A DNA stretch of 64,000 nucleotides from IMG/VR virus record IMGVR_UViG_3300032093_000005; one strand, written 5' to 3'. This stretch comes from a virus. Lineage: Duplodnaviria; Caudoviricetes. The translations under genes were made by a program, and so were the position numbers. Numbering within the stretch: position 1 is the stretch's first letter; each line of letters begins with the position of its first letter. The notes below the pieces were generated by a model, which saw nothing but the letters and a program-made list of their open reading frames with translations, ran no database searches and was not told where the DNA came from. Positions 1 through 64,000 of the stretch are shown one piece after another.

Positions 1-97
1 ATAACCGTATCCACAATGAATGAAGTAAGACATTGCCCCCAATGCAAAAACCAAATGAAACTTGAAACAAACAGAAGTTTTTCTTTAGCAGTCATAC

Positions 98-589
98 TCA
101 ACGAGCATAGAGATAAGAACCACACCAATCTGCATTCTCAAGCAACCATTCACGATCACTGATCAAACGCAGATCATAGCGAACACCTTTGGCGGGCGCT
201 TTCCAACTGGAACTTTTGTAAACTTCACCAGTCTTCTTGTCAATGAAGCAGTGAACACTCCTGCTCCCATTTGCAACCATAATGATTTTGTGATACTTGC
301 GACCCGTTTCAGGGTAGAACTCATAACCACAATTGCCGTTCTTCAGGTCAGTGATACATGCTTTGTGATACTCAACAGAGGTAACAGCACCAGCAAGAGA
401 AAAAGTCAAAACAGACTGCTCATGAGACTTGATGCTGTAATCAATAAAGTTCTGACGCAGTGCCTCACAGAGAGCATAGGTGTGACCCAGAACTGCCTCT
501 GCGATGTTCTTCCGTGCCTCTGCTTGGGCGGAGTAATCAGCGAAGGTGGTCGTCATCGGTTCGTTGCGTATGTGCTTATTATAGGGCAC
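98..589 (-). CDS. Conserved cyanophage hypothetical protein
   Basis: 163-aa ORF with GRKYHKI...SVHCFIDKKTGEVYK...W.APAKGVRY motif recalled from T4-like phage hypotheticals; TATAAT at 578-583 lies just inside the annotated start, so the true start is probably the MTTTF Met. Confidence 0.6.
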   Translation of the reverse strand: MPYNKHIRNEPMTTTFADYSAQAEARKNIAEAVLGHTYALCEALRQNFIDYSIKSHEQSVLTFSLAGAVTSVEYHKACITDLKNGNCGYEFYPETGRKYHKIIMVANGSRSVHCFIDKKTGEVYKSSSWKAPAKGVRYDLRLISDREWLLENADWCGSYLYAR

Positions 590-622
590 CCAGAGGGGTC
601 TGGGATGCCCCGTGTGCCAGTT
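578..622 (-). promoter_or_regulatory. Promoter with upstream AACTGGCAC box and internal stem-loop
   Basis: TATAAT at 578-583, box at 614-622, GC-rich hairpin between them; same layout at 1238-1283, 6954-6999 and 11268-11313. Confidence 0.6.
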
Positions 623-631
623 GTTAGAGTG

Positions 632-1036
632 TCACTTATTCATTTGAAGAGTGGGCACAGGCATACCACCTTCTGTTGGAACATAAATGGTCACATTGCC
701 TTTGTTGCTACCTTCTTCCAGTCCAGTAATGTAAAGATACTGAAGATATTCACGATTATCTTTCAAACTGTTACCAATGATTTGGTTTGCTTTTGCAACA
801 CCTTGAGCACGAATCACCTCAGCATCAGCAAGTTGTTGTGCCGAATCTTTCTTTGCTTGTGCTTCCAGAACTGCTACCTGACGAGTATATTCTGCTTTCT
901 GAAGTTCTGCTTTACCTTGCAGAGATTGTGCCCACACATTGTAGAGAGGACCAACCACAGCATTGATAATAAACAGAGAGAGAATAAAGGAAGCACCAAT
1001 AATTGTGGCGTTCCGCATAGTGTTATCTTCTTTCAT
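632..1036 (-). CDS. Membrane-anchored coiled-coil protein (SPFH/band-7-associated-like)
   Basis: N-terminal hydrophobic helix, then A/E/K/Q-rich coiled coil (AQAKKDSAQQLADAEVIRAQGVAKANQIIG). Confidence 0.5.
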   Translation of the reverse strand: MKEDNTMRNATIIGASFILSLFIINAVVGPLYNVWAQSLQGKAELQKAEYTRQVAVLEAQAKKDSAQQLADAEVIRAQGVAKANQIIGNSLKDNREYLQYLYITGLEEGSNKGNVTIYVPTEGGMPVPTLQMNK

Positions 1037-1215
1037 TTTGAGGAAACTCCAGTAGATTTGAAAATAGCGTTAGCAAGGAAGATGATAGCAAAGTTCTGCC
1101 AGAAGGTCAAGGATACACTAAACCAAGACAGAATCAAACCAAGCAACCACGCCTCAAAGAGAAGTCCAGCAGTGGCAAGGACAAGAACAACAAAGGCAAG
1201 ACCAAAGATTTTCAT
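1033..1215 (-). CDS. Small membrane protein
   Basis: 60 aa, two hydrophobic segments, overlaps the next gene's start. Confidence 0.5.
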   Translation of the reverse strand: MKIFGLAFVVLVLATAGLLFEAWLLGLILSWFSVSLTFWQNFAIIFLANAIFKSTGVSSK

Positions 1216-1295
1216 TGTAATTTTTGATTACCCACATATTATAAGGGGTCCCCAGTGCCCTGAGAACCCCCTGTGTGCCAGTTTTAGAACCGTCC

Positions 1296-1508
1296 TCAAT
1301 CGTCGTAAACTCTACACTCAAGTGCATTAGGGTTTGCATCACAATAAAGCTCAAGTGGTGTAGGATCGTGAGAATCTTCTGGATGATGATTCTTATATGC
1401 TTTTAGTGCTTCTAATTCTTCTTCAGTATGTCTCCTAGACTGAGGAGAAATTGTAGGATCACTCAAAAGTTCTTCATCCTTCTGGATGTGTTGGTCGATG
1501 TTATTCAT
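1296..1508 (-). CDS. cp12: CP12 Calvin-cycle inhibitor (auxiliary metabolic gene)
   Basis: C-terminal LELYCDANPNALECRVYDD matches the CP12 C-terminal Cys-pair motif; no N-terminal Cys pair, as in cyanophage CP12. Confidence 0.9.
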   Translation of the reverse strand: MNNIDQHIQKDEELLSDPTISPQSRRHTEEELEALKAYKNHHPEDSHDPTPLELYCDANPNALECRVYDD

Positions 1509-1798
1509 GGTTTTGTATCGGGTTGATAATATTTATTTTATCGTGGTGTACAATCACCTTTACCTTCCAGTGATCGAACCATAAGTTCAGTGAATTTTTC
1601 CATCTTTTCAGCAGAAACTGACTGGGGACGATAAGTTATAGCATCTTTGAGTGCCACAAGTTCATCCCATTCCTCTTGAGTAAGATTTTTAGGACCAGTT
1701 TTTGCTAGAGTCATAGGTGTTTTGCGTTGTGTCCCAATATTAGCATTTCAATACATTAGTATCTAGTAACTTAATGTTTTCTTTGGGATCCTGTTACA

Positions 1799-2248
1799 CT
1801 ACTTAATAAACTCATCAAGGGCATCAAGATCATCTTTAAGTTCTTGTTCCCTTTTCTTGTCGTGATAATAAGACCATAGAGCATTATGAACATCCATCAA
1901 ATGATCTATCCAAAACCCAGAAGGATAAATTCCAAGATCATCCATCAATCCTCTGTGACTGGTTCCCTCACTTTCTGCTTTACACATAATATAGCAGATT
2001 GCCTGAACCATATCAAGTTTATCTTCTTCAGAAAGCATAAAATACTTTCCTACTGCACGTTGCTTTGCTTCTTCATTTGCCTTTTGCATTTGTTTACAGG
2101 CATCAGAGTCCCACCATTCTTTTAGTGCCTTGCCGAGTTCGTTAGGTTCAGTCATCTTTCCCAAAAATAGTTCCAAAGAAACCAGAGTCTCCTGGTTTAC
2201 GGTTTTCAAGTTTATCAAGAAGAGAATCAGTCGTTTGTAGTGTTTCAA
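1799..2248 (-). CDS. Hypothetical protein
   Basis: ORF track; in the co-oriented gene string; true start probably internal (MTEPNE). Confidence 0.45.
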   Translation of the reverse strand: MKHYKRLILFLINLKTVNQETLVSLELFLGKMTEPNELGKALKEWWDSDACKQMQKANEEAKQRAVGKYFMLSEEDKLDMVQAICYIMCKAESEGTSHRGLMDDLGIYPSGFWIDHLMDVHNALWSYYHDKKREQELKDDLDALDEFIK

Positions 2249-2375
2249 TACGACTAATCATATCAGCAATCACAGAACATACCATAGGACGTTCATTTTT
2301 TGCTGCCCAATGTAGAGCATTTCTTAGGCACCCCTCTGCTTCTTTTAAGTTTTCTTCAACTTGATTTGTCAGCAT
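2148..2375 (-). CDS. Hypothetical protein
   Basis: 75-aa ORF in the co-oriented gene string. Confidence 0.5.
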   Translation of the reverse strand: MLTNQVEENLKEAEGCLRNALHWAAKNERPMVCSVIADMISRIETLQTTDSLLDKLENRKPGDSGFFGTIFGKDD

Positions 2376-2399
2376 TTTAAATATTTCAACTTAATTTCA

Positions 2400-3194
2400 T
2401 CATACCATTTCTCTCATGCTTTTGTCAATCCCTCTATTATTTTGAAATCTTGAGAGGGCATTATAAGTTGAAATATGCCCTGTAATGAGACATCTCCATT
2501 TGATTTTGTTTTGTTTTTTAGCATTTTCACTTCTTTGTTCTTTTGTCAATCCACATATACCTATCTTAAATTCTTTACAAGTATTTCCTTGTTTTTTACC
2601 TCCTGCTATTCTTGCTTTTTTCATATCTTCATCATTCATTCCAAATAAACCTTTACCTTCTTCATACAATTTTTTACCTGCTATTTTTCCACCATTACTA
2701 CATATTTCCATTTTTCTTTCTTCTGCCAATCCATATATTCCCACTTTATTAATTTTGTTTATTTTTGATGCCTCTTTACCACCTTTTGAAAGAGATTCTT
2801 GTTTTAAATATTTTCTTGCATTTTTTGCATTTTCTATTCTTTGGTATTCACTAAATGAATGAATACCCTTTTTACTATCTCTAACACTTATTCCATTCTG
2901 CCTTTTTATTGATATAGAATAAGAACCTCCACATCTTTCATTAAGGCAATAAGAATCATTAAGAACTGGTTTTATCAATCTATCTTCAAGTTTTCTACAT
3001 TCTTCATAACCTTCATCAGTATAATCAAATACTTCTAATATTTGTTTCTTTGGAGTATAAAGTTCCCAACACCACTTATTTGTTATTGGAGAACCCCAGT
3101 ATTCCTCATCAAATACTTTTTCTTTCTTACTTCCATAATAGTAGTAAGGAACTTCTTCAAAGGTAATTTTGTATGTGTAGATACGTGGTTGCAT
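2400..3194 (-). mobile_element. Free-standing GIY-YIG-like homing endonuclease
   Basis: N-terminal IYTYKITF...YYYYGSK...YWGS nuclease-like domain; C-terminal repeated G(I/L)xG(L/M) basic modules; late promoter and inverted repeat upstream. Confidence 0.7.
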
Positions 3195-3206
3195 AGTTCT
3201 ACTCTA

Positions 3207-3278
3207 ATTTGCTCGCATATCTATTTATATTAAAAAGGAGGGACTTTCACCCCCCCCTCCCGATAAGTGCGAGCAAAT
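3207..3278 (-). promoter_or_regulatory. Late promoter TATAAATA inside an 11-bp inverted repeat
   Basis: ATTTGCTCGCA 3207-3217 / TGCGAGCAAAT 3268-3278; TATAAATA at 3222-3229. Confidence 0.7.
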
Positions 3279-3457
3279 CAGGTAATATTATTTAGTGCCA
3301 TTTAATCGATCCTCACATTTAGTATAAAAAGTTCCATTTACATAACAAGACTTACCTGCTTCATAGTATTTTACCACAGGTATTTGTGTTCTTGGATATT
3401 CTACCACATTTTTTACATGACAGAATAGATTATAACCACAAATAAGAGTTTCAAGCA

Positions 3458-4072
3458 TCAACACTCATCCATTCCAAGTGGTTTAGACACTTTAGTAAGT
3501 GTATAAGATCCATCGCCATTATCAACCCATTCAACCTGATCACCCTCCTTTAGGTTTGCTGCTTCAAGAAGGTCATCTGGGAAAGTTACAAAACATTCAC
3601 CACTTGGTTCTAATTCAACAGGAAGTTGCCACTTTACAACCTTATCTGCTTTTTCTTGTTTTTCTGCAGCATCACACATTGCATTCAGTTCCTCATCAGT
3701 GTACCGAACACTACTTACGGTTGAACCAGTGCTTTCCCAGAAAGAGTTCCAAGCATCTTTGCATTCGGGTGATGGATCATCTTTATCACAAGTCAGAGGG
3801 TTTTTTACATCACCATCACGCAAGTCACCAACAGTTGCCTGCCAAGCAAGTTTAAACTTCTCATCAAACTCCTCAATGAAGTATCCAAGAAACTCATATG
3901 CTGCCATTGTCATGGCCTCTGCACGTTCTTGTTGATTGTTACTGCAACATTCGTTTGCAACATCAATCATTTCACGGGCAGAGACGACCTTTGCAATGAT
4001 CATCTCAAGATCATTCATTGTATCCCAAACTTTCTGATACTTAATTGCCATGACGTTTGAGTTCTTCCTCAA
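3458..4072 (-). CDS. Hypothetical protein with C-terminal AbrB/MazE-like domain
   Basis: C-terminal VTFPDDLLEAANLKEGDQVEWVDNGDGSYTLTK resembles the AbrB/SpoVT swapped-hairpin motif. Confidence 0.55.
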   Translation of the reverse strand: MRKNSNVMAIKYQKVWDTMNDLEMIIAKVVSAREMIDVANECCSNNQQERAEAMTMAAYEFLGYFIEEFDEKFKLAWQATVGDLRDGDVKNPLTCDKDDPSPECKDAWNSFWESTGSTVSSVRYTDEELNAMCDAAEKQEKADKVVKWQLPVELEPSGECFVTFPDDLLEAANLKEGDQVEWVDNGDGSYTLTKVSKPLGMDEC

Positions 4073-4204
4073 TTGCTTGCTGTACTATAATGGAAATCTC
4101 TTTGGATGTCAACCCATTTAACCATTTCCAATTTGGATCTTCCTTGTCCCAATCCATTGTGAACGATCCATCCTCGTTCTCTGTTATTTTAAGTGAGTCT
4201 TCCA

Positions 4205-7200
4205 TCACATATCAATATGAATATCATTTATCCAAGTTTGTTTTTCTGCTTTACGAAGTTTTTTCAATTCTTTCAGCATTTCTTTAATTTCTTGGTATGC
4301 TACTTCGGGAGACATCTTATCAGAAATTTCAAGTCCTACAATATATTGCACTTTGTCCCCGAATCGGGCAAGTGCTCTTTCAAATTCAGTTAGAGTTTCG
4401 TACATTATTTGTTAAGTGAAAATCTATCAAGATTATAAGGTTCGGATGCAAGGATGTCAATACGTGCTTCAAGACTGTTAAAAATTTCGTATATTGAGTT
4501 AGTCGTATTGATATTCTCTTCTTCAAGAACTTTAACACGTTGCTCTAACTCAACAACTCTGGTATAGAGTTCATCAATCAAAACAGGATCTTCTAGTCCC
4601 CATTTCTTTTGAAACCAATTTGTTCCAATCATAATACACCTACAGATTTAAGATAGTTTCGATATCCCATATATCTTCTCATATTTGGTTGATCTTTAAC
4701 ATCTAGTTGATGACAGATCTCACAGTAACATAACCACTCATACCATGGCGTAGTAGGATCTAAAACATGATATGGATGATCAGAGTTTTCCACCTACAGT
4801 TCCTTCATGAGTTTTGGATTCAGGGAAACCTTCCTGCCGTCCTTTAAGAACATAACGGGTTGCTGATACACATTGCTCTTCAGTGAGAGACGTGACCAGT
4901 CCGTTACCATCTTTGTCGGTAGAATCCCAGAGTCCATACTTTTTTTGCTCAACATAGAAGCAATCATCAATCAGTTTTTTTTCCATTTTTCAAATCAGGA
5001 TGAGGTGCATAGAGTGGTCCTTCATAATTACCAGCAAACAAAGATAGATTCTTGACTGCTTCTACAACAGCAGGAGTTTCTTCCCAGTTCCACTCATTAC
5101 CATGCTTATCAACAAAAGTTCTAATTGTCATATTTGTAACTTAATTGAATGTCTTTCTTTTTAAGGTTGTAGCGATCAATGTGCTTTTTACGATGTTCTT
5201 CTGTTTGAAAGTAACATTTACGTGTTTCTTTTCCATCCTTATGAATCAACTTCCATGGAAATTGATCAAACGGAAACTCTTCGCTGTAATCCATCAGGTA
5301 GGTTGCTCAACACGTTGAGTATACACGGCATCAAACAATTCGTCAAGCACCTCACCACAGGTATGATACTCTTTACTGTTCAGCACGGTCTTATCATACT
5401 GATAACGACGCACAGCAGTGTAAATGAGTTTATATTGTTCAGGTGTAAAGTTCATTCAGTTCCTCCATAAAGTCGTTGTCCTTCTTCATATCCTAGTTGA
5501 TATGCCGCTTGTAACCACTTGATGATTGCTCCGTAATCATTTGTTTTAGCAGCATAATCAAAGTCATCATAGAACCGCTCAGAGCGGAATGAGAACCCTT
5601 CCATCTCTTCAAACCAATCATTAAAATTAGTCATAAAGATGCTGTTCGTGTTGCAACTTATCTAGGTGATGATAAATTGTCTGTTGTGAATACTGAAACT
5701 CTTCAAATCGTTGTGGTTTCTTCTGCTCCATTCGAGTGAGCATATTGATCCAATCATAATGAGTATTGATTACCCAACCATAATGTGCATCATTCATTTT
5801 AGTTCAAGTGTTTGGGTTTTTCTGTATCAAATTGGTAGAACTTTACATCTTTCATATCAAGACACATACGGATAGTTTCGTGCTCTCGGTGCTCTCTAGC
5901 AGTGCCTTTATATAATGCTCTGCGTTGGTATGCACAGCACCAGATGTTATAGAATATTTTAGATTTCTCATTCACTGCCCTAACCTCAACTTACGTTCAG
6001 GTGAAATAGTGCGATTGAATGGGTCATCATAAGGAAAAATATATTCTTGCATCCAACCATAAGAAAGTGCTTCCCAAAAATCATCTGGAAAGTGCTCAAT
6101 AGTATCATAACTATCCAAAGCATACCAGAAGTTATGGAAACCATCAAGGAAGAGTTCCCATTTTGTTGGGTTTTCAAATCTCATTTAGATTACCTGTATT
6201 AGGAGACCATAAGGTGCTTAACTTCTTACCTTTCACTATAACATTAAAGTGATCAATCTGTCCATTTTTACGAGTAATCCCAATCCACACACTATCAGGA
6301 CCCATCACTTCCATATGAAATGTATCAATATCCCGCACGATAATCTCATCGGGATTCTTACATTCTTCCTTTGGAAAATCGTTGCGGTCTTCTGTCATTT
6401 CAAAACCTCATAAACATCAACGGCATCATAATCTCCAATACCAAGTTTGAACCTTACAAAATCAGTGAGGTCAGTAGCATCACATTCATAGACACAATAC
6501 CCACCATTATTATCACTTTGAACATAATTGGTGTAGTAATCATCAATCACCACCATAATTGCAAGAGCACGGGATTGGTCGTGCTCTGTGATGGTTTTAT
6601 GAGGATGTGCTACGATATTCGTGATACACTTAAAGAGTTCTTCTCTTGTGTATGAGAATGCTTTTGCTTCTTGGTTGAGTGAATAAGTCATCAAACCTCT
6701 CCGTATGCTTCCAGAATAGCACGGGCAACTGCGATTGCCAAATCCTTCTGTGCGATACTCATATCCTCACGAGCACCCCCTTCACAGGAAGTAATGAAGA
6801 CACCAGCATTATCTACTGTAAGTTCTACCCGATGAAAAATCTTTTCATCATCAGGGTCAGACATCGTGAAGACATCAATCTTACTGCGGAGCACATCAGT
6901 TCCAGGAAGTTTTGTGTAGAAAGGCATTAGGGAGTTCCTTTGTGTATGAGACTATTATAGGGCATCAAGTGGCATCTGTGGAGTGCTCTTGTGCCACTTT
7001 CATAACTGTCTCATGCCTCTTGTTGCTTTCGTTTCCTTGTTCTTCAATCAGGTCAGCAAGGTTGTTCAAATCTTCTACAGAAATACTCTCCTTCATATTA
7101 TACTTACGGGCAAAGGCATAAAGCACAGCACGAATTGTGGTTGCCTGCAAATGTTCCATGCTGGTAAGAGAACCCCAAGGAGCAGCAGCACATTCATCGT

Positions 7201-10200
7201 TGTAGTATTCGTTATATCGGTCTATGAGTCTCATGATAAAAATACCTTGAGTGTACGTCCTTCATCTTGTTCTGATATTTGAACATTAGAGCAGTCATAT
7301 TGAACAAACTCTCGTCCATTCTTACCAATCACTTCTACACGATTGATAAGTGGATAAGACTTGATGTAATCACCATTCGGTGCATAATAATCTACATCGT
7401 CTTCACCCTCAAAATCACCATAATCAATTCCAAGTGATTCTAAGGCTTTGTTTTCTGCTTCTCGTTGTGCGGCAACTTCTAGCATTTCCTCATGGGTCAT
7501 ACACTCCACTCCCTTGCTTCCCAATCCATCAGGCACATGTTAGTTTGCTCCTTATCAGTATAGTTGTCGTAAGCATACTGACGACACTCTTCTTCTGTGC
7601 CCTCAAACAGCATTTCATACATCTTGTGGTCTCCATCGTAGGTAAACTTATAAAGCCCCCACTCATCATAGCAGTCGGGAAAGAATGGCATTATCGTAGT
7701 TTCCCCTTAATTTTCTTGAGACAATCGTTGAAACCATCTACCGTGCATTCAACATACTCATTTTGAGAACCAGCAGAAGATTGTTCTTTCGGTAAGAACA
7801 ACTCAATCCTATCTACCAAATCCTCAATAGAAGTTTCCATATCATCATTACTATTGGTTGTAAATACATCTTCCCACCAATCATAAATCAAATCAGTAAG
7901 ATTTTGTGGTTTAGTAGAAGATGAAACTACACCTTGCTTGACTGCTTCCCTGAATGCTCCTTTCAATCCATCAGCAACTTGCTCTGGTGTTTGTGGAGTT
8001 GGTTCCCACTCACTCACATTTTGTTGATAAGCAAACTCATAACCTGCTTGGAAACTTTCACTCACTTTCTTTTCTTTTGAGGCATTATATCCCATTTGAA
8101 ATGCTCTCCACCTAATATCAAAAATATTATCAACACTTGGATTAGTTGGAGGATACACACCCATCCAATCTTTATATGCTTCTTCTACTGGTGATTTTGT
8201 TTTTTCCAGTTCTTCAAGGAAAGAGAGTTTCTTTTCAAGCACTTTAATTTCTGCTTTTGTTTTTTCAATTTCAGTCATTTCCGTGCCTCCATTTTTATGC
8301 GATACTCACACCATTCTTCGTGATTTTCCAAGTATCCGTTGATTTGTGGATCACTAATCTTACAATAAGAACAACGATAATAAGGATTATCACCACCAAT
8401 AGGTTCTGTTGGGTAATCGCAGTAATACTTTTCAGTCATTTTGCCTCCCAATACTTACCTTCCATTCCACATCCGTGATACTTTCTCATATTATCACAAA
8501 AACCACCATTAGATTTCCCAGTCACAACATTTCCAGACAGATGAGGATTGAGGCATAAGTCAAATGTGTCTCCATATCCAGTAATACGAGCACACCAATC
8601 TTTCTTGTAGTGCTTACAATCCTTACATAGACGAATGGGTTCAGTCACAGAGGTTCTCCACAATCACAATCAAAGTCAAGGTATTCTATCACAGGTTTCC
8701 TCAAGAAGTTACAAAGGTGCCACTGTGCTTCTTCAAATGTAGAATAATCACCATCCCTATATTCATCTACAAATATATTATACCAGAACAATCCAAATCT
8801 TTTGTGTTGTGGGTAATATCTGGTTGAGTGTCCGTCTGTGACTTTTTTGATACGATAGTTTTTCATATATCATACGGCATTTGAGGGTCTTTAGTCCACA
8901 CTTTTGTATACACTAACCACTTCTCTTGTCTGTTATCCATTTCTGCTGTCCAGTGATACCCATTCTCATCAATAGCATCAAGGTAATGAATACCTTTTGT
9001 GATGTCAATAGTTCGTGTAACAGTTACAAACTTTACTTTCTCAACCATTAGAGTTCATCGTCCTCCAACTCATCAGCAAGACGCAGTATAGCACCCTTTA
9101 CCCACTTCTGTCCCTTGATGAAATAATTTTTTTCCATACTCAATTCTCGGTCAGGGTCTGGTTCAATATTGAGACCCTCCACTACTTCACGGAGAGCAGC
9201 AGCAACGGCAGCATTATCATAATAATTTGGACCTGGACCCAACTTACTATAATACTCATTCATTACTTGTTGTGCTCTGTTTTTTCTACTCATAGTGCTT
9301 CTACCTCATTGGCAAGTTCATACAATACATCAACAGGACTTTGAAGTTCTCCACAATCAGTACAAAGTCGTGCTGCTGCTTCGTTGATGATAAAAGCAAT
9401 CAGTTTCTTGCGGTCATCCTTCTGTGGTCGCAATGTGAGTTCCATAGAAGCATCTAGGAGTTCTTGTGCCCTAGTCGTCATTTGTGTTCTTTATACCAAC
9501 GAAGGTCTCTTGGTTTCCAATCAACTATACTACAATCAAATTGAAATCGTTTGTATCGGATAAAACCACCGAACAAATGACTGGAACCAATACTCAACTG
9601 AAATGCTGGGAATAAATCATCACATCCATAATCATCCCATTGGAGAGTAATATCCAACAGAGCAAATCTGCGGCATGAGAGAACTTGGAGAAACCATTCT
9701 TTCCCATAGTCCTCATAGGTTTCATAGTCAAAGAGTTTCATCAATCCTCTCCATTTTAGCAAGGGGTTCGTGTCCCCATTTCATAGGGTCATCATAGCAT
9801 ACCTGCATCATTTCAGGCCACTTTCTTTCCGAATCCTCACTCTCAATAATACCTTCTTCTACTGCCCGTTCCCAAGAAAGTTTCTTACGAATAACACAGT
9901 GAAGGTCATAAAGAACTCCATTATTCTTGGGAAGGTCTGGATGCCCAATACCCAAAGAAACTTGAGGACAATCAATATCATCTACCATATGATTGCAAAG
10001 AATATTGCCAATCGTGCGTGTGTCTTCGTGAAGTTTGGTATAATCAGTCGGTTTTTTAAGAGGCAACCAATCCACAATCTCTTCCCACTGCCCCAACTGA
10101 ACTCGTTGGAGTACATCAGTAGCATATTGCAGTGCCCGTGCCTGTTCTTCTGTGATAGTGAGAGTGTAGGTTTTCATGGATTTGTAGGTTGTTCAGGTGG

Positions 10201-12198
10201 CACAGGGGGTGGTGCTACTGGAGGTAGTATAACGGGTTGTTGAACTGCTTGCACTTGAGGTTGTGCCACTTGCTCAACTGGTTGTGCTGGTTGTGCTGGT
10301 TCTTCTAGTTTCTTTTCAAGTTCTTGGATTTTCTGTTCCAGAGTCTGTTCCAGAGGAGCAGTTTGTGCGTTTTTAATATCCTCAGAAATCTTCCAACTTG
10401 CAAGACCCACACTAAAAATACTAGCAAGGGCAGCAACAACAGAAACAGTTTTAGAAAAACTCATTGGTATTCGTCCTCAGGAAAAGTAAAGTATTCGTGA
10501 ATCGCAGACATCACAGCATCTTCAATATGCTCAATCACAGCACCTTCACTGGGGTTTTCTACATGTTTGTGTGCCCGATGCCATCCTTGACGCACACCCT
10601 CTTCAATTGCCTGTTCTAAAATGACATAAAACTTAGGTTTCATTCTTCTTCCTCACAAGGGAACATAGCATCATACTCTTCATCGGTCAGAGTCAGGTAC
10701 TGAACATCAGCATCTTGGTGTTCTTCGGCATACATCAGTTGATAGTGTGCGAAGTCAGAGAGACTTGTGCTCCCATATTCTACCAGACCATCAACCAAGC
10801 ACAAGTAGTTCATAATACCTCCCAATCACATTCCCAATGACAATCGTTGTTTACATTGACCCAGAAGAAGTATTTCTGATTCTCGGATGCAAGAAACATC
10901 ATACCATCACCCTTGTCTTGCTCAACAATACAAACAGGATTGTTGCCCATCATATTACACAGACGGTTCTTCGCCTTGCTGCTTTTGGGTCTTACGGTTA
11001 CTCTTTTCATTTTCAATCTCTAGTTTGAGTTTACGAATTCCAGTAATGAAGTAAGCAAAGTCACGGGTCTCTGTGATAGGTTTGGTTTCACCACACACAT
11101 CACAGGTTGACGTATAAACAGAAGAACAACCTACCGAATAAACACCATAGGTTCGTCCACAATCCATACAGGTATTATAAGCAGTTTCAAGTCTCTTGAG
11201 AAGTGCTTTCTTTTCTTTGAGGTTCATAAGGTCCAAGTTCAACACGGGGTTTTGTGTCTGCAAGGTAATCATACAGCATCTGGGCGAACCCGTACTGGGG
11301 TTTTGTGCCAGTTTCAATACTGGATGAGGTGGCAACAGTCCACATTATATCAAGTTGTAGTTTATCAGGTAAGTTCTTCATCTAAATCAACATCAATACC
11401 ATCAGTAAGGTCTTTCAATCGGTCAAAGAAATCTTCATCAAGTGGATATACCTTTTCTTCTCCTCTATCAATTCTATCACACATTTCCATCAGGTACTCA
11501 AGAAACTCTTTGGGGTAGGTTTCATCTAGGTTGATACTTGTCCAAAACCACTGGTAACATTCTTCATATGGGTCATCAGTTGGAAGTAGAGCATAGTCCT
11601 TATAGTTTCCACTGATGAGGTCTCTCCACATCTTGAAGTTATTCCACATCTCTCTCCAACCAGTTTGGAAGCAGTGACCAAAGTAATATTCAAACCAGTT
11701 TAGTTTTTTAGCCATCTTTCAACTTCATATAATCTCTTGCACGGTAAAACAATTCATCACGCCAGTTACGACCACAAATATCAAAAGTGAAACCTAACCG
11801 ACCAATAGAAAATAGAAAGGAGAATAGTCTTCCATATCCCATAGAGATTTGAAGATAAGGAAATTCAATCCATTTCCCATACTCTCCATAATCAAAAGCA
11901 AGTTGAAGTAGTGAATATCGTCTTCCAGTACAAAGAGTCATATACCATTCTTTTCCGTAGTCGTTTCTTTCGCCAAATTGAATGAGTTTCATAATCAGTA
12001 AGGTAACGACTTCAGACCATCTAATACTTCTTGGAATCTTTCGGCACGACTCTTGTGGTGCTCTACATTCTCTTCCAATACACCTACAATATCGTCCAGC
12101 ACAACATCCAGAGAGGCATCAGTATCAAAGTATTTCTGGATTGCTTCGGCAAGGTATCTCCTCCGACTCCATTCCATACTATAAGGACGATAATTCAT
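4205..12198 (-). other. Array of about 35 short co-oriented hypothetical ORFs (accessory region)
   Basis: Abutting or ATGA-overlapping 60-195-aa ORFs such as 4205-4405, 4405-4632, 4780-4986, 6395-6694, 7691-8278, 9728-10177, 10810-11016, 11365-11715; no recognisable families. Confidence 0.7.
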
Positions 12199-12219
12199 AA
12201 TCAGAAAGTATATGCAGGT

Positions 12220-12248
12220 ATTATAGGGTATCTAGGGCAGTTTGTCAA
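12220..12248 (-). promoter_or_regulatory. Sigma70-type early promoter
   Basis: TTGACA (12243-12248) - 17 nt - TATAAT (12220-12225). Confidence 0.85.
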
Positions 12249-12448
12249 TCTTTGTTTTTTCTATCATACTGATGCCACTTGCACCAACCATCGGCAGCAA
12301 TCTTTCCTTTTACTGCGGTACAGGCATTCGGTGGTCTCCACATATTACAATTGGAGCACTTCTCATTGCCCTTCGGATGATTTTGATATTTTGCTGTTTC
12401 CTTAGAAGACTTTTCTTCTTCTGCTATAAACTCTTGATAGGATTTCAT
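12245..12448 (-). CDS. HiPIP-like [4Fe-4S] protein with T4-type capsid-targeting leader
   Basis: YQNHPKGNEKCSNC-x8-C-x6-I-x3-GWC matches HiPIP Cys spacing; N-terminus MKSYQEFIAE. Confidence 0.75.
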   Translation of the reverse strand: MKSYQEFIAEEEKSSKETAKYQNHPKGNEKCSNCNMWRPPNACTAVKGKIAADGWCKWHQYDRKNKD

Positions 12449-12451
12449 TGG

Positions 12452-12925
12452 TTAAGTTGTCTCTTGTAACATTTTTCTATAACAATCTCTGGCAATAATT
12501 GCTTCATCTATCGTATCATAAGTGCCAACATAGTAGTTAATCTTTTTATGCCACATATTGACTTGATATTTACCAGATGGGACTTTTTTTATATTTCTCA
12601 ACTCACCATTGGGACATCTGCGATTTATATTTTGTGTAGAGTTGTCTGCCCATCTTATATTGCCAGGAATATATCCAGAGTTGTTGTTTATTCTATCAAT
12701 AGAATATCCTTCTGGTCTTTCACCCAAATTTTCATCAATATATTTTAGAAACTTTATAAAACCTGGCGGAGTTTGTGTGGTGCCGTGAAACCCTCTTTCA
12801 GACCACTCTTCAAAAATTTCTATCCCACGAGCACCATACTCTGAATAGTTTATATTTTTTGGATCTTTACATCTGCGTATCATACCATTCCAAGTATGAT
12901 ATAGGGGGTGTTGTGATACTTTCAT
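12452..12925 (-). mobile_element. HNH homing endonuclease with C-terminal AP2-like domain
   Basis: YHTWNGMIRRC...RGI...SIDRINNNSGYIPGNIRWAD; C-terminal GKYQV...YYVGTYDTIDEAIIARD. Confidence 0.85.
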
Positions 12926-12927
12926 TG

Positions 12928-13003
12928 TAAGTCTTGGCGTGACTGATACTATTTATAATAACATATGTGTGGGTCTTACGCAACATAATTCCGCCAAGAC
13001 TTA
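12928..13003 (-). promoter_or_regulatory. Late promoter inside a 12-bp inverted repeat covering the translation start region
   Basis: TAAGTCTTGGCG 12928-12939 / CGCCAAGACTTA 12992-13003; TATAAATA at 12950-12957. Confidence 0.7.
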
Positions 13004-13019
13004 TTGTTGCTGCCCACCA

Positions 13020-13343
13020 TCAATCACGAGTGCGCCAATCAGTGTCATCTTCATCTCTCTTAAACCAATCGTGTAAGTCATCAGGAGAATCAAAACCACG
13101 ACGACCAAATCTTTCGTGACCCAATCCACCAATATCTAATTGATTCATAAAGTCGTCTAAGTCACCTTCTACCATATCTGGATTCTCTGCTCTCCTTCTT
13201 GCCTGACGAAGGATTGTTGCAGCACTTCGGTTTGCTTTGGCGAGTTTTTCACACCAAATCATTTCACTTAATTCAACTGACTCACCTTTTACAATCTTAT
13301 CACAAATTGATTCAAGTCTGAGTCTGTATTGTGTGGAAAGCAT
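13020..13343 (-). CDS. Conserved cyanophage hypothetical protein
   Basis: MLSTQYRLRLESIC...W..KLAKAN motif recalled from cyanomyoviruses. Confidence 0.55.
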   Translation of the reverse strand: MLSTQYRLRLESICDKIVKGESVELSEMIWCEKLAKANRSAATILRQARRRAENPDMVEGDLDDFMNQLDIGGLGHERFGRRGFDSPDDLHDWFKRDEDDTDWRTRD

Positions 13344-13363
13344 ATTCTAACTCCAGATATGGG

Positions 13364-13597
13364 TTATTTATTTTTGTATTCATCCATTAACTCTTTTGCG
13401 AGTTTCATAGACCGACGCCACATAAGATACTTCACAATCGGATTTGCAGGATTATGTAATATCCACCACTTTGTCTTTTCATATTGAACTCTTGCAAGTT
13501 GAGTGAGCATATAAAACCCTCTTGCGACTGATTGATCGGTGATAATCAGATATGCGATGCAAAAGAATATGATAAAGTAAATGTATGAGGTACTCAT
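13364..13597 (-). CDS. Small membrane protein
   Basis: N-terminal hydrophobic helix. Confidence 0.45.
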   Translation of the reverse strand: MSTSYIYFIIFFCIAYLIITDQSVARGFYMLTQLARVQYEKTKWWILHNPANPIVKYLMWRRSMKLAKELMDEYKNK

Positions 13598-13951
13598 TGT
13601 CTTAGAGTTTTGAGATATTCTAACACATGCTCACGAACAATCATGAGTTCGTTGTAACATTCTTGATTATGAGCACAGTTTCTCAATTCATGATCTGGTT
13701 TCAGAACACTCTCTTCAAATAAAGTCAAACCACGATTCCATTTATCGGATTGAGATTCATTTTGCATCTTTTTTAATCACCACAGGGCAGGATGGAATAG
13801 TTTCACGAATGAGATTGATAAGTTCTACTTTGATTTCATTCGATAACATTTTATGTGTTCGAATTCGATTGATAACATCATGAGCTTGACCGCAGGTGAT
13901 AATCGTAGTGAGAAACAGAGCAGTCATAGCTCTCTCCTATTCTCAAAATAT

Positions 13952-14158
13952 TTATTGACCAAATCCCTTGCTCTTAACCTTTTGTTTATCTTTTACGATG
14001 ATAACATCTAAAAAATCGGGGATCTGGCAGTTCTGGAACCAGAACCCCTGAGCATCCGTCCAATTGTCGAAAAATACCTTTTTGTCATTTTTCAGGACAA
14101 CTTCATAGGTATGTCTATCATAAGGGACATCAGATGTGACTTTAAATGTCTGAGTCAT
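13952..14158 (-). CDS. Hypothetical protein
   Basis: 68-aa ORF ending KSKGFG, overlaps the upstream gene's stop. Confidence 0.5.
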   Translation of the reverse strand: MTQTFKVTSDVPYDRHTYEVVLKNDKKVFFDNWTDAQGFWFQNCQIPDFLDVIIVKDKQKVKSKGFGQ

Positions 14159-14376
14159 AGAAATTTGTCCAGTGATGAGACTGATTTGCCGTTCATTGCC
14201 TTCTGAATATAAGACTTGGCAGTCTTATAGGTGCTGGCAGTGTGAACTTGCTGCCCATTGTGAATGATAACAAACTTTTTACCATAAGGAACGGCAGCCC
14301 ACATGCCATCCTTAGTCACATATCCGTTGGGGTCTCCTGGTTTAGGATTCAGAATACCTTCATTTTGTATATTCAT
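14155..14376 (-). CDS. Hypothetical protein
   Basis: 73-aa ORF abutting the methyltransferase. Confidence 0.5.
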   Translation of the reverse strand: MNIQNEGILNPKPGDPNGYVTKDGMWAAVPYGKKFVIIHNGQQVHTASTYKTAKSYIQKAMNGKSVSSLDKFL

Positions 14377-14377
14377 T

Positions 14378-15166
14378 TCAGTTAAAAAATTGATCTAAAG
14401 GATTAAAAGATCGGATTCGTTCCATTGCCATATTAACATACTCCTCATGAATTTCAACTCCAAGATACTTCCGTTTCAAATCAATACATGAAATTGCAGT
14501 TGTCCCAGATCCCATAAAAGGATCAAGAACTAAATCACCAATGTAACTGTAATACTTAATGATACGATCAGACAGTTCTTTTGGATAGGGCGCTAAATGA
14601 TCTGAATGTGTTTCTGGATTGATCTTCCATACGTTAGATCGTTCATAGTCTTCATTGACAAGTGATTGCTCTAATACATCACCATCATAAGATCGAACAA
14701 CTTTATCAATTAAGAATGGTGCTGGTTTCTGAAATACAAAGATAGTCTCAGTTACAATGTTTGGTTTGTATGCAACTGGTTTGCGATGTTGAAAGAATCC
14801 ACCATTACGATTAATTGATGCACCCTCAGGTTTTAACCAGATAATATCATCAATGTATTTCCATCCCATTTGTTCCATTAAAGTAAAAAAATGAAATGGA
14901 ATTGCAAGACGTTTACTCTCATGTGCCCGTGATTGTCTTGCCTCAATCACTGGAGAAAGATTTACAACACACATTCTACCTGGTTGAGTGACTCTTAACA
15001 CTTCAAGAAACACATTTCTCAAGAAGTCAAGATACTCTTGGTAAGTTGGCCAAGTTGAATATTCTCTGGCGTTATAATATGGAGGAGAGGTGCAAGTAAG
15101 ATGCACACTCTCACTTTCTATTTCTTTTAAAAGTCGGGATGAATCTCCCTGTAAGATCTGATCCAT
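14378..15166 (-). CDS. N4-cytosine/N6-adenine DNA methyltransferase (beta class)
   Basis: Catalytic TSPPYY near the N-terminus; HLAPYP and VLDPFMGSGTT SAM-binding motif near the C-terminus. Confidence 0.92.
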   Translation of the reverse strand: MDQILQGDSSRLLKEIESESVHLTCTSPPYYNAREYSTWPTYQEYLDFLRNVFLEVLRVTQPGRMCVVNLSPVIEARQSRAHESKRLAIPFHFFTLMEQMGWKYIDDIIWLKPEGASINRNGGFFQHRKPVAYKPNIVTETIFVFQKPAPFLIDKVVRSYDGDVLEQSLVNEDYERSNVWKINPETHSDHLAPYPKELSDRIIKYYSYIGDLVLDPFMGSGTTAISCIDLKRKYLGVEIHEEYVNMAMERIRSFNPLDQFFN

Positions 15167-15591
15167 TGAATTTTTCTACTCGATGCTTTGTTACTATCAC
15201 AATCACCGTTAATTAGTGATTTTCGACCATGACACAGTTTACAATAAGTTTTAACATTGTCTGGAATATTGTTATGATGATCGCCATCTAGATGGTCAAG
15301 ATCCAAACTGTTTTCAAATCCAACCCATCCATCTTTAGGAACTGGACAAGTCCATCCAAGATGTCCATCATGATTTTCACAATATGATTTCTTATGAATT
15401 GTAACTCCAGGAATTACTTTACCATTCTTTCGAGCACTAGTGCAACGGGAACATTCGGATTTGAAAGACCAATACTTCCATTCTCGCACAAGAACTTTAT
15501 TATTACAACCATCATTGACACATGTAGGAAGTTCATGCCCTTCGACAAAGAACTTCTCTTTCATTTGTTTGGAAAGACTCAACATAATCAA
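15127..15591 (-). CDS. HNH endonuclease with Zn-binding Cys pairs
   Basis: CSRC and LDLDHLDGDHHNNIPDNVKTYCKLCH. Confidence 0.8.
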   Translation of the reverse strand: MIMLSLSKQMKEKFFVEGHELPTCVNDGCNNKVLVREWKYWSFKSECSRCTSARKNGKVIPGVTIHKKSYCENHDGHLGWTCPVPKDGWVGFENSLDLDHLDGDHHNNIPDNVKTYCKLCHGRKSLINGDCDSNKASSRKIQWIRSYREIHPDF

Positions 15592-15728
15592 AATACAATG
15601 TTAGAGGACATTACACGGGCATTTGGATATTGTGCAAGAGCAACTTGTATTGCTTCTTGACGATTGCGGGCATAACACTCAACATAGAATGTTTGTCCAC
15701 TAACCATGCAGGTGACACGATGCTTCAT
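15588..15728 (-). CDS. Small hypothetical protein (46 aa, MKHRVTC...)
   Basis: C-terminal part of ORF-track entry 15588-15857; the internal start avoids overlap with the helicase. Confidence 0.45.
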   Translation of the reverse strand: MKHRVTCMVSGQTFYVECYARNRQEAIQVALAQYPNARVMSSNIVF

Positions 15729-15735
15729 AATTACC

Positions 15736-17016
15736 TCAGCGTTTGATGGTGGAGATTGCAGGTTCGCCTTGAACAAAGATCGTCTCAGCGACACTCTGCA
15801 AACGTTTGGCAGTTGCGATGCCAACGTTACTATACACGGGAACATGAATGAACCCATAGGACTTGTGATAGTCCTTCAACTGTCCAGGCACCAAAGAACC
15901 CTCTGAGAGGCGCTTAGAATCGTCTGGATGGAGGCGAATCACACGCCCAATGGTCTGTGCCATAGCAATGTAATCCATGTTCCTCATGAGGACGCAGGAG
16001 GTCAATCCAGGACAGTTGATACCCTCAGAAAGGATGCTGTAGTGAAGAATGATGAACTTCTTCTCAGGATCCTTACCCCATGCAGTCAGAGTGTCAAAAA
16101 ACAGTTCACGGGAAACCTTTTTGTTGTTGATGAATGCACCATACTTTGCAGTCACCCACAATACATCATAACCATGTGACTGAACTTCTGTCATAAAATC
16201 AGTCTCAGCAAGCATTCGAACCAACACTTTAGTATTGGGTGCTGCTACCAAAACCTTCTGCATATTGTCCTCATTGAGAATCTTATCCAGAAGAGTCATG
16301 CAATCACGCTCTGCTGCATCATCTTTGTCACGAATTGCATTGATCTGACTCACACAAACCTGAGGAGGAACAATGAAACCACCTTCAACCAATTCAGGTG
16401 CAGCAACATTACAAATTACTTGACCATATACAGATCCATCATTCATGCCAGGTTTGGAAATAGTAGCAGAATGCTTAGGAGTAGCAGTGAAGAAATAGCA
16501 GCGGTTAGCAGTAGCAGAGAAGTGTTTTGTAGCAGGGAAAAAATGACTCTTAACACTGTTGTGTGCTTCATCAAAGTAAATAGTGTCAATATGAATGTCT
16601 GCTTGCTGTAGACGCTGTAGAGAGTTGTAGGTAGTGAAGATCAGTTTGTGTTTGGGAGCATCAGGATTGAATGCACTAGTCACAATTTGATTCCAATACT
16701 GAATCTCAGAGGGTTTTGTAGTGCTAAAATGCCTTGTTTCCCCCGAATGGATATGAATAACAGATGCATTAGTAACATACTCCAAGAATTCAGCAGACAA
16801 CTGTTCACTCAAAAGAATACGAGGAGCAACTACAACAATAGTTTGAGGATCGCTATTGGAAAACTCTTTGATCGCATCAGCAATCATGGTCAGAGTCTTT
16901 CCAGCACCAGTCGGCATGATCAATTGACCAATACGATACTTGAGCATTGCTTCAAGACCGCGTTGCTGGTGAGGACGGAGTTGAATCACAGGGATCATTG
17001 CGTATGAGACTATCAT
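15736..17016 (-). CDS. Superfamily 2 DEAD/DEAH-like helicase (ResIII-like)
   Basis: LRPHQ Q-motif, MPTGAGKT, FDEAH, TATP, LSEGIN, QTIGRVIR. Confidence 0.9.
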   Translation of the reverse strand: MIVSYAMIPVIQLRPHQQRGLEAMLKYRIGQLIMPTGAGKTLTMIADAIKEFSNSDPQTIVVVAPRILLSEQLSAEFLEYVTNASVIHIHSGETRHFSTTKPSEIQYWNQIVTSAFNPDAPKHKLIFTTYNSLQRLQQADIHIDTIYFDEAHNSVKSHFFPATKHFSATANRCYFFTATPKHSATISKPGMNDGSVYGQVICNVAAPELVEGGFIVPPQVCVSQINAIRDKDDAAERDCMTLLDKILNEDNMQKVLVAAPNTKVLVRMLAETDFMTEVQSHGYDVLWVTAKYGAFINNKKVSRELFFDTLTAWGKDPEKKFIILHYSILSEGINCPGLTSCVLMRNMDYIAMAQTIGRVIRLHPDDSKRLSEGSLVPGQLKDYHKSYGFIHVPVYSNVGIATAKRLQSVAETIFVQGEPAISTIKR

Positions 17017-17112
17017 AGCAGAAAACCGTCCCTGATGCGACTCAGTGGACGGTTTCCTAAGTGTCCTATGAAGCTTTAGATTCTCATCTTCAACCGGGAC
17101 AAAGGTAGTCTA

Positions 17113-17445
17113 CTAGGATTGTTGTTTTTTGTCAATATCTTCAGCAATTTTTTGAAATTTTGAATCCCAAGTTTCTTTATCAGCATCCCATTTACTTAGT
17201 GGGCATGAGTCAAGGATAATTTTTGCCTTTGCAGGAACATAGCATCCACATTCTCTGCAACGATTTTCTAATTCATCATACTTATCACAACCTTTGCATG
17301 TTTCAATTCTTTGTTTATAAATTTCGTCAGAAACAAAGAGAATTGCATCACGATTTTGAGTTATGTATTGAACTAATTCCCAAGAAAAATTAGCAAGATT
17401 TTTGGTTTGTTCTATAAGAGAAGGATAATTTTTATCTTCAGACAT
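17113..17445 (-). CDS. Cys-rich hypothetical protein (DUF6171-like)
   Basis: RIETCKGC...CRECGCYVPAKAK...SCPLSKW. Confidence 0.55.
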   Translation of the reverse strand: MSEDKNYPSLIEQTKNLANFSWELVQYITQNRDAILFVSDEIYKQRIETCKGCDKYDELENRCRECGCYVPAKAKIILDSCPLSKWDADKETWDSKFQKIAEDIDKKQQS

Positions 17446-17471
17446 TGTTTTTATATTTCAACTAAAAATAT

Positions 17472-19013
17472 TTATTGTGGTTGATAAGATCCCTTTATAG
17501 TTGATGCATTTATTGATCCTGATATTGTATAATTTGATCCAACAATTGCCGATCCACCATTTCCTGCACCTGTAGCTCCTGTGGTGCCAGATCCAGATGT
17601 TGCCCAATCTCCACCAGAACCACCGGATTCTCCATTTGATCCACGAGTAGCACCACAAGTTGATGGGCTATACGACAAAGTATATTGATCAACAGAGGTT
17701 ATATAAATTCTTGCATTTGTATCATCTCCACTATTGTCTCTCAACTTAACACCATTATCTCTAATTAGAACATTTCTTGGATTTCCAGAAATTTGCACCA
17801 TATATGTCTTTGGAGATACATTAAAAGTATATCTTCTAATTCCATTTTTAAAATTCCATGAGAATATTTCTGCATACGCTGCAGTATTACCATCACGAAC
17901 TCTAATCGTATCGTAACATCTACCATTAGTATTTGGATTATCATTTGTATCAATTTCCATAGTAATTCGGGCAGATCCACTCCCAGTTACATTTAAGAAA
18001 GCATCATCATTATTTTCTGTCCAGTAATATCCGATAGATGATAAGGAATATCCAGCACCTGCAGGATCCGAACCAAGACCTCCAGGAGACCCTAATAAAG
18101 TTCCATCTTGATTATTATATCCTCTACCATATCCACCTGTTCCTCCATATCCACCTGCTCCAGCAGTGATTGTTGAATATTGAGTACATCGACGATACTG
18201 AGTATTTTTCACACATCGTTCACAACAACCCCAGCACCAATCGCAAGTAGATTGACAACAATTCCCACCCCAAGTTCCAGCATCATTATAACCACTACCG
18301 CAACCAGGAGCTCCGCCACATCCTTGAGTCGTATATTCATTATAACAAGATCCTGCGCCTCCAGGAGCACCTTGAGATCCTCTCTCACCTCCACCGCCGC
18401 CACCATATACTTGTGCCGATGGTCTTAATAAAACATTAACATTATTTCCACCGATGGGAGATAACGAAAAAGCGTTTCCACCATTCTCACCTCCAGGATC
18501 AGGTGCGCCATTACCAGTTCCACCTCCTCTTCCAGAAGCACCAAAAATTTGACCAAAAACATCAATTACCAAATTATGTGCAATTGTATTCAATATTGCA
18601 GATGGAGTAGAAGTATTTACAGATCCACAGATTCCATCAATAAACAAAAATTTTCTAATGTTCTTATTTAAATTATTATTCCAAGATTGATTTGAGATAT
18701 CAAGATTAAGTTCAGTATCACTTTGAGTAAGATAATAATATTTTACTGAATTTCTAAATTGTGATGTTTTCCAATTATTTGATGTTGAAATATTGGCATT
18801 TTCGGTAGAATCTGGAACAACTGGGTCTGTATTTGTTGTACTTATGATTCTTTTTAGTTCTGAAACACTAATTTGACCAGTATCACTATTAAATGTCTCA
18901 GTTGTAGAAGAGGTTTGTTTTCTCTGCTGAGCACGAAAATTAGATCTTAAAGAACTAAAGGAAATAGCACCTGAAGAGTAATAAGGACCAGCTTTTGATA
19001 CTGTTACTGCCAT
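17472..19013 (-). CDS. Glycine-rich tail fibre/virion protein with Cys-rich insert
   Basis: SGAISFSSLR N-terminus, GGGGGG and GxGG runs, central C/W-rich segment. Confidence 0.6.
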   Translation of the reverse strand: MAVTVSKAGPYYSSGAISFSSLRSNFRAQQRKQTSSTTETFNSDTGQISVSELKRIISTTNTDPVVPDSTENANISTSNNWKTSQFRNSVKYYYLTQSDTELNLDISNQSWNNNLNKNIRKFLFIDGICGSVNTSTPSAILNTIAHNLVIDVFGQIFGASGRGGGTGNGAPDPGGENGGNAFSLSPIGGNNVNVLLRPSAQVYGGGGGGERGSQGAPGGAGSCYNEYTTQGCGGAPGCGSGYNDAGTWGGNCCQSTCDWCWGCCERCVKNTQYRRCTQYSTITAGAGGYGGTGGYGRGYNNQDGTLLGSPGGLGSDPAGAGYSLSSIGYYWTENNDDAFLNVTGSGSARITMEIDTNDNPNTNGRCYDTIRVRDGNTAAYAEIFSWNFKNGIRRYTFNVSPKTYMVQISGNPRNVLIRDNGVKLRDNSGDDTNARIYITSVDQYTLSYSPSTCGATRGSNGESGGSGGDWATSGSGTTGATGAGNGGSAIVGSNYTISGSINASTIKGSYQPQ

Positions 19014-19030
19014 TACACTGAGTTTTTCCT

Positions 19031-20488
19031 TTATTTATGAATGGCGTTTATAATTTCTTTATGTGATATTCTTTGATTTTCTAATTTTTTAATTTTCGTA
19101 TATTCATAATGTTCTTTTGCAAATTCTAAAATCTGTTGTTTATTTCTTTTTGAATTTAAGAAATCTCGAATTGCATTTTTATCAAACATATTTAATCCGT
19201 TTGAAACTTGAATAAAATTATCAAGTGACCAAACAAATTTGGTTGAATTATTGCCTAGATTTTTAGCATCTAAAAACTCGTACTTACATTTTTCCTCAAA
19301 ATCTCTGACCCATTCAGTTTTATTTTCAGTCATGTATTTCCAAAAGTCAGAATCAAATCTATTTGTATTATAATGAAGACAAATAAAATCCACGATGACT
19401 TTATAAGCATTTAGGTTTATTTCATTAAATTTTTTTCTATTATATTCCAAGAAGGTTAAATTTGAATTTAAAGAAATAAAATCTTTAATTTGATTTATGA
19501 TAATGTGAATACCAGTAGACTCTAGCGGTTCTACAAATCCACTTGAAAGACCAATTGCTAAACAATTTCCAACCCATGCTTGATCATAATATCCAGGTTT
19601 ATAGTAAATAATTTTGTCTGTTTGCAATCTAACTCCAAATTTTTCTAATAGCCAACAATTATATTTTGTTTTTGCTTCTTCATCTGAAGTAAATCTGGAA
19701 GAATAAAGATATCCAGTTCCATATCGATTTCCAATTGGTATCTGCCATATCCATCCATTATCTGTCGCTTCTGCTAACGTGTAAGATGGCACTTCTTCAA
19801 AATCATATGGAATTTGTTGTGGAATTGCTCTGTCAATTGGCAAATAATCTGTAATGTCATTCCACTTTACCTTTAAGTTTTTAATTAACATAGAGTTAAA
19901 TCCAGAGGCATCAATATAAAAATCTGCTTTTACATTTCCACTATTTTTGAAATCTATACTTTCAATTTGATTATTTTCAATATTAATTTTTTCAGCAATA
20001 TCATCAATAAAATCAATCTCGTTATTCATCTTTCCAAAAATATAATTTGAAAATTCTTGTGTATCAATGTGCAGCGCATGACTATAATCAAAAGTTTTTT
20101 TTGGTAATGTAGATGTTGCTTCATTATAAAGTAGACCACCATTATAGCAATCGTTTAGAATAGAATAGATTGCACTTGATTGATCCGACTCCCCCCAAAA
20201 AGAAACTTCTTTAAATCCATGAAAATATTCTGTATTGGGAATCCAATTTTTAAAATTTATTCCTAATTTTACACTTACATTTAAGTCTCTAATTAAATCT
20301 TCAGTTTTTATTCCCAGAGAATTAAGGAATAAATGAATAATTGGTGTAGTACTTTCACCAACACCTATATTTTTTCTTTTGGCATCAAAATATAGAGAAA
20401 CTTGAACTTTATCTCCCCAATATTTTTTAATCATTGATGCTGCAATCAATCCAGAGGTTCCTGCCCCCAAAACAATAAATTTTTTCAT
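19031..20488 (-). CDS. Tryptophan halogenase-family flavin-dependent halogenase
   Basis: GAGTSG FAD motif, GVGESTTP, GWIWQIP (WxWxIP), GFVEPLESTG. Confidence 0.9.
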   Translation of the reverse strand: MKKFIVLGAGTSGLIAASMIKKYWGDKVQVSLYFDAKRKNIGVGESTTPIIHLFLNSLGIKTEDLIRDLNVSVKLGINFKNWIPNTEYFHGFKEVSFWGESDQSSAIYSILNDCYNGGLLYNEATSTLPKKTFDYSHALHIDTQEFSNYIFGKMNNEIDFIDDIAEKINIENNQIESIDFKNSGNVKADFYIDASGFNSMLIKNLKVKWNDITDYLPIDRAIPQQIPYDFEEVPSYTLAEATDNGWIWQIPIGNRYGTGYLYSSRFTSDEEAKTKYNCWLLEKFGVRLQTDKIIYYKPGYYDQAWVGNCLAIGLSSGFVEPLESTGIHIIINQIKDFISLNSNLTFLEYNRKKFNEINLNAYKVIVDFICLHYNTNRFDSDFWKYMTENKTEWVRDFEEKCKYEFLDAKNLGNNSTKFVWSLDNFIQVSNGLNMFDKNAIRDFLNSKRNKQQILEFAKEHYEYTKIKKLENQRISHKEIINAIHK

Positions 20489-20499
20489 AAAATTATAAA

Positions 20500-22284
20500 T
20501 TAATGGAAATCAGTCCACCCAACTCCAGTATATCCTTGAAATTTATTTGTATCCGTATTAAAAATAAATGCTCCAGCAACAGTTACTAAACCCACTCTTT
20601 GAGCAGTTGTTAGTCTTGGAGGTAACATATATGCTCTAGATCCAACGCCTTCACCGGGCAATAAACCTGGTGAAGATTTCCCAGCATCAGAAAAATCAAC
20701 TGCAGAACGAACCGCTGTTGTTCCTACACCTACACCTCCAGATCCTCTTATATAAAGTACAGAATTATATAAGTTTGTTGTTGCATTATATTGGACAATT
20801 GATTTTCCTTCTATATACAATCCCTCACCATTAGTGGTTGTAGTTCCAATTCCAACGTTATCACTAATAGTTTGCCCAGAAACTTTTAAAGCGACGGTAG
20901 GAATTTGTGCTGTTCCAACTCCTACATTTCCAAAAAGGGCAGTTTTTTCTCTAACATCTAGATTAGCAATTGGGATGGTTGTTCCAATACCAACACTATT
21001 AACAACACTCAAATTACTTGATATACCAACATTAAAGAATGTGGATATTCCAGATGTATTGCTAATATTTTTATTGTTAAGGATCGTTGGTAAATCAAAC
21101 GTTCCGGCTGATATTGTACCAAGTATATTTACATTTCCACTAAAAAATCCAGTTCCATTTGCATTAATTGTAACTCCAGTTCCAACTTGTAGATTTCCTT
21201 GTGGATCTGTATTCCCAATACCTAACCTTCCATCATAAGTTAGTGTCATTAATTCGACAAATGTTTGTCCATAGAACCAATTAAACCTACCAGTGCCAAT
21301 TCCCATAGGACCAGCATGTAAGTACATACTGAAATCACCAGTATCATTGTTTAAAATCTCAAGTGTCCTGTCTATATCACCAAATCTTAAAAGTGCTGTG
21401 CTTTTTCCTACTCCAACAGATTGACCAATACTAATTCTTGCATTTCCACTATTGGAAATAACTTCTAAGAGTGATCCAGATTCTTTTCTAATTTGCAATT
21501 CTGATGTTGGTAATGCTGTTCCAACACCAATTCTCCCAGAATTAAGAGCAGCAAATGCAGTTCCTCCAGTTCCAACATGAGATCTTGTAAATACTGTTGA
21601 TACTCCAGTTGTTGAAAATCCACTATTAATTGAATTGACTGTAATATCTGCTGTTGTTGTAATTGAAGATGCAGTTGATGCTATTCCAGTTAAATTTCCA
21701 TAAAAACCCGTTGTTGCTGTTATAATTCCAACATTAATATTTGATGGTAATCTTGCATTATCAATTGTTCCAGTTAATTGTGGAGCATTAAGACCAGTAA
21801 GACCAATACCAGAACCAGTGAAACTTGCTGCAGTTATAATTCCAGAATATGATGCATTTCCATTTGAATTAATTGTAACTCCAGTTCCAATTTGTAAATT
21901 TCCTCTTGGAATCGTAGTTCCTATACCAACGCTGAAGGATGTAGAAATTGTAGAATTACTGCTGTTTACATACCATCCATCAACAGCAATTGCATAGATG
22001 TCAGTTAATCCAGATGCACTTCCTGAAAATAATTCTGCTGTAACAACACCAGAAACTGATACATTTTGTGTTACACTCAAAATTCCTACTGTTGTAACAC
22101 CAGAAACATTTAGATCTTTTGTTACTGTAGCACCAGTAACTCTAGTATCGCCATAAACATTTAACAAATATTCGGTAGGAACGGAAGTTCCAATTCCCAC
22201 CAAACCATTTGCATTTACAACGAAATTATCATCATCAACTTGAACACCATTTCTAAGGTTAAATGACTTTCTATAATTTGCCAT
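20500..22284 (-). CDS. Tail fibre protein
   Basis: Repeated VGIGT/VGVGT beta-motifs; C-terminal IFNTDTNKFQGYTGVGW. Confidence 0.75.
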   Translation of the reverse strand: MANYRKSFNLRNGVQVDDDNFVVNANGLVGIGTSVPTEYLLNVYGDTRVTGATVTKDLNVSGVTTVGILSVTQNVSVSGVVTAELFSGSASGLTDIYAIAVDGWYVNSSNSTISTSFSVGIGTTIPRGNLQIGTGVTINSNGNASYSGIITAASFTGSGIGLTGLNAPQLTGTIDNARLPSNINVGIITATTGFYGNLTGIASTASSITTTADITVNSINSGFSTTGVSTVFTRSHVGTGGTAFAALNSGRIGVGTALPTSELQIRKESGSLLEVISNSGNARISIGQSVGVGKSTALLRFGDIDRTLEILNNDTGDFSMYLHAGPMGIGTGRFNWFYGQTFVELMTLTYDGRLGIGNTDPQGNLQVGTGVTINANGTGFFSGNVNILGTISAGTFDLPTILNNKNISNTSGISTFFNVGISSNLSVVNSVGIGTTIPIANLDVREKTALFGNVGVGTAQIPTVALKVSGQTISDNVGIGTTTTNGEGLYIEGKSIVQYNATTNLYNSVLYIRGSGGVGVGTTAVRSAVDFSDAGKSSPGLLPGEGVGSRAYMLPPRLTTAQRVGLVTVAGAFIFNTDTNKFQGYTGVGWTDFH

Positions 22285-22301
22285 CTTATATGGTTTTTTA
22301 G

Positions 22302-25300
22302 TTATTTATCCGTAAGTTTTTGTTCAAGGTTTTCAACCTTCGCAGAAAGTTCCTTGATTGCTTCAACAAGAAGTGGAACGACCTTATGATAATCAACTGC
22401 CAAGTAACCATTATCTCTTGTTACAACCGCCTCAGGAAGAACTTCAAGAACTTCTTGTGCGATTACTCCAACATCATTTCCTTCCTTGCCAGACTTTTCA
22501 TTCCAAGTATAAGTATTACCACTAATGGAAAGAACTTTTGCAAGAGGATCATCAATTGGAGTAATATTATCTTTTAGTCTCTGGTCAGAGGTATAAAATG
22601 CAGTAATATCACCAGTTACATTTAAATCGGAATTGATTTGAGTTGTTGTATTAATTGCTACCTTTGATCCAGATACTGCACTTAATTTAAGATCTCCAGA
22701 TGATGTGTCAATTGTATTATCATCAGTTTGTGCTAATTTAATATTTCCAAGTTGAACAGTAGAACAATTTAATGTGCCATTAATATAAACATTTTTACCA
22801 ATTCCTACTCCACCAGAAATAATTAAATCCCCAGTTGTTGAAGAAGTAGACTCTGCTCCTTGTGTCAGTCTGACTGTATTATTAAATGTTGTTTGTGATT
22901 TTGCTCTAATTTCTTTATTAAATGTTACGGGACCATCAAACTGAGAAAGAACTTGTCCAGATGCACCACCTTCTACAAGTAATCTCTCTTTAATTGTAAC
23001 TTCATCAAATACGGCACTTAAACGATTAGGATTTTCACCAGTAACTGTTGGTTTTGGAATATCATAAGAAACAACCTCTCCACTTGCTGCAGATGTTTTG
23101 GTATTTCCATTATAAAAATCTCCAGAATTGTTCATTCCAGTATATACAACAATACCACCAGAACGTTCCTGAGAGTTCGCTAAAAAGTTTTCTTGATCAT
23201 TTAGTGTTTTAACCTGAACTTGTGGCAATCCAGTCGAATAGTTACCTGGACCATATCCAAGATATTCAAAGGTGTGCCCTGACGCACGAAGAATAGAAGG
23301 TCTTCTGAACTCAATTGCAATTGGATTAATTCTACGAATCAACGAGTTGACATCATGATTTTCTTGAACTGTTCCAAGAGATCCACGAATTACAGTTGCA
23401 GAAGTATCATTACCACTGCTGGTAATTCTCATAATTTCATTATCAATTTGAATATAACATCCAAGTGGCAATCTTTGTGCTGTTCCAATACCAGTATGAC
23501 TAATATTAATTGTGCTTCCTGTTGTTAACTCAGATGTTAAAATAAATGTTTGATTATCATAAAAAGAGACATTACGTGTTCCAAAATTTTCTCCATTTTC
23601 ATCAGAAATTGCATTATTTGAAGAAAGTCCATGTTTTAAAACATATCCATTTGTTGCCGAAATTGAAGAGTTTGTAAGTGCTGTAAATGTCGTTACACTT
23701 TCTCTCTTATCGACAATGTAATCTCCTATATTATTATTATTAGAATCAATTACACGGAAACGATTTCCAGAAAGAAGACCATGAGCATCGTAAGTTGTAA
23801 ATGTTGTAATACCTGCTGAGGAGTTGTATGCTGTCCCGCTAATTCTAATTGATGAGTTAACGACAAAAGCGTATTGTCCAGTTTGTATTGTTGGATCTCC
23901 AACAGTTTTAGCGATTGCAATTGATGTTGAAGATCCAATAGAAGTAATTCGATAATAACCATCTGTTACTGTTCCTGCACCGGTGATTTGAACAACGTCA
24001 CCAATGTTTGTAGAAATTCCTGATGTTGAGACTGTGTAAAGAGCACCACTTCCAGCACCAATTTTACTTTGATCAAAATATAGAGATCCAGCAGTATAAC
24101 CAGATCCAGGTGCCATAATTTCAACAGAAGTTACAATTCCACTACTCACAATTACTTTTGAAGTTGCACCACTCCATGAACCTGTTTGAGATCCATTAAG
24201 AAGTTTAACATTATAATATGTTCCATTTGTATAAGATGTTCCACCATTTGAAATTGAACCAGTTACAATTCCTGAAAGACCATGAAATCTTGCAAAAGTT
24301 AATGTTGCAATTCCAGAACTTGATTCAACAGAAGAAATTGTAAGAGCAACTCCAACATTTTTAAGAGAGAGATCTGTTGTTTCACGTGTAATACTTTTCT
24401 TTAGATCATTTGTCTCAACCGCACCAATTGGAGCACGTTTTGCAAATGTTTTTGCTGCTTGAGGGTTATCATTTACATTATCTCTATCTAATTGAGGATA
24501 TAAATCGACAGGTAATTGTCCATACTTAAGATTTGTAAAAAGATTTGCACTAATTGCATTACTTGAGTTTAAAACATATAAGTGATAAATTCCATCTTGT
24601 TGATTGAAAATATATGGAGAAATAATTTCATTTCTGTAAACAAATAAATTACTTTGCCAATCATTCCTTTCAAATCTTGGTAGATTTTGATCTCTAGTTG
24701 ATGTTGTATCTGTAAATGTTCCAGCAGATTGTGTTACGCCCGTAATTGTATTTGTTGTTGTATATCTAAAGGTATATGCATCAATAATATTAGATACAAT
24801 GAATCTACCATTGTATCCAGAATCAAATCTTCCCGTAGAATTTGTTGAACTTTTAACATTTCTAATTGTTACTACTTCACCAACTTGAACATTATGTGGA
24901 AGTTCAGTTAATACCGTAACTACATTTGAACTTTCTGAACAAGATGCAATCAATCTTGGATTTTTTAAATATGCATAATCAGTGCTTGCAATGCTAGTTC
25001 TTGTAAAATCAGTGTCAGTTCTAACACCTGTAGTGCTGGATTCTTGAAGAATAAATCCCGTTTCTGGATCTTTTGCGTTTGCAAATTCTTTTGGAATAAC
25101 AACTCTCAACTTATAAATTTTTTCGTCTAAACTTCTTTCATCAGAAATACGCTTCACATAAGCAAGATCTGTTGTTGGACCAAAAGTTATCGTTCCACCA
25201 ATACTCAATGCATTATAAATTTCATTGTTTTGATTAACGTGAATAAACCAGTTATTATTTTGACTATCAAATTGAATAGGTGATCCAAGTTCTCCAGATT

Positions 25301-27512
25301 CCCTGTCAGAAACTCTACTTAAAATGTGAAGATTTGTACCACCTACAACTTGAATTGGTTTGTTTTGAAGAGCATTTGTATACGATGCTGCAAGTTTTAC
25401 TGTATTATTATCTCCAGGATTAATTGCATAGTAAATTTGATGAGGATCAATATTTTCTGGCAAATCTCCATCATCACTTATGATTATGATCTTTTCACCC
25501 GTTAACAGATTGTTAGATCCAATTGTAAATGATGTCGTAAATCCAGTTGGAGGTGTAGTGGTTGCATCATAAAATTTAACAGAACTTGTTGTTCCTAATG
25601 CAGTTGTAAGTCCAGAAGAACTAATTGCATTATTACACATGTAAATATTTGCTTCACTAGTTCCAGTTCCCAAAGGAACGTATAACTTATCATTTAATTT
25701 TGCACCGATTCGATATCCTTGTGTAAGAGATGATGGGGCAACATTAATTGAGTTAAATCCAAAAAGATAAAGGTGACTTGAGATACCAACTTGAGTTGTA
25801 AGTCCTACGTTTAAAGATAACCACTCAATGTTATCTTCAACAGAAGAAACTGATCTTGGTGTGACTATAGAGGTAATAAAAGCTTTATTATCCTTATCAA
25901 ATGCTTCTTTTTTAAATCCAGAAGAATTTAATGAAATTTGACCAAAGTTTGAGTTTGAGTTTGTAATTGATGCATCACCACCAGTTTCTGCATCAAAATG
26001 CTTATTAAATCCAATTGCAAATACAGAAACAATTTGAATGAAAGCATCATTTGTAATTTTAATATGACTTGTTTCCCATCCTTGACGATAGATAGCGTCT
26101 GGATCTAAATGATAAACTCTATTTGTATCTGTTTGAGATGCTCCATTTGGAAGATCTCCACCAGAAACAGTAGTGTAATCAATTTTTTCATAAGATCTAG
26201 AAGATTTATTATATTTTGCAAAGGCACGATCATCCTTTTGAAGAGATACTGCAGTAAATTGTGCAACAACGGTGCTTCTAAATCCTGATGCTTTGCTACC
26301 ATCAGCATGAAGACCATTCATACCCCAGACAGAGCGTAATGAACAGTTAAAAATGTAAGGGGATGCGCCAGATACAGTATCAGTCTCAACTGTTACTGTC
26401 GCTCCGGCAGCACTTGGACTTGGAATTGTAGGAACTGTTGAAAGAAGGTAAGTAAATGATGTTGAACTTAAAACAGATTGAACAGTTGTTGAAACATTAT
26501 AAACCCCTACACCAACTCCTTTAACTTTAATTGGAGTACCTACGTTTAAACCATGCTCTGTTGTGGTTGTAACTGTAACACGTGCGTCTGCAACACTGCC
26601 ATTACCAGAAAATATTGAAGCAATTGTAATTGGATCTGAAGCAAAAGCACCGACAATTTGAAACTCTGGATCTCTCTTTGCAAAACCAAGAGGATTCGTT
26701 GGATATTTATCTTCTGCTTTAATTTCACGATATGCATTATAAGCATTTGAGACTTTGCTATAATACATATCAAGATCGGTGAGACCTGTTGCAGTTCCAC
26801 CAGCACCACCAATAGGCAATGTAATATTATTTACACCATCACAAAATTCAAAACAAGTTACTTTATGGTGTGAAAAATTAGGTGTTGAGCGATAGATTGA
26901 TGAAAAATCATCTGGATTTGTATATACCGTGCTACTTGCATCTGCATCAAAAATAGAAAATTGCCAAAAATAACAAGCACCAGTAATTCTAAAAATTGCA
27001 GATTTAGATACAGTATCATCTGTTGGATTTGGAACATATTTTGGACGAATTTTGGTCTTTCTTAAATCAAGACCAACAATAGAAGTTCCTCTTGGAACAA
27101 CAACACCACCATACCAACTATTAAACTTATAAAGAATATTATCTTCTTGTGCAAGATCAAAGTTTGAATTTAATCCAAGTGAAAAAACATTTGTAGCAGT
27201 ATCTTGACCACCAGATCGATTGACTGCTTTTGCTCCACTGTTATTATAAACTGCATATCCAGGTCTATTATCAATTAAATGCTCACCGGGAAATAGTAAA
27301 ATTGTGGTTTTTTCTACTAAATCATTATTATCTCCAGCAATATATGAGAATCTTGCCGCTTCTAATAATGCTCTTTGTATTGTTTTGAAAGGGCGAGCAA
27401 GAGAATTACCTTGATTCTCAATACTATCAGTTGAATCAAGATCATTTGGATTGACGTAAAGAATACGACCTTCTGTATTCTTGATAAAATTGTCAAGTTT
27501 ATTCAGACCCAT
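22302..27512 (-). CDS. Large virion structural/tail fibre protein with C-terminal S74 intramolecular chaperone
   Basis: 1736 aa; ILYVNPND...PFKTIQRALLEAAR N-terminus typical of cyanomyovirus virion proteins; C-terminal TSDQRLKDNI...GVIAQEV...VDY. Confidence 0.85.
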   Translation of the reverse strand: MGLNKLDNFIKNTEGRILYVNPNDLDSTDSIENQGNSLARPFKTIQRALLEAARFSYIAGDNNDLVEKTTILLFPGEHLIDNRPGYAVYNNSGAKAVNRSGGQDTATNVFSLGLNSNFDLAQEDNILYKFNSWYGGVVVPRGTSIVGLDLRKTKIRPKYVPNPTDDTVSKSAIFRITGACYFWQFSIFDADASSTVYTNPDDFSSIYRSTPNFSHHKVTCFEFCDGVNNITLPIGGAGGTATGLTDLDMYYSKVSNAYNAYREIKAEDKYPTNPLGFAKRDPEFQIVGAFASDPITIASIFSGNGSVADARVTVTTTTEHGLNVGTPIKVKGVGVGVYNVSTTVQSVLSSTSFTYLLSTVPTIPSPSAAGATVTVETDTVSGASPYIFNCSLRSVWGMNGLHADGSKASGFRSTVVAQFTAVSLQKDDRAFAKYNKSSRSYEKIDYTTVSGGDLPNGASQTDTNRVYHLDPDAIYRQGWETSHIKITNDAFIQIVSVFAIGFNKHFDAETGGDASITNSNSNFGQISLNSSGFKKEAFDKDNKAFITSIVTPRSVSSVEDNIEWLSLNVGLTTQVGISSHLYLFGFNSINVAPSSLTQGYRIGAKLNDKLYVPLGTGTSEANIYMCNNAISSSGLTTALGTTSSVKFYDATTTPPTGFTTSFTIGSNNLLTGEKIIIISDDGDLPENIDPHQIYYAINPGDNNTVKLAASYTNALQNKPIQVVGGTNLHILSRVSDRESGELGSPIQFDSQNNNWFIHVNQNNEIYNALSIGGTITFGPTTDLAYVKRISDERSLDEKIYKLRVVIPKEFANAKDPETGFILQESSTTGVRTDTDFTRTSIASTDYAYLKNPRLIASCSESSNVVTVLTELPHNVQVGEVVTIRNVKSSTNSTGRFDSGYNGRFIVSNIIDAYTFRYTTTNTITGVTQSAGTFTDTTSTRDQNLPRFERNDWQSNLFVYRNEIISPYIFNQQDGIYHLYVLNSSNAISANLFTNLKYGQLPVDLYPQLDRDNVNDNPQAAKTFAKRAPIGAVETNDLKKSITRETTDLSLKNVGVALTISSVESSSGIATLTFARFHGLSGIVTGSISNGGTSYTNGTYYNVKLLNGSQTGSWSGATSKVIVSSGIVTSVEIMAPGSGYTAGSLYFDQSKIGAGSGALYTVSTSGISTNIGDVVQITGAGTVTDGYYRITSIGSSTSIAIAKTVGDPTIQTGQYAFVVNSSIRISGTAYNSSAGITTFTTYDAHGLLSGNRFRVIDSNNNNIGDYIVDKRESVTTFTALTNSSISATNGYVLKHGLSSNNAISDENGENFGTRNVSFYDNQTFILTSELTTGSTINISHTGIGTAQRLPLGCYIQIDNEIMRITSSGNDTSATVIRGSLGTVQENHDVNSLIRRINPIAIEFRRPSILRASGHTFEYLGYGPGNYSTGLPQVQVKTLNDQENFLANSQERSGGIVVYTGMNNSGDFYNGNTKTSAASGEVVSYDIPKPTVTGENPNRLSAVFDEVTIKERLLVEGGASGQVLSQFDGPVTFNKEIRAKSQTTFNNTVRLTQGAESTSSTTGDLIISGGVGIGKNVYINGTLNCSTVQLGNIKLAQTDDNTIDTSSGDLKLSAVSGSKVAINTTTQINSDLNVTGDITAFYTSDQRLKDNITPIDDPLAKVLSISGNTYTWNEKSGKEGNDVGVIAQEVLEVLPEAVVTRDNGYLAVDYHKVVPLLVEAIKELSAKVENLEQKLTDK

Positions 27513-27544
27513 TTTTATTGATTTTAACTCTTATTATCTTCTAT

Positions 27545-27850
27545 TTAGTTAGTCAAATCTTCCTCATCATACTCATATTCTATCTCTTCTGGCATATCTT
27601 CAGGATTTTCTAACTCAACTGGAAAGAGACAGGGGTGTGCCTCCTCATCAATCAAGTAGAAAGAACTTCTATATAAATCGTCTGGTTCAAATGTGCGATT
27701 CTTATCTGCTTCTCTGCACAAATCTTGATCGTATAAGTGTCCCTCTGGCAACTCATCGAAGGTAAATGGAACAGAGTTGATAAAATACATCTTCACAATC
27801 ATACTGCCGTCATTGTACCAGCAGTATGCAGAATCTATACGATAAGACAT
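27545..27850 (-). CDS. Conserved cyanophage hypothetical protein
   Basis: MSYRIDSAYCWY...KMYFIN.VPFTFDELP; start moved to the internal Met because the longer ORF overlaps tRNA-Leu. Confidence 0.6.
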   Translation of the reverse strand: MSYRIDSAYCWYNDGSMIVKMYFINSVPFTFDELPEGHLYDQDLCREADKNRTFEPDDLYRSSFYLIDEEAHPCLFPVELENPEDMPEEIEYEYDEEDLTN

Positions 27851-27883
27851 AGGGGTTTTCCCATATCTTATATTTATTTTTAG

Positions 27884-28165
27884 TAGGAGCGGCGAGACTT
27901 GAACTCGCATAGCCGAAGCCGACGGATTTTCTTACCACTACGACTTTCGCCGCCTCATAGAGTTTGTGGTCTGGACTATACCTTCACCATATCTTGTGAT
28001 TTAGGTGCTCCCCGTCTAGTCTCTACACCTTCATCTTTCGATGCTTGGCTCGGTATTGCCATTTTACAGGTTTCACCGAATTTGAGGAGTTACACTCATG
28101 AGGTTTCCCAAATGAGGCTCAATTTTACATAAGTCCGTTGTGTCTACCAATTCCACCACGCTCCC
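27884..28165 (-). tRNA. trnL: tRNA-Leu(UAA), intron-containing
   Basis: 5' exon GGGAGCG...ACGGACTT (28165-28131) joined to 3' exon AAAATCCGT...GTTCAAGT...CGCTCCTA (27930-27884) gives a type II cloverleaf with anticodon loop CTTAAAA. Confidence 0.92.
27931..28130 (-). ncRNA. Group I self-splicing intron (200 nt, no ORF)
   Basis: P1 GGACUU/GAGCC with U-G at the splice site, P7 GACUA/UAGUC, core GAAGGTGTAGAGACTAGACGG, GAAA-capped P9, terminal G. Confidence 0.9.
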
Positions 28166-28178
28166 GTGATGTGAGACC

Positions 28179-28207
28179 ATTATAACTCAAAGAGTTGTAG
28201 TGGTCAA
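28179..28207 (-). promoter_or_regulatory. Sigma70-type promoter for tRNA-Leu
   Basis: TTGACC (28202-28207) - 17 nt - TATAAT (28179-28184). Confidence 0.7.
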
Positions 28208-28208
28208 G

Positions 28209-28282
28209 TGCAGGTTGTGGGGATCGAACCCACCTTAGCCGAATTATGAGTTCGGTGCTTTCAACCAGAGAGCTAAACCTGC
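28209..28282 (-). tRNA. tRNA with CAU anticodon (elongator Met or lysidine-type Ile2)
   Basis: GCAGGTT acceptor stem, CCGAA-CTCATAA-TTCGG anticodon arm, GTTCGAT T-loop; lacks initiator features. Confidence 0.85.
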
Positions 28283-28286
28283 ACGA

Positions 28287-28358
28287 TGGGAACAGCGGGA
28301 GTTGAACCCGCGCTAAGCACTTATAAGGTGCCCGCTCTAACCATTAAGCTATGCTCCC
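28287..28358 (-). tRNA. trnI: tRNA-Ile(UAU)
   Basis: GGGAGCA/TGTTCCC acceptor, GCAC-CTTATAA-GTGC anticodon arm, GTTCAAC T-loop. Confidence 0.85.
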
Positions 28359-28375
28359 ATAAAAAACTCAGAGTA

Positions 28376-28549
28376 TCACTGAGCTTCGTTGTTTAATTCA
28401 GTGTGTATTCGTATCAGATCGTCGTCTGCGGGCATCATTACTGCTGCCTTTCCATTCTCATCCACAATACCTAAAGTTTCTCCATTTTCAACTCGTCCCA
28501 TCAGTTCATCAAACCTCTCTTGAAACTCTTCCACTGTGAAAATTTCCAT
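28376..28549 (-). CDS. Phd/YefM antitoxin-like small protein (57 aa)
   Basis: Hand translation: MEIFTVEEFQERFDELMGRVENGETLGIVDENGKAAVMMPA... Confidence 0.55.
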   Translation of the reverse strand: MEIFTVEEFQERFDELMGRVENGETLGIVDENGKAAVMMPADDDLIRIHTELNNEAQ

Positions 28550-28571
28550 TTCCGATATTTATATTATAGCA

Positions 28572-28772
28572 TCACTCGCCATAAACTGCAAGGTCTGCGT
28601 ATTCAATTTGATCGGGTTCAAGATTAGCAGTGACAACTTCAAGGACGTTCATAAACTCTTGAACAGTATCACATTCTACCAGACGCTCGTTGCCTTGATC
28701 ACTCAGGAGCAAGAAGGTACGACTGCATACATCAATTACAATGCCCTGTACGGTCTCTTGTGCAGTGCTCAT
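28572..28772 (-). CDS. Conserved cyanophage hypothetical protein
   Basis: GIVIDVCSRTFLLLSDQG...VECDT..EFMNVL. Confidence 0.55.
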   Translation of the reverse strand: MSTAQETVQGIVIDVCSRTFLLLSDQGNERLVECDTVQEFMNVLEVVTANLEPDQIEYADLAVYGE

Positions 28773-28797
28773 GGGGTGTTCCGTTGATTACCCCCAT

Positions 28798-28826
28798 ATT
28801 ATAGGGGGTCTTGGTGCTGGTGTCAA
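28798..28826 (-). promoter_or_regulatory. Sigma70-type early promoter
   Basis: TTGACA (28821-28826) - 17 nt - TATAAT (28798-28803). Confidence 0.85.
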
Positions 28827-28833
28827 GAGGTCT

Positions 28834-29511
28834 TTAAGAGTAATTTTTAATTACACCAATGGACCCAACGATTCTTGTGTTTTCTTCTTGAAGATCTTTA
28901 ATTGTAAAATTCTGCCCATATCTCTCAAACTCATATTCTCTTCTTTCAGTTTTAATTTGATTTGAGCTAGTAATTAAACTTGTTAGTTCACTTCTTAAAG
29001 ATACAATTTGCGATTGCTTTGATGTTATAGATGATGCGTGTGAGACGCAAACTGAAGATGTACAAGGTATTCTGTAACAAGAAGACAAGTTACCATATAA
29101 ACTTCCGATTCCAGACTGTGTAGAATCATTTTGTGTGTAAACTAACCACGTACCTATACCTACATTTGATGTGACCAAAAATGTGCTAGTACTATCAAAA
29201 GGATCTTCACCGTTATAAGTTGGTGAGGACATATTTTCACTATAAACTCTTACAACATCAGGAAAAACAGTTGAAACGCCAACAGTTGTTCCACACCCAA
29301 CAGCATATGCATTTTGTGAAAGAGATACTATTTCCGTTTGAAGAACAACTATTGATGCTGCAATAGAAACTATCTTTTTATCAATGTTTGTACAAGGGGG
29401 TGAAAATGATTCGATGCTTTCTTGCGATTCTCCTTTACTCTCATTGAGGAAAGAGATTGCATCCGTATTTGCAGATAATTTTTCACTTAATATTTCACTT
29501 AGAAATTTCAT
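28834..29511 (-). CDS. Hypothetical virion-associated protein
   Basis: 225 aa with coiled-coil segments, in the baseplate/tail operon. Confidence 0.5.
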   Translation of the reverse strand: MKFLSEILSEKLSANTDAISFLNESKGESQESIESFSPPCTNIDKKIVSIAASIVVLQTEIVSLSQNAYAVGCGTTVGVSTVFPDVVRVYSENMSSPTYNGEDPFDSTSTFLVTSNVGIGTWLVYTQNDSTQSGIGSLYGNLSSCYRIPCTSSVCVSHASSITSKQSQIVSLRSELTSLITSSNQIKTERREYEFERYGQNFTIKDLQEENTRIVGSIGVIKNYS

Positions 29512-30169
29512 TTATTTTCTCCTTCAGTTCTTCAATTTGTTTTTGTTGTTCTTTAATTGCTTCAATTAAAAGACCGACAATGTTTCCATATTGGACACCT
29601 TTGTATCCATCAGGATTTTCTCCAACAACTTCTGGTATGATTTGTTCAACTTCTTGTGCAATAACTCCAATTTGTGGTTGTTTAGTTTCTTTAAAGTCAA
29701 AAGATACTCCACGAAGAGCAGAAACTTTATCTAGTGCATTTTCAATTGTATGAACATTTTCTTTGAGTCGTATGTCGGAAGTTGGGAGTTTCTTACCTAA
29801 TGCAAGTTCTGCTTCTAGATCCTTACCATTAATTCTAACCTTTCCAAAAAAATTAGTTCTACCAATAACGGTTAATCTTCCAGATATGTAACTTAGTCCA
29901 AATAGATAAACTCCAGAAAAATTCAGAATTTTTCCCCTAGTTCCTATAATATTTGGAGGTGCTTTTAAATTAAATGGATTTTTAAGCATCCATAAATTTC
30001 CACAAACAGCTTGCTCACCAAGAATTAAAGAATTACTTTGTCCTATTAACTGCCCAGTGACTTTTACATTTTGATTAAAAGTGCTATTATCGTGATAAAA
30101 TTTTTCTTTACCTTTTTCAGGAAGAGTTGGAAATCCAATTAAACTGAATAAAGTATTTACTACTGACAT
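29495..30169 (-). CDS. Tail spike/fibre-associated protein with S74 chaperone domain
   Basis: TSDIRLKENVHTIENALDKVSALRGVSF...GVIAQEVE...VQYGNIVGLLIEAIKE. Confidence 0.75.
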   Translation of the reverse strand: MSVVNTLFSLIGFPTLPEKGKEKFYHDNSTFNQNVKVTGQLIGQSNSLILGEQAVCGNLWMLKNPFNLKAPPNIIGTRGKILNFSGVYLFGLSYISGRLTVIGRTNFFGKVRINGKDLEAELALGKKLPTSDIRLKENVHTIENALDKVSALRGVSFDFKETKQPQIGVIAQEVEQIIPEVVGENPDGYKGVQYGNIVGLLIEAIKEQQKQIEELKEKINEISK

Positions 30170-30735
30170 TAACCTACTCCTACAATTGCTTTAATTGCGC
30201 CAATTACATTTAATCCACCAACAAACACATCAGTAATATATTCATTTCCTACAGGTGAGAGTGAGAATGCTCTCTTTCCAAAAGAGTCAAGAATAGCATT
30301 ACCAGTCAGTGCTACTTGATCTATTTTGTTTGCTTTCATAATAATGCGACCAGATCCTGATATTGCATTAATATTTCTACCCGCTTTTAAATCTAAATCT
30401 TCTACTGCCTCAATCATAATAGTTTTTCCTTTGATCTTCACTGTACCATTACTCATTGCAGTGATACAAATATCTCCACCCATTCCAGTGAGACAAATAT
30501 CAACATTTCCCTCAGATCCTGTATTTCCAGCGACGATTTCAATTCCTTTATCATTTAAAATCTTATAAGACCCTGTTTCAGTAAAAGTCTGCAAATGAAC
30601 ATCATTATCATTTGTATAAGCATACATGTGATAAACAGATGTTCCATCCATTCCCATTAAGGGATCATTTGTAGTAATTCTAAATTTTGGTCCTACACTA
30701 ATATAATCTCTTGCTTCGTAATTTCTATGAGTCAT
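30169..30735 (-). CDS. gp5 C-terminal-like spike protein
   Basis: Beta-helix-like repeats; directly downstream of the gp5 N-terminal gene. Confidence 0.5.
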   Translation of the reverse strand: MTHRNYEARDYISVGPKFRITTNDPLMGMDGTSVYHMYAYTNDNDVHLQTFTETGSYKILNDKGIEIVAGNTGSEGNVDICLTGMGGDICITAMSNGTVKIKGKTIMIEAVEDLDLKAGRNINAISGSGRIIMKANKIDQVALTGNAILDSFGKRAFSLSPVGNEYITDVFVGGLNVIGAIKAIVGVG

Positions 30736-30736
30736 T

Positions 30737-32767
30737 TTATGTTGGACAATCTATTGATGTTTGAATACCTACTTTATCTCTAATTGTTTGTTGAGATATT
30801 GTACCAAGAATTGGTTTCAAGATAGCACCAAATCCAGTGTCTGAGTTAACTGTAATTACAGGAATATCAGAAACCTCCAAAATATTTAGAGGTGTTGCCG
30901 AAAGTATTCTACCATTATCAACTGTTAAACTATAAGTATTTCCAAGATTATCGGTTGCAGTATCATTGTTAGAGTATTCTAATCCAGCAGTTTGTACTAT
31001 AACATCAGTAACACCATAAGCATCTTGATTTTGCACTAATGGATATCCTTCACCAGAAGATAGCATATAAATTGCAGTTACTTCTCCAGCATCATTGATT
31101 ACTGCTCTACCTTTTGCACCATATCCTAATCCACAACTATCACTAAATTCAACAAAGGGTGGAAACCGATATCCAGAACCAGGATTTGTAACTACAGATC
31201 CAATAATACTTGCAGTCTGTGTTACATTATTGATTGCATTTATGAGTGGATTTCTAGCACCAAGAATGGCAATTGCTGTTGCTCCAGATCCTCCTCCACC
31301 AAAAATGTTAATTGTAGGAGAACCACAAGTCGCTGGGAATGTTGGAATACACTCACCCAATCCGTTGACAGCATCCTGTAAGATATCGTTTGAGAATACA
31401 TCTGCAATTCCTGCAACACCTTCAACTGCAGAAGTTACATCTCCAACAACACTACCAATAGTGTTTGCAATATCAAAAATACTATTAAATGATTCTAGAG
31501 GATCTATACTACTCTTTGGACCAACTCCAACTACCCATTCTTTAGTTCCATCACACTTATTATTGCTTTGATTACAGTCAAAGAGACCACCAGATCCACT
31601 AAATAAATCTTTTGCACTTTTAATAAAATCAACAACACTAAAAACACCACCCAATAAAGCAGAAATACCATCTAAAGCAGAAGATAATCCATCAGCAATC
31701 GCATCGGTAATTGTATTAATAAGAGATCCGATGAATTGCTCTGCTATACAAGTTACAAATCTTTCAACATTTTCGAGAAGTGATTCAAGTAACTGAATAA
31801 TCAAATCTTTAAGACCCTCAACAATTGCATTTGCGACACAAGAAAGTGCTTCTTCTAGAACTTTAATCGGAATTACAAAAACTTCATTAGACTTATATCC
31901 TGCAGTATGTGCTGCTGCTGGACTACCAGTTGCAGCAAGAACTGACCCATAAACACTAATATACAGTGCTTGTAATGCTTTTGGAATAATTCCTGGATTT
32001 TTCTCATCACCAACTAGATACTCATAAATTATATTAAAAATTTCACCAACTAACCAGTTGACTGCACCTTTAATTACCTCAGCAGTATTTTGAATTGCCT
32101 GTTTAAAATCAGAAATTTTTCCTTGGGCATCTTGTATATCTTTAAGTAAATTATCAACTTCGGATTTTACTGTTTTAATTGTTGTATCTTCACAAGTATC
32201 GGCAAATACAACTTTTTTTCCAATACCACTATAAGCAGATATTTCTTTTAATCTTGCTGCTACTTCTGGAGGAACTGCTCTTGGACTTTTTTGAGATTGC
32301 TCTGTTGCTTCATTTGATTCATCAGATTCTATTCTACCAGTTCCTTTTGGACTTTTTACTCTAGATGTGTGTCCAGTAAAAGGAGTAAAAGGATTTTTAT
32401 ATTCGGCAGTTGACCAATCACTTGTATGACCAAGTGTTCCCATAATAACTGGGATTTGTGCATTATCACCATCCATGAAAAATCCAATGACCATATCGCC
32501 AGGTCTTATTTTTGGATTTACTGCATACTTTGCTGCACCACTTCCAGTAGTAGTTGGGAACATAACCTGCGCCCATGGAAGATCATCATTTGATAATTCA
32601 GAAACGTCTAAAGGATGGTATCCTATAATTCTAACTTTGTATCTGTATCCCCATCCACCACCATTTGCTTGCTCTTCCCACGATTCTACCGGTGCAATTT
32701 GACCTAACCACCAACGAAAACCGTCTCTACCAATAAAATGACTTTGAAGTAATGATTGATCTAACAT
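30737..32767 (-). CDS. gp5: Baseplate hub subunit gp5 (OB-fold N-terminus)
   Basis: FIGRDGFRWWLGQI...RYKVRIIGYH...LPWAQV...VIGFFMDG...PVIMG. Confidence 0.85.
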   Translation of the reverse strand: MLDQSLLQSHFIGRDGFRWWLGQIAPVESWEEQANGGGWGYRYKVRIIGYHPLDVSELSNDDLPWAQVMFPTTTGSGAAKYAVNPKIRPGDMVIGFFMDGDNAQIPVIMGTLGHTSDWSTAEYKNPFTPFTGHTSRVKSPKGTGRIESDESNEATEQSQKSPRAVPPEVAARLKEISAYSGIGKKVVFADTCEDTTIKTVKSEVDNLLKDIQDAQGKISDFKQAIQNTAEVIKGAVNWLVGEIFNIIYEYLVGDEKNPGIIPKALQALYISVYGSVLAATGSPAAAHTAGYKSNEVFVIPIKVLEEALSCVANAIVEGLKDLIIQLLESLLENVERFVTCIAEQFIGSLINTITDAIADGLSSALDGISALLGGVFSVVDFIKSAKDLFSGSGGLFDCNQSNNKCDGTKEWVVGVGPKSSIDPLESFNSIFDIANTIGSVVGDVTSAVEGVAGIADVFSNDILQDAVNGLGECIPTFPATCGSPTINIFGGGGSGATAIAILGARNPLINAINNVTQTASIIGSVVTNPGSGYRFPPFVEFSDSCGLGYGAKGRAVINDAGEVTAIYMLSSGEGYPLVQNQDAYGVTDVIVQTAGLEYSNNDTATDNLGNTYSLTVDNGRILSATPLNILEVSDIPVITVNSDTGFGAILKPILGTISQQTIRDKVGIQTSIDCPT

Positions 32768-34114
32768 TTACGTTTTTCTTGCCTCTACATTGACTCCAAA
32801 TGTATCACGAATGAGTTTCATAGATGTATATGAATTCTCAACATCAAAATGATGACATAGTTCTTTAATCATATATAGACCACTTGTTTCAGGGTCAAAT
32901 TCTTTTGCATTTGATTGAGTGATTTTTGGAAAGTTGCATTCAATGATATCACCAGCTTTTAGATTTGTATTTGACGGTACAACAATATTAACAACCTGAG
33001 TAAACAATGTGTTATATCTCATGAGTGATTGTGATTGATAATCTATTGGATCTGCATTTAGATTTTTAGATACATCTTTTTCCATTGTTCCAACATCTAA
33101 AATTCCAGTGATAATTCTAGTTGGAATATCTCCAAGAGTTTGACTTGAATTATTATCTAATCTTGGAAGATTAAATGATTTTCTTCCAAGATTACTTGTT
33201 TTTCGATCATAATTACTTTGTTTGAATACTTCTTTACCTGGAGATGTGATTGTTCCATTTAATGGATTAAAGAAAATTCTATAATTTGCATAAGTTCCTA
33301 AACGAAGTTTTTCAAGTAAATTTTGATTTTTATCAACATAGTAATTCAAAATTTTAAAATCATTATTTACTTTTTTATCATTCTCATCATAAGATGTTTG
33401 AGATTCTGTATAAGTATAAGTTGCTTTTGGACTTTGTTTCATTAGTTCATCAAGAGATCTAAATTGAAACCCATCTTGAGTTTGATAGAAGACAAAACCA
33501 GCAGTAGCACTTCCAGAACTTTCAGGAACTGCTTTTGATGCTAACCAAACTAAAACTGTAAATGGTTTTCTTAGATTGCCAATGAAACCATATTTGTTAG
33601 ATGAAGGATTTATTGTTCCTAATTTATTTGTTTTTAATGTATCCCTTAAAATTGCCGATACAGAATCACTAATTCTTAAAGAAGTTGGAAATTTTTTAGA
33701 AACTCTTACTGTTTCATTCGTGATTGCTTCTCTTGATACTAAATGCAAAGTAAATGTTTCTCTGTTTGTTTCAGATATTACATCAGTGATGCTTGAAACA
33801 TAAAAATAGTCATCTGCTTTCTTAGAAAAATTTAATCCTGGATTTGTTGCTGAGTTGCCAGCGATATTTAAAGAAACCCTTTCTCCCCCACGAAGAGGAA
33901 GACCATTATAAATTGACTGCTTATCCCCACTTTTACCATCTGCTGGTGTGATAACATTTCCATTATCAATGACTTTAAGTTTTGCAGTGATTGTTGGTGA
34001 AAAAATATCTTCATAATACTCAAATAAAATAGCACCAGTTATTAGATCAATCGTTCTTGATCCGTCATTTGATTCTAAAATAAGTTCATTGTATAAGGAC
34101 TTTTTAATTGACAT
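32768..34114 (-). CDS. Baseplate hub/tail protein (gp27-like)
   Basis: YYEDIFSP, FVFYQTQDGFQFRS, SGLYMIKELCH; position next to gp5. Confidence 0.6.
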   Translation of the reverse strand: MSIKKSLYNELILESNDGSRTIDLITGAILFEYYEDIFSPTITAKLKVIDNGNVITPADGKSGDKQSIYNGLPLRGGERVSLNIAGNSATNPGLNFSKKADDYFYVSSITDVISETNRETFTLHLVSREAITNETVRVSKKFPTSLRISDSVSAILRDTLKTNKLGTINPSSNKYGFIGNLRKPFTVLVWLASKAVPESSGSATAGFVFYQTQDGFQFRSLDELMKQSPKATYTYTESQTSYDENDKKVNNDFKILNYYVDKNQNLLEKLRLGTYANYRIFFNPLNGTITSPGKEVFKQSNYDRKTSNLGRKSFNLPRLDNNSSQTLGDIPTRIITGILDVGTMEKDVSKNLNADPIDYQSQSLMRYNTLFTQVVNIVVPSNTNLKAGDIIECNFPKITQSNAKEFDPETSGLYMIKELCHHFDVENSYTSMKLIRDTFGVNVEARKT

Positions 34115-36042
34115 TATAGATACGCCAGATCGAGCAAGAGTTTGTTCTTAATAAAATTATTTAACAGTTTAAATTCGGTGATTGTTGGAGTAACTGTAGG
34201 TTGTTGAGATGGGTATGATACTTGTGGTGCTTGTGCCTGTGGTTGTGTATCATCAATGAATATTATTTGTGATCCTTTTCTTTCGGGAGTCATTGCCGCT
34301 GGTTGTCCCATTCGTGAAGATGGGAAAGAAATTTGTGCGGGTGGAGTACTAGGTTGTGATGTTATTGCTCCAGGTTTAGCATATTTTAAAGGGTGTCTTT
34401 TTAACCAGGATCCTGGATCTTCAAAAGAAGTAAACTGCCCATTACTTTGTGGAGGATTATTTGAGATTTCCCAGTGTAAATGTGGTCCAGTTGATTCACC
34501 TGTGCTTCCAACATAACCCATCAAAGTTCCCTGATTAATAACTTGTCCAACACTTACAGAAGGACGATTTCTCATATGACCAAAGAAATGATATGCACCA
34601 TACATATCATCTTGCCAAACAACCCAGTTTCCGTAACCAGCAGAAGATGCAGTTCCATCTATACCAATATGAGTTACTTTTCCAGGAAAATATGCATATA
34701 AAGGAGTTCCACTAGCAGCAGCAATATCATATCCTTTATGTTGTTTTCCCCATCTCATTCCTTTTCCTGAGGTTATTGTTGCTCCAGAACCAGGTTTAAA
34801 TGGACTATATGGAACACTTAAAGGTTTATTACCCATTGATGCACCACTTGTTCCAGTTACAGGTGTAAAACTTGTTGCTAAAGGAGTTTGTGGAGTAACC
34901 GATGGTTTTTGTGGTTGTCCTGATGAAGGTTTAAAGTTTTTAATAAATTGATTGTGTTTTCTTCTCCGTTCAGCATAAACTCCTTTAGATGGATTCTCCC
35001 ATTGTATCATCCAGTCATCTGCCGCCTCTTCTGGAGTATTAAACTGTTTTCTTAAATATAATGGAGTATTTGGATCATTCTTTATTGCAAAATCAACTTG
35101 TCCTTTCCAATTAGTTTTATAATCAGGAACTGCTTTTAAAAATGCGTTTTTTCTTGACGGAAAAGAATATTGAAATAATCCAACACCAGATTTTGTCCCA
35201 CCTTTTTCAGTAACTCCAATTTGAAATCCACTTTCTCCTTGTATATTTGCCAAAATACCAAGTGCATGAATATGGGGCACTCCCAACTGTCTTAAATATG
35301 AATAAACTGCCTGAGGACTTACTGTTCCACTACTAGCAGTATCTTCTTCAGGAAACATAGTATCAGGTCTTTCTTCATCAAGAGCAGGTGCTTGTTCTCC
35401 GGTTTCTACAGATTCATTAAGTGGTGTGGTAAAAAGTCTGAATGTTTCTGTAATTTCATCACCTAAACCTTGAACTGCAAGATTAAGTTCATCAAAAGAT
35501 TGTGCAACACTTCCCTCACTAAACGAATTAAAATCAAGTGTAATAATTGCATTGAATGAATTCTCTAAAACAGATCCAAATGATTTGATAATATTTTGCA
35601 TATTACCGACCATATTATACATCGTTCTACCAAATATCTGAATTCTAGTTACAAACTCTTGACCCATAAAAATCCAAGTCGGTAGATTTTCTACAATCCA
35701 TCCAGCAGTTATAAATCCTAAAAATCCAACCAATCTCCCTAAAGGTCCCTTATCACTTCTCCCTGCAAAGGCAAGTCCTCTTGAAGGAGATGTTGATACT
35801 CTAGAAGATTCTAACTGATCCTCAATTTCTTGTCTTTTTGCTGCTTCTCTTCTTCTAGATTCAATAAGTTGAGTATTTGCAAATAATTCTCTTTTAACTC
35901 TAGTATTTGTCGCAATAATTTTAGAGATATTACTAACAGAATCATTAACAGAAGAAACACTTCTCTTTGTTTCAAACAAAGATTTAGAAATATTGGTAAT
36001 ATTAATTGATGATGTTCTAAGTGAATCTGATATTGATGCCAT
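34114..36042 (-). CDS. Tail-associated peptidoglycan hydrolase (phage-tail lysozyme plus M23 peptidase)
   Basis: GILANIQGESG...GVGLFQY lysozyme-like domain; HKGYD...HFFGH...GSTGESTGPHLHWE M23 motifs. Confidence 0.8.
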   Translation of the reverse strand: MASISDSLRTSSINITNISKSLFETKRSVSSVNDSVSNISKIIATNTRVKRELFANTQLIESRRREAAKRQEIEDQLESSRVSTSPSRGLAFAGRSDKGPLGRLVGFLGFITAGWIVENLPTWIFMGQEFVTRIQIFGRTMYNMVGNMQNIIKSFGSVLENSFNAIITLDFNSFSEGSVAQSFDELNLAVQGLGDEITETFRLFTTPLNESVETGEQAPALDEERPDTMFPEEDTASSGTVSPQAVYSYLRQLGVPHIHALGILANIQGESGFQIGVTEKGGTKSGVGLFQYSFPSRKNAFLKAVPDYKTNWKGQVDFAIKNDPNTPLYLRKQFNTPEEAADDWMIQWENPSKGVYAERRRKHNQFIKNFKPSSGQPQKPSVTPQTPLATSFTPVTGTSGASMGNKPLSVPYSPFKPGSGATITSGKGMRWGKQHKGYDIAAASGTPLYAYFPGKVTHIGIDGTASSAGYGNWVVWQDDMYGAYHFFGHMRNRPSVSVGQVINQGTLMGYVGSTGESTGPHLHWEISNNPPQSNGQFTSFEDPGSWLKRHPLKYAKPGAITSQPSTPPAQISFPSSRMGQPAAMTPERKGSQIIFIDDTQPQAQAPQVSYPSQQPTVTPTITEFKLLNNFIKNKLLLDLAYL

Positions 36043-36043
36043 C

Positions 36044-37660
36044 TTATGTTACCACATTATAATTTAACTGAGAATATAAAACATAAAAATTATCAGGATT
36101 TGCAGAGTTAATCAAAGGAACATCAGATAATGCTCCACTTGTCAATGGAACATTTGCTTGTTGATTAGCATTATTTGATGATTTAATCATTGTTATTGAT
36201 GGTTGTGGTTCTGGCAACTGACCAACCTGTGTTGGTGGTTTTGCAGGTGGTGTAACTTCTGCTGGAGATGCTACAACAGCATCTGGCAATCTCATTTCGG
36301 ACCAATTGTATCCTTTAGATGCTGCCCAAGATTTTGCTTGTTGCTTTTCTTCTGGAGTCATTTTACTCCATGCATCTTCAATTCTCCCTCTTGCAAAGGG
36401 ATTATTTCTATATTGCCATGCCTGTTCAAATTTTGAAACCATTTCTGGACTTGGAGCAGATGGCATCATGGTAGTTTGTGGTTGCACTGCAGCAGGAGCA
36501 GGTGCTGGTGCGGCCGCAGGTGCAGGTTCTGCTGCTGGTTTTGGAGATTCTTTTGGTTTTTCTTCTGCTGCTGGTTTTAGAGATTCTTTAGGTTTTTCTT
36601 CTGTTAAAATTCTAGTATTTGTTTCAGTTTTTCCAAAAAACTTATCATAAATTTCTTTTCCAAACTTTTGACCTGGACCATATGCAAGAGCACCAGAAAT
36701 AAGTCCTGTTCCTGGAATAGGTATTAAAGATCCTAAACCAAAAGCGGCAGCAGAAGTAATCATACCGCTCGTGGCACCTGCAACTGCTCTGGCAGGATTT
36801 TCTCCTCCAGCAATGTCAAGTCCTGTCATCAATGCACCAATTGCAATATTACTTCTTACATTAAGACCACTACCAGGTTTTGGTCCAGCAGGTTTTGGTC
36901 CAGCAGGCTTTGGACCGCCAATACGAGGGAGTAATGCTGCTGCAATTGCTAAAGGTTTTGCAATTAATAATCTTGTTAATCCAAAAGCAATTCTACCAAT
37001 TGTATTTTTAACAATCGAAAATCCTGCACGAATTGCTAGTAAACCACCACCAATGATTGCAAGATTTTTAATAATATTAAATTTAATATTATTAAAGAGA
37101 CTTGTATTCTTATCTTCAGATGCTTGTATTGCTTGGACAACTTGATTTGTTAACCAACCACCAAATAAAATTCCAAGTGCAGCACCAATTCTACCAAAGA
37201 CATCATCTACCTTTGGAGTTAATTTCTGAACTGGAGTAACAAGAGCATTTTGTATCTTTTGCTCTAATTCATTCTCTTTACCAATTCTAACTTGTTGTTC
37301 TGCTAATCTTCTTTCTTTCTCTTGTTCTGCTCTTGTTCTAGATATTTCTTCAGCATTATCTTGTTGGAGAAGTGTTGCAATGCTTGCAAGACCTGTTCCT
37401 AACTTACCAATATCAGATCTTAATGCTTGAATATTAGAATTAAATCCTAAGAGTGCTTGCTCTTGAGACTGAATCACTCTAACATTCTGGTTATCAATTT
37501 CTCTTTTTCTATTTTCAGATTCTATTAATTGATTTCTGAAAACAGATTGATCAATTATTGATTTCTTTAAAAGTGCATTTCTAACTTCTTGAGACAGAGG
37601 AGATCCCGTGCCTGGATCTATTCCAGATCTACCAACTTTTTCGGGATCTAACTCAGCCAT
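36044..37660 (-). CDS. Baseplate hub/tail length-related protein (gp29-like)
   Basis: Coiled-coil N-terminus, hydrophobic middle, low-complexity P/A/K repeats; synteny. Confidence 0.5.
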   Translation of the reverse strand: MAELDPEKVGRSGIDPGTGSPLSQEVRNALLKKSIIDQSVFRNQLIESENRKREIDNQNVRVIQSQEQALLGFNSNIQALRSDIGKLGTGLASIATLLQQDNAEEISRTRAEQEKERRLAEQQVRIGKENELEQKIQNALVTPVQKLTPKVDDVFGRIGAALGILFGGWLTNQVVQAIQASEDKNTSLFNNIKFNIIKNLAIIGGGLLAIRAGFSIVKNTIGRIAFGLTRLLIAKPLAIAAALLPRIGGPKPAGPKPAGPKPGSGLNVRSNIAIGALMTGLDIAGGENPARAVAGATSGMITSAAAFGLGSLIPIPGTGLISGALAYGPGQKFGKEIYDKFFGKTETNTRILTEEKPKESLKPAAEEKPKESPKPAAEPAPAAAPAPAPAAVQPQTTMMPSAPSPEMVSKFEQAWQYRNNPFARGRIEDAWSKMTPEEKQQAKSWAASKGYNWSEMRLPDAVVASPAEVTPPAKPPTQVGQLPEPQPSITMIKSSNNANQQANVPLTSGALSDVPLINSANPDNFYVLYSQLNYNVVT

Positions 37661-37826
37661 TTGTGTTGTTCTTTAAGTTTTCTTCTTCAATATATTGTTT
37701 GAGAAGAGCAATATAAACTTCCCTTTCCCAAGGTATAAGATTTTCTATTTCTGTCAATGAATATTTATGGTGTTGAACAAGAGAAAAGTTAGTTTTATAA
37801 TATGACTCAAGATTTTCATGAGCCAT
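37653..37826 (-). CDS. gp51: Baseplate hub assembly catalyst gp51 (57 aa)
   Basis: Hand translation: MAHENLESYYKTNFSLVQHHKYSLTEIENLIPWEREVYIALLKQYIEEEN. Confidence 0.85.
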   Translation of the reverse strand: MAHENLESYYKTNFSLVQHHKYSLTEIENLIPWEREVYIALLKQYIEEENLKNNTNG

Positions 37827-37828
37827 TC

Positions 37829-38554
37829 CTAAGCGAAAAAACTTGATAACCCTTCCAGTAATACTTCACTCTCAACTCCAGTATTTGGATTCTTGACTTT
37901 AAGTGTATGAGAAAGTTTAGGCATCGTTGCAAAAAACTTTTCAACTTCTTTGAATTGCTTTGAACTTAACTGATCAATAAATTCAGAAAGTTCTTTTGCT
38001 GTGCAATCAGATGCTGACCAAGATTCTTCTTCATTATAAACTTGTTCCACACAAGACATAATCAAATCAAAAGTATCATCAACACTCATGTTAAAGTCAT
38101 TTCCAAAGTTTGTTTTGATAAACTCTTTCATTGATGGATACTTCATTCTAAGAGTTAGATTAGAATCTAATTTAATATCTCTAGAATGTTCTTCATTTAC
38201 ACTAATTTTAATATCATCAAGATTAATGCTGATTGGAACTTGTGTTTGACCATCATCAGGACAAGTAATTAAAACATCAACATTTTCACCAACAGACTTT
38301 CCACGAATATTAAGAAACAAATATTCAATATCAAAGGTTGCAAGTTGATCAACCTTAATTCCTTTTGTTAAAATACAATTGCTAATGACATTTTTAACAG
38401 CATCAGCAATTTGTTTTGAGTCTTCACTCTCCATTGCAATAATCAAGATCTTTTCTTCTTTTACAAGAAAAGGGCGATATTTGATTTCTTTTTTAAGAGA
38501 TGGAATTTCTAAACTATAAGACGGAGTTACAACAGTGGGTAATGGCATATTCAC
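37829..38554 (-). CDS. gp26: Baseplate hub subunit gp26
   Basis: MPLP...YSLEIPS...IKYRPFLVKEEKIL...FDIEYLFLNIRGKSVGE. Confidence 0.9.
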   Translation of the reverse strand: MNMPLPTVVTPSYSLEIPSLKKEIKYRPFLVKEEKILIIAMESEDSKQIADAVKNVISNCILTKGIKVDQLATFDIEYLFLNIRGKSVGENVDVLITCPDDGQTQVPISINLDDIKISVNEEHSRDIKLDSNLTLRMKYPSMKEFIKTNFGNDFNMSVDDTFDLIMSCVEQVYNEEESWSASDCTAKELSEFIDQLSSKQFKEVEKFFATMPKLSHTLKVKNPNTGVESEVLLEGLSSFFA

Positions 38555-38575
38555 CTACAAATCAGATAAAATTAT

Positions 38576-39394
38576 TTATCTATACTTTTGCAGATCCGTC
38601 CCGTAAAGAGACTCATATAAAGTTTGACCAGCAGGTAACAATTCTACACCATTTGAAGGAATAGATCCAGGAGATCTTGGAACTAATCTTGGTTTTGGAT
38701 CTCTTTGTGGTTGTTGTGGAGGTTGCCCGACTTCGTTATTATTATCAATATTCTCAAAAATATCTTTACTATAAGATTTACCAACTACATAACGCTCAAT
38801 TTTAAATGTTGCTTGCATAGACATCACGTTTGATTGTGAGTATGAAACTGGAATTGATGCAATATTATAAGGATACAAACCGATAAAAGTATATTCCAAT
38901 TCTCTCTTATAATCACGATCAAATTTAATAATACGAGTGCGATTTGATTTGTAATATTCCGGATACTGCATTCTAGTAAAATATCCTTGATCAACATTAT
39001 TATTGATTGGATTTAATTGACTATCAATTGGATTAGTAGATCCACTTGCGATGAATTCCATCCAATGTTCAAGAAACTTCAAGGTTTTATAATTTTTATC
39101 GACATAAAATTCTAGACTAATATCTTGATAGACTCTACGATGAGCAAAATTTTCTGTGATTCCAATATAGTTTCCAGAAACTTCTGCTACTGAAAGTTGT
39201 GTTGTTGGAAGAGCAGCATTATTACATAAAAGTCCAACATCTTCTGCAATGAATCGACGATCAATTCCTTTTCTACTTAGATAAGATAATAATTGTGGAG
39301 GAAGACCACCAAACTTTACTTCATAATGAGAAGTTTGAGCAAGGTTAGTGAATAATGGTTTTATATCCGATATTCTACGGGGTCTAACTGCCAC
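38576..39394 (-). CDS. Tail tube-related protein (gp54/gp19-like)
   Basis: LCNNAALP, ISLEFYVD, FLEHWMEFI, YTFIGLYP; synteny. Confidence 0.6.
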   Translation of the reverse strand: MAVRPRRISDIKPLFTNLAQTSHYEVKFGGLPPQLLSYLSRKGIDRRFIAEDVGLLCNNAALPTTQLSVAEVSGNYIGITENFAHRRVYQDISLEFYVDKNYKTLKFLEHWMEFIASGSTNPIDSQLNPINNNVDQGYFTRMQYPEYYKSNRTRIIKFDRDYKRELEYTFIGLYPYNIASIPVSYSQSNVMSMQATFKIERYVVGKSYSKDIFENIDNNNEVGQPPQQPQRDPKPRLVPRSPGSIPSNGVELLPAGQTLYESLYGTDLQKYR

Positions 39395-39434
39395 TCTAAA
39401 TACCTTATATGAGTCTTATAGTATAAGTATTTAG

Positions 39435-39872
39435 ATGTCATACAAAGGAAAATATAAACCATCATTTCCAGATAAGTATCGTGGAGATGTTACAAATATC
39501 ATATATCGTTCTTTATGGGAAAGAAAATTTTGCACTTATTGCGATCTAAATGAAAATATAATTGAATGGCAATCTGAAGAAAAAGCGATTCCCTACCGTT
39601 CTCCAGTGGACGGGAAGATACATCGTTACTTTCCAGATTTTCTTATTAAAGTCAAAGAATCGAATGGGTCAATCAAAAAATATATGATTGAGATTAAACC
39701 ATCAAAGCAAACGGTTCCTCCTATCAAACCTCAAAGACAAACGAAGAGATATATCAGTGAGGTTTATGAGTATGCTAAAAATCAATCAAAGTGGGAAGCA
39801 GCAAAAGAATGGTGTGCTGATCGTGGATATGAGTTCAAAATCATCACAGAACACGAACTAGGTATCAAGTAA
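39435..39872 (+). CDS. gp4: Head completion nuclease gp4
   Basis: YKGKYKP...YRSLWERKF...HRYFPDF...EIKP...KWEAAKEWC. Confidence 0.9.
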   Translation: MSYKGKYKPSFPDKYRGDVTNIIYRSLWERKFCTYCDLNENIIEWQSEEKAIPYRSPVDGKIHRYFPDFLIKVKESNGSIKKYMIEIKPSKQTVPPIKPQRQTKRYISEVYEYAKNQSKWEAAKEWCADRGYEFKIITEHELGIK

Positions 39873-40468
39873 TGGCACTCACAGGATACGAAAAACCATT
39901 AGATCAATATAACCAAAAAGAATTAGTAGAAATTGCTAAAGAATATAATCCTTATTATCAGACAGCAAGTGGAAAGGGAAAACTTGCAGGATATGAAAGA
40001 TTAACTAAGCAACAACTGATTAATATTATTAAAGTTGATATTGATTATATTGAAGCAAATCCAAAACTTCCTAGAAGAGTTAAAGGTCCCACTTATAGTA
40101 AAAGTAAATCAAAAAGTCTTACTGAGTTAAAAGAATCTTTATTAGGAGTAGAAACCCCCGATGAGCTCATGAATGAAATATTATCCAGACTTAGTGGAAG
40201 TGAAACACCTCTTCCACCTGCTCCTGGAAGATATTATACTTATGTTTATTATGCTAAAACTCCAAGAATTCTTTATGATCGATACCCATTAATTATTGTT
40301 GATAGTTTATTACCAAAAGGATTTAGAGGTTTTAATTTTCATCTTGGAAAATATAGACAATACAATACTCAAGATGGAGATCGATTAGTTAGCGGATTAT
40401 ATGAATTGAGCAGAGATGAATTTTCAATTTTACTAAGAATTCCCTACGGAAAAATAATTCAAAACTAA
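39872..40468 (+). CDS. gp2: DNA end protector gp2-like
   Basis: PGRYYTYVYYAKT...YDRYPLI...GFNFHL; follows gp4. Confidence 0.65.
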   Translation: MALTGYEKPLDQYNQKELVEIAKEYNPYYQTASGKGKLAGYERLTKQQLINIIKVDIDYIEANPKLPRRVKGPTYSKSKSKSLTELKESLLGVETPDELMNEILSRLSGSETPLPPAPGRYYTYVYYAKTPRILYDRYPLIIVDSLLPKGFRGFNFHLGKYRQYNTQDGDRLVSGLYELSRDEFSILLRIPYGKIIQN

Positions 40469-40491
40469 CAATAAATAGTTAGAAAAAATAA

Positions 40492-41385
40492 ATGGCAGAT
40501 TACTTCCGATATCCGATTAAAAATATTGGAAATCAAGACGACTATTTTAAGATTCAGGTGATTGAATATAAAGCACCTGGTCTTAATTTAACGGGTGGTT
40601 TTGCATTAAGAACAACAGAAGAAGCATTAAATCAATCTGGAAATATCAAAAATTCTCTGGCAACAATTATACTTCCAATGCCAGCAAATATTCAAGACAA
40701 TAATGCTGCAGATTGGACATCTGGAACTATGAATCCAGTTCAAGCAACTCTTGCTGCAGGTGGAAATAGTGCTATATTAAGTTCCAATCTTGTAGGATCG
40801 GTTGGGGAATCAATTACAAAAGCATTTGGAAATATTACTGAAGCCATAAAATCTGGAGAAGGTCAAAAAGCAACTGCAGCAGGTGCAGCAGGTGCAGCAA
40901 TGGCGGCAGCATTAGGTCAAGGAGATATTAATTCAATTATTTCCAGAGCAACTGGACAAATTTTTAATCAAAACGTTGAACTACTATTTAATGGTGTAAC
41001 TCTTCGCCCAGCATATCAATTTTCTTTTGATATGGTCCCAAGATCTCAAAAAGAGTCTGAAATGATTAAAAATATTATTAGAATATTCAAAAAGAATATG
41101 ACTCCTCGAAAAGGGACACCAGACCAAAATGGTGGTGGTTTATTTGTTAAAGCACCAAATGTATTTAAGTTAGAATATATGAGTGGTGGAAAGCAGCATC
41201 CATTCTTACATCGTTTTAAACCATGTGCTTTAACACAAATAAGTATTAATTATAATGGTTCTTCACAATATGCAACATATGCTGATGCAACTCCTGTTCA
41301 TATGCAAATGACGTTACAATTCCAAGAACTGTCTCCAATTTACAATGAAGATTACAAAGAAACCGATATTGGAGTTGGTTACTAA
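40492..41385 (+). CDS. gp48: Baseplate tail tube cap gp48
   Basis: IFNQNVELLFNGVTLR...FSFDMVPRS..ES..IKNII...PNVFKLEY. Confidence 0.85.
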   Translation: MADYFRYPIKNIGNQDDYFKIQVIEYKAPGLNLTGGFALRTTEEALNQSGNIKNSLATIILPMPANIQDNNAADWTSGTMNPVQATLAAGGNSAILSSNLVGSVGESITKAFGNITEAIKSGEGQKATAAGAAGAAMAAALGQGDINSIISRATGQIFNQNVELLFNGVTLRPAYQFSFDMVPRSQKESEMIKNIIRIFKKNMTPRKGTPDQNGGGLFVKAPNVFKLEYMSGGKQHPFLHRFKPCALTQISINYNGSSQYATYADATPVHMQMTLQFQELSPIYNEDYKETDIGVGY

Positions 41386-42035
41386 TGTCTTATTTTAGAA
41401 CACTACCAAACTTAGAATATCAATCATTCTTATCAGATAAGACTTCTGTTGATGAGTATTTAACTGTAAAAAACTTATTCCGTAGAGTCAAACTTCGTGA
41501 TGACTTACAAAATGTTTTTACAGTTTTTGACAAATATCAAATCATTGATGGTGCTCGACCAGATACTATTGCGGAAGAACTTTATGGTAGTTCGCAATAT
41601 GATTGGGTTATTTTAATTACTGCAGGAATTACTAGAGTTAGAGATCAATGGCCGCTGTCTGATGCACAAGTTTATGATTATGCAGAGTCAATTTATGGTG
41701 CAGATTTAAATTCAATTCATCATTATGAAACAACGGAAGTCAAAGATTCTGAAGATCGTTTAATTCTTCCAGCAGGTAAAGTTGTTGATGTTGACTTTAC
41801 AATTCCAAAACCAGGAGATCCAACTGCATCTTTAAATCCAGTTGTTGGTATTTCAAACTATGAGTATGAAGTTCTAAAAAACAATGACAAAAGAACCATT
41901 TATGTTCTCAAACCAGTTTATTTGCAACAAGTTTTAAATGATGTAAGAAAGGAGATGACTTATGATCAATCATCTCAGTATGTTAATGATAAAGTAATTA
42001 GAACTGAGAACACAAGAGCGTCAAGTCCACAATAA
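41385..42035 (+). CDS. gp53: Baseplate wedge gp53
   Basis: YFRTLPNLEY...KNLFRR...GARPDTIAEELYG...DWVILI. Confidence 0.9.
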   Translation: MSYFRTLPNLEYQSFLSDKTSVDEYLTVKNLFRRVKLRDDLQNVFTVFDKYQIIDGARPDTIAEELYGSSQYDWVILITAGITRVRDQWPLSDAQVYDYAESIYGADLNSIHHYETTEVKDSEDRLILPAGKVVDVDFTIPKPGDPTASLNPVVGISNYEYEVLKNNDKRTIYVLKPVYLQQVLNDVRKEMTYDQSSQYVNDKVIRTENTRASSPQ

Positions 42036-42611
42036 TTTTAATTTCTTATCAAAAACCATCACATATCGGTGTTTGCGGGAGCGTTCTTTCCATTCTCCTG
42101 CAGCACCTTTAACTTTGCCTCTAGAGTGTTTAGTTCCGTCTGCATAATAGAAATCTTTCTTTGGATCTGAAAGTCCGCAATATTTAAAATTACAAGCGCG
42201 ATAGATTGTACCATTGTGGAAATCACTATCAGCGTAAGAGATGATTGCTTTAACTTCAGTATCCTTCCGTAACTGTCTAATCGATCTTGAAACAAACCAA
42301 GAAGTGATATTATGCTCGGTTCCTTGTGTTTCGGGGTGTATGCAAAGACGGGAAAGTTCAAAGAGTCCTTCTTGTTCATTCCGTTCTAATCCAAATGCTC
42401 CTTTTGCAATTTCAGGTACAGGAAGTCCAGTAAAGATACAGACTCCCTGAATACCACCAATATTCAACGGGCAAAAGTCATTGCCCTTATAAAGACCGTA
42501 GTTGTAACCTGACTTAAAGGATTTGGAAAAGTCCTTAAGATAATGAAACCGCAGAAGTAACTCTGCGGCTTCGGATTTACTTACACGGTCAATGTAGTAA
42601 TCTGTTTTCAA
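42021..42611 (-). CDS. Mom-like adenine modification enzyme (GNAT fold)
   Basis: LLLRFHYL...ELSRLC...SWFVSRSIRQL...IISYADSD...GTIYRACNF matches Mu Mom-family motifs. Confidence 0.75.
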   Translation of the reverse strand: MKTDYYIDRVSKSEAAELLLRFHYLKDFSKSFKSGYNYGLYKGNDFCPLNIGGIQGVCIFTGLPVPEIAKGAFGLERNEQEGLFELSRLCIHPETQGTEHNITSWFVSRSIRQLRKDTEVKAIISYADSDFHNGTIYRACNFKYCGLSDPKKDFYYADGTKHSRGKVKGAAGEWKERSRKHRYVMVFDKKLKLLWT

Positions 42612-43531
42612 TCTTCGGCAAGACGGGCGAAATACGACAACGCATCATCATCGTCATCCTCCACAGGTGCCGCAGCACGGCGAGTAGGTTGAAGATTGTT
42701 GAGTTCACTGCGAAGATCTTCATCAAGGTCTTTCACAGGACCACGAGTATTATCCTCATCAAACTCTTCAGGGTCCTGATAGCGAGGAGTGCCTTTGGTG
42801 CCAAGCACATAGTCCAGACGCTTCTTCAAATCATCATAAGACTTGAACTGATCGGCAGCAACGAGTTCAGCAAGCGAATACTGCTTTTTCCAGATTGCTT
42901 CCATTGCGTCATCGTCGTCCAGAAGAGGGGCAGATGCAGCAAACTCAGAGGAGTCATAGTTACGATAACCAGCAACGTTCTTTGCCTTCAGTTTGAAGTT
43001 GGCACCTTGCCAGAAGTCAAATGGATCAATTGCTTCCTCATCTTCAAACTCAGGTTGCATTGCAGCGGTAAGTTTATCAAAGATCTTCTTACCATACTTG
43101 AACAGGAAGACCTTACCTTCGTTGGCGGGGTTCGCAGGGTCCTTCACCACGTAGATGTTGGAGATATAAGTCAGTTTACGCTTTTGCTTACGTGCCAGTT
43201 CTTTACCAGCATCAGTGCCGTTGTTCCACAGTTCGGAGTTCAGTTCGGACACAGGATCCTTCTGATTCAAAGTGGTGAGACTGTTTTCAATATACCAACC
43301 ACCAGAACCCTGAAATGCGTGACTGTAGAGTTTCACGAACGGCAGGTCTTCACCGTTAGGAGCAGGGAGGAAACGGATCACGGCATAACCATTATTTGCT
43401 TTGTCGCATTCTAATTTCCAGAAGCGTTCATCACTAGAACCGCTACTAGTATTCATTTTTTCTACTTCTTTGACCAATTTGGCAGTAAGATTGCCCAGCT
43501 TGGACTGTTTTTTAAGGTCGGAAAACGACAT
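42608..43531 (-). CDS. gp32: Single-stranded DNA-binding protein gp32
   Basis: MSFSDLKK...GYAVIRFLP...YIENSLTTL...FKYGKKIFDK; acidic tail. Confidence 0.95.
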   Translation of the reverse strand: MSFSDLKKQSKLGNLTAKLVKEVEKMNTSSGSSDERFWKLECDKANNGYAVIRFLPAPNGEDLPFVKLYSHAFQGSGGWYIENSLTTLNQKDPVSELNSELWNNGTDAGKELARKQKRKLTYISNIYVVKDPANPANEGKVFLFKYGKKIFDKLTAAMQPEFEDEEAIDPFDFWQGANFKLKAKNVAGYRNYDSSEFAASAPLLDDDDAMEAIWKKQYSLAELVAADQFKSYDDLKKRLDYVLGTKGTPRYQDPEEFDEDNTRGPVKDLDEDLRSELNNLQPTRRAAAPVEDDDDDALSYFARLAED

Positions 43532-43575
43532 TTGGATTACCTCGGATAGTTTGGATTCGGGGGATTTACTTAGAT

Positions 43576-43604
43576 AGTATAGCGAAGATTGAATCACCTG
43601 TCAA
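43576..43604 (-). promoter_or_regulatory. Sigma70-type promoter of gp32
   Basis: TTGACA (43599-43604) - 17 nt - TATACT (43576-43581). Confidence 0.8.
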
Positions 43605-43926
43605 TATATTGCTTGAGTGATTCAATGGTCTTGTTCATACTACTGAATAAAACTTGCATATCAGTCTCTGGTGGGAAACCCATCAAGGCAACTGACTTGC
43701 GTAGGTTCTCTTTCATTTCAACCGCTTGAGGGTCGTCTGAAAGGGACAACCTAGTATACATCACTCTCTGCTTTTCTAGCAAGAGCTCAAGTTTCTCAAT
43801 GTGCTCCAATTTGGTCTCACGGGACATTCCACCGAAAGTTAAAATACTTCCGTAGATTTCTTCTTGTAACTTGTTAATTTCTTTCAGTTCTTCCTGAATA
43901 ATATCAGAATCGAAAAAGCTACTCAT
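43594..43926 (-). CDS. DUF1825-like cyanobacterial/cyanophage protein
   Basis: FFDSDIIQEELK...LSLSDDP.A..MKE.L. Confidence 0.6.
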   Translation of the reverse strand: MSSFFDSDIIQEELKEINKLQEEIYGSILTFGGMSRETKLEHIEKLELLLEKQRVMYTRLSLSDDPQAVEMKENLRKSVALMGFPPETDMQVLFSSMNKTIESLKQYIDR

Positions 43927-44515
43927 CTATAATGTCCCTTAAAATTTTCTTGTAATTGAACACGTCAATATTTAGAAATGGTTTATACTTTGAAATTTTC
44001 AAACTGACGGTTTCCCACACTGGGTCCAGGAGTTGCTTATCAAAGGTCTTCCCGAACAGGAATATTCTATCCCATATAGTAAAGGTTTCTATACTAATCT
44101 TCCCGCTCAGGAACTTTTTTAGAATGACTGGATGTTGCTTTGAAGCATCAAGAACCTGCTTTAAGTTGCTTTCAGACAACATATCTTCCGATTCTTGCTT
44201 GAAGATATAAGACAAACTTTGCTGGCGTCTCATCCAGTCAGCATAAGTTCTCTCACCCGAATTGATGATCTCACCGATCCAGAGATTACCAGGCGTGTCT
44301 GATGCTACAAAGTTTGATACTAGAAAATCTACAATTTCCTTGTCCGAAAATTTGCGACTCGTGCGTTCGAAGAAATACTTATCTTTGCGTCGATTAAAGG
44401 ACGTTATACTCGCACGAGTCTTCGCACCGTACTTAAAGAAGTCGTATTTTGGATTTGTAAAATGATTTTTGAGTGACAGATAATGTTGATAAGTTTCAAA
44501 GGGTGTCACGGTCAT
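43919..44515 (-). CDS. gp59: Helicase loader gp59
   Basis: YQHYLSLKNHFTNPKYDFFKY...RKDKYFFE. Confidence 0.9.
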   Translation of the reverse strand: MTVTPFETYQHYLSLKNHFTNPKYDFFKYGAKTRASITSFNRRKDKYFFERTSRKFSDKEIVDFLVSNFVASDTPGNLWIGEIINSGERTYADWMRRQQSLSYIFKQESEDMLSESNLKQVLDASKQHPVILKKFLSGKISIETFTIWDRIFLFGKTFDKQLLDPVWETVSLKISKYKPFLNIDVFNYKKILRDIIDE

Positions 44516-44772
44516 AGAGGCAGTTTTGCTTTCGAAGTTCGCTTCATAAAGTTCAAACGGGTTGCATCCCATTTGAGTCGCTCTTTCAGAGGTTTTGAAA
44601 TGAGTTTTGTTACTGATTCTACTTCAAGACTATTGATTTCACAATAGTGAACGATTGCGTCAATATAGTTGAAGTTTTCTTCTGCAACAATCTTTTCAAT
44701 CTCAAGAGCAAACTTAGAAGGAGTTAAAAACTTATTTTCGATTGCCTGTTCCAGTTCTTTATTTGGTTCCAT
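44512..44772 (-). CDS. gp33: Late transcription coactivator gp33
   Basis: EIEKIV...NYIDAIVHYCE...VTKLISKPLKERL..DA..LNF. Confidence 0.9.
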   Translation of the reverse strand: MEPNKELEQAIENKFLTPSKFALEIEKIVAEENFNYIDAIVHYCEINSLEVESVTKLISKPLKERLKWDATRLNFMKRTSKAKLPL

Positions 44773-45439
44773 AGAGTTCCAGTTTATCTCTAACAAACTT
44801 TCTAATGTATTCTGTGAGAAGTTTGATGTACTTTGATTTGTTTCTTTCTTCATAAACGACGCATTCTCCATTTTCACAAGCCATAATGATTACAAGTTTT
44901 TTGACTGAAATACCAGTCAGTTCGTATAGCATACATCCGTAAGCCATACATTGAACAAAGTAGTGTTCGATCCACTCTCGTGGTTTTGGTTTTTTAGAAG
45001 TTTTAAAGTCAATTATTGCTAACTCGCCGTCATATTCAGCGATACAATCAACTGTCCCAGCAATACCTAATTGCTTACTATATAGGGACCCTTCTAGGGC
45101 GTAAATATTATTTATGCGATTGAGTTCTGTTTTTGAGATTTTAAAGAGAAAGTCTGAAAGAGGTTGAACTGAGGGCAGGTCACGATTATAAAGATAGTTC
45201 TCTACAAGCGTGTGCATATCAGTTCCACGACTCGTTGCCGCTTTCGTGACACGATCCGCTTCTTCATCTCCAACTTTCTTACGCCAATTAACAAAGATCT
45301 CCTTATTAAAATGACTGGTCACCGAAGTAATGGAGACCAGTCGGAGAAGTTCTTCTTCATCAGGAATTGAGTAGTATCTTACACCATCAATTGTCTCACG
45401 CTCCAACTTAGGGAGTTCAATATCAATATGTTTGAACAT
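44759..45439 (-). CDS. PD-(D/E)XK exonuclease
   Basis: SITSV, RGTDMH, AGTVDCIAEY...IIDFKTS, YFVQCMAY. Confidence 0.85.
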   Translation of the reverse strand: MFKHIDIELPKLERETIDGVRYYSIPDEEELLRLVSITSVTSHFNKEIFVNWRKKVGDEEADRVTKAATSRGTDMHTLVENYLYNRDLPSVQPLSDFLFKISKTELNRINNIYALEGSLYSKQLGIAGTVDCIAEYDGELAIIDFKTSKKPKPREWIEHYFVQCMAYGCMLYELTGISVKKLVIIMACENGECVVYEERNKSKYIKLLTEYIRKFVRDKLELYGTK

Positions 45440-46197
45440 TAAAAACCAGCATCCAATTTAGCAATAATGTACTCTTTAACAAGTCCAGAACGAACAATGT
45501 CTTCTACACCAAATTCAATTATATCAAAAGATGGCATTTTACGCAAGACAGTCATAAAATCAACAATACCATTTCGTTCGTTAGTCTTCTGTAAGTCTGA
45601 TTGAGAAGCATCACCACAGAAACAAATCTTGGTATTCTCACCAACACGAGTGATAATAGAATCCAATTCGTGAAAGTTTAGGTTTTGGAACTCATCCACA
45701 ATAATGATAGCGTTATCAAGGGTCGTTCCACGCAAGAATGAGGTGCTCCAAAACTTAATGGTTTCTTGAGACTTTAAGTTACCATAAAGCATCTCAAAGT
45801 CAGCATCAGAAGGCATCTGGAACATATACTTCACCATATTCTTATAAGGAATCTGGTAAATATCTGCCTTATCATCGTGAGTTCCAGGCAGAAATCCAAT
45901 CTCTCTGGTTGCAACAAGTGAACGAACAAGATAAATTCTTTCGTATGGTGTTCTTTCATCGAGAACATCTGCAAGGGCATTATAGAGTGTGATAAAGGTT
46001 TTACCTGTCCCAGCACATCCATAGGCAACAATATGTTTACCATCATTATAAGACTCAAACAAACGTTTTTGATTGTCTGTAAGGGGATCAATGTCAACTA
46101 AGTAATCAGCACTTAGAGGTTTTCTCCTCTTCATCTGCTTTGCAGTCAAACCAACTCCGATAGGTTGATCAACGTTGCCTCTTTTTCTTCTTGCCAT
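45439..46197 (-). CDS. phoH: PhoH-family ATPase
   Basis: GCAGTGKT, LVRSLV.TREIGFLPG, FLRGTT, IIVDEFQN, GD..QSDL. Confidence 0.95.
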   Translation of the reverse strand: MARRKRGNVDQPIGVGLTAKQMKRRKPLSADYLVDIDPLTDNQKRLFESYNDGKHIVAYGCAGTGKTFITLYNALADVLDERTPYERIYLVRSLVATREIGFLPGTHDDKADIYQIPYKNMVKYMFQMPSDADFEMLYGNLKSQETIKFWSTSFLRGTTLDNAIIIVDEFQNLNFHELDSIITRVGENTKICFCGDASQSDLQKTNERNGIVDFMTVLRKMPSFDIIEFGVEDIVRSGLVKEYIIAKLDAGF

Positions 46198-46215
46198 TAG
46201 ATTTTATTCAGATGT

Positions 46216-46464
46216 TTAAATTTTCTTTACTCTTGAGCCCGGAGCCTTGCTGGCTTTCGCAAGCACATCGTTCCATCCGGGGTTCCTTGCAACCAGTTTG
46301 TCCCGCCATTCCCCAATTTCACAGGCACTTGGTGCGGTTGATGGATCACTCCAGTCCCTAATCCAGTCAACATTATCCTTTGACCATTGATCCCAGTCGT
46401 GAATACTCATAACAACTTCTTTTTGTTCCCCAGTTTTTTTATTAATGATTGGGTATGTTGGCAT
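46216..46464 (-). CDS. Conserved cyanophage protein (FmdB-like N-terminus, MPTYP)
   Basis: MPTYPIINKKTGE...GWNDVLAKASKAPGSRV. Confidence 0.6.
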   Translation of the reverse strand: MPTYPIINKKTGEQKEVVMSIHDWDQWSKDNVDWIRDWSDPSTAPSACEIGEWRDKLVARNPGWNDVLAKASKAPGSRVKKI

Positions 46465-46496
46465 TTTTTTTACTCTCAAAACTTGTATATAAAAAA

Positions 46497-47144
46497 TTAT
46501 TTATTGGTATTTCTTGTAAAGGTTCTTCCTCTCCTCCAACCTTGAGGTATTTCATTTTCCTTAAAAACATATCTACTTTCATTGCCATCAGTAATCCACA
46601 TCATAACACTTTTCCCACTATTCCAAGATTTTTTACCATACCTATGATTTTTTTCACCAATTTGTCTCTCACTCAATTTTCTTTTAGTTTCTTCACTCCT
46701 TTTTGATCCATAGGATGGATGATCTTTACCAAACTTACCATACATATGATTTTTTTCACCTTTTTGGCGGTCACTAAACATTTGTAAAACATCTTTACTA
46801 TGTCTATATCCGTAGGCAGGATGTTTCTCTCCTATTTTACCATACATTGGGTTATTTTTTCCATTCAAACAATAGTAGAATTTAGTTGAAGTCTGTTTTG
46901 CTCTATTCGCAAAATGAGGATTTTTATCTACTTCATAAAAATTGTGAAGAATTATTTCTGCTTCAAGTGCTTCTTCTACACTATCAAAAGTTTCTAAAAT
47001 AATCTTTTGAGATGGATTAAAGTTCTTATCGTGAAAACTTCCAAAGTAATTTACATCTTTTTCTGGAAGACAATCACATTCTCTTTTTCCAATATAACCC
47101 CTCCCATATTCCTCATAGGAATAATACACATAAAAATGTTTCAT
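46497..47144 (-). mobile_element. GIY-YIG homing endonuclease with NUMOD3-like repeats
   Basis: FYVYYSYEEYGRGYIG...YFGS; repeats NPMYGK, HPAYGYRHS, NHMYGK, HSEETKRKLSE-like. Confidence 0.85.
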
Positions 47145-47150
47145 ACTACT

Positions 47151-47233
47151 CTTAACTTGGTGACATAAGTATTTATAATAGAAAGGGGCATTTCTGCCCC
47201 CTTATTCTGCCTTAAATGTGTCACCAAGTTAAG
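47151..47233 (-). promoter_or_regulatory. Late promoter inside a 15-bp inverted repeat, with an internal terminator-like hairpin
   Basis: CTTAACTTGGTGACA 47151-47165 / TGTCACCAAGTTAAG 47219-47233; TATAAATA 47170-47177; GGGGCA/TGCCCC hairpin. Confidence 0.75.
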
Positions 47234-47243
47234 GCACATTTAT

Positions 47244-47996
47244 TTATGGACTCAGACGAGCACGATGCAGTCTTTTCTCTTCATAATACTTCCAAACATT
47301 TGGTGACCATTTTTGAAGAAGAGGGACAAATTGCTCACACAATGCTTGAATCTCTAATTGTGCATCCATTTTTGCTCGCAGATCCATAATATGAAGAACA
47401 GAACGTAAGTTAAAAGAAACCACAAAGTTCTGACGAATTGCTTGTGCAAGATAGTCCCTAATGTGCTCTTCGCACATTCCTTTTTCGTATTTTGTCGCAT
47501 AACGCTTGCAACCTTCTACAATCCAGTTTAGTTCGTCTTGATAATCTTCTGCTGTCCAATCATACTTCTTACCATACCGATTAGTATAAAATCCAGGAGG
47601 ACGCACAAAAAATACATCTTCTGGTTTAAGTTCACCGCTTGCAACTTTGATTACTCGCTTACCAGTGTAACGTTGAGATTGAACATCGAAAGTTACACCC
47701 ACTCTATGAGTTCGTGCCTGCATCGCAACATTATGAACATACCCAGACACTGAAAAAGTAATAGAAGGGTGTTCTAGGGGGCCCCAGTGCCCTTTCTCAT
47801 TGCTTAGTAGACGCTCTACAACCCATTCACCACATTCATTTGGACTAGGAATAGTTTGGTTGTGAATTGGAGTTTCAGAATAATCACATTTACCTGCCTG
47901 ATAAATGACTTGTTCTGGAAGTGCATAGCATTGAAGAACTACTACTTCAAGATTTTTATCAAGTTCAAGAAGATCTTTTGCTTTAATAGGTTTCAT
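47244..47996 (-). CDS. thyX: Flavin-dependent thymidylate synthase
   Basis: GHWGPLEH, QARTHR...QSQRY, NLRSVLH..DLR...AQLEI. Confidence 0.88.
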   Translation of the reverse strand: MKPIKAKDLLELDKNLEVVVLQCYALPEQVIYQAGKCDYSETPIHNQTIPSPNECGEWVVERLLSNEKGHWGPLEHPSITFSVSGYVHNVAMQARTHRVGVTFDVQSQRYTGKRVIKVASGELKPEDVFFVRPPGFYTNRYGKKYDWTAEDYQDELNWIVEGCKRYATKYEKGMCEEHIRDYLAQAIRQNFVVSFNLRSVLHIMDLRAKMDAQLEIQALCEQFVPLLQKWSPNVWKYYEEKRLHRARLSP

Positions 47997-48160
47997 TTCT
48001 TTCCAAATCCTTTTGATGTTTTTGCTTCCAGTTCTGCGAGTTCTTCTTTCAATGCTCGCAGTTGTTGTTTCATTTCTATAATTTTTTCAGCAGTGTAAAG
48101 ATGCTCTTGTTTTGTAAGTTTCTCAAGCAACTTTACCAGTTCTTTTGCTCTATTAGTCAT
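47993..48160 (-). CDS. Small coiled-coil hypothetical protein (55 aa)
   Basis: Hand translation: MTNRAKELVKLLEKL...KTSKGFGKK. Confidence 0.55.
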   Translation of the reverse strand: MTNRAKELVKLLEKLTKQEHLYTAEKIIEMKQQLRALKEELAELEAKTSKGFGKK

Positions 48161-48326
48161 CTAAATCAGAGTCCTCAAAAATTTCGTCGTAATCTAAAAT
48201 TGGTCGTTTTCTTACTTCTGGTTCTGTGTACTTATATGCAGATGTATCAGAATAAATTTCTGCCTTAAGAGAATCAACCAAGAGTTCAAGATTACGAACA
48301 ATCAGTTTTAGTTTGTCTTTGTCCAT
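48153..48326 (-). CDS. Conserved cyanophage hypothetical protein (57 aa)
   Basis: Hand translation: MDKDKLKLIVRNLELLVDSLKAEIYSD. Confidence 0.55.
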   Translation of the reverse strand: MDKDKLKLIVRNLELLVDSLKAEIYSDTSAYKYTEPEVRKRPILDYDEIFEDSDLDD

Positions 48327-48355
48327 AAGATATCATTCTCTCTCAAGATTTTAGC

Positions 48356-48384
48356 ATAAAAAAAGGAGGGGATCAACCCTCCTT
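48356..48384 (-). terminator. Rho-independent terminator
   Basis: AAGGAGGG-ttgatc-CCCTCCTT followed by a U tract on the minus strand. Confidence 0.8.
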
Positions 48385-48388
48385 AATG

Positions 48389-48481
48389 TCATCGCATTGC
48401 CATTGCAAGTTGTGCTTTGTATTTACGATCTTCTTTTTTCTTTTGATCTTTAATAAGTTGAAGTACATTAATTTTCTTCAT
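48389..48481 (-). CDS. 30-aa basic peptide coupled to the DUF4278 gene
   Basis: Hand translation: MKKINVLQLIKDQKKKEDRKYKAQLAMAMR; its ATG overlaps the upstream TGA. Confidence 0.5.
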   Translation of the reverse strand: MKKINVLQLIKDQKKKEDRKYKAQLAMAMR

Positions 48482-48618
48482 CACTTATGCCCCTCCTTTA
48501 CAAACTTAACACCACGATAGGTTTCGTTGTATTGTTGGGGTTGCTGCATCATCTGTTGTTGATACTCAAGACGCTTTTGAGTATCATATTCAATGCCGCG
48601 ATATACGACTTTAGACAT
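48481..48618 (-). CDS. DUF4278-like protein (45 aa)
   Basis: Hand translation: MSKVVYRGIEYD...ETYRGVKFVK with two YRG motifs; strong AAGGAG RBS. Confidence 0.8.
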   Translation of the reverse strand: MSKVVYRGIEYDTQKRLEYQQQMMQQPQQYNETYRGVKFVKEGHK

Positions 48619-48650
48619 TAGGTTTCTCCTTAGTTTTTTAGGTTAAAGAG

Positions 48651-48701
48651 CGTTCCTTCAGTCGGCGTTTGCGTTCGGTATTTGCGAATACCGAATGAAC
48701 G
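48651..48701 (-). ncRNA. Downstream glnA-riboswitch-like element (3' half plus rebuilt or degenerate 5' half)
   Basis: CGTTCA-[TTCGGTATT/AATACCGAA stem]-CGCAAACGCCGACTGAAG-GAACG; has P1 and GAAG but lacks GGAAGTA. Confidence 0.6.
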
Positions 48702-49248
48702 ACCTACTCTTTTTCCACCTACGAATAGAAGTATGACTAGTCCCATACATTTCACCAAGTTCTCTAATAGGTATATCTAAGATAGAAGGATTTTTATCTA
48801 CGTCTTCCAAGAAAACTTTATATCCACCACCCCTTCTTCTATCATTTAGATATTTTTCAGGAGTGTTGATATAAGTAGATAAATCTCTCAGTCTACCTTT
48901 AACCCAACCATTAGGTATTTGGTTTTTATGGACTAGTTTTTCTTCTATTCCATTATTCACACGAACCATACCATAGGAGCATAGACCAACTTTTGTTGAC
49001 TTCACCTTATTAGCGAAGTGTTGATTCTCATCAACAGAGAAGAACTCATGGAGTTTTATTTCTGCTAAGTGTGCATCTTCTCTAGTCTCGTGGATGGATA
49101 GGATAATTTTTTCAGTTGGACTGAAAGTTTCATCCGTATAACTCCCCATATAAAAATCCATAGAAGGTTCTACAGAAGAACCCCTAGAACCAATATATCC
49201 ACGACCATAAGGTTCGTATGAGTAGTAGGTATAGAAAAACATAGGCAT
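48658..49248 (-). mobile_element. GIY-YIG homing endonuclease inserted in the riboswitch region
   Basis: FYTYYSYEPYGRGYIG...YMGS, paralogous to 46497-47144; C-terminal HTH-like IRELGEMYGTSHTSIRRW. Confidence 0.8.
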
Positions 49249-49250
49249 CC

Positions 49251-49291
49251 CGTTCCGCGTCGGCTTACTTCCGTCTGTTTCCAGATGAACG
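49251..49291 (-). ncRNA. Glutamine (glnA-class) riboswitch aptamer, 5' half with altered 3' junction
   Basis: CGTTC-A-TCTG GAAA CAGA-C-GGAAGTAAG-CCGACGCG-GAACG: P1, P2 and the GGAAGUA E-loop strand. Confidence 0.75.
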
Positions 49292-49298
49292 TAAGGTC

Positions 49299-49351
49299 AT
49301 TATAGACCTTTTCAGATTATATAGCAATATTACTGTGTATAAAATGTTACA
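49299..49351 (-). promoter_or_regulatory. Promoter with NtcA-consensus box
   Basis: TTGCTA (49322-49327) - 17 nt - TATAAT (49299-49304); TGTA-N8-TACA at 49336-49351. Confidence 0.65.
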
Positions 49352-49411
49352 CTTTTACAAATCTTAAGGGGGCAAAAAAATTGCCGGGATTTTTTCCCAG
49401 CATTTTGTAAA

Positions 49412-49765
49412 TCACTTTCGCTTTTTCTTTTCGGGGGATTTGTAACCCCAGAGTTTTGGATTGACTCGTCCGTATCCAAAGTCAATACTCTTCAGATTGC
49501 CACGAAACTTATCCCAGTACATATCAAACAATTTAATTCTACTTCCTCTTGTAAGATCAAAACAGATCTTTTCATCTACAAAATACTTTATGATATAAGC
49601 ATCATTTGGAGCTTCTTTAGTACAAACGTCAGTATATGAACCATTTTCAATCAGAATATCACAACCATAACGTGACTTACAAGTTTCTTTTTCTGCTGAT
49701 GTCCAATGGTCCATATTATTTTCCGTATTTTGCTTTACTCCAATTACATCATGAACTTGACTCAC
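49412..49765 (-). CDS. Conserved cyanophage hypothetical protein
   Basis: FDLTRG...LFDMYWDKF...GYGRVNPKLWG. Confidence 0.55.
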   Translation of the reverse strand: MSQVHDVIGVKQNTENNMDHWTSAEKETCKSRYGCDILIENGSYTDVCTKEAPNDAYIIKYFVDEKICFDLTRGSRIKLFDMYWDKFRGNLKSIDFGYGRVNPKLWGYKSPEKKKRK

Positions 49766-50367
49766 GAACGACCTCCCCAGTGAATATCAGGATATGCCTC
49801 AGAGACAATTTCCTTTGTGAGTTTATATTTTTCTCCAAGTTTTTTATCCTTACATAAAATTAGGATTTCTGCTTCAAGAGGATGAAGTCCTTGAAGAATA
49901 TTAATAAACATTGTTTCTCTACGAAGAGAACTCAGACTATCATTCCCACCTTTAATAAAATTATAAAATTTATCATATTCTTTACGAATTGAAGAAAATC
50001 CTTGATCTTGTGATCCAAGAGAATTACTTCCTACCTCTTGCATTTTAGTAACAGCATCTCCAATTTTTTCACTCATGGTGCCGCTAAATGAATTTTGTTC
50101 CCCAACACTTGCATAAGGAACGTCTCCAGGTGGAAGAATTGAAATAACACTTTCATCAAAATTCCAAATAAAAATCGCTTTCAATGAAAGATGTTCATAT
50201 TTTTTTAGAACTTCAACTTTTTTTACATTTGATCTTTGTTTCGAAACAAGTTGAAGAACTTCAAATGCAAAAGGATTGGTTGGCAATTCTTTAATTTGGT
50301 CGTCTGTTGTTTTAACAGAAATAACTTTTGCTTTAGTCGATGCTTTTTTTTGTGTTGTCGTAGTCAT
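49762..50367 (-). CDS. Conserved T4-like hypothetical protein
   Basis: LPPGDVPY...RRETMFINILQGLHPLEAEIL...KDK. Confidence 0.65.
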   Translation of the reverse strand: MTTTTQKKASTKAKVISVKTTDDQIKELPTNPFAFEVLQLVSKQRSNVKKVEVLKKYEHLSLKAIFIWNFDESVISILPPGDVPYASVGEQNSFSGTMSEKIGDAVTKMQEVGSNSLGSQDQGFSSIRKEYDKFYNFIKGGNDSLSSLRRETMFINILQGLHPLEAEILILCKDKKLGEKYKLTKEIVSEAYPDIHWGGRS

Positions 50368-50403
50368 AAAAATCCAGAATCTAAAATCATTTACAATATT
50401 TAG

Positions 50404-50637
50404 TTAATCTTCATCATCCTCATCTAAATCCTCATCAAGGAAATAATCAGGATTAAAACTTACTGCTAAAACTTCATCTGCAATTACATTTCCTTTGTCA
50501 TCAAAAAATTCTGGATGAAGTTTAGGTGTATCTTGATAATTCATCATATATTCTCTTGCTACCCAACCAGTTATAAGTCCCACTATAAGAAACAGTATGG
50601 TTAGAAAGGAACCAAAGACTAAACTAACTGCTAACAT
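50404..50637 (-). CDS. Small membrane protein
   Basis: Hydrophobic N-terminus, HPEFFD motif, acidic tail. Confidence 0.55.
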   Translation of the reverse strand: MLAVSLVFGSFLTILFLIVGLITGWVAREYMMNYQDTPKLHPEFFDDKGNVIADEVLAVSFNPDYFLDEDLDEDDED

Positions 50638-50839
50638 TTTTCTTTCTCCGGGAAATTACTTTTCTTTTCCTTGCCTTAAAGGAAAACTCAAAATAGATAG
50701 TAACTTCCCGATTCAGAAAGCAAACTATCTTCTCAAAAATGATATGGAATGGTTGAGTTTGCTTTCGTTTGCCTCCATTAAGAATGAGTTCAACACCACG
50801 ATTTCTGTGGTCAGAGTTATTTATGTTTTTATCAGACAA
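50624..50839 (-). CDS. Hypothetical protein
   Basis: NRGVELILNGGKRK; overlaps both neighbours. Confidence 0.5.
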   Translation of the reverse strand: MSDKNINNSDHRNRGVELILNGGKRKQTQPFHIIFEKIVCFLNREVTIYFEFSFKARKRKVISRRKKNVSS

Positions 50840-51077
50840 TTTGTTTCTCTTTCAAAAACTTAACTGTATCAGTACATCCTCCTAGTTTTTTATCATCACA
50901 AATGACTTGAGGAAATGTGGAACTTTCTCCAAATTCTGCGTAAAATTCGTCTTTGGTAAAATGTTCTCCTAAATTATACACTACAAAGTTACTTCCTGTC
51001 AATTCTAATACTTGTTTAACTTTATAGCAATATGGGCAATTTTCTTTTGAGTATACAGTAAAATTCATAAGTAGCAA
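50832..51077 (-). CDS. nrdC: Glutaredoxin
   Basis: CPYC active site, TFPQV, GGCTD. Confidence 0.92.
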   Translation of the reverse strand: MLLMNFTVYSKENCPYCYKVKQVLELTGSNFVVYNLGEHFTKDEFYAEFGESSTFPQVICDDKKLGGCTDTVKFLKEKQIV

Positions 51078-51101
51078 AAGATTTATAGTAATTTATAATA
51101 G

Positions 51102-51200
51102 AAAAAAAGGAGGGTAATACCCTCCTTATGAACCACCAACTCACCTCTCCCACCACAGAGAAGTGGTCTTCATTCCCAAAGTTACAAGGATTGTGAAGAC
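51102..51200 (-). ncRNA. Candidate structured small RNA
   Basis: Own promoter (51207-51235), hairpins GTCTTCA/TGAAGAC and CACTTCTC/GAGAGGTG, and a terminator ending in a U tract. Confidence 0.5.
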
Positions 51201-51206
51201 TTGAAT

Positions 51207-51235
51207 ATTATAAAGGATTTTGAATCAGGTGTCAA
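51207..51235 (-). promoter_or_regulatory. Sigma70-type promoter
   Basis: TTGACA (51230-51235) - 17 nt - TATAAT (51207-51212). Confidence 0.85.
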
Positions 51236-51236
51236 G

Positions 51237-51632
51237 TTAAAGAGCATGAAGAGCAGCAGATGCTTCAGAAAGTTTTTCTGTGGCCGCGGTCTGTTTTTCC
51301 AATGCAGTTTCTTCATCACCAGAACTTCTTGCTGTTTCAGATTCTAAAAGAAGTGATATAGACTTCAAGTAAAAATTTGCAACTGAGTTATATTCTTCTT
51401 CAGTCAAAACTTGAACACTATTTTTTCCACAAGGACTTACAATCGTCGTTACTGCAGTTGAGTCTGGAACTTCAGAAAGACAAACATCTACACCTTCGGA
51501 ATCTTTTAACCAAACTTTCACGTCCAGTCCAGCATATTCTTTATAAGGATGTCTCTTATAATTTGGTTCTGAAAGTTCACAACAAAAAGAATTATTGTTA
51601 TCATCAACATAATAATGTTTGATATATTGCAT
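51237..51632 (-). CDS. Hypothetical protein, last gene of the propeller cassette
   Basis: 131-aa ORF with helical C-terminus. Confidence 0.55.
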   Translation of the reverse strand: MQYIKHYYVDDNNNSFCCELSEPNYKRHPYKEYAGLDVKVWLKDSEGVDVCLSEVPDSTAVTTIVSPCGKNSVQVLTEEEYNSVANFYLKSISLLLESETARSSGDEETALEKQTAATEKLSEASAALHAL

Positions 51633-51649
51633 TGTAATTTGAAAAATCT

Positions 51650-52315
51650 TTAATTATTTATGGCAATCCCATACTTTTGAGAGAGTTCCTTGTTTTGATC
51701 ATCCATTGTAGGAAACCCTTTGACCTTTGCCCAGCAAACAATCGAATATCTTTTTCCTTTTGTGACTGGTTCGACTCCATGCTTATAATGATGATTAGAT
51801 GGGAAGCAAACCATCATTCCTGGTTCTGGTCTCACACGAATCTTGAGATCTGGAAATATAAAATCGCCACCTTCAAAGTCATCGTTCAGATAAAAGACCA
51901 TTGATAGATCTCGTTCGGTTGATTTCTTCCAAATCAGTTCACCATCAGGAGTCTGCCAAAGAGATTCACCATCAATATGTGGGCAGTAGTGACCTCCAAT
52001 TCCATAGGACAAAATCTGAGGAACTTCACTTTCGCAGATTTCTACACCATAAAAAGGATTGACAACTTCTTTGACGACATTGTGCATCAACTCAATGATC
52101 TTTGGTTGAATCGGGCCCATCTCAATATGTTGTGTGTCACGAATGGTCTTATCGACTCTCCATTCCTTACCACCAGTCTCATTTGACTTATGTGGATCAA
52201 AGACTGCTAGATCAGTTGCTGTTGAAGACTTGATATGTTGAACTATTTCTTGAACACCATGTTCATTGATCACATTTGGTTTGATCAAAACATAAGATAA
52301 AGGATTTTCAATCAT
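51650..52315 (-). CDS. 2OG-Fe(II) oxygenase, prolyl-4-hydroxylase-like
   Basis: YGIGGHYCPHID...YLNDDFEGGDF.F...HGVEPVTKGKRYSIVCW. Confidence 0.9.
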   Translation of the reverse strand: MIENPLSYVLIKPNVINEHGVQEIVQHIKSSTATDLAVFDPHKSNETGGKEWRVDKTIRDTQHIEMGPIQPKIIELMHNVVKEVVNPFYGVEICESEVPQILSYGIGGHYCPHIDGESLWQTPDGELIWKKSTERDLSMVFYLNDDFEGGDFIFPDLKIRVRPEPGMMVCFPSNHHYKHGVEPVTKGKRYSIVCWAKVKGFPTMDDQNKELSQKYGIAINN

Positions 52316-52340
52316 AAGTTTTTGAATATTATAACACTAA

Positions 52341-55300
52341 TTATACGTTAAATGATGCAGGGTATGTCGGTTGTGGCAATGCGTTTGCTCTTGCGCTTGA
52401 TGCTGCAAGAGACCTACGAGCAACACTTAATGCTGCACCAGGAACTGCTGCTGTTGTATCTGATGAATAAGTGACCTTATCCATTGTTGAGAATGTACCA
52501 GGACCACCACCACCAAAATAACCAGCAGTTGAGTTTCCTGATGCTGCCAGACGATAACGTGTTCCACTTAATGCGGCACCAGGAACTGCTGCTGTGGTGT
52601 CTGATGAATAAGTGACCTTATCCATTGTCGATGGTGCAGGAGAACCACCACCAAAGTATCCAGAAGATTGATTACCTGTTGCAGCAAGTTGAGAACGAGC
52701 AACACTTAATGCTGCACCAGGAACTGCTGCTGTTGTGTCTGATGAATAAGTGACCTTATCCATTAATGATGATGTAGGAAGACCACCACCAAAGTATCCA
52801 GCAGTTGAGTTTCCTGTTGCGGCAAGATAACGACGAGCAGCACTTAATGCGGCACCAGGAACTGCTGCTGTGGTGTCAGATGCATAAGTAACCTTATCCA
52901 TTGTTGAGTAATTGGGTATAGGGAATGCTGATCCCACTCCACCACCGAAGTATCCTGCAGTTGAAGATCCTGTTGCAGCAAAACTAAAACGACCAACACT
53001 TAATGCTGCACCAGGAACTGCTGCTGTTGTATCAGTGGAATAAGTAACCTTATCCATTGTTGACTGGGGACCAGGAAAACCACCACCAAAGTATCCTGCG
53101 GTTAAGGATCCTGTTGCAGCAAGTCCATAACGTGCTGCACTTAATGCAGCACCAGTAACTGTTGCTGTTGTATCTGTTGAATAAGTAACTTTATCCATTG
53201 TTGATCTTGTACCACCAGGATTAAAACCACCACCAAAGTATCCAGTGTTCGGAGTCGGTGCGAATGATGGGGTCTCAAAGGTTGGTTGTGGCAATGCATT
53301 TGCTCTGGCACTTGATGCAGCAAGATCACTACGAGCAACACTTAATGATGCACTAGGAACTGCTGCTGTTGTATCATTAGAATAAGTGACCTTATCTATT
53401 CTTGAAAAAAGAGGAAGACCATAAGACGCTCCACCACCAAAATATCCTGCATTTGAGTTTCCTGTTGCAGCAACTTTACAACGATTGGTGCTCAAAAATG
53501 CACCAGGAACTGCTGCTGTAGTATCAGTCGCATAAGTGACCTTATCCATTGTTGATCGATCAACACCAGTCAATCCCGGACTGGGTGGAGTGCCACCACC
53601 AAAGTAACCTGCGGTTGAGTTTCCTGTTGCTGCCAGATGATAACGTGCTGCACTTAATGAGGCACCAGGAACTTGTGCTGTAGTATCAGTAGAATAAGTT
53701 AACTTATCCATTGTCGATCTTAGTTCTGTACTAGTACCATAACCACCACCAAAGTATCCTGCGGTTGAGTTTCCTGTTGCAGATCCGTAAGTGCGACCTA
53801 CACTCAAAAATCCAGCAGTAGGAAGTGCTGCTGTGGTATCAGATGAATAAGTTACCTTATCCATTGTTGATATTTGTGAGGGAAATCCATATCCACCACC
53901 AAAGTATCCTGCTGTTGAAGATCCTGTTGCACTTGATATTTCACGAGCACTAGATAGTTTAGCCAATGGAACTGCTGCTGTGGTGTCTGATGAATAAGTG
54001 ACCTTATCCATTGTTGAATAATTTCCGACACCAGGAACCTGACCACCACCAAAGTATCCTGCGGTTGAGTTTCCTGTTGCTGCCAGACGATAACGAGCAG
54101 CACTTAATGCTGCTCCAGGAGCTGCTACTGTTGTATCAGTTGAATAAGTGACCTTATCCATTGTTGATCTTACACCAGGAGCAGAACCACCACCAAAGTA
54201 CCCAGTGTTTGGTGCTGTTACATTAACTGTTCCTGGTGTTGCAGTGAGTGCTGGTGGTTGTGGTAGTGCATTTGCTCTTGCGCTTGATGCAGCAAGACCA
54301 AATCGGGGATAACTTAAGTTTGCACCAGGAACTGCTGCTGTGGTATCTGATGAATAAGTGACCTTATCCATTTCTAAGAATCCAGGACCACCACCAAAGT
54401 ATCCTGCTGTTGAATTACCTGTTGCACCAAGATAACCACGTGCTGCACTTAATGCGGCACCAGGAACTGCTGCAGTGGTGTCTGATGAATAAGTGACCTT
54501 ATCCATTGTTGAGAATGTTTGACCACCACCAAAGTATCCTGCTGTTGAGTTTCCTGTTGCGGCAAGACCATAACGAGCAGGAACACTTAATGCGGCACCA
54601 GGAACTGCTGCAGTGGTGTCTGATGAATAAGTGACCTTATCCATTGTTGATCTTGGACCAGGATTACCACCACCAAAGTATCCTGATGTTGAGTTTCCTG
54701 TTGCGGCAAGATAGTAACGAGCAACACTTAAGGATGCTCCAGGAACTGCTGCTGTTGTGTCGGTTGAATAAGTGACCTTATCCATCAATGTAAGTCCTAA
54801 ACCACCACCAAAGTATCCTGCTGTTGAGTTTCCTGTTGCGGCAAGATAAGAACGACCAACACTTAATGCGGCACCAGGAACTGCTACTGTAGTATCAGAT
54901 GCATAAGTAACCTTATCCATTATGTCTGTAAAATAACCACCACCAAAATATCCTGCTGTTGAGTTACCTGTTGCTGCCAAACCATAACGTGCAGCACTTA
55001 ATGATGCACCAGGAACTGCTGCTGTAGTATCAGACGCATAAGTAACCTTATCCATTGTTGTATGAAATCCACCACCAGATCCACCACCAAAGTATCCAGT
55101 GTCTGGTGCTGGTGTTGCATCAGTAAATCTTGTTGGTGGGTCTGATGGAGCAAAGAAAAATGCACTTGATGCTGCAAGATTAACCCGAGCAACACTTAAT
55201 GAGGCACCAGCAACTGTTGTTCGTGTGTCAGTAGAATATGATACCTTATCCATCGTCGATCTTACTGGTATGGGAAATCCTGGAGAACTATTTCCACCAC

Positions 55301-56177
55301 CAAAGTATCCTGCTGTTGAATTTCCTGTTGCGGCAAGATTATAACGATCAGCACTTAAAAATGTGCCAGGAATTACTGCTGTGGTATCAGACGCATAAGT
55401 AACCTTATCGATTATTGATCTTGCACCACCAGAAGATGTTCCACCACCAAAATATCCTGCGGTTGAAGATCCCGTTGCAGCAAGACTAAAACGAGCATCA
55501 CTTAAAAATGCACCAGGAACTGCTGCTGCTGTATCAGATGAATAAGTCAACTTATCCATTATCGAATATATTGGTTGAGGAACTACATTTTGAGTACCAC
55601 CACCAAAGTATCCAGCGGATGAAGATCCTGTTGCAGCAAGATAATAACGAGCAGCACTTAATGCGGCACCAGGAACTGTTGATCTAGTATCAGTTGAATA
55701 AGTGATCTTATCCATTGTTGTCACATATGCTGGTTCAGATCCACCACCAAAGTATCCTGCGGTTGAGTTTCCTGTTGCTCCAGATCCATAACGAGGAGAA
55801 CTTAATGAAGCACCAGGAATTGTTGATCTTGTATCAGTCGAATAAGTGACCTTATCAGTTGTTGAGTGAATTGGTCCGGAGGAATTTCCACCCGCAAAAT
55901 ATCCAGCAGTAGAAGATCCCGTTGCTCCTAAACTATTACGAGCAACACTTAAGTTTGCACCAGGAACTGCTGCTGTTGTATCAGATGCATAAGTAACCTT
56001 ATCCATCGTTGATCTTGGAGCAGGAGAAAGAAAACCACCACCAAAGTATCCTGCAAGTGGCAGTGCTAATGGAGAAGGAGATATCCAAACATCAGATAAT
56101 GAAATCCATCCATTAGTAAAAGGTATTTTTTCTTCTCTAATATATGTTAATGTAAATACTCCTCTGGTGTTTGGCAT
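52341..56177 (-). CDS. Kelch-like repeat protein A (24 repeats in 4 blocks of 6)
   Basis: Repeats of about 47 aa: GYFGGG-loop-MDKVTYSxDT-AAVPGAxLSxxRxxLAATGNST; blocks separated by Pro-rich linkers. Confidence 0.8.
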   Translation of the reverse strand: MPNTRGVFTLTYIREEKIPFTNGWISLSDVWISPSPLALPLAGYFGGGFLSPAPRSTMDKVTYASDTTAAVPGANLSVARNSLGATGSSTAGYFAGGNSSGPIHSTTDKVTYSTDTRSTIPGASLSSPRYGSGATGNSTAGYFGGGSEPAYVTTMDKITYSTDTRSTVPGAALSAARYYLAATGSSSAGYFGGGTQNVVPQPIYSIMDKLTYSSDTAAAVPGAFLSDARFSLAATGSSTAGYFGGGTSSGGARSIIDKVTYASDTTAVIPGTFLSADRYNLAATGNSTAGYFGGGNSSPGFPIPVRSTMDKVSYSTDTRTTVAGASLSVARVNLAASSAFFFAPSDPPTRFTDATPAPDTGYFGGGSGGGFHTTMDKVTYASDTTAAVPGASLSAARYGLAATGNSTAGYFGGGYFTDIMDKVTYASDTTVAVPGAALSVGRSYLAATGNSTAGYFGGGLGLTLMDKVTYSTDTTAAVPGASLSVARYYLAATGNSTSGYFGGGNPGPRSTMDKVTYSSDTTAAVPGAALSVPARYGLAATGNSTAGYFGGGQTFSTMDKVTYSSDTTAAVPGAALSAARGYLGATGNSTAGYFGGGPGFLEMDKVTYSSDTTAAVPGANLSYPRFGLAASSARANALPQPPALTATPGTVNVTAPNTGYFGGGSAPGVRSTMDKVTYSTDTTVAAPGAALSAARYRLAATGNSTAGYFGGGQVPGVGNYSTMDKVTYSSDTTAAVPLAKLSSAREISSATGSSTAGYFGGGYGFPSQISTMDKVTYSSDTTAALPTAGFLSVGRTYGSATGNSTAGYFGGGYGTSTELRSTMDKLTYSTDTTAQVPGASLSAARYHLAATGNSTAGYFGGGTPPSPGLTGVDRSTMDKVTYATDTTAAVPGAFLSTNRCKVAATGNSNAGYFGGGASYGLPLFSRIDKVTYSNDTTAAVPSASLSVARSDLAASSARANALPQPTFETPSFAPTPNTGYFGGGFNPGGTRSTMDKVTYSTDTTATVTGAALSAARYGLAATGSLTAGYFGGGFPGPQSTMDKVTYSTDTTAAVPGAALSVGRFSFAATGSSTAGYFGGGVGSAFPIPNYSTMDKVTYASDTTAAVPGAALSAARRYLAATGNSTAGYFGGGLPTSSLMDKVTYSSDTTAAVPGAALSVARSQLAATGNQSSGYFGGGSPAPSTMDKVTYSSDTTAAVPGAALSGTRYRLAASGNSTAGYFGGGGPGTFSTMDKVTYSSDTTAAVPGAALSVARRSLAASSARANALPQPTYPASFNV

Positions 56178-56179
56178 TA

Positions 56180-56998
56180 TTAATAATACTTATGATTAGA
56201 ATACTTCCAGTATTCCAAGTTACTATACCTATTTAGAATCTCATCACTCAAAATACTTTCTGGTTTTGAGGACACTTTTTCCAATTTACCACGAACATGA
56301 TGCATGTCTTTGAGATACCACTGATCATCAATCTCACGATGTGTATTCTCAATGTGATCAAAGTTATGAGTATAAGAATCTACTCCCAGAAACTCATAGA
56401 TTCGATTCATGGTTTCATTGGGTTTTTCAATCAAATCATCATACTCAACCATTAACAGATGCTTTTGATCACCACGAATGAATGCCTGTGATTGTGCCCA
56501 GAGTGCCTGTTCCACAATACCTTCTTTACTCATCAGATAGTGACACCGATTGTCATCCGTGATTGGATATCCTTTTTCAATCAGGTGCTGATCAATAAAA
56601 GAAACCTGATCTGAATTGCGTCGGATCATGGTAATAAAGGAAGTCAGAATCTCTGTGATGTTTCGAACAGGACAGATAATCTTTGGTTCTGGTGTGATAT
56701 AAGTTTTGATGCGTTCAATATTATTACTCCATGCCCTACAGTGATCGATGATGATAGGTTTCTCCACATCAAAGTAGTAGTCTTCAATGATCGTGGAAAC
56801 AATCCGATGTGCCGATTTTGGTTTTGGATACCCAAGATACTGCTCACTATCAGAAAAGTAATGATCGTTCCAATACATCAGTTCCATGACAGGACTCACT
56901 GGTTCTGTATGAAGTTCTGGATTCTGATTCAAAATACTTTTCAATAGAGTGCTGCCAGATCGTGGAAGACCTGCCATAAAATAATAAGTTTTATTCAT
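56180..56998 (-). CDS. Sulfotransferase
   Basis: GLPRSGSTLL PAPS-binding loop, IICPVRN, VEYDDL...IYEFLG. Confidence 0.88.
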   Translation of the reverse strand: MNKTYYFMAGLPRSGSTLLKSILNQNPELHTEPVSPVMELMYWNDHYFSDSEQYLGYPKPKSAHRIVSTIIEDYYFDVEKPIIIDHCRAWSNNIERIKTYITPEPKIICPVRNITEILTSFITMIRRNSDQVSFIDQHLIEKGYPITDDNRCHYLMSKEGIVEQALWAQSQAFIRGDQKHLLMVEYDDLIEKPNETMNRIYEFLGVDSYTHNFDHIENTHREIDDQWYLKDMHHVRGKLEKVSSKPESILSDEILNRYSNLEYWKYSNHKYY

Positions 56999-56999
56999 A

Positions 57000-57614
57000 T
57001 CACCATTCAGTAGGATTAAAGAAAAATAATTGAACTAGACGACCATTTTGTAGATTGGTTCCGAAGTTATAATTATGAGAGTGCCACAGATTTGTTTTGA
57101 ATATGACTATTCTATTATACTTCATGGGTGAAAGCAAGTATCGAGTCCATTTAGAACGATCTAAACCTTCACCATAAACTGTTGTCCACCATGCTTCTTT
57201 TGCCGATGAGTATCCATGATACTTTGCTTCATCATCTGTGCGTGGACAGGTTTCTGTATGAGTTTTATTATGGACCCAGAATGATGTGCCACCCTCATTA
57301 ATGACTTGTTCTGGTGGATTGAGATAACAGACGGCACCAAACTCCCAGACAGGATCGACATGAACATCCTGACGGTAGGTATCCGTCTCTAATGACAAAC
57401 GAAAATATCCGTTTGGTTGTGCAGGAGTCAGTTTACGATTCAGAACTGACTCAAACTTTTGATGTAGTGATTCTGGGTAGTAACCGTCTCTTGAGTTCTT
57501 TCCAGGATAAGTGTACCCATCCGTTGGTTCTGGATATGATTCATTCAGAGCAAACTGTCGAATCTCATCAGGGTTTGAATAGAAATCATCAATGACAATA
57601 ATATTACGTCTCAT
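57000..57614 (-). CDS. 2OG-Fe(II) oxygenase-like protein (DUF6445-like)
   Basis: IIVIDDFY..PD.IR, HVD, YLNP...GGTSFW, YNRIVIF...WHS, RLVQLFF. Confidence 0.75.
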   Translation of the reverse strand: MRRNIIVIDDFYSNPDEIRQFALNESYPEPTDGYTYPGKNSRDGYYPESLHQKFESVLNRKLTPAQPNGYFRLSLETDTYRQDVHVDPVWEFGAVCYLNPPEQVINEGGTSFWVHNKTHTETCPRTDDEAKYHGYSSAKEAWWTTVYGEGLDRSKWTRYLLSPMKYNRIVIFKTNLWHSHNYNFGTNLQNGRLVQLFFFNPTEW

Positions 57615-57639
57615 AGTTTTTTGAATATTATAACACTAA

Positions 57640-60600
57640 TTATACGTTAAATGATATTTGTGAATTACCTGGTAATGCATTACTAGTTGCACTTGATGCT
57701 GCAAAATTATTACGAGCAACACTTAAAAATGCACCAGGAACTGCTGCTGTTGTATCAATGGAATAAGTGACCTTATCCATCGTTGATCTTGAACCACCAC
57801 CACCAAAGTATCCTGCCACTAAAGATGATGTTGCAACAACACTATCACGAGCAGCACTTAATGAGGCACCAGGAATTGTTGATCTTGTATCAGTGGAGTA
57901 AGTTAATTTATCCATTGTTGAATATGCATTGGGATTAACAAAACCACCACCAAAGTAACCTGCTGTTGAGTTTCCTGTTGCGGCAACATTACTACCAACA
58001 CTTAAAAATCCTGCAGTGGGAAGTGCTGATATAAAATCATTTGAATAAGTGATCTTATCTACTGTTGTTCTTGCACCTGGAAGTGGAGTAAAGTTATTTC
58101 CACCACCAAAGTATCCTGCAGTTGAGTTTCCTGTTGCACTAGCACCATAACGAGGAGAACTTAAGGAAGGAATTTGCGAAATAATTTCAGTAGAATATGT
58201 AAGTTTACTTGCATTTGAATATGGTCCAGGTGCAGCGGGAAAACCACCGCCACCAAAGTATCCTGCTGCTGGAGAACTTACTGCAGCAATATTTCTACGA
58301 TCTCTGGTTATACTGGATCCAGATATAATTGTTTTTGTATCTGTTATATAATAAATTTTATCCATTAAAGAATAATCCGAACTAGACCCTGGCTGGGGAC
58401 CTCCAGAAAAATATGCTGTTGTTGAATTTCCGGTTGCACAATGATTATAACGAGCACCATTTAATGCTGCACCAGGAACTGCTGCTGTTGTATCTGATGC
58501 ATAAGTAACCTTATCCATTGTTGAATATACGAAAGAAGCAATACCACCACCAAAATATCCAAAATTTGAAAATATTGTTCCTGTCTGAAAAGTCGGTTGA
58601 GGTAGTGCATTTGCTCTGGCACTCGCTGCTCCAAGATAAGTGCGAGCAGCACTTAATGCGGCACCAGGAACTGCTGCTGTGGTATCTGATGCATAAGTAA
58701 CCTTATCCATTGTTGCCACTATGGCACCACTAAAACCACAACCAAAGTATCCAGCGGATGAAGATCCTGTTGCAGAAAGAGAATAACGTGTTGCACTTAA
58801 TGCGGCACCAGGAACTGTTGATCTAGTATCAGTTGAATAAGTCACCTTATCCATTGTCGATGATGCAGGAACACCACCACCAAAGTATCCTGCTGTTGAA
58901 GAACCTGTTGCGGCAAGAGAATAGCGAGCAATACTTAATGCTGCACCAGGAACTGCTGATGTAGTATCGGTCGAATAAGTGACCTTTTCCATTGTTGTTA
59001 ATGGACCAGGAAAACCACCACCAAAGTATCCTGATGTTGAGTTACCTGTTGCAGCAAGACCACTACGAGCACTTAATGAGGCACCTGGCAGCGCAGCAGT
59101 GGTATCTGATGAATAAGTCAATTTATCCATTGTCGATGCCACAGGATTACCACCACCAAAGTATCCTGCGGATGAAGATCCAGTTGCGGCAAGGTATTTA
59201 CGAGCAGCACTTAAAGCAGCGCCAGGAACTACTGCTGTTGTATCTGATGCATAAGTCACTTTATCCATTGTTGAATATAAATTAGGAGATACAATACCAC
59301 CACCAAAGTATCCTGATATTGAATTTCCAGTTGCAGCAGAACCTCGACGTGCCACACTTAATGAAGCACCAGGAACTGCTACGGTAGTATCTGATGAATA
59401 AGTAACCTTATCCATTGTTGATGATGATGTTGAAGGACTAGGACCTCCCCCACCAAAGTATCCAGTGTTTGGTACAGATGCATTGAAAATTGTAGGTGTT
59501 ACTGTCGTTGCTGGTGGTTGAAACAATGCATTGGCTCTGGCACTTGATGCGGCAAGATCATAACGAGCAACACTTAATGCGGCACCAGGAACTGCTGCTG
59601 TGGTATCTGATGAATAAGTGACCTTATCCATTGTTGAGCTTACAGGACCAGAAGTACCACCACCACCAAAGTATCCTGCTGTTGAAGATCCTGTTGCGGC
59701 AAGACCATAACGAACAGCACTTAATGCAGCACCAGGAACTGCTGCAGTAGTATCAGTAGAATAAGTGACCTTATCCATTGTTGAATGATAATTAAATGCA
59801 GATCCCGTAAAATAATAACCACCACCAAAGTATCCTACTGTTGAGTTACCTGTTGCAGCAAGAGCGGCTCGAGCCGCACTTAATGAAGCACCAGGAACTG
59901 CTGCAGTAGTATCAGTCGAATAAGTGACCTTATCCATTCTTGATATATTATTAAATCCACCACCAAAATACCCTGCCGTTGAGTTTCCTGTTGCGGCAAG
60001 TTTACTGCGACTAATACTTAATGCTGCTCCAGGAAGATCAGACATAGTATTTGAATTATAACTTAATTTAGACATTCTAGTGCCAGGACTACCACCACCA
60101 AAGTATCCTGCTGTTGAGTTTCCTGTTGCGGAAAGACCATAGTTGATTGAACTAAAAAATGCTGTGGTTGGTGCTACTGCATTTGTATCTGCCGCATAAG
60201 TTATTATCTGTACCGATGAAACAAAATTTGATATACTATAATCAAATCCACCTCCAAAGTATCCTGCTGTTGTGTTACCTGTTGCACCTTGTTGAGCTCT
60301 TGCAACCGCAAAAAAAGCACTAGGAATTGCTGCAGTTAAATCTGTTGAATAGTTTAATTTATCAACTGTGGCGCTGGAAGCACCACCTGCAAAATATCCT
60401 GTTTGTGGAGATAAAGTTCCATCAATAAATTTTGATGATGCAGATGATGGTAAAGTACTTACTACTCCCGGCAGTGCATTTGCTCTTGAACTCAGTGCAG
60501 CAAGAGTATTGCGAGGAATACTTAAAGCTGCTGTAGCAACTGCTGAAGTATTTTCTGTTGCAAAAGTCAACTTATCCATCGTCGAACTTACGCCAGGTGA

Positions 60601-61479
60601 ATTTCCTCCACCAAAGTATCCTGCTGTTGAGTTTCCTGTTGCAGCAAGACTACTACGTACAGTGCTTAAATTTGCGCTAGTTGGTGCTAAAGCAGTTGTA
60701 TCTGATGAATATGTAAGTTTATCCATCGTAGATACGTTAGAAGGAGATAATCCACCTCCAAAGTATCCTGCTGTTGAAGAACCTGTTGCGGCAAGAGAAT
60801 AGCGAGCAACAGTTAAGTTTGCACCAGGAATGAGACTACATGTGTCATAAACATATGTAACCTTATCCATTGTCGATCTTGGAGATCCCTCAAAACCACC
60901 ACCAAAGTATCCTGCTGTTGTGGATCCTGTCGCACCAAAACCAAAACGAGCAACATTTAATGCGGCACCAGGAACTGCTGCTGTAGTATCAGTTGAATAA
61001 GTCAACTTATCCATTGTTGAATATGTACCAGGAACACCAGGAAATAGACCACCACCAAAGTATCCTGCCGTTGAGTTTCCTGTTGCAGCGAGAGCACGAC
61101 GAGCAACACTTAAGAATGCACCAGGAACTACCGCAGTAATATCAGTAGAATAATTAAGTTTATCTACTGTCGAATAAGCACCAGGAGCAAAACCACCACC
61201 AAAGTATCCTGCTGTTGAGTTTCCTGTTGCAGCAAGTTGATAACGAGCAGCACTTAATGCAGCACCAGGAACTACCGCAGTAATATCAGTAGAATAATTA
61301 AGTTTATCTACTGTCGAATAAGCACCAGGAGCAAAACCACCACCAAAGTATCCAGTATTTGATGCTACTGATTGTAGTGGTGATGGTGAAACCCATATAT
61401 CAGTTAGCGGAACATAATCTCCTGCTAATGAATTATCAACAACATCAAATAGTCCAAAAACCCCCCGTGTATCAGGCAT
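57640..61479 (-). CDS. Kelch-like repeat protein B (24 repeats in 4 blocks of 6)
   Basis: Same repeat as protein A; shares the MPxTRGVF start and SFNV end. Confidence 0.8.
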   Translation of the reverse strand: MPDTRGVFGLFDVVDNSLAGDYVPLTDIWVSPSPLQSVASNTGYFGGGFAPGAYSTVDKLNYSTDITAVVPGAALSAARYQLAATGNSTAGYFGGGFAPGAYSTVDKLNYSTDITAVVPGAFLSVARRALAATGNSTAGYFGGGLFPGVPGTYSTMDKLTYSTDTTAAVPGAALNVARFGFGATGSTTAGYFGGGFEGSPRSTMDKVTYVYDTCSLIPGANLTVARYSLAATGSSTAGYFGGGLSPSNVSTMDKLTYSSDTTALAPTSANLSTVRSSLAATGNSTAGYFGGGNSPGVSSTMDKLTFATENTSAVATAALSIPRNTLAALSSRANALPGVVSTLPSSASSKFIDGTLSPQTGYFAGGASSATVDKLNYSTDLTAAIPSAFFAVARAQQGATGNTTAGYFGGGFDYSISNFVSSVQIITYAADTNAVAPTTAFFSSINYGLSATGNSTAGYFGGGSPGTRMSKLSYNSNTMSDLPGAALSISRSKLAATGNSTAGYFGGGFNNISRMDKVTYSTDTTAAVPGASLSAARAALAATGNSTVGYFGGGYYFTGSAFNYHSTMDKVTYSTDTTAAVPGAALSAVRYGLAATGSSTAGYFGGGGTSGPVSSTMDKVTYSSDTTAAVPGAALSVARYDLAASSARANALFQPPATTVTPTIFNASVPNTGYFGGGGPSPSTSSSTMDKVTYSSDTTVAVPGASLSVARRGSAATGNSISGYFGGGIVSPNLYSTMDKVTYASDTTAVVPGAALSAARKYLAATGSSSAGYFGGGNPVASTMDKLTYSSDTTAALPGASLSARSGLAATGNSTSGYFGGGFPGPLTTMEKVTYSTDTTSAVPGAALSIARYSLAATGSSTAGYFGGGVPASSTMDKVTYSTDTRSTVPGAALSATRYSLSATGSSSAGYFGCGFSGAIVATMDKVTYASDTTAAVPGAALSAARTYLGAASARANALPQPTFQTGTIFSNFGYFGGGIASFVYSTMDKVTYASDTTAAVPGAALNGARYNHCATGNSTTAYFSGGPQPGSSSDYSLMDKIYYITDTKTIISGSSITRDRRNIAAVSSPAAGYFGGGGFPAAPGPYSNASKLTYSTEIISQIPSLSSPRYGASATGNSTAGYFGGGNNFTPLPGARTTVDKITYSNDFISALPTAGFLSVGSNVAATGNSTAGYFGGGFVNPNAYSTMDKLTYSTDTRSTIPGASLSAARDSVVATSSLVAGYFGGGGSRSTMDKVTYSIDTTAAVPGAFLSVARNNFAASSATSNALPGNSQISFNV
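61118..61353. repeat. 92-bp perfect direct repeat (61118-61209 and 61262-61353)
   Basis: Identical copies 144 bp apart, encoding repeats 1 and 2 of protein B. Confidence 0.9.
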
Positions 61480-61978
61480 TTCTTATTATTATCTTCTGAT
61501 AAAGCATAGAGTTATTTAGTTTACTCTCATAAGAATGCCAACGATTTCCGCGGAACAAAACCATTCGATTATACCTTGCAGGAATGTTACCGTACTCTTT
61601 CCACAAACTCAGATCAGAAGAGAAGACTTGACTCAGTTGACTCTCATCAATCTGATATTGAATCATCTCTTCCTTTGTTGGAAATGTTTCTAATCCCGTT
61701 GCAAGGTGAGAGTAAAACTTGACTCCAAACTCACCAAATGACTCAAGAGGTAGAGTCAAATAAATCAGAGCGATCCAATCACACTCAAGGTGTGCAACTA
61801 CACCAGGAAGACTTCCAGTTTGATTGGATGCTGATATAATTTCAATCGGATTCCCAATGATCTGTGAGATTTTTCCTACAGTCTCATCAGTAATCACACA
61901 CTGGTTTTCAAAAAAACCTTTATGATACTGGTGTGCAATATCATAAAGGTCATCAACGATAATGATCTGTTCGGTCAT
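61472..61978 (-). CDS. Degenerate DUF6445-like oxygenase paralogue
   Basis: IIIVDDLY, YNRMVLFRGNRWHS; HxD replaced by HLE. Confidence 0.55.
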   Translation of the reverse strand: MTEQIIIVDDLYDIAHQYHKGFFENQCVITDETVGKISQIIGNPIEIISASNQTGSLPGVVAHLECDWIALIYLTLPLESFGEFGVKFYSHLATGLETFPTKEEMIQYQIDESQLSQVFSSDLSLWKEYGNIPARYNRMVLFRGNRWHSYESKLNNSMLYQKIIIRNA

Positions 61979-62850
61979 TCTTCGGTATAGGTTCCAGAAA
62001 TCTTTTTCTGTTCTTCTGCAGGTTTGATTGCGGCACCATAACCAAGATCAGCACCAGTGATCTTCTCATAACCTCTCATCACTTTACCCTGAAGATCATT
62101 GATAAACTCCATTCTTCCCTGATGATCAAGAAGTTTATTCATTGGCAGATAACCTTCCTTGAAATTGTTTCTTGGATCAACCATTGCAGGAGCAGATGCA
62201 CGACGCATTGCCTGTAGGTTTGCACCAGAGATACCAGTCTGTGCTGCCATCAGATCGTCCAGTGCCTGTTCTGCAAGACGAGTATCCCAATACTCTTGGT
62301 TCTCTTCCAGGAACTGCTCTCTGGTAGGAGGAGTACCACCGTTCTGTTCGACCAGTTTTGCAAGCATCTTATCCAGGTGCTGCATCTGGTGTAGACGATC
62401 ACGAATTTCCATCTCACTACCTTTCAGATAATGAGTTAGTTCAAGTTCTTCAAGATCATACCAGCAGAGTTTCTTACCACCACCAGGACCACCAGTTTCC
62501 CACATGATGGGTTGAGTCTTATCCTTATCGTTCCACTTGTACTCAAACTCACGAACTCTCTCTTTCATTTCGATGAGTTTGAACATGTATCCCGATGCCA
62601 TGATACGACGTTCTTTTAGAATGTGCTCGAAAGATACAGAGATATTATGAGTATTCAGACCAATGAACTTTTCAATTTGGAAGTTGGTTCTTCCCTGTGC
62701 CATTTCCTTATCACTTTCTTCCCAGGCAAAAACATTCTGAGATGCCTGTGCCAGGTAATCATCATTCAGAACTGCTTCTTGTGCGTTGATTGGTGTATAA
62801 GTCAATGCAAAATTTTCTTTAGTCATAACTTCTGTCAAATGTATAGACAT
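61975..62850 (-). CDS. Helical hypothetical protein of the propeller cassette
   Basis: 291 aa, coiled-coil rich; no catalytic motif recognised. Confidence 0.6.
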   Translation of the reverse strand: MSIHLTEVMTKENFALTYTPINAQEAVLNDDYLAQASQNVFAWEESDKEMAQGRTNFQIEKFIGLNTHNISVSFEHILKERRIMASGYMFKLIEMKERVREFEYKWNDKDKTQPIMWETGGPGGGKKLCWYDLEELELTHYLKGSEMEIRDRLHQMQHLDKMLAKLVEQNGGTPPTREQFLEENQEYWDTRLAEQALDDLMAAQTGISGANLQAMRRASAPAMVDPRNNFKEGYLPMNKLLDHQGRMEFINDLQGKVMRGYEKITGADLGYGAAIKPAEEQKKISGTYTEE

Positions 62851-62874
62851 TTTATCATATTATATAGGGTAATT

Positions 62875-64000
62875 TCAAGAGACGCAACTTTGAGCAAGAA
62901 CTTGATTAGCAATTTCTTTTCCCCACTTCTGTTCAAAATAATTTCGATAATTTTTTTCTCGCTCTAAGGTTACTTCTTTTGATTCAGATCCTCTCCAAGT
63001 TGATTTACCACAAAAATGAAGTAGATAAGATTCGCAGTTAATATCAACATCAAATCCAAGTTGTTGTGCTCTTAATCGATAGTCCGTATCTTCAGCACCG
63101 TTCTTAAAGTTTTCATCTAGAAATCCAACTTTTAATAGAACTTCACAAGGAATATAAAAACAATAAAATCCAATAATTGTTTTATTAAGATTTAATGTTT
63201 TTGAATCGATCAACTTAGAAAATGTATTTAACTCCTGTTCTTTATTATCATAATCTTCAATATCCATCACTGATTTAATTTTCAAACTCCCATATTCTCC
63301 AGGTAATTTTTGGTTACACAATGGAACTAAAATTTTGTTTCTAGCAGTGAAGTTTTGATTCCAGTCTTCAGTAAAAACTATATCATTACTTAAACCAAAA
63401 AAGTCAACTCGATCAACAGCAGCAAGTTTCATGATAAAGTTCATATTCTCCGCAAAAGTTTTTGGAGTATTATTTGAAATTACAGTGATTTTATTTTGAT
63501 AATTTGAAAGTTGATATTGATTGTCATTATCAATTAAGAAAAATTTATCATGTTCATTTAAATCAGTATTTTTGAAGAAAGAATCAATTGCCAAGTTAGT
63601 GTATTGCTCTGTATCATGAGTGCTTACCATACAATAATACACTGGTCTTTTCTCTACACTTTTATTTTGTATCGTATCAATCAGATTTTTCCATTGCTCT
63701 GCAATCTTTTTCCAGTCATATTTTTCGGTCACATAATCCGAAATGATCTTAGAAACTTCTTGATAGAACTTCGGTTCCTTTTCATAATAATCCAATGCCA
63801 GGCAACAGGCATTAGCAAAGTTAACCAGGAAATTCTCAGTGACCTTCCAACCTTTGGATGTATTCTCACCTTCAATTGGAACCACAGTTGCATTCTTCTC
63901 TCCAGCAACCTCTGCGAGTGCTCCAATATTTGTGATGATTGGATAAGCACCACAACGCATTGCCTCACACATTGATTGGCAAAATGTTTCTTCCCAAATA
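62875..64000 (-). CDS. Two-domain glycosyltransferase (GT4-type C-terminal part plus GT2-like domain), 5' truncated by the window
   Basis: Frame open to the window edge: IWEETFCQSMCEAMRCGAYPI..NIGAL.E; then LIDN, SNDIVF, GFLDENF.NGAEDTDY.LRA. Confidence 0.85.
   Translation of the reverse strand, partial: IWEETFCQSMCEAMRCGAYPIITNIGALAEVAGEKNATVVPIEGENTSKGWKVTENFLVNFANACCLALDYYEKEPKFYQEVSKIISDYVTEKYDWKKIAEQWKNLIDTIQNKSVEKRPVYYCMVSTHDTEQYTNLAIDSFFKNTDLNEHDKFFLIDNDNQYQLSNYQNKITVISNNTPKTFAENMNFIMKLAAVDRVDFFGLSNDIVFTEDWNQNFTARNKILVPLCNQKLPGEYGSLKIKSVMDIEDYDNKEQELNTFSKLIDSKTLNLNKTIIGFYCFYIPCEVLLKVGFLDENFKNGAEDTDYRLRAQQLGFDVDINCESYLLHFCGKSTWRGSESKEVTLEREKNYRNYFEQKWGKEIANQVLAQSCVS

What the first reader, a model, noticed from the sequence alone, without database searches (positions are those of the whole stretch)
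12245..12448. HiPIP-like iron-sulfur protein with a near-exact T4 capsid-targeting sequence
Seen: the N-terminus is MKSYQEFIAE, followed by a compact domain with CxxC-x8-C-x6-I-x3-GWC. Established: MKTYQEFIAE is the capsid-targeting sequence of T4 internal protein IPIII, cleaved after Glu by the prohead protease. This Cys spacing is the HiPIP [4Fe-4S] signature; HiPIPs are normally Tat-exported electron carriers of purple bacteria rather than typical cyanobacterial proteins. No Tat signal is present, and the gene lies downstream of a late promoter (12950-12957). Inference: a redox protein packaged in the head and injected with the DNA, to act on host electron transport or redox state or to protect the DNA at once.
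Basis: partly seen in the sequence, partly recalled or inferred. Interest (0 to 1): 0.85.

Follow-up and report, generated by a model that had tools for sequence, protein, structure and literature searches.

The report
Capsid-targeted iron-sulfur protein of a cyanophage
A freshwater T4-like cyanophage encodes a tiny HiPIP-type iron-sulfur electron carrier whose bacterial export signal is replaced by the ten-residue tag that phage T4 uses to load proteins into its head, so it is probably carried in the virus particle and delivered with the DNA.

Summary
Window 12448..12245 (- strand) encodes a 67-aa protein. Residues 12-59 are a PioC-type HiPIP: above Pfam's HIPIP cut-off, profile E 3e-13 to PioC, the same C-x2-C-x8-C-x12-C ligand spacing, and an AF2 model (pLDDT 90) whose top 18 PDB matches are all HiPIPs.

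Residues 1-10 (MKSYQEFIAE) match the T4 IPII/IPIII capsid-targeting sequence at 9 of 10 positions. All four residues mapped as functional in T4 (4, 7, 8, 10) are kept. The leader ends where mature PioC begins, so it takes the place of the Tat signal. It is conserved at the amino-acid level in 53 distinct gene copies.

Leaders of this type head four S-CREM2 proteins and the S-SCSM1 NMNAT, all of which published mass spectrometry found in virions. PioC-type HiPIP domains are also fused to head-maturation proteases, MuF and polyvalent-effector modules in other phages.

Packaging of this particular protein is inferred, not shown, and its role after delivery is unknown. The conserved late-promoter-like motif lies upstream of the partner gene (13365-13372).

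The scan noted this family before: on other DNA (e1-5369975) and on this same stretch (e1-5342447).

The parts
12245..12448 (-). HiPIP gene: 67 codons plus stop
   Evidence: ORF list and translation. Pfam HIPIP is above its cut-off. There are 85 close homologues in IMG/VR and one in Synechococcus phage S-SRM01.
12419..12448 (-). Leader, codons 1-10 (MKSYQEFIAE): T4-type capsid-targeting sequence ending in the L/I-x-E cleavage motif (I8-A9-E10)
   Evidence: 9 of 10 identical to the T4 IPII/IPIII leader read from the T4 record. The family logo is M-K-[STN]-[FYL]-x-[ED]-[FY]-[LI]-x-E-E-E-K. L8 is written with 5 synonymous codons and E10 is invariant with both codons.
12272..12415 (-). HiPIP domain, residues 12-59. 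Predicted cluster ligands are C31 (12356-12358), C34 (12347-12349), C43 (12320-12322) and C56 (12281-12283); shielding aromatics are W55 and W58.
   Evidence: The profile against PDB puts PioC 6xyv first at E 3.3e-13, query 12-59 aligned to chain 3-50. The PioC ligands C22/C25/C34/C47 and W46/Y50 (PMC7462912) map with a +9 offset. The AF2 model has pLDDT 90.4. The Foldseek top 18 are all HiPIPs.
12452..12925 (-). HNH homing-endonuclease gene inserted between the partner gene and the HiPIP gene
   Evidence: PHROG HNH endonuclease families, E 5e-36. It is absent at this position in S-SRM01 and in nearly all related loci; it is present only here and in L132.
12950..12957 (-). TATAAATA, the T4 late-promoter consensus, 24 nt upstream of the HNH gene.
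   Evidence: It is not enriched in the window, and it travels with the HNH insertion.
13020..13343 (-). Partner gene (phrog_507, 107 aa, function unknown). In relatives its stop overlaps or abuts the HiPIP start codon.
   Evidence: PHROG E 1e-37. TGATG/TAATG junctions are seen in most of 50 loci.
13365..13372 (-). AATAAATA, a late-promoter-like motif 29 nt upstream of the partner gene's ATG
   Evidence: N[AC]TAAATA stands at -28/-29 in 40 of 44 distinct upstream sequences. NATAAATA is the published cyanomyovirus late-promoter motif (PMC2984593).
12220..12248 (-). Perfect sigma-70-type promoter (TTGACA-17-TATAAT) overlapping the HiPIP stop codon and reading into the next gene
   Evidence: 12 of 12 consensus matches. 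A similar element stands at the stop codon in 20 of 50 related loci.
11995..12198 (-). Downstream gene (phrog_1461, 67 aa, function unknown), probably a separate early transcription unit

Best explanation
The gene encodes a PioC-type high-potential iron-sulfur protein (HiPIP) in which the Tat export signal of cellular homologues has been replaced by a T4-type capsid-targeting sequence. The proposed course is as follows, with each step marked as shown or inferred. (1) The gene is transcribed late, in one unit with the upstream phrog_507 gene, from an NATAAATA-type promoter (inferred from a conserved motif). (2) The [4Fe-4S] holo-protein is assembled in the host cytoplasm, as cellular HiPIPs are before Tat export (by analogy). 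(3) The ten-residue amphipathic leader (F/Y4, F7 for targeting) carries it into the prohead core (inferred from T4 genetics and from cyanophage virion proteomes). (4) The gp21-type prohead protease cuts after Glu10 at the I/L-x-E site, leaving a 57-residue HiPIP about the size of mature PioC (inferred). (5) The protein stays with the DNA in the head and enters the next host at ejection (inferred). What it does there is not known. My best guess (about 0.3) is that it acts as a one-electron, high-potential redox centre on a host target at the very start of infection. The alternative is that the very stable mini-fold serves as a binding or inhibitor scaffold, as T4 IPI* does.
For: HiPIP identity: Pfam HIPIP 24.2 bits against a cut-off of 22. 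The profile against PDB puts PioC first at E 3.3e-13, covering residues 12-59. Ligand spacing is identical to PioC and the shielding aromatics are kept. The AF2 model has pLDDT 90.4, and Foldseek ranks PioC first (rmsd 1.3 A, TM 0.78), with the top 18 matches all HiPIPs.

Leader: 9 of 10 identical to T4 IPII/IPIII. Positions 4, 7, 8 and 10, the ones mapped in T4 for targeting and processing (PMC9026906), are kept in all 53 distinct gene copies, with synonymous codon turnover. More distant leader-bearing HiPIPs, 40-60% identical in the domain, also keep it. The leader ends where mature PioC starts. 53 of 150 representative homologues carry RR signals instead.

Machinery: Peptidase_S77 is present in S-SRM01 and in two long HiPIP-bearing IMG/VR genomes. 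S-SRM01 gp23 has ...SFLSE|A aligned with T4 SFLTE65|A, which gives the same F-L-S-E as the family's consensus leader. The gp21 motif is L/I-x-E.

The leader marks virion proteins. In S-CREM2 the pattern K-x-[FL]-x-x-F-[LIVM]-x-E has exactly 4 genome hits and 0 control hits. All four are N-termini of proteins in the published virion proteome: SAM hydrolase, kinase, cytidylyltransferase and ORF13. With 52 of 221 ORFs in that proteome, the hypergeometric p is about 0.003. The virion-detected NMNAT of S-SCSM1 starts MKSFLQFLKE.

The same leader heads diverse cargo at ORF starts in more than 120 IMG/VR loci. 10 of 18 long contigs among them encode Peptidase_S77. HiPIP-bearing contigs also carry tandem basic IP-like leader proteins or an adjacent leader gene.

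Fusions: PioC-type HiPIP domains are fused to head-maturation proteases, MuF, InPase, Acb1/2H, NUDIX, LysM+GH19 and cytidylyltransferase.

Late-type motif: upstream of the operon in 40 of 44 loci.
Against: No virion proteome exists for S-SRM01 or any HiPIP-bearing phage, so packaging of this protein is not observed. The residue after the predicted cut is Glu, not the Ala or Ser of T4 sites; the virion-detected S-CREM2 kinase also has E at that position. A leader is not sufficient evidence of packaging: T4 gp61.1 (MKTFKEFIKE) is not known to be packaged, and the leader-bearing 106-aa ORF30 of S-SCSM1 is not flagged as a virion protein. The gene lies among small accessory ORFs next to a perfect sigma-70 promoter, not in the head module. 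Large T4 CTS cargo such as GFP appears to refold after ejection, and unfolding would cost a HiPIP its cluster. A +300 to +450 mV centre has no obvious partner in the cytoplasm. Cluster binding is untested.
Confidence: 0.55

Rival explanations
1. It is an intracellular auxiliary redox gene. The HiPIP is made during infection and works in the infected cell, for example as an electron carrier or sink alongside other cyanophage electron-transfer genes. It is not loaded into heads, and the N-terminal helix is only part of the protein or a fossil of the gene's origin.
For: The gene sits in an accessory small-ORF region flanked by a consensus sigma-70 promoter, not in the head gene cluster. Leader-like N-termini are not always linked to detection in virions. 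That cyanophages carry electron-transfer AMGs is my own knowledge.
Against: The leader is kept residue for residue at the four positions that matter in T4, across homologues only 40-60% identical in the domain. It replaces the Tat signal exactly. Without export, a HiPIP cannot reach the lumen or periplasm where high-potential partners are. The domain is repeatedly fused to capsid-interior proteins. A late-type motif is conserved upstream.
Confidence: 0.25
2. It is packaged, but not as a redox protein. The HiPIP fold is used as a very compact, stable scaffold that binds and blocks a host defence protein, or helps cargo handling in the head. The cluster, or a Zn ion in its place, has only a structural role.
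For: T4 IPI* is a small packaged inhibitor of a restriction enzyme (PMC9026906). The fusion partners are mostly anti-defence or nucleotide-directed modules (Acb1/2H, NUDIX, InPase, NMNAT-like) and head proteases, not redox enzymes. There is no evident redox partner in the cytoplasm.
Against: All HiPIP-specific cluster-environment residues are invariant or nearly so across 71 diverse homologues: Y21, G54, W55, an aromatic at Cys4+2, and the four Cys. This fits a real [4Fe-4S] site. No target is known.
Confidence: 0.15
3. It is a chance resemblance. The N-terminus only looks like the T4 tag because AT-rich, Lys/Phe/Glu-rich starts favour translation, and the Cys motif is a generic zinc ribbon.
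For: AAA is a common second codon. The L32 zinc-ribbon proteins appear as weak PDB hits (E 0.15).
Against: L8 uses five synonymous codons and S3/S9 use both codon families, so selection acts on the peptide, not the RNA. Reversed-pattern controls give 0 hits. The HiPIP assignment has E 3e-13 and a confident HiPIP-fold model.
Confidence: 0.03

Closest known systems
PioC of Rhodopseudomonas palustris TIE-1 (PDB 6XYV), the smallest known HiPIP
   Same: About 38% identity over 48 aligned columns. Identical C-x2-C-x8-C-x12-C ligand spacing. Trp before the fourth Cys and an aromatic two residues after it. Same fold in the model (rmsd 1.3 A). The predicted mature size of 57 aa is close to PioC's 54 aa.
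   Different: PioC is a Tat-exported periplasmic carrier between the PioAB iron oxidase and the photosynthetic reaction centre (+450 mV). The phage protein has no signal peptide, carries a phage head-targeting leader instead, and is encoded by a virus of a cyanobacterium.
Phage T4 internal proteins IPII/IPIII (and IPI, Alt) with their capsid-targeting sequence
   Same: The ten-residue N-terminal leader is 9 of 10 identical. Targeting residues 4 and 7 and processing residues 8 and 10 are kept. There is an L/I-x-E site for a gp21-type protease. Cargo varies behind a constant leader.
   Different: The cargo is unrelated in sequence to any T4 IP and is a metalloprotein. The P1' residue is Glu. The phage belongs to Kyanoviridae, not Straboviridae. 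Packaging is not demonstrated.
Virion-associated enzymes of T4-like cyanophages (S-CREM2 SAM hydrolase, kinase and cytidylyltransferase; S-SCSM1 NMNAT)
   Same: Same leader type, M-K-x-[FL]-x-x-F-[LM]-x-E, on otherwise non-structural proteins of Kyanoviridae. These are the proteins that mass spectrometry found in CsCl-purified virions.
   Different: Those papers did not connect the proteins to a leader. None of those phages has a HiPIP, and their cargo are nucleotide or SAM enzymes.
Phage-type polyvalent proteins (Iyer et al. 2017, PMC5512222) and cargo fused to head-maturation protease or MuF
   Same: PioC-type HiPIP domains occur in single polypeptides with MuF, S78 or DUF2213 head-maturation proteases, InPase, 2H/Acb1, NUDIX and lysozyme modules. 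Those are the modules that paper regards as packaged and injected.
   Different: The window's protein is a stand-alone 67-aa cargo that relies on a cleavable leader, not on fusion. The polyvalent-protein paper does not mention HiPIP or iron-sulfur domains.

Membership tests
HiPIP (Pfam PF01355) | Sequence match to the family model above the curated threshold | tested here: met
   24.2 bits against a cut-off of 22, E 4e-5, residues 13-57. The family profile against PDB HiPIPs gives E 3.3e-13 (PioC), 1.2e-4 and 1.5e-3.
HiPIP (Pfam PF01355) | Four Cys ligands in HiPIP spacing, with Trp at Cys4-1 and an aromatic at Cys4+2/+3 | tested here: met
   C31, C34, C43 and C56 correspond to PioC C22, C25, C34 and C47. 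W55 corresponds to W46, and W58 takes the place of Y50. The Cys, G54 and Y21 are invariant in 71 diverse homologues.
HiPIP (Pfam PF01355) | HiPIP fold | tested here: met
   AF2 model with pLDDT 90.4 and pTM 0.72. The 18 best Foldseek PDB matches are all HiPIPs; the best is 6xyv at rmsd 1.3 A. This is a predicted model, not a solved structure.
HiPIP (Pfam PF01355) | Binds a [4Fe-4S] cluster cycling 3+/2+ at positive potential | not testable with these tools
   Needs recombinant protein: UV-vis, EPR and voltammetry.
HiPIP (Pfam PF01355) | Tat signal and periplasmic location (typical of cellular members, not a fold criterion) | tested here: not met
   There is no RR motif or hydrophobic region. 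53 of 150 representative homologues have one. Here the leader occupies that place.
T4-type capsid-targeted internal proteins (CTS cargo) | N-terminal ~10-residue CTS with aromatic residues at 4 and 7 and L/I at 8, Glu at 10 | tested here: met
   MKSYQEFIAE against T4 MKTYQEFIAE. Residue roles are from PMC9026906. Conserved in the family.
T4-type capsid-targeted internal proteins (CTS cargo) | Phage encodes a gp21-type prohead protease (Peptidase_S77) that cuts after L/I-x-E | tested here: inconclusive
   Present in the closest isolate S-SRM01 and in 2 of 3 long HiPIP-bearing IMG/VR genomes. The window itself holds tail and baseplate genes but not the head module, and no whole genome is held.
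T4-type capsid-targeted internal proteins (CTS cargo) | Late expression | tested here: inconclusive
   A conserved N[AC]TAAATA stands at -28/-29 of the co-transcribed upstream gene in 40 of 44 loci, and TATAAATA stands before the inserted HNH gene. There are no transcript data.
T4-type capsid-targeted internal proteins (CTS cargo) | Physically present in virions with the leader removed | not testable with these tools
   There is no proteome for a HiPIP-bearing phage. Proteins with analogous leaders are in the S-CREM2 and S-SCSM1 virion proteomes.
Phage polyvalent proteins (Iyer et al. 2017) | Several effector domains in one large polypeptide, often with MuF or a processing protease | tested here: not met
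   The window protein is a single 67-aa domain plus leader. Only distant homologues of its domain are parts of such proteins.

The most novel reading that the evidence does not exclude
PioC-type HiPIP domains may be a widespread, so far undescribed class of capsid-interior and ejected phage modules. They occur as free-standing cargo behind a T4-type leader in aquatic T4-like (cyano)phages. In other tailed phages they occur fused to head-maturation proteases, MuF and polyvalent anti-defence effectors. If so, many phages bring a high-potential [4Fe-4S] centre into the cell together with their DNA.
Probability: 0.4. Interest if true: 0.85.

Novelty: new variant of a known kind. Interest (0 to 1): 0.72.

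Why it matters
Proteins packaged in phage heads act before any phage gene is expressed. The known examples are anti-restriction inhibitors, ADP-ribosyltransferases, polymerases and, in cyanophages, NMNAT-like and SAM-degrading enzymes. An iron-sulfur electron carrier would be a new class of such cargo. I found no paper in the searchable library that mentions HiPIPs in phages or in polyvalent proteins.

The work also gives a simple rule: the leader M-K-x-[FL]-x-x-F-[LIM]-x-E. This rule explains why 'non-structural' enzymes keep turning up in cyanophage virion proteomes, and it allows packaged cargo to be predicted from sequence.

S-SRM01 is in culture with its host, so packaging, processing, iron content and redox chemistry are directly testable.

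Tried and rejected
First AF2 run. It used only the 11 close homologues and gave pLDDT 48, which was unusable. The run with 71 diverse homologues worked.

Strict leader DNA pattern with E at position 6. It gave 0 hits in Syn9, S-PM2, P-SSM2 and P-SSM4. A first relaxed regex also found nothing in Syn9 or S-PM2, and I briefly read this as 'not a Kyanoviridae feature'. A pattern leaving positions 5 and 6 free reversed that: it found leader-bearing NMNAT-like and basic proteins in Syn9, P-SSM2, P-SSM4 and S-SCSM1.

TATAAATA as evidence of late expression. It is not enriched in the window, and there is no late motif within 150 nt of the HiPIP start in 49 of 50 loci.

The search for related loci with the diverse alignments A3 and A4 on genome contigs. 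This failed because no stretch was conserved enough. With the close alignment, only one mis-binned-looking MAG contig in 185,579 species genomes holds the gene.

Contexts of the fusion proteins P0034 and P0043. These were 2-3 kb contigs and uninformative.

Other points. No whole genome is held for the window. The S-SRM01 paper has no virion proteomics. Complex prediction was not used: leader-scaffold or leader-protease contacts are transient, and a negative result would say nothing. Whether cyanobacteria lack HiPIPs was not tested, because no cyanobacterial genome handle was available.

Full report
WHAT IS THERE

On the - strand, 12448..12245 is a 67-codon ORF. The protein starts MKSYQEFIAE-EEK and carries four cysteines: C31-x2-C34-x8-C43-x12-C56, the last within G-W-C. 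It is the only ORF in the 64-kb window with this kind of N-terminus under four regexes of decreasing strictness.

The window is a piece of a T4-like cyanophage. It holds tail-fibre, baseplate-hub/lysozyme and other tail genes. Its only relative among 50,697 phage records is the freshwater Synechococcus phage S-SRM01 (Kyanoviridae, Serangoonvirus). There the homologue (88% identical) is annotated 'hypothetical protein'. No whole genome is held for the window.

THE DOMAIN IS A PioC-TYPE HiPIP

- Pfam HIPIP matches residues 13-57 above the curated threshold, 24.2 against 22 bits.
- A profile of close homologues finds PioC of Rhodopseudomonas palustris TIE-1 (PDB 6xyv) at E 3.3e-13, with query 12-59 aligned to chain 3-50 of 54. 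Two more HiPIPs follow at E 1e-4 and 1.5e-3.
- The PioC cluster ligands are C22, C25, C34 and C47. The Trp before the last Cys and the aromatic two or three residues after it are described as the conserved shield of the cluster (PMC7462912). With an offset of +9 these are C31, C34, C43, C56, W55 and W58 of the phage protein.
- In an alignment of 71 diverse homologues the four Cys, Y21, V46 and G54 are invariant, and W55, P25, P40 and G48 nearly so.
- With that alignment AlphaFold2 gives a confident model: pLDDT 90.4, pTM 0.72. Its 18 best Foldseek matches in the PDB are all HiPIPs. The best are PioC (rmsd 1.3 A, TM 0.78 by target) and 1isu (rmsd 1.1 A).
- Cluster binding itself cannot be tested here.

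THE LEADER

The T4 record gives MKTYQEFIAE as the first ten residues of both IPIII and IPII, so the match is 9 of 10. According to the T4 head-assembly review, residues 4 and 7 of this capsid-targeting sequence carry targeting and residues 8 and 10 carry processing. The gp21 protease cuts after L/I-x-E (PMC9026906). All four residues are identical here.

The leader is conserved:
- 85 IMG/VR loci and 18 metagenomic protein clusters hold close homologues.
- Their leaders follow M-K-[STN]-[FYL]-x-[ED]-[FY]-[LI]-x-E-E-E-K.
- In 53 distinct coding sequences, L8 is written with five different Leu codons, S3 and S9 with both Ser codon families, and E10 is invariant with both codons. The constraint is therefore on the peptide.
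- More distant homologues, 40-60% identical in the domain, also keep a leader of this type (P0021, P0022, P0024, P0026, P0033).

The leader ends where mature PioC begins. Among the 150 best representatives of an all-against-1.8-billion search, 53 carry twin-arginine signal peptides in that place, 28 start directly with the domain, and 10 have the phage-type leader. HiPIPs are assembled as holo-proteins in the cytoplasm before Tat export (PMC7462912). A cytoplasmic holo-protein available for loading into proheads is therefore plausible.

DOES THIS LEADER MEAN PACKAGING IN CYANOPHAGES?

(a) The machinery is present. Peptidase_S77 (gp21-type) is encoded by S-SRM01 and by two of three long HiPIP-bearing IMG/VR genomes. 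S-SRM01 gp23 has ...SFLSE|ASPT at the place of T4 gp23 ...SFLTE65|AEIGG (the 65-residue propeptide is). This is the same F-L-S-E as in the consensus HiPIP leader MKSFQEFLSE.

(b) The leader is widespread. Nearly all hits lie at ORF starts and carry very diverse cargo, including very basic IP-like proteins. 10 of 18 long contigs among them encode Peptidase_S77, including all three complete genomes.

(c) There are experimental data in the literature.
- In S-CREM2 the pattern K-x-[FL]-x-x-F-[LIVM]-x-E has exactly four hits in the 175-kb genome and none in the reversed control.
- The four hits are the N-termini of ORF6 SAM hydrolase, ORF13, ORF14 kinase and ORF154 cytidylyltransferase.
- All four are in the published virion proteome of 52 of 221 ORFs (PMC10665884 Table 3). 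The hypergeometric p is about 0.003.
- In S-SCSM1 the virion-detected NMNAT (ORF91) starts MKSFLQFLKE (PMC9602691).
- NMNAT-like proteins with the same leader are encoded by Syn9, P-SSM4, P-SSM2 and S-SRM01.
- Those papers note the 'frequent detection' of such enzymes in virions without explaining it.

(d) HiPIP-bearing genomes hold further leader proteins.
- S-SRM01 has four: the HiPIP, a 102-aa protein in the late structural cluster, the 'cytidyltransferase', and a 447-aa protein with TATAAATA 22 nt upstream.
- Contig G023 has a tandem pair of very basic leader proteins behind GATAAATA.
- In an S-CREM2-like contig the gene overlapping the HiPIP start is itself a leader protein.

Counter-examples exist. 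T4 gp61.1 has a similar N-terminus and is not known to be packaged. The 106-aa leader protein ORF30 of S-SCSM1 is not flagged as a virion protein.

FUSIONS

Among the 20 representatives of 200 aa or more, the PioC-type domain is joined to several partners:
- Phage_Mu_F head morphogenesis: P0043.
- Head-maturation proteases of the S78 or DUF2213 type: P0105, P0061, P0074, P0152.
- The InPase domain of polyvalent proteins: P0056, P0110.
- Acb1/2H phosphoesterase: P0152.
- NUDIX: P0074.
- LysM plus GH19 lysozyme: P0034, P0058, P0086.
- Cytidylyltransferase: P0053, P0063, P0065.

The polyvalent-protein paper regards InPase, 2H and lysozyme modules as phage-type, probably packaged and injected. It does not mention HiPIP or iron-sulfur (PMC5512222). 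This is independent, architecture-based support that the domain belongs to the capsid interior or ejected-protein repertoire.

EXPRESSION SIGNALS

In nearly all related loci the HiPIP start abuts or overlaps the stop of the upstream gene, mostly phrog_507 (107 aa, unknown function). No late motif lies within 150 nt of the HiPIP ATG in 49 of 50 loci.

Upstream of phrog_507, at -28/-29 from its ATG, 40 of 44 distinct sequences carry N[AC]TAAATA followed by a conserved TAT(A/C)TGGAG, although the genes further upstream differ. In the window this is AATAAATA at 13372..13365. NATAAATA is the published cyanomyovirus late-promoter motif (PMC2984593).

In the window (and the 94%-identical contig L132) a 157-aa HNH endonuclease gene with its own TATAAATA has been inserted between the two genes. 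A perfect TTGACA-17-TATAAT overlaps the HiPIP stop codon and reads into the next gene. A similar element is there in 20 of 50 loci. The HiPIP gene therefore seems to end a late unit that is followed by an early one. No transcript data exist.

DISTRIBUTION

The close family is essentially viral:
- Only one contig in 185,579 species-representative genomes holds it, and that contig belongs to a lake MAG.
- The nearest ESM-Atlas clusters are 100% viral. They are auto-named 'HiPIP domain-containing protein', so databases already carry the automatic domain label.
- Text searches found no paper on HiPIPs in phages, AMG lists or polyvalent proteins.

VERDICT

- HiPIP family membership is met on every sequence and fold criterion I could test.
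- The leader meets the sequence definition of a T4 CTS. Leaders of this type are linked by published proteomics to virion-borne proteins in two cyanomyoviruses.
- I put about 0.6 on packaging and cleavage of this protein, and 0.55 on the whole account.
- The role after delivery is open. A high-potential one-electron centre has no obvious cytoplasmic partner, and large CTS cargo seems to refold after ejection. A 57-residue HiPIP is, however, about the size of T4 IPI*, which is thought to pass folded (my own recollection of Rifat et al. 2008, not checked here).
- Earlier notes of this scan had flagged the same family on another genome (e1-5369975) and this same stretch (e1-5342447). One note (e1-5338360) led me to the S-CREM2 proteome, which I then checked myself.

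Noticed in passing
window 12452-12925 (-) and 12950-12957 (-): An HNH homing-endonuclease gene with its own TATAAATA is inserted between phrog_507 and the HiPIP gene. It is seen only here and in IMG/VR contig L132, and it splits an otherwise translationally coupled pair.
   Followed up: partly
window 12220-12248 (-): A 12-of-12 consensus sigma-70 promoter (TTGACA-17-TATAAT) overlaps the HiPIP stop codon. A similar element is present in 20 of 50 related loci, which suggests a late-to-early unit boundary.
   Followed up: partly
window 28834-29511 (-): A 225-aa ORF in the baseplate/tail module starts MKFLSEILSE. This is a looser leader-like N-terminus (L4, I7, L8, E10). It has no PHROG match and may be another protease-processed or packaged protein.
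   Followed up: no
window 19031-20488 (-): A 485-aa tryptophan-halogenase-like gene (phrog_2928, E 1e-96) sits between tail-fibre genes.
   Followed up: no
window 52341-56177 (-) and 57640-61479 (-): Two paralogous proteins of about 1,278 aa are each built of 6-7 repeats of phrog_19111 (unknown function).
   Followed up: no
L001/L258 (S-SRM01 MW015081, 135233-135883): The gene annotated 'primosomal protein' (QPX48181.1) is the gp21-type prohead protease (Peptidase_S77, E 8e-38). This looks like a mis-annotation in the record.
   Followed up: partly
L262/L263 (S-CREM2 OR473000) and L283 (S-SCSM1 MK867354, 88819): The 'non-structural' enzymes that published proteomics found in cyanophage virions all start with the leader M-K-x-[FL]-x-x-F-L-x-E. 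These are SAM hydrolase, APH-like kinase, cytidylyltransferase, ORF13 and NMNAT. The papers do not mention a leader.
   Followed up: yes
L131 (T4 NC_000866, 18966-19130): T4 gp61.1, a 54-aa hypothetical protein next to the primase gene, starts MKTFKEFIKE. This is a CTS-like N-terminus on a protein not known to be packaged.
   Followed up: no
proteins P0031, P0034, P0035, P0037, P0046, P0049, P0054, P0086: A second metagenomic group carries a different short leader (M-[KR]-x-x-[DE]-L-[FLS]-E-[EGS]-K). It is followed directly by the HiPIP domain, a GGAYGKRGK linker and long C-terminal parts, some of them LysM plus GH19 lysozyme. The phage lineage is unknown.
   Followed up: partly
L002, L045, L063 (IMG/VR): Some leader-bearing ORFs continue like gp23/gp24-type capsid proteins (...PVAGFDK...). 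In those phages the same leader therefore seems to serve as the short propeptide of a shell protein, as in T4 gp24.
   Followed up: no

What the first reader, a model, noticed from the sequence alone, without database searches (positions are those of the whole stretch)
27884..28165. Phage tRNA-Leu(UAA) interrupted by a 200-nt group I intron with an Azoarcus-like core
Seen: the intron sits after the U of the UAA anticodon, with intact P1, P3, P7, P8, P9 and a terminal G, no ORF, and its own promoter upstream. Established: this is the classic cyanobacterial/plastid trnL intron site. From memory, the core (CAAATTCGG.GAAACC, GAGCCAAGC, GAAGGTGTAGAGACTAGACGG, TATGGTGAAGG.ATAGTCCAG) resembles the Azoarcus tRNA-Ile intron more than the canonical Anabaena trnL intron; such atypical trnL introns have been reported in some cyanobacteria. 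Phage group I introns are mostly known in protein-coding genes. Inference: phages may carry tRNA introns between hosts, and the split gene could resist anticodon-targeting defences until spliced.
Basis: partly seen in the sequence, partly recalled or inferred. Interest (0 to 1): 0.8.

Follow-up and report, generated by a model that had tools for sequence, protein, structure and literature searches.

The report
Self-splicing intron in cyanophage tRNA-Leu
A freshwater cyanobacterial virus carries a leucine-tRNA gene split in its anticodon by an intact 200-base self-splicing-type (group I) intron; related viruses hold the same intron in several different tRNA genes, so it looks mobile, in a setting where such introns are barely described.

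Summary
On the minus strand, tRNA-Leu(UAA) (28165-27884) is split between U34 and A35 by a 200-nt ORF-less group I intron (28130-27931). Rfam scores it 58.5 bits against a cut-off of 50, and ARAGORN in intron mode finds it. Across 85 relatives, 94% of proposed pairs form and 40 of 62 pairs covary.

The window is a T4-like freshwater cyanomyovirus syntenic with Synechococcus phage S-SRM01, not a chimera. S-SRM01 has a different, intronless tRNA(UAA) between the same flanks.

In IMG/VR, one intron lineage (88% identity or more) occupies at least five tRNA(UAA) bodies. Intron-plus and intron-minus alleles with identical exons occur at the same locus. The intron tree does not follow exon type.

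The intron is not the canonical cyanobacterial trnL intron:
- That clade is separate in the tree.
- Its core 18-mer has no hit in viral contigs.
- Only 1 of 151 genomes of a freshwater picocyanobacterium's family, which I take to be the host family, had any group I intron, and that one is in a protein gene.

The "Azoarcus-like" strings are a generic core, common in Alphaproteobacteria and phages. Splicing itself was not shown, and the defence-evasion idea has no support.

This scan has already noted group I introns in other phages' tRNA-Leu genes. I found no paper describing them.

The parts
28285..28359 (-). tRNA-Ile(UAU), first gene of the three-tRNA cluster
   Evidence: ARAGORN; Rfam tRNA 69.6 bits
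28208..28282 (-). tRNA-Met(CAU), 2 nt after tRNA-Ile
   Evidence: ARAGORN; Rfam tRNA 55 bits
28179..28207 (-). Promoter-like site TTGACC-17-TATAAT, directly after tRNA-Met and 13 nt before tRNA-Leu. It is conserved in S-SRM01 and 33 IMG/VR contigs.
   Evidence: Consensus scan, 11 of 12 matches; conservation. Function is inferred.
28131..28165 (-). tRNA-Leu(UAA) exon 1: acceptor, D arm, the 5' strand of the anticodon stem, then C32 U33 U34. It ends in CUU, which pairs with the intron's guide GAG.
27931..28130 (-). 200-nt ORF-less group I intron. With intron position i = 28131 minus the window coordinate:
- P1 guide: 28120-28118
- P2: 28116-28095, with L2 GAAA at 28107-28104
- P3: 28089-28084 with 28013-28008
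- P4: 28080-28074 with 28055-28049
- P5: 28070-28059
- P6/P6a: 28048-28028
- P7: 28023-28017 with 27978-27973
- P8: 28007-27985, with CCUAAA..UAUGG
- P9/9a/9b: 27970-27934, with L9b GAAA at 27948-27945
- Terminal G: 27931
   Evidence: Rfam RF00028 58.5 bits; ARAGORN -i; helix map; covariation on 85 sequences; conserved columns
28012..28029 (-). Core 18-mer GGTGTAGAGACTAGACGG (end of P6, J6/7, the 5' strand of P7, start of the 3' strand of P3). It was used to trace relatives.
27884..27930 (-). tRNA-Leu(UAA) exon 2: A35 A36, the 3' strand of the anticodon stem, a long variable arm (GGC-UUCG-GCU), T arm, acceptor and A73. G1.U72 is a wobble pair and no CCA is encoded.

Best explanation
This is a working phage tRNA-Leu(UAA) gene interrupted by an intact, ORF-less group I intron, with an IC3-like architecture.

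How it most likely works:
- The gene is transcribed from the promoter-like site just upstream.
- The intron folds (P1-P9). The last three exon bases, CUU, pair with the guide GAG, and the U.G pair marks the 5' splice site.
- The two exons are held together by the 5-bp anticodon stem.
- Free guanosine attacks after U34, then the terminal G (27931) is used to join the exons.
- The product is an 82-nt class II tRNA-Leu(UAA), to which CCA is added afterwards.

The phage is 37% GC and uses TTA for 36% of its leucines, so it needs this tRNA in a presumably GC-richer picocyanobacterial host.

The intron itself is best read as a mobile, largely selfish passenger. One intron lineage moves among co-infecting freshwater cyanomyoviruses and sits in several unrelated tRNA(UAA) bodies at the same anticodon-loop site. 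The likely routes are homing helped by HNH endonucleases supplied by other copies or by free-standing genes, plus ordinary recombination.

Shown: the anatomy, conservation, covariation, presence/absence alleles, decoupling of intron from exon, and distinctness from the cyanobacterial trnL introns. Inferred: splicing in vivo, use of the tRNA, and the mechanism of spread.
For: Anatomy and family:
- On 85 relatives, 94.4% of cells pair against 29-44% when partners are slid.
- 40 of 62 pairs show changes on both sides. The covariation score is 0.41 against 0.04-0.09. U.G at the splice site holds in 85 of 85 sequences.
- The window keeps 110 of 110 conserved columns.

Phage context:
- About 78% nucleotide identity and synteny with Synechococcus phage S-SRM01.
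- Tail-fibre and baseplate genes flank the cluster.
- gp32, gp59, PhoH and ThyX also lie in the window.
- 13 public DNA runs hold at least half of the stretch's words.

Same flanks, different contents:
- S-SRM01 has an intronless 73-nt tRNA(UAA) between the same promoter-like and downstream flanks.
- Of 35 loci sharing the 31-nt upstream site, 9 carry the intron and 26 do not.
- L548 (no intron) and L552/L016 (198-nt intron) have identical exons and the same flanking motifs. They differ in the gene only by the insert between GACTT and AAAATC.

Mobility:
- About 72 of 118 viral contigs with the core are split tRNA(UAA) genes.
- The window's intron is 96% identical to that of L056, which sits in a 73-nt class I tRNA.
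- Introns in L070, L033 and L098, whose exons are 98% identical to the window's, fall in another supported clade.
- Holding the class-I-hosted introns together as one clade is rejected (AU p = 1.3e-5).
- P9 modules are shuffled between exon types.
- All five ORF-bearing relatives encode an HNH-motif ORF; four reach a Pfam cut-off and L086 is weak.

Need for the tRNA:
- The window is 37% GC. TTA and TTG together make up 49% of Leu codons.
Against: - No splicing was observed.
- The one laying of RNA-library contigs showed intron sequence at 100% identity (a 165-nt contig at 27946-28110) but no exon-exon junction.
- The window's intron has no endonuclease gene, and no HNH gene lies next to the cluster, so the means of spread here is indirect.
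- No intronless allele of the window's own exon type was found; the best match is 85%.
- The host is inferred only from similarity to S-SRM01.
- The AU test's group was named after a first tree had been seen.
- Recombination within introns breaks the assumptions of tree building.
Confidence: 0.8

Rival explanations
1. The intron is kept because it benefits the phage against defences. The split gene or precursor escapes anticodon-targeting nucleases until spliced, or the insert protects the tRNA gene's DNA from endonucleases that cut uninterrupted tRNA(UAA) genes.
For: - Phage tRNAs are known counter-measures to tRNA-cleaving defences; Azam 2024 and the Septu/SegB work are cited in PMC13096335.
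- The tRNA(UAA) cassette between conserved flanks is strikingly variable across 35 syntenic loci, as if under diversifying pressure.
- HNH genes often neighbour these tRNA genes.
- An intron at a homing site destroys that site as a matter of course.
Against: - After splicing the anticodon loop is the ordinary CUUAAAA, so the working tRNA is as exposed as any other.
- 26 of 35 syntenic loci do without the intron.
- No defence or anticodon-nuclease gene was tied to the locus.
- DNA-level protection from a homing enzyme is simply part of the selfish-element reading.
Confidence: 0.08
2. Splicing acts as a regulatory gate. The supply of tRNA-Leu(UAA), and hence translation of the TTA-rich phage genes, is tied to GTP or Mg2+ levels or to the timing of infection.
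For: - TTA is the phage's main leucine codon.
- The gene has its own promoter-like site and lies among late structural genes.
- A regulatory role was proposed for the cyanophage psbA intron, as cited in PMC8557907.
Against: - Nothing here shows conditional splicing.
- Close relatives with identical exons lack the intron, so it is dispensable.
Confidence: 0.07
3. The intron is decayed and no longer splices, so the gene is a pseudogene.
For: - Splicing was not shown.
- The Rfam score (58.5) is lower than that of many cyanobacterial introns (up to 98 bits).
- P5 is very short.
Against: - Every conserved core column is intact.
- Close relatives differ by compensatory changes in P2, P6a and P9b.
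- The lineage is kept in dozens of contigs.
- The tRNA would read half of the Leu codons.
Confidence: 0.04
4. The gene is host DNA: either a host-phage assembly chimera or a recent capture of the host's own trnL gene with its intron.
For: - The exons resemble cyanobacterial tRNA-Leu(UAA) at up to 82%.
- In one quick tree the phage clade is a weakly supported sister of the cyanobacterial clade (SH-aLRT 75).
Against: - The flanks are phage genes syntenic with S-SRM01, and the same arrangement recurs in many viral contigs and independent runs.
- Cyanobacterial introns form a separate clade with support 100.
- None of 30 cyanobacterial loci has the window's core.
- The canonical core has no hit in IMG/VR.
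- Only 1 of 151 genomes of a freshwater picocyanobacterium's family (taken to be the host family) had any group I intron, and that one is not in a tRNA.
Confidence: 0.01

Closest known systems
Classical cyanobacterial and plastid tRNA-Leu(UAA) group I intron ('Leu.3Ug' in Williams 2020, bioRxiv 10.1101/2020.01.27.920355; the Anabaena intron)
   Same: - Same gene, and the same insertion site: CUU / intron / AAAA, between U34 and A35.
- Same U.G pair and terminal G.
- Same short P1 (guide GAG in TTGAGCC), and exons held together by the anticodon stem.
- Same overall helix plan.
   Different: - The core sequence differs: GGTGTAGAGACTAGACGG here against GGTGCAGAGACTCGACGG in 18 of 30 cyanobacterial loci.
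- It is shorter: 200 nt against 212-304 nt.
- It lies outside the cyanobacterial clade.
- It is carried by a virus.
- The presumed host family mostly lacks group I introns.
tRNA-Leu(UAA) group I introns of Proteobacteria and other non-cyanobacterial phyla (the wider Leu.3Ug set of Williams 2020)
   Same: - Same site and the same 18-nt core.
- Same L2 and L9 GAAA loops and the same P8 CCUAA..UAUGG motif.
- 77-83% identity to Rhizobium, Rhizobiaceae and Rhodobacterales copies.
   Different: - The bacterial copies are GC-rich and often have a longer P5 or P6.
- Their exons encode CCA.
- The phage clade is AT-rich, more compact, and circulates among phage tRNA genes.
Azoarcus tRNA-Ile(CAU) intron (subgroup IC3)
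   Same: From my own memory only: small size, two GAAA tetraloops (L2, L9), a P8 tetraloop receptor, and much of the J6/7-P7 core string.
   Different: - A different tRNA and a different site (after position 36/37, 'Ile2.5Ug').
- P5 here is a minimal hairpin.
- I could not fetch an Azoarcus sequence with the tools, so nothing about it was tested.
Cyanophage psbA group I intron with the free-standing endonuclease F-CphI (Zeng, Bonocora and Shub 2009, cited in PMC3984707)
   Same: An ORF-less or ORF-poor group I intron in T4-like cyanophages. Its spread may depend on an endonuclease encoded outside the intron, and intron-plus and intron-minus alleles coexist in related phages.
   Different: That intron is in a protein-coding gene. 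Here the target is a tRNA anticodon loop, and no partner endonuclease has been identified for the window.
'Enigmatic' tRNA introns of Lak megaphages (Devoto et al. 2019, PMC6784885)
   Same: Introns in phage tRNA genes. The authors state that none had been reported before.
   Different: The main text of that paper never mentions group I, and the authors call those introns enigmatic. One is described as possibly encoding a tRNA. This one is a full ribozyme.

Membership tests
Group I intron (Rfam RF00028) | Covariance-model score at or above the curated gathering score | tested here: met
   58.5 bits against 50, E = 2.9e-12, full model 1-253
Group I intron (Rfam RF00028) | P1 with a U.G wobble at the 5' splice site, and a terminal G before the 3' splice site | tested here: met
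   U34 (28131) pairs with G11 (28120) and G200 lies at 27931. U.G holds in 85 of 85 relatives. Intron-minus alleles confirm the boundaries.
Group I intron (Rfam RF00028) | Conserved P3-P7 pseudoknot core with P4-P6 and P8, supported by covariation | tested here: met
   62 pairs were counted and 94.4% of cells pair. 40 pairs show changes on both sides. P3, P8 and P9b pair in 99-100% of cells with compensatory changes. P7 varies at only one of its six pairs.
Group I intron (Rfam RF00028) | Guanosine-dependent self-splicing | not testable with these tools
   RNA-library contigs gave no junction. This needs an in vitro assay.
tRNA-Leu(UAA) intron, site class Leu.3Ug (Williams 2020) | Insert between the first and second anticodon bases (CUU/a...g/AAAA) of a tRNA-Leu(UAA) | tested here: met
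Canonical cyanobacterial/plastid trnL intron lineage | Groups within the cyanobacterial intron clade and shares its core sequence | tested here: not met
   The cyanobacterial clade has support 100 and excludes the window. None of 30 cyanobacterial loci has the window's 18-mer, and 18 of 30 have the other one. The sister relation is only weakly supported, at 75.
Subgroup IC3 (Azoarcus-like architecture) | Compact fold with L2 and L9 GAAA tetraloops and receptor motifs; sequence kinship to the Azoarcus tRNA-Ile intron | tested here: inconclusive
   The GAAA loops at L2 and L9b and CCUAAA..UAUGG in P8 are visible. No Azoarcus sequence was obtainable. No tool assigns subgroups.
Mobile group I intron with its own homing endonuclease | An endonuclease ORF inside the intron | tested here: not met
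   The 200-nt intron has no ORF of 50 aa or more on its strand. Relatives L003, L086, L146, L149 and L183 do carry HNH-motif ORFs.

The most novel reading that the evidence does not exclude
Phages may be a major, overlooked reservoir and vehicle of bacterial tRNA group I introns. An intron lineage that recognises little more than the tRNA(UAA) anticodon loop would hop between unrelated phage tRNA genes, helped by HNH endonucleases acting in trans, and now and then into bacterial chromosomes and plasmids. That would explain the patchy spread of trnL-type introns across bacterial phyla. The hypervariable tRNA(UAA) cassette of these cyanophages would then reflect an arms race with such endonucleases or with tRNA-targeting defences.
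Probability: 0.3. Interest if true: 0.7.

Novelty: new member of a known kind. Interest (0 to 1): 0.55.

Why it matters
A 2014 review states that every phage group I intron then known sat in a protein-coding gene, despite the many phage tRNA genes. A 2019 paper states that no phage tRNA introns had been reported. In the viral contigs sampled here, a classical ribozyme at the classical trnL site is common. It is polymorphic at a single locus and is shared between different tRNA bodies.

This gives a natural system for studying how an ORF-less intron spreads, using intron-plus and intron-minus phages with identical exons. It also makes an old question testable: were tRNA introns inherited vertically, or moved sideways, with phages as candidate carriers? 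Practically, default tRNA finders miss these genes, so phage tRNA inventories are undercounted.

Tried and rejected
- Default ARAGORN misses the gene; intron mode was needed.
- No whole genome is held for the window.
- RNA evidence: contigs from four RNA libraries gave no exon-exon junction. Cover limited to the intron, and missing cover of the flanks, cannot be used. X27 record 10 looked like a junction, but it is another organism's intronless tRNA-Leu with a different 3' half.
- Full-text search for the 18-mer and a search of the Azoarcus cryo-EM paper for sequence found nothing. The Azoarcus comparison therefore stays untested.
- The canonical cyanobacterial 18-mer has no hit in IMG/VR.
- I searched for an intronless allele of the window's own exons. 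There were 15 junction matches, but the best tRNA is only 85% alike.
- The single group I hit in the picocyanobacterial family (L559) is in a protein-coding context, not a tRNA.
- Chimera and host-capture readings were rejected on synteny, recurrence and phylogeny.
- ARAGORN's labels 'tRNA-Tyr(ata)', 'Phe(gaa)', 'Ser' and 'Asn' for many relatives are misplaced splice sites. Re-derived junctions give tRNA(UAA).
- Literature searches for a description of group I introns in phage tRNA genes found none.

Full report
**1. What is there**

Read on the minus strand, 28165-27884 is a class II tRNA-Leu(UAA).
- Exon 1 (28165-28131) ends ..ACGGACTT.
- Exon 2 (27930-27884) begins AAAATCCGTC.
- The 200 nt between them (28130-27931) begin ATGTAAAATTGAGCC and end GGTAAG.

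Default ARAGORN reports only the two upstream genes, tRNA-Ile(UAU) at 28359-28285 and tRNA-Met(CAU) at 28282-28208. With introns allowed it calls tRNA-Leu(taa) with a 200-nt intron between U34 and A35. Rfam's Intron_gpI model matches 28140-27954 (-) over its full length at 58.5 bits, against a gathering score of 50. A TTGACC-17-TATAAT site (11 of 12 matches) lies at 28207-28179 (-). The intron has no ORF on its own strand.

**2. Structure**

I mapped P1 to P9 on the sequence.
- P1 is short. The exon bases CUU pair with the guide GAG, with U34.G11 as the wobble pair.
- The exons are also joined by the 5-bp anticodon stem ACGGA/UCCGU. According to the title of Zaug et al. 1993 (cited in PMC3984707), the Anabaena intron requires this exon pairing.
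- L2 and L9b are GAAA loops.
- P8 carries CCUAAA..UAUGG.
- P7 is G(A)GACUA/UAGUCC.

I aligned 85 relatives from phages and bacteria and counted the 62 pairs.
- 94.4% of cells pair, against 29-44% when partners are slid.
- 40 pairs show changes on both sides.
- The covariation score is 0.41 against 0.04-0.09.
- The U.G pair is present in 85 of 85 sequences.

The window agrees with all 110 columns that are at least 90% conserved in the other sequences. Nothing suggests decay.

**3. Context**

The window is a T4-like cyanomyovirus.
- It is about 78% identical over long syntenic blocks to Synechococcus phage S-SRM01, a member of the Kyanoviridae from a freshwater reservoir.
- Tail-fibre, baseplate-hub, gp32, gp59, PhoH and ThyX genes surround the cluster.
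- Thirteen public DNA runs, mostly labelled freshwater or lake, hold at least half of the stretch's words.

This rules out an assembly chimera. The window is 37% GC, and TTA alone is 36% of its leucine codons. That gives the phage an obvious use for this tRNA.

**4. Comparison within the phage lineage**

S-SRM01 has the same three-tRNA cluster and the same promoter-like and downstream flanks. Between them it holds a different, intronless, 73-nt tRNA(UAA).

A scan for the 31-nt upstream site found 33 IMG/VR contigs. With S-SRM01 and the window that makes 35 loci.
- All have a tRNA(UAA) about 10 nt downstream.
- They hold at least nine different tRNA bodies, of both class I and class II.
- Nine carry the intron and 26 do not.

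L548 (no intron) and L552/L016 (198-nt intron) have identical exons and the same flanking motifs. In the gene they differ only by the insert between GACTT and AAAATC. This is natural confirmation of the intron's boundaries and of gain or precise loss.

**5. One intron lineage in several genes**

The core 18-mer occurs in at least 118 viral contigs, and about 72 of these are split tRNA(UAA) genes. Introns at least 88% identical to the window's occur in at least five tRNA bodies:
- the window's own body (L070, L033, L098, L544);
- a second class II body beginning GCGAGTA (about 20 contigs);
- class II bodies beginning GGGGCGG and GGGAGTG;
- the 73-nt class I tRNA (L056, L027 and others).

The window's intron is 96% identical to L056's, although the two tRNAs cannot be aligned with each other.

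In a careful tree the window groups with introns from class I and from two other class II bodies (support 99/96). The introns of L070, L033 and L098, whose exons are 98% identical to the window's, fall in another clade (97/96). Forcing the class-I-hosted introns into one clade is rejected (AU p = 1.3e-5). One caveat applies: I named that group after seeing a first tree. The P9a/P9b modules are also shuffled relative to exon type.

The intron and its host gene therefore have separate histories. That means intron movement, exon replacement, or both.

All five ORF-bearing members of the wider family, two viral and three bacterial, encode an HNH-motif ORF. Four reach a Pfam cut-off and L086 is weak. 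HNH genes like the free-standing one of S-SRM01 lie beside several of these tRNA genes. The window has none nearby.

**6. Relation to cellular introns**

A genome scan for the core followed by GAAAATC found at least 120 bacterial genomes. They are mostly Alphaproteobacteria, with some Acidobacteriota, Eremiobacterota and others, and none is a cyanobacterium. After the junctions were re-derived, 114 of them resolved as split tRNA-Leu(UAA) genes.

To sample cyanobacteria I reached the genome of Leptolyngbya sp. PCC 7375 through a psbA look-up. I then searched 151 genomes of its phylum, and 40 have a group I intron. Of 30 loci fetched, 22 yielded trnL(UAA) introns of 212-304 nt.
- 18 of the 30 loci have GGTGCAGAGACTCGACGG.
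- None has the window's 18-mer.
- That canonical 18-mer has no match in IMG/VR.

In a 175-sequence tree the cyanobacterial introns form one clade (support 100) that excludes the phage clade.
- A sister relation between the two has only weak support (75).
- The path from the window to the cyanobacterial introns is about 2.0.
- The path to other viral introns is 0.65-1.2.

I then sampled 151 genomes from the family of a freshwater picocyanobacterium. I take this to be the host's family, by analogy with S-SRM01. Only one genome had any group I hit, and that hit is in a protein-coding context. The intron is therefore not a copy of the host's own trnL intron. Its deeper origin is unresolved.

**7. 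'Azoarcus-like'**

The quoted strings are shared by a very large group of bacterial and phage introns, in tRNA(UAA), tRNA(CAU) and non-tRNA settings. They separate this intron from the canonical cyanobacterial type, but they do not point to Azoarcus in particular. I could not obtain an Azoarcus sequence through any tool.

**8. Expression**

RNA-library contigs from four runs were laid once. One 165-nt contig matches the inside of the intron exactly. One contig crosses the 5' splice site unspliced. No spliced junction was seen. This neither shows nor excludes splicing.

**9. Literature and earlier scan notes**

- Hausner et al. 2014 (PMC3984707) state that all phage introns then known were in protein-coding genes.
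- Devoto et al. 2019 (PMC6784885) state that phage tRNA introns had not been reported, and describe introns whose mechanism they leave open.
- Williams 2020 catalogues 21 tRNA-intron settings in bacterial genomes; its dataset held no phage genomes.
- I found no paper describing group I introns in phage tRNA genes.
- This scan has already noted group I introns in tRNA-Leu genes of other phages. Those notes gave me the Williams and Devoto leads.

**10. Verdict**

This is a real and almost certainly functional group I intron at the classical trnL site, in a cyanophage. It belongs to a phage-borne intron lineage that is polymorphic and evidently moves between tRNA(UAA) genes. Its mechanism is ordinary. 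What is new is where it lives and how it circulates. The defence-evasion idea is not supported.

Noticed in passing
window 27884-28207 (-); loci L385, L530-L554, L001: The tRNA(UAA) gene between a conserved promoter-like 31-mer and a conserved downstream flank is hypervariable. Across 35 syntenic loci there are at least nine different tRNA bodies, some 73-76 nt class I and some 82-86 nt class II, and all have anticodon UAA. It looks like a swappable cassette.
   Followed up: partly
L001 9491-9910 (-) (S-SRM01), against window 28282-28285: S-SRM01 has a free-standing HNH-motif ORF of 139 aa between tRNA-Ile and tRNA-Met. In the window those two genes are 2 nt apart. tblastn finds homologues in other contigs fetched for their tRNA-Leu genes (L353, L325, L257, L075/L082, L012, L052); in the few I placed (L257, L075, L012, L052) they lie next to intron-plus or intron-minus tRNA-Leu genes.
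   Followed up: partly
L560 1496-1792 (E. coli IncF plasmid LR890263.1, about 700 nt from predicted aac(3)-II genes): This is an unannotated split tRNA-Leu(UAA) with a roughly 218-nt group I intron of the alphaproteobacterial type. blastn finds similar sequence in 1269 plasmid records, mostly conjugative plasmids of Enterobacteriaceae. Rfam at its gathering score does not report it. It is probably a passenger of the mobilised resistance segment.
   Followed up: partly
L002 2995-3285 and L003 2995-3780 (huge phages LR756501, 735 kb, and LR756511, 595 kb): Both carry split tRNA-Leu(UAA) genes 76-79% identical to the window's. The second has a 700-nt intron holding an HNH ORF. Rfam at its gathering score misses both.
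   Followed up: partly
viral loci L008, L021, L057, L060, L061, L090 and about 30 others: The same 18-nt core occurs in introns that ARAGORN places in tRNA(CAU) genes, and in about 30 contigs where no split tRNA was found. The latter may be introns in protein-coding genes.
   Followed up: no
window 46497-47144 (-): An ORF with three NUMOD3 motifs, probably a free-standing homing endonuclease, lies between phoH (45439-46197) and thyX (47244-47996).
   Followed up: no
window 27884-28165 (-) and relatives: The phage tRNA-Leu has a G1.U72 wobble pair, A73 and no encoded CCA. The G1.U72 pair recurs in several of the related phage tRNA bodies.
   Followed up: no
window 28376-28549 (-), 3458-4072 (-), 11365-11715 (-): Small phage ORFs match antitoxin families: Phd/YefM-like, a MazE-like C-terminal stretch, and a weak PrlF-like hit. 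No toxin partner was looked for.
   Followed up: no
window 27545-27910 (-) and 27899-28132 (+): The listed 121-aa ORF overlaps the tRNA's 3' end. Its PHROG match starts at residue 21, so the real start is probably the ATG at 27850. The 77-aa TTG-start ORF antisense to the intron is probably spurious.
   Followed up: partly
L559 (contig of a 1.2-Mb genome in the picocyanobacterial family): This is the only group I intron found in 151 genomes of that family. It lies in a 41% GC stretch with no tRNA, apparently inside a protein-coding gene, and could be phage-derived DNA.
   Followed up: no

Follow-up and report, generated by a model that had tools for sequence, protein, structure and literature searches.

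Homing endonuclease genes shelter where they do the least harm, namely in self-splicing introns, in inteins or at intergenic spots. For instance, the Seg genes are located between protein-coding genes and I-TevI resides in a self-splicing intron; the modular exchange of DNA-binding tails is typical of these enzymes. To our knowledge, a riboswitch hairpin loop has not previously been described as a home for homing genes. The type-1 glutamine riboswitch (RF01739) is known from the Synechocystis gifB leader (PMC6212724) and from the structure by Ren et al. (2015) as described in PMC6698751. It comprises CGUUCA, P2, CGGAAGUA, P3 and GAAGGAACG, and its usual cyanobacterial partner is a DUF4278/IF17-like gene (PMC6212724). 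Moreover, tandem glutamine riboswitches have been reported to be common, with 157 doublets (PMC9481103; PMC2864571).

Here, we describe a locus in a 64-kb stretch of DNA from a virus of the Caudoviricetes (hereafter the window), which very probably consists of a nested glutamine riboswitch with a site-bound GIY-YIG-type homing gene in its inner loop that has spread by homing. The leader shares all the elements listed above with the type-1 riboswitch and, like the gifB leader type, it is located upstream of a DUF4278/IF17-like gene and has an anti-SD-like segment after P1. Unlike in the described type-1 riboswitch, the cyanophage P3 is built from two distant segments, and its tip bears a second core, without an E-loop but with the CGCA of type 2. 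Moreover, P3 and P1 of the window would have to close over about 600 nt including a complete nuclease gene. Covariation indicates that this leader is a double glutamine riboswitch with a nested fold: the first CGUUC and the last GAACG close the outer type-1 aptamer, the helix between the two GCCGAC segments serves as its P3, and the inner GAACG/CGUUC helix and the P2' hairpin form the second core at the tip. All elements of the initial annotation of this DNA are present on the minus strand, and the locus is organised as follows.

49299..49327, minus strand: sigma-70-like promoter TTGCTA-17-TATAAT, -10 box at 49304-49299
49251..49291, minus strand: riboswitch unit 1 (RF01739 at 30.1 bits, covariation)
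49291-49287, minus strand: unit 1, 5' strand CGUUC of the outer P1, followed by A
49285-49274, minus strand: unit 1, P2 hairpin UCUG-GAAA-CAGA
49273-49266, minus strand: unit 1, CGGAAGUA
49265-49258, minus strand: unit 1, P3 5' strand A-GCCGAC-G, followed by CG
49255-49251, minus strand: unit 1, inner-helix 5' strand GAACG, followed by GG and the nuclease ATG at 49248
48703..49248, minus strand: inserted DNA of about 545 nt, missing from empty alleles (alignment with L038, L089 and L025)
48658..49248, minus strand: predicted homing endonuclease ORF, 196 aa (PHROG, AlphaFold2 model, structural matches, motifs), with an N-terminal GIY-YIG-type domain (~1-85), a middle beta segment and a C-terminal helix-turn-helix (~135-190)
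48651..48701, minus strand: riboswitch unit 2 (RF01739 at 29.5 bits, covariation)
48701-48697, minus strand: unit 2, inner-helix 3' strand CGUUC, followed by A
48695-48674, minus strand: unit 2, P2' hairpin of 9 bp with a CGCA loop
48673-48668, minus strand: unit 2, CGCAAA
48667-48660, minus strand: unit 2, P3 3' strand C-GCCGAC-U
48659-48656, minus strand: unit 2, GAAG
48655-48651, minus strand: unit 2, 3' strand GAACG of the outer P1
48626..48650, minus strand: presumed expression platform, with CUCUUU (48650-48645) directly after P1 and the Shine-Dalgarno sequence AAGGAG (48631-48626)
48618-48481, minus strand: regulated DUF4278-like (IF17-like) gene, 45 aa (PF14105 and phrog_5049)
48484-48389, minus strand: Lys-rich ORF, 31 aa, overlapping the DUF4278 stop
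48384-48363, minus strand: intrinsic terminator, the end of the transcription unit

The predicted transcription start, about 7 nt 3' of the -10 box, coincides with the first riboswitch base, and the order TATAAT-GACCTTA-CGTTCA is kept across many related loci. The parts of the RF01739 type 1 three-way junction are complete, comprising P1 (CGUUC/GAACG), P2, P3 and the E-loop strands GGAAGUA and GAAG. The sequence GAAGGAACG occurs once in the window (0.24 occurrences expected), and the same composite was found again in more than 200 independent phage contigs; because of this recurrence, it is not a chance match. As proposed in the initial annotation, each half was searched with the Rfam model of the glutamine riboswitch. 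The model matches the upstream part (49293-49247, 30.1 bits, E 3e-4) without GAAG and the downstream part (48703-48647, 29.5 bits, E 4.5e-4) without GGAAGUA, but both halves score below the gathering score of 35 and were found with an E-value threshold. Scanning the whole window against Rfam at the gathering threshold returned two tRNAs and, at 27954-28140, a group I intron, but no glutamine riboswitch or any other RNA. Interrupted switches of this kind escape standard Rfam scans. The nuclease-free sister allele L038 exceeds the threshold: Rfam treats it as a single aptamer (45.5 bits) whose P3 has 57 nt looped out. As claimed earlier, the nuclease gene interrupts a glutamine riboswitch whose upstream 5' half and downstream 3' half make up one type-1 aptamer.

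The protein matches PHROG 314 ('homing endonuclease') and, together with the structural matches, this upholds its first assignment as a homing-type nuclease. Pfam GIY-YIG (PF01541) did not match the whole protein or residues 1-97, even at an E-value of 10; a phmmer search against PDB sequences gave nothing useful, and Foldseek found nothing with the whole model. The AlphaFold2 model (pLDDT 82) contains strands at residues 4-11, 17-24 and 46-53 and a helix at 56-70. With an exhaustive structural aligner, the best match was the I-TevI catalytic domain (1ln0_A; Z 6.0, rmsd 2.5 Å, 74 of 92 residues aligned) and the second the UvrC GIY-YIG domain (Z 5.7), both Z scores being moderate; the C-terminus is homeodomain-like (Z 5-5.8). 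Moreover, Y6, Y8, Y18-I19-G20, R22, E63 and N80 are invariant across 38 homologues. The three-stranded sheet with helices, the Tyr and Tyr-x-Gly motifs about 10 residues apart and the conserved Arg, Glu and Asn are those of a GIY-YIG fold, and the middling Z score and the motifs suggest that the protein belongs to this class. SegA-G of T4-like phages and I-TevI (1LN0) show the same N-terminal GIY-YIG-type fold with Tyr/Tyr-Ile-Gly, Arg, Glu and Asn combined with a C-terminal helix-turn-helix. Like free-standing homing genes, the lineage of the window is optional and site-specific in collinear phage genomes and has no surrounding intron. Unlike Seg and I-TevI, this predicted nuclease, for which there is no Pfam GIY-YIG match, resides in a riboswitch hairpin loop and thus in a non-spliced regulatory RNA. 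The F-CphI enzyme of S-PM2 was considered as a relative and rejected, as the tblastn match was to the neighbouring ORF178 and F-CphI has an Endo VII motif. The stop codon is the TGA of GAC-TGA-AGG (48660-48658), as had been noted from CTGAAG, and the last 15 residues are encoded by unit 2. However, this tail is probably incidental because relatives finish near WKKS; their stops lie before, inside or after unit 2.

The endonuclease-free alleles that the initial annotation had suggested to look for in related phages exist in more than 200 related phage contigs and carry both halves. In these alleles, both units are native and the inner helix is capped by a short loop of 3-4 nt; in S-PM2, S-CREM1 and 64 class-A loci (among 118 with both motifs), units 1 and 2 are joined by 3-6 nt. 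Comparing the window with the empty alleles L038 and L089 and the occupied allele L025 places the insert exactly in the inner-helix loop, between GGAACG-G(G/A) and U-CGUUC, and no target-site duplication was seen in this alignment. The insert contains the whole nuclease gene except for the last 15 codons. The start codon is located 2 nt past the inner-helix strand, and the reading frame crosses the inner helix, P2' and one P3 strand. The nuclease gene has no promoter of its own; as the first ORF of the message, it would depend on the promoter of the riboswitch. Folding of the switch and translation of the nuclease ORF may be mutually exclusive, and the switch could still be able to fold around the insert. 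Gene callers run the nuclease ORF on through the riboswitch; in L128, the called ORF begins at the promoter and spans unit 1. Like ORFs in peripheral helices of group I introns, the nuclease ORF lies in a terminal loop, the core pairings are possible in principle and the conserved sequence of the host RNA is the likely target. Unlike those ORFs, it remains in the mature mRNA as there is no splicing, and the host RNA is a metabolite sensor rather than a ribozyme. Some related loci contain a 67-aa ORF in P2 and a 50-aa ORF in P2'; in the window, the occupied loop is a third, which caps the inner helix, and a mobile nuclease gene is its occupant rather than a conserved gene for a small protein.

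The association with this site is strict. All 35 full-length relatives with upstream DNA (49-94% identity) are flanked by units 1 and 2 in the same loop, and none of the 23 relatives sharing the nuclease domain alone is placed in this way; loci fetched by identity show the same riboswitch association. The full-length relatives occupy several riboswitch subtypes and varied neighbourhoods, for instance after nrdB in L128 and near thyX elsewhere. Isolates with the gene include the Sf-CH5, S-B43 and S-H68 types. The confinement of a nuclease lineage to a riboswitch site is new, and the hairpin loop of a metabolite-sensing RNA represents a new kind of safe harbour.

How the switch copes with its occupant can be answered in two ways, neither of which we regard as probable. 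The nuclease lineage may have adapted to the riboswitch, so that the insert RNA folds compactly and holds the sensor halves together without splicing, with nuclease translation placed under the same glutamine-dependent fold; if true, RNA structure would here make an insertion harmless, in place of the intron or intein route. The insert RNA of the window is predicted to be unusually structured (z = -9.07), and the z-scores of six riboswitch-resident inserts are -9.1, -7.9, -7.4, -6.0, -5.4 and -3.9; three relatives of the nuclease domain located elsewhere, used as controls, gave -0.14, -0.18 and -3.9. In an RNAalifold consensus of eight inserts, many pairs are kept and the covariation term is unfavourable (+3.98), and for this reason it is the z-scores that argue for a structured insert. 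A conserved closing stem hiding the start codon in all lineages was rejected: the end-to-end duplex beats internal controls only in the lineage of the window, L128 and L136, and is not clearly above them in L133 or in the Sf-CH5 type.

The other tentative answer is that the insertion is merely damaging. The switch would be unfolded, DUF4278 would be constitutive, off or coupled to nuclease translation, the halves would be young relics and the stability of the insert RNA would only throttle nuclease translation or be incidental. Occupied alleles are indeed rare, at about 1-3% of loci. In one sample they made up 2 of 118 loci, and one of these two, L130, has altered E-loop bases and an ORF shortened to 149 aa; because of this rarity and these changes, the insert may be costly and disable the switch. 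Damage would also fit the remnants, which indicate loss following invasion, the need of ribosomes on the ORF to unwind the inner helix, P2' and a P3 strand, and the weak covariation support for the insert fold. However, every occupied allele inspected, including rare variants and relatives with as little as 49% protein identity, retains complementary P1 and P3 strands, the association with the site over such divergence suggests a tolerable cost, and all six resident inserts have z-scores of -3.9 or lower. The empty, occupied and remnant alleles represent a natural experiment on the load of foreign RNA that a riboswitch loop can carry.

The nested fold itself has to be weighed against a plain tandem of two independent aptamers, with the nuclease in the spacer and unit 2 left controlling DUF4278, which we consider unlikely. 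A tandem would agree with the reported frequency of tandem glutamine riboswitches (PMC9481103; PMC2864571), with the score of about 30 bits for each unit and with the presence in each unit of CGUUCA, a hairpin followed by CG, and GGAACG, which are segments common to type-1 and type-2 structures (PMC6698751). However, the P1 variants (CGUUU with AAACG; CAACG with CGUUG) pair perfectly in the nested arrangement and would be mismatched side by side (C.C and G.G, or U.C and G.A); 17 distinct elements fit the nested arrangement only and none the side-by-side arrangement only, although these come from few lineages and represent few independent events. Neither unit forms a P3 of its own, as a self-contained mini-P3 pairs in only 16 of 42 sequences, and GGAAGUA and GAAG are located in different units. 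Rfam also favours the single nested alignment (45.5 vs 30-35 bits). Among 118 loci, one end pair of the GCCGAC/GCCGAC helix is G:C in 40, U:A in 77 and U:G in 1, and the other is A:U in 112, C:G in 4, G:U in 1 and mismatched in 1, a covariation that is carried by just three common haplotypes. The 8-bp P3 contains two internal C.A mismatches, P2 covaries at four of four pairs, and in a divergent family a perfect AGUCG/CGACU helix replaces the GCCGAC pairing. Moreover, an empty allele has the nested topology in its minimum-energy fold as well as in its centroid fold. P1 and P3 of the window's aptamer require long-range pairing, which had been guessed beforehand and which the covariation supports. 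Insertion between tandem aptamers that later decayed, an earlier alternative, was right about the position of the insert but not about the decay, since empty alleles conserve these very sequences. The phage glutamine riboswitches listed as 'tandem' in the literature appear to adopt this nested fold.

Presence and absence at one precise site in otherwise homologous genomes characterise the nuclease gene as they do free-standing homing genes. The empty alleles L214 and L141 and the occupied alleles L133-135 have one rare riboswitch variant in common, deletion remnants of the insert were found in L220 and L047, and nuclease-free junctions occur together with the occupied allele among the contigs of the same lake metagenome. 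At the level of sequence, the matched empty and occupied alleles, the remnants and the occurrence of both forms in one lake sample point to a homing element. The lineage would spread by cutting nuclease-free alleles during co-infection and by subsequently being copied in by repair, for which the near-invariant riboswitch DNA would offer homology arms as well as a conserved target. The core of the riboswitch ranks with the most conserved DNA of these phages and is for that reason ideally suited to homing. It is improbable that the nuclease has instead been domesticated as a nitrogen-regulated phage gene, for instance for host DNA breakdown or the exclusion of competing phages, and placed under the riboswitch for the benefit of the phage. 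Its position as the first ORF behind a riboswitch-headed promoter, with the start codon adjoining the inner-helix strand, and the age of the lineage with all invariant residues intact would suit such a role. However, the spread is patchy, a homing cycle is betrayed by matched empty alleles and by remnants with internal deletions, and DNA-binding tails have been swapped as modules among the relatives.

The view that a single ordinary aptamer was split by an insert bringing its own GAACG and CGTTCA, so that each orphan half regained P1 and GCCGAC was duplicated at the junctions, draws on the resemblance of the halves joined at GCCGAC to the consensus aptamer and is refuted by nuclease-free alleles (S-PM2, S-CREM1, L038, L089 and more than 100 others), which already hold the inner GAACG, CGTTCA, P2' and both GCCGAC segments, and by the covariation of the GCCGAC flanks as a helix. 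Contrary to the initial annotation, the two GCCGAC copies pair with each other in a native helix and are no target duplication, and removing the DNA between them does not restore the ancestral allele.

As expected of type 1, the riboswitch sits in the 5' leader of a DUF4278/IF17-like gene. Read from the sequence, CUCUUU is able to pair with the Shine-Dalgarno sequence AAGGAG, and this hairpin is present in the minimum-energy fold; by analogy with the mechanism described in PMC6212724, the two segments presumably form the expression platform. The 45-aa ORF matches PF14105 below the cut-off of 25.3 (19.3 bits, E 0.0015) and phrog_5049 with an E-value of 1.6e-10.

The genes of this part of the window lie on the minus strand and are arranged around the upstream (unit 1) and downstream (unit 2) parts of a glutamine riboswitch.

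Riboswitch parts and neighbouring genes in the window
49327-49299, minus: sigma-70-like promoter TTGCTA-17-TATAAT; predicted start at about the first base of the riboswitch element
49291-49287, minus: first strand of unit 1, CGUUC, followed by A
After CGUUC-A, minus: unit 1 hairpin of 4 bp with a GAAA loop
After the hairpin, minus: CGGAAGUA, then A-GCCGAC-G, then CG
49255-49251, minus: last strand of unit 1, GAACG, followed by GG and the nuclease ATG
49248-48658, minus: nuclease ORF of 196 codons
48701-48697, minus: first strand of unit 2, CGUUC, followed by A
After CGUUC-A, minus: 9-bp hairpin of unit 2, CGCAAA, C-GCCGAC-U and GAAG
48655-48651, minus: last strand of unit 2, GAACG
Downstream of unit 2, minus: CUCUUU, a spacer, AAGGAG, a 45-codon DUF4278-like ORF, a 31-codon ORF and a terminator

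The final 15 codons of the nuclease gene read through unit 2, and its UGA stop codon starts at the U of C-GCCGAC-U. The sequence elements described in the initial annotation are all present, and at a permissive threshold both parts match the Rfam glutamine riboswitch model RF01739, with 30.1 bits for unit 1 and 29.5 bits for unit 2, below the gathering score of 35. In these matches, unit 1 lacks GAAG and unit 2 lacks GGAAGUA. The 31-codon ORF (48389-48484, minus) encodes a Lys-rich product, overlaps the DUF4278 stop codon (GTGATGA) and immediately precedes the terminator; S-PM2 and S-SRM01 likewise have short ORFs of this kind after their DUF4278 gene.

The window derives from a cyanomyovirus of the Kyanoviridae type, whose nearest isolate, S-SRM01, shares just 76% identity. 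In S-PM2 and S-CREM1, which lack the nuclease gene at this site, units 1 and 2 are adjacent, separated by GAU, and show the same "defects" as those of the window. The 99-nt span in S-CREM1 has been annotated as a single glnA riboswitch, with 44 bits in the authors' table (PMC9964418). A pattern scan of IMG/VR yielded at least 119 DNA stretches, and among the matches listed 118 loci contain both motifs. Sorted by how far unit 1 lies from the 3' end of unit 2, these listed loci fall into plain alleles with a 3-6 nt linker (64 loci), alleles whose second hairpin encloses a gene of roughly 50 codons (52 loci) and alleles with a spacing of 584 nt (2 loci, the window and the contig L025). When the window and the occupied L025 are aligned to the empty L038 and L089, a 545-nt insert falls between GGAACG-G(G/A) and U-CGUUC, with no duplication at its ends. 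Both inner strands (GAACG and CGUUCA), the second hairpin and the two GCCGAC copies are therefore native. The initial annotation correctly has a glutamine aptamer interrupted by a homing nuclease, with halves that are able to pair across the insert. However, its proposal that the insert supplied the inner GAACG and CGTTCA is refuted by the nuclease-free alleles, and it misjudged the empty site, which in S-PM2, S-CREM1 and the 64 plain loci among the matches listed has both units joined.

Three lines of evidence agree that the two units form one nested fold, in which the first CGUUC pairs with the last GAACG (outer P1), the two GCCGAC segments form P3 and the inner strands form an inner helix. 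The bases flanking GCCGAC covary as helix end pairs, A-GCCGAC-N with N'-GCCGAC-U: among the matches listed, the N:N' pair is U:A in 77, G:C in 40 and U:G in 1 of the 118 loci, and the outer P3 pair is A:U in 112, C:G in 4, G:U in 1 and mismatched in 1. A formal count over 42 distinct plain alleles gave 23 GC and 19 UA pairs with none unpaired (outer pair: 38 AU, 3 CG), and self-contained mini-helices inside each unit would be paired in only 16 of the 42. Moreover, a GUUGAC variant turns the internal A.C into A-U, and other families pair AGUCG with CGACU (a perfect helix), GGACGG with CCGCCC, or AGACAACG with CGUUGCCU. The P1 strands also vary by lineage, reading from first to fourth CGUUC, CAACG, CGUUG and GAACG in one set and CGUUU, CAACG, CGUUG and AAACG in another. 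In these variants the first and fourth strands and the second and third strands are always Watson-Crick complementary, whereas the first and second and the third and fourth are mismatched. The nested arrangement is the sole fit for 17 of 228 distinct complete elements, and the side-by-side arrangement is the sole fit for none; a few odd rows in this table stem from the search pattern matching within loop genes. Finally, the Rfam model takes the empty sister L038 over its full length as one aptamer (45.5 bits) with 57 nt looped out from P3, and an empty allele is nested in its thermodynamic centroid fold, too.

Tandem glutamine riboswitches have been described (Weinberg 2010, PMC2864571), including 157 doublets (Sherlock 2022, PMC9481103). 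The nested riboswitch could conceivably hold two ligand sites because CGUUCA, a hairpin with CG after it, and GGAACG are retained in each of its cores, the segments being common to type-1 and type-2 structures (PMC6698751). The riboswitch of the contig L136 (L136:150-1100) may be a true side-by-side tandem. It has E-loop-like strands in both units, with unit 1 ending in GGAAGGAACG and unit 2 containing CGCAAGUA ... CGAAGGAACG; an inter-unit P3 could not be drawn for this variant, and a nuclease of 56% identity with a GTG start lies between its units.

Pfam has no match for the 196-aa product; in PHROG it matches family 314, "homing endonuclease". Its homologues conserve Y6, Y8, Y18-I19-G20, R22, E63 and N80. 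An AlphaFold2 model (pLDDT 82) best matches the catalytic domain of I-TevI (Z 6.0, rmsd 2.5 A, 74 residues), followed by the GIY-YIG domain of UvrC (Z 5.7), and residues 135-193 match homeodomain-like helix-turn-helix domains (Z 5-5.8). With these moderate Z values, the protein is read as a divergent GIY-YIG enzyme, and the model suggests the domain layout of I-TevI and Seg. Residues 1-90 are 52% identical to a second, free-standing nuclease of the window (46497-47144, minus, 215 aa), which is encoded downstream of thyX (47244-47996) and shares the GIY-YIG-type N-terminal domain, with NUMOD3 repeats replacing the helix-turn-helix. Depending on the allele, the nuclease stop codon lies before, inside or after unit 2. 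The riboswitch-encoded C-terminal tail in the window is probably incidental, because the relatives' proteins end soon after WKKS. Gene callers can fold riboswitch sequence into the nuclease ORF: the public call at L128:1501-1545 begins at an ATG in the promoter (TATAAT-GACC) and reads through unit 1.

The nuclease lineage is faithful to its site. Every full-length homologue chosen by identity, whether close (68-96%) or distant (about 50%), is flanked by units 1 and 2. A profile-guided scan of IMG/VR gave 35 full-length relatives for which upstream DNA is available, and in all 35 unit 1 ends 3-18 nt ahead of the match, with CGUU(C/G)A at the 3' end; such flanks are absent from all 23 relatives that have just the nuclease domain in common. 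Occupied alleles span several riboswitch subtypes and differing neighbourhoods: the locus follows nrdB in L128 and precedes thyX in others. The isolates Sf-CH5, S-H68, S-B43, RN05-S and RB11-B are of the occupied type; their annotations name a homing or HNH endonuclease or a hypothetical protein and do not mention the riboswitch.

The site is also polymorphic, with several signs that the nuclease gene is mobile. A rare P1 variant is common to the empty L214 and L141 and the occupied L133-135, and the occupied L025 shares its 5' flank with the empty L089. Two inner-loop linkers look, from their sequences, like internal-deletion remnants of the nuclease gene: 64 nt in L220, in which the leader and first seven codons run directly into the gene's final 25 nt, and 21 nt in L047, a short hairpin built from both insert ends. 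In a lake metagenome with an occupied allele, other contigs cross the empty junction uninterrupted. In a metatranscriptome, an empty-form contig has a depth of 230 versus 3.4 for a nuclease-bearing contig, with contigs indicating presence only. Summed contig depth in a freshwater metatranscriptome is about 1200 over unit 2 and the DUF4278 leader (48625-48694) and 3.4 over the nuclease, at most a hint of abundant leader RNA, as depth is summed across many phages. The nuclease probably cuts empty alleles near the inner loop, after which its gene would be copied in by repair, with the near-invariant riboswitch DNA serving as both target and homology. A literature search found no link between homing endonucleases and glutamine riboswitches; the novelty lies in a GIY-YIG-type homing lineage dedicated to the third loop of the riboswitch, with empty, occupied and remnant alleles.

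Predicted folds of the resident inserts are far more stable than those of shuffled sequences, with z = -9.07 for the window and -7.9, -7.4, -6.0, -5.4 and -3.9 for five others; three nuclease-domain relatives elsewhere gave -0.14 (the 46497-47144 gene), -0.18 and -3.9. The last of these (L301:489-1145; 20 shuffles) is related through its nuclease domain alone and is not located in a riboswitch. In the predicted fold of the window's lineage, the 5' end of the insert, including the start codons, pairs with its 3' end beside the inner helix; in the other main lineage this end pairing is nothing special, and comparative support for the insert helices is weak. A compact insert would bring both halves of the sensor close to each other and restrict translation of the nuclease. 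The insertion may just as well disable the riboswitch, which would fit the rarity of occupied alleles and the decayed appearance of the occupied L130. Ribosome passage and sensor folding should be mutually exclusive, because the ORF starts 2 nt past the inner-helix strand and reads the inner helix, the unit 2 hairpin (P2') and one P3 strand. Judged from the coordinates, a ribosome halted at the nuclease UGA would cover the anti-SD segment.

Other loops of the riboswitch carry genes as well. About a quarter of the related loci (23 loci, including L014, L016, L028, L030 and L058, e.g. L058:5610-5813) have a conserved 66-69-aa ORF inside the unit 1 hairpin P2, whose product is hydrophobic at its N-terminus and carries a conserved WELMDIVKNDDVV motif. 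The AUG of this ORF is part of the P2 stem, on its 5' side (CGUUCA-UCCU-AUG), and the stem is closed by AAUAGGA. A conserved 50-53-aa ORF (MEALILTCLQAQ ... IDAKAD) occupies P2' in L001:2070-2234, L004:1365-1514 and 49 more loci, starting at an AUG within that stem (CGUUCA-UCU-AUG); conserved riboswitch bases make up its final six codons, and it uses the same UGA stop codon as the nuclease ORF of the window. Neither ORF matches a Pfam or PHROG family. The P2' ORF and the nuclease gene occur together in L131-L135 and L128. Elsewhere in the window, a group I intron match (28140-27954, minus, 58.5 bits) lies 68 nt downstream of two tRNA genes (28358-28287 and 28282-28209, minus).
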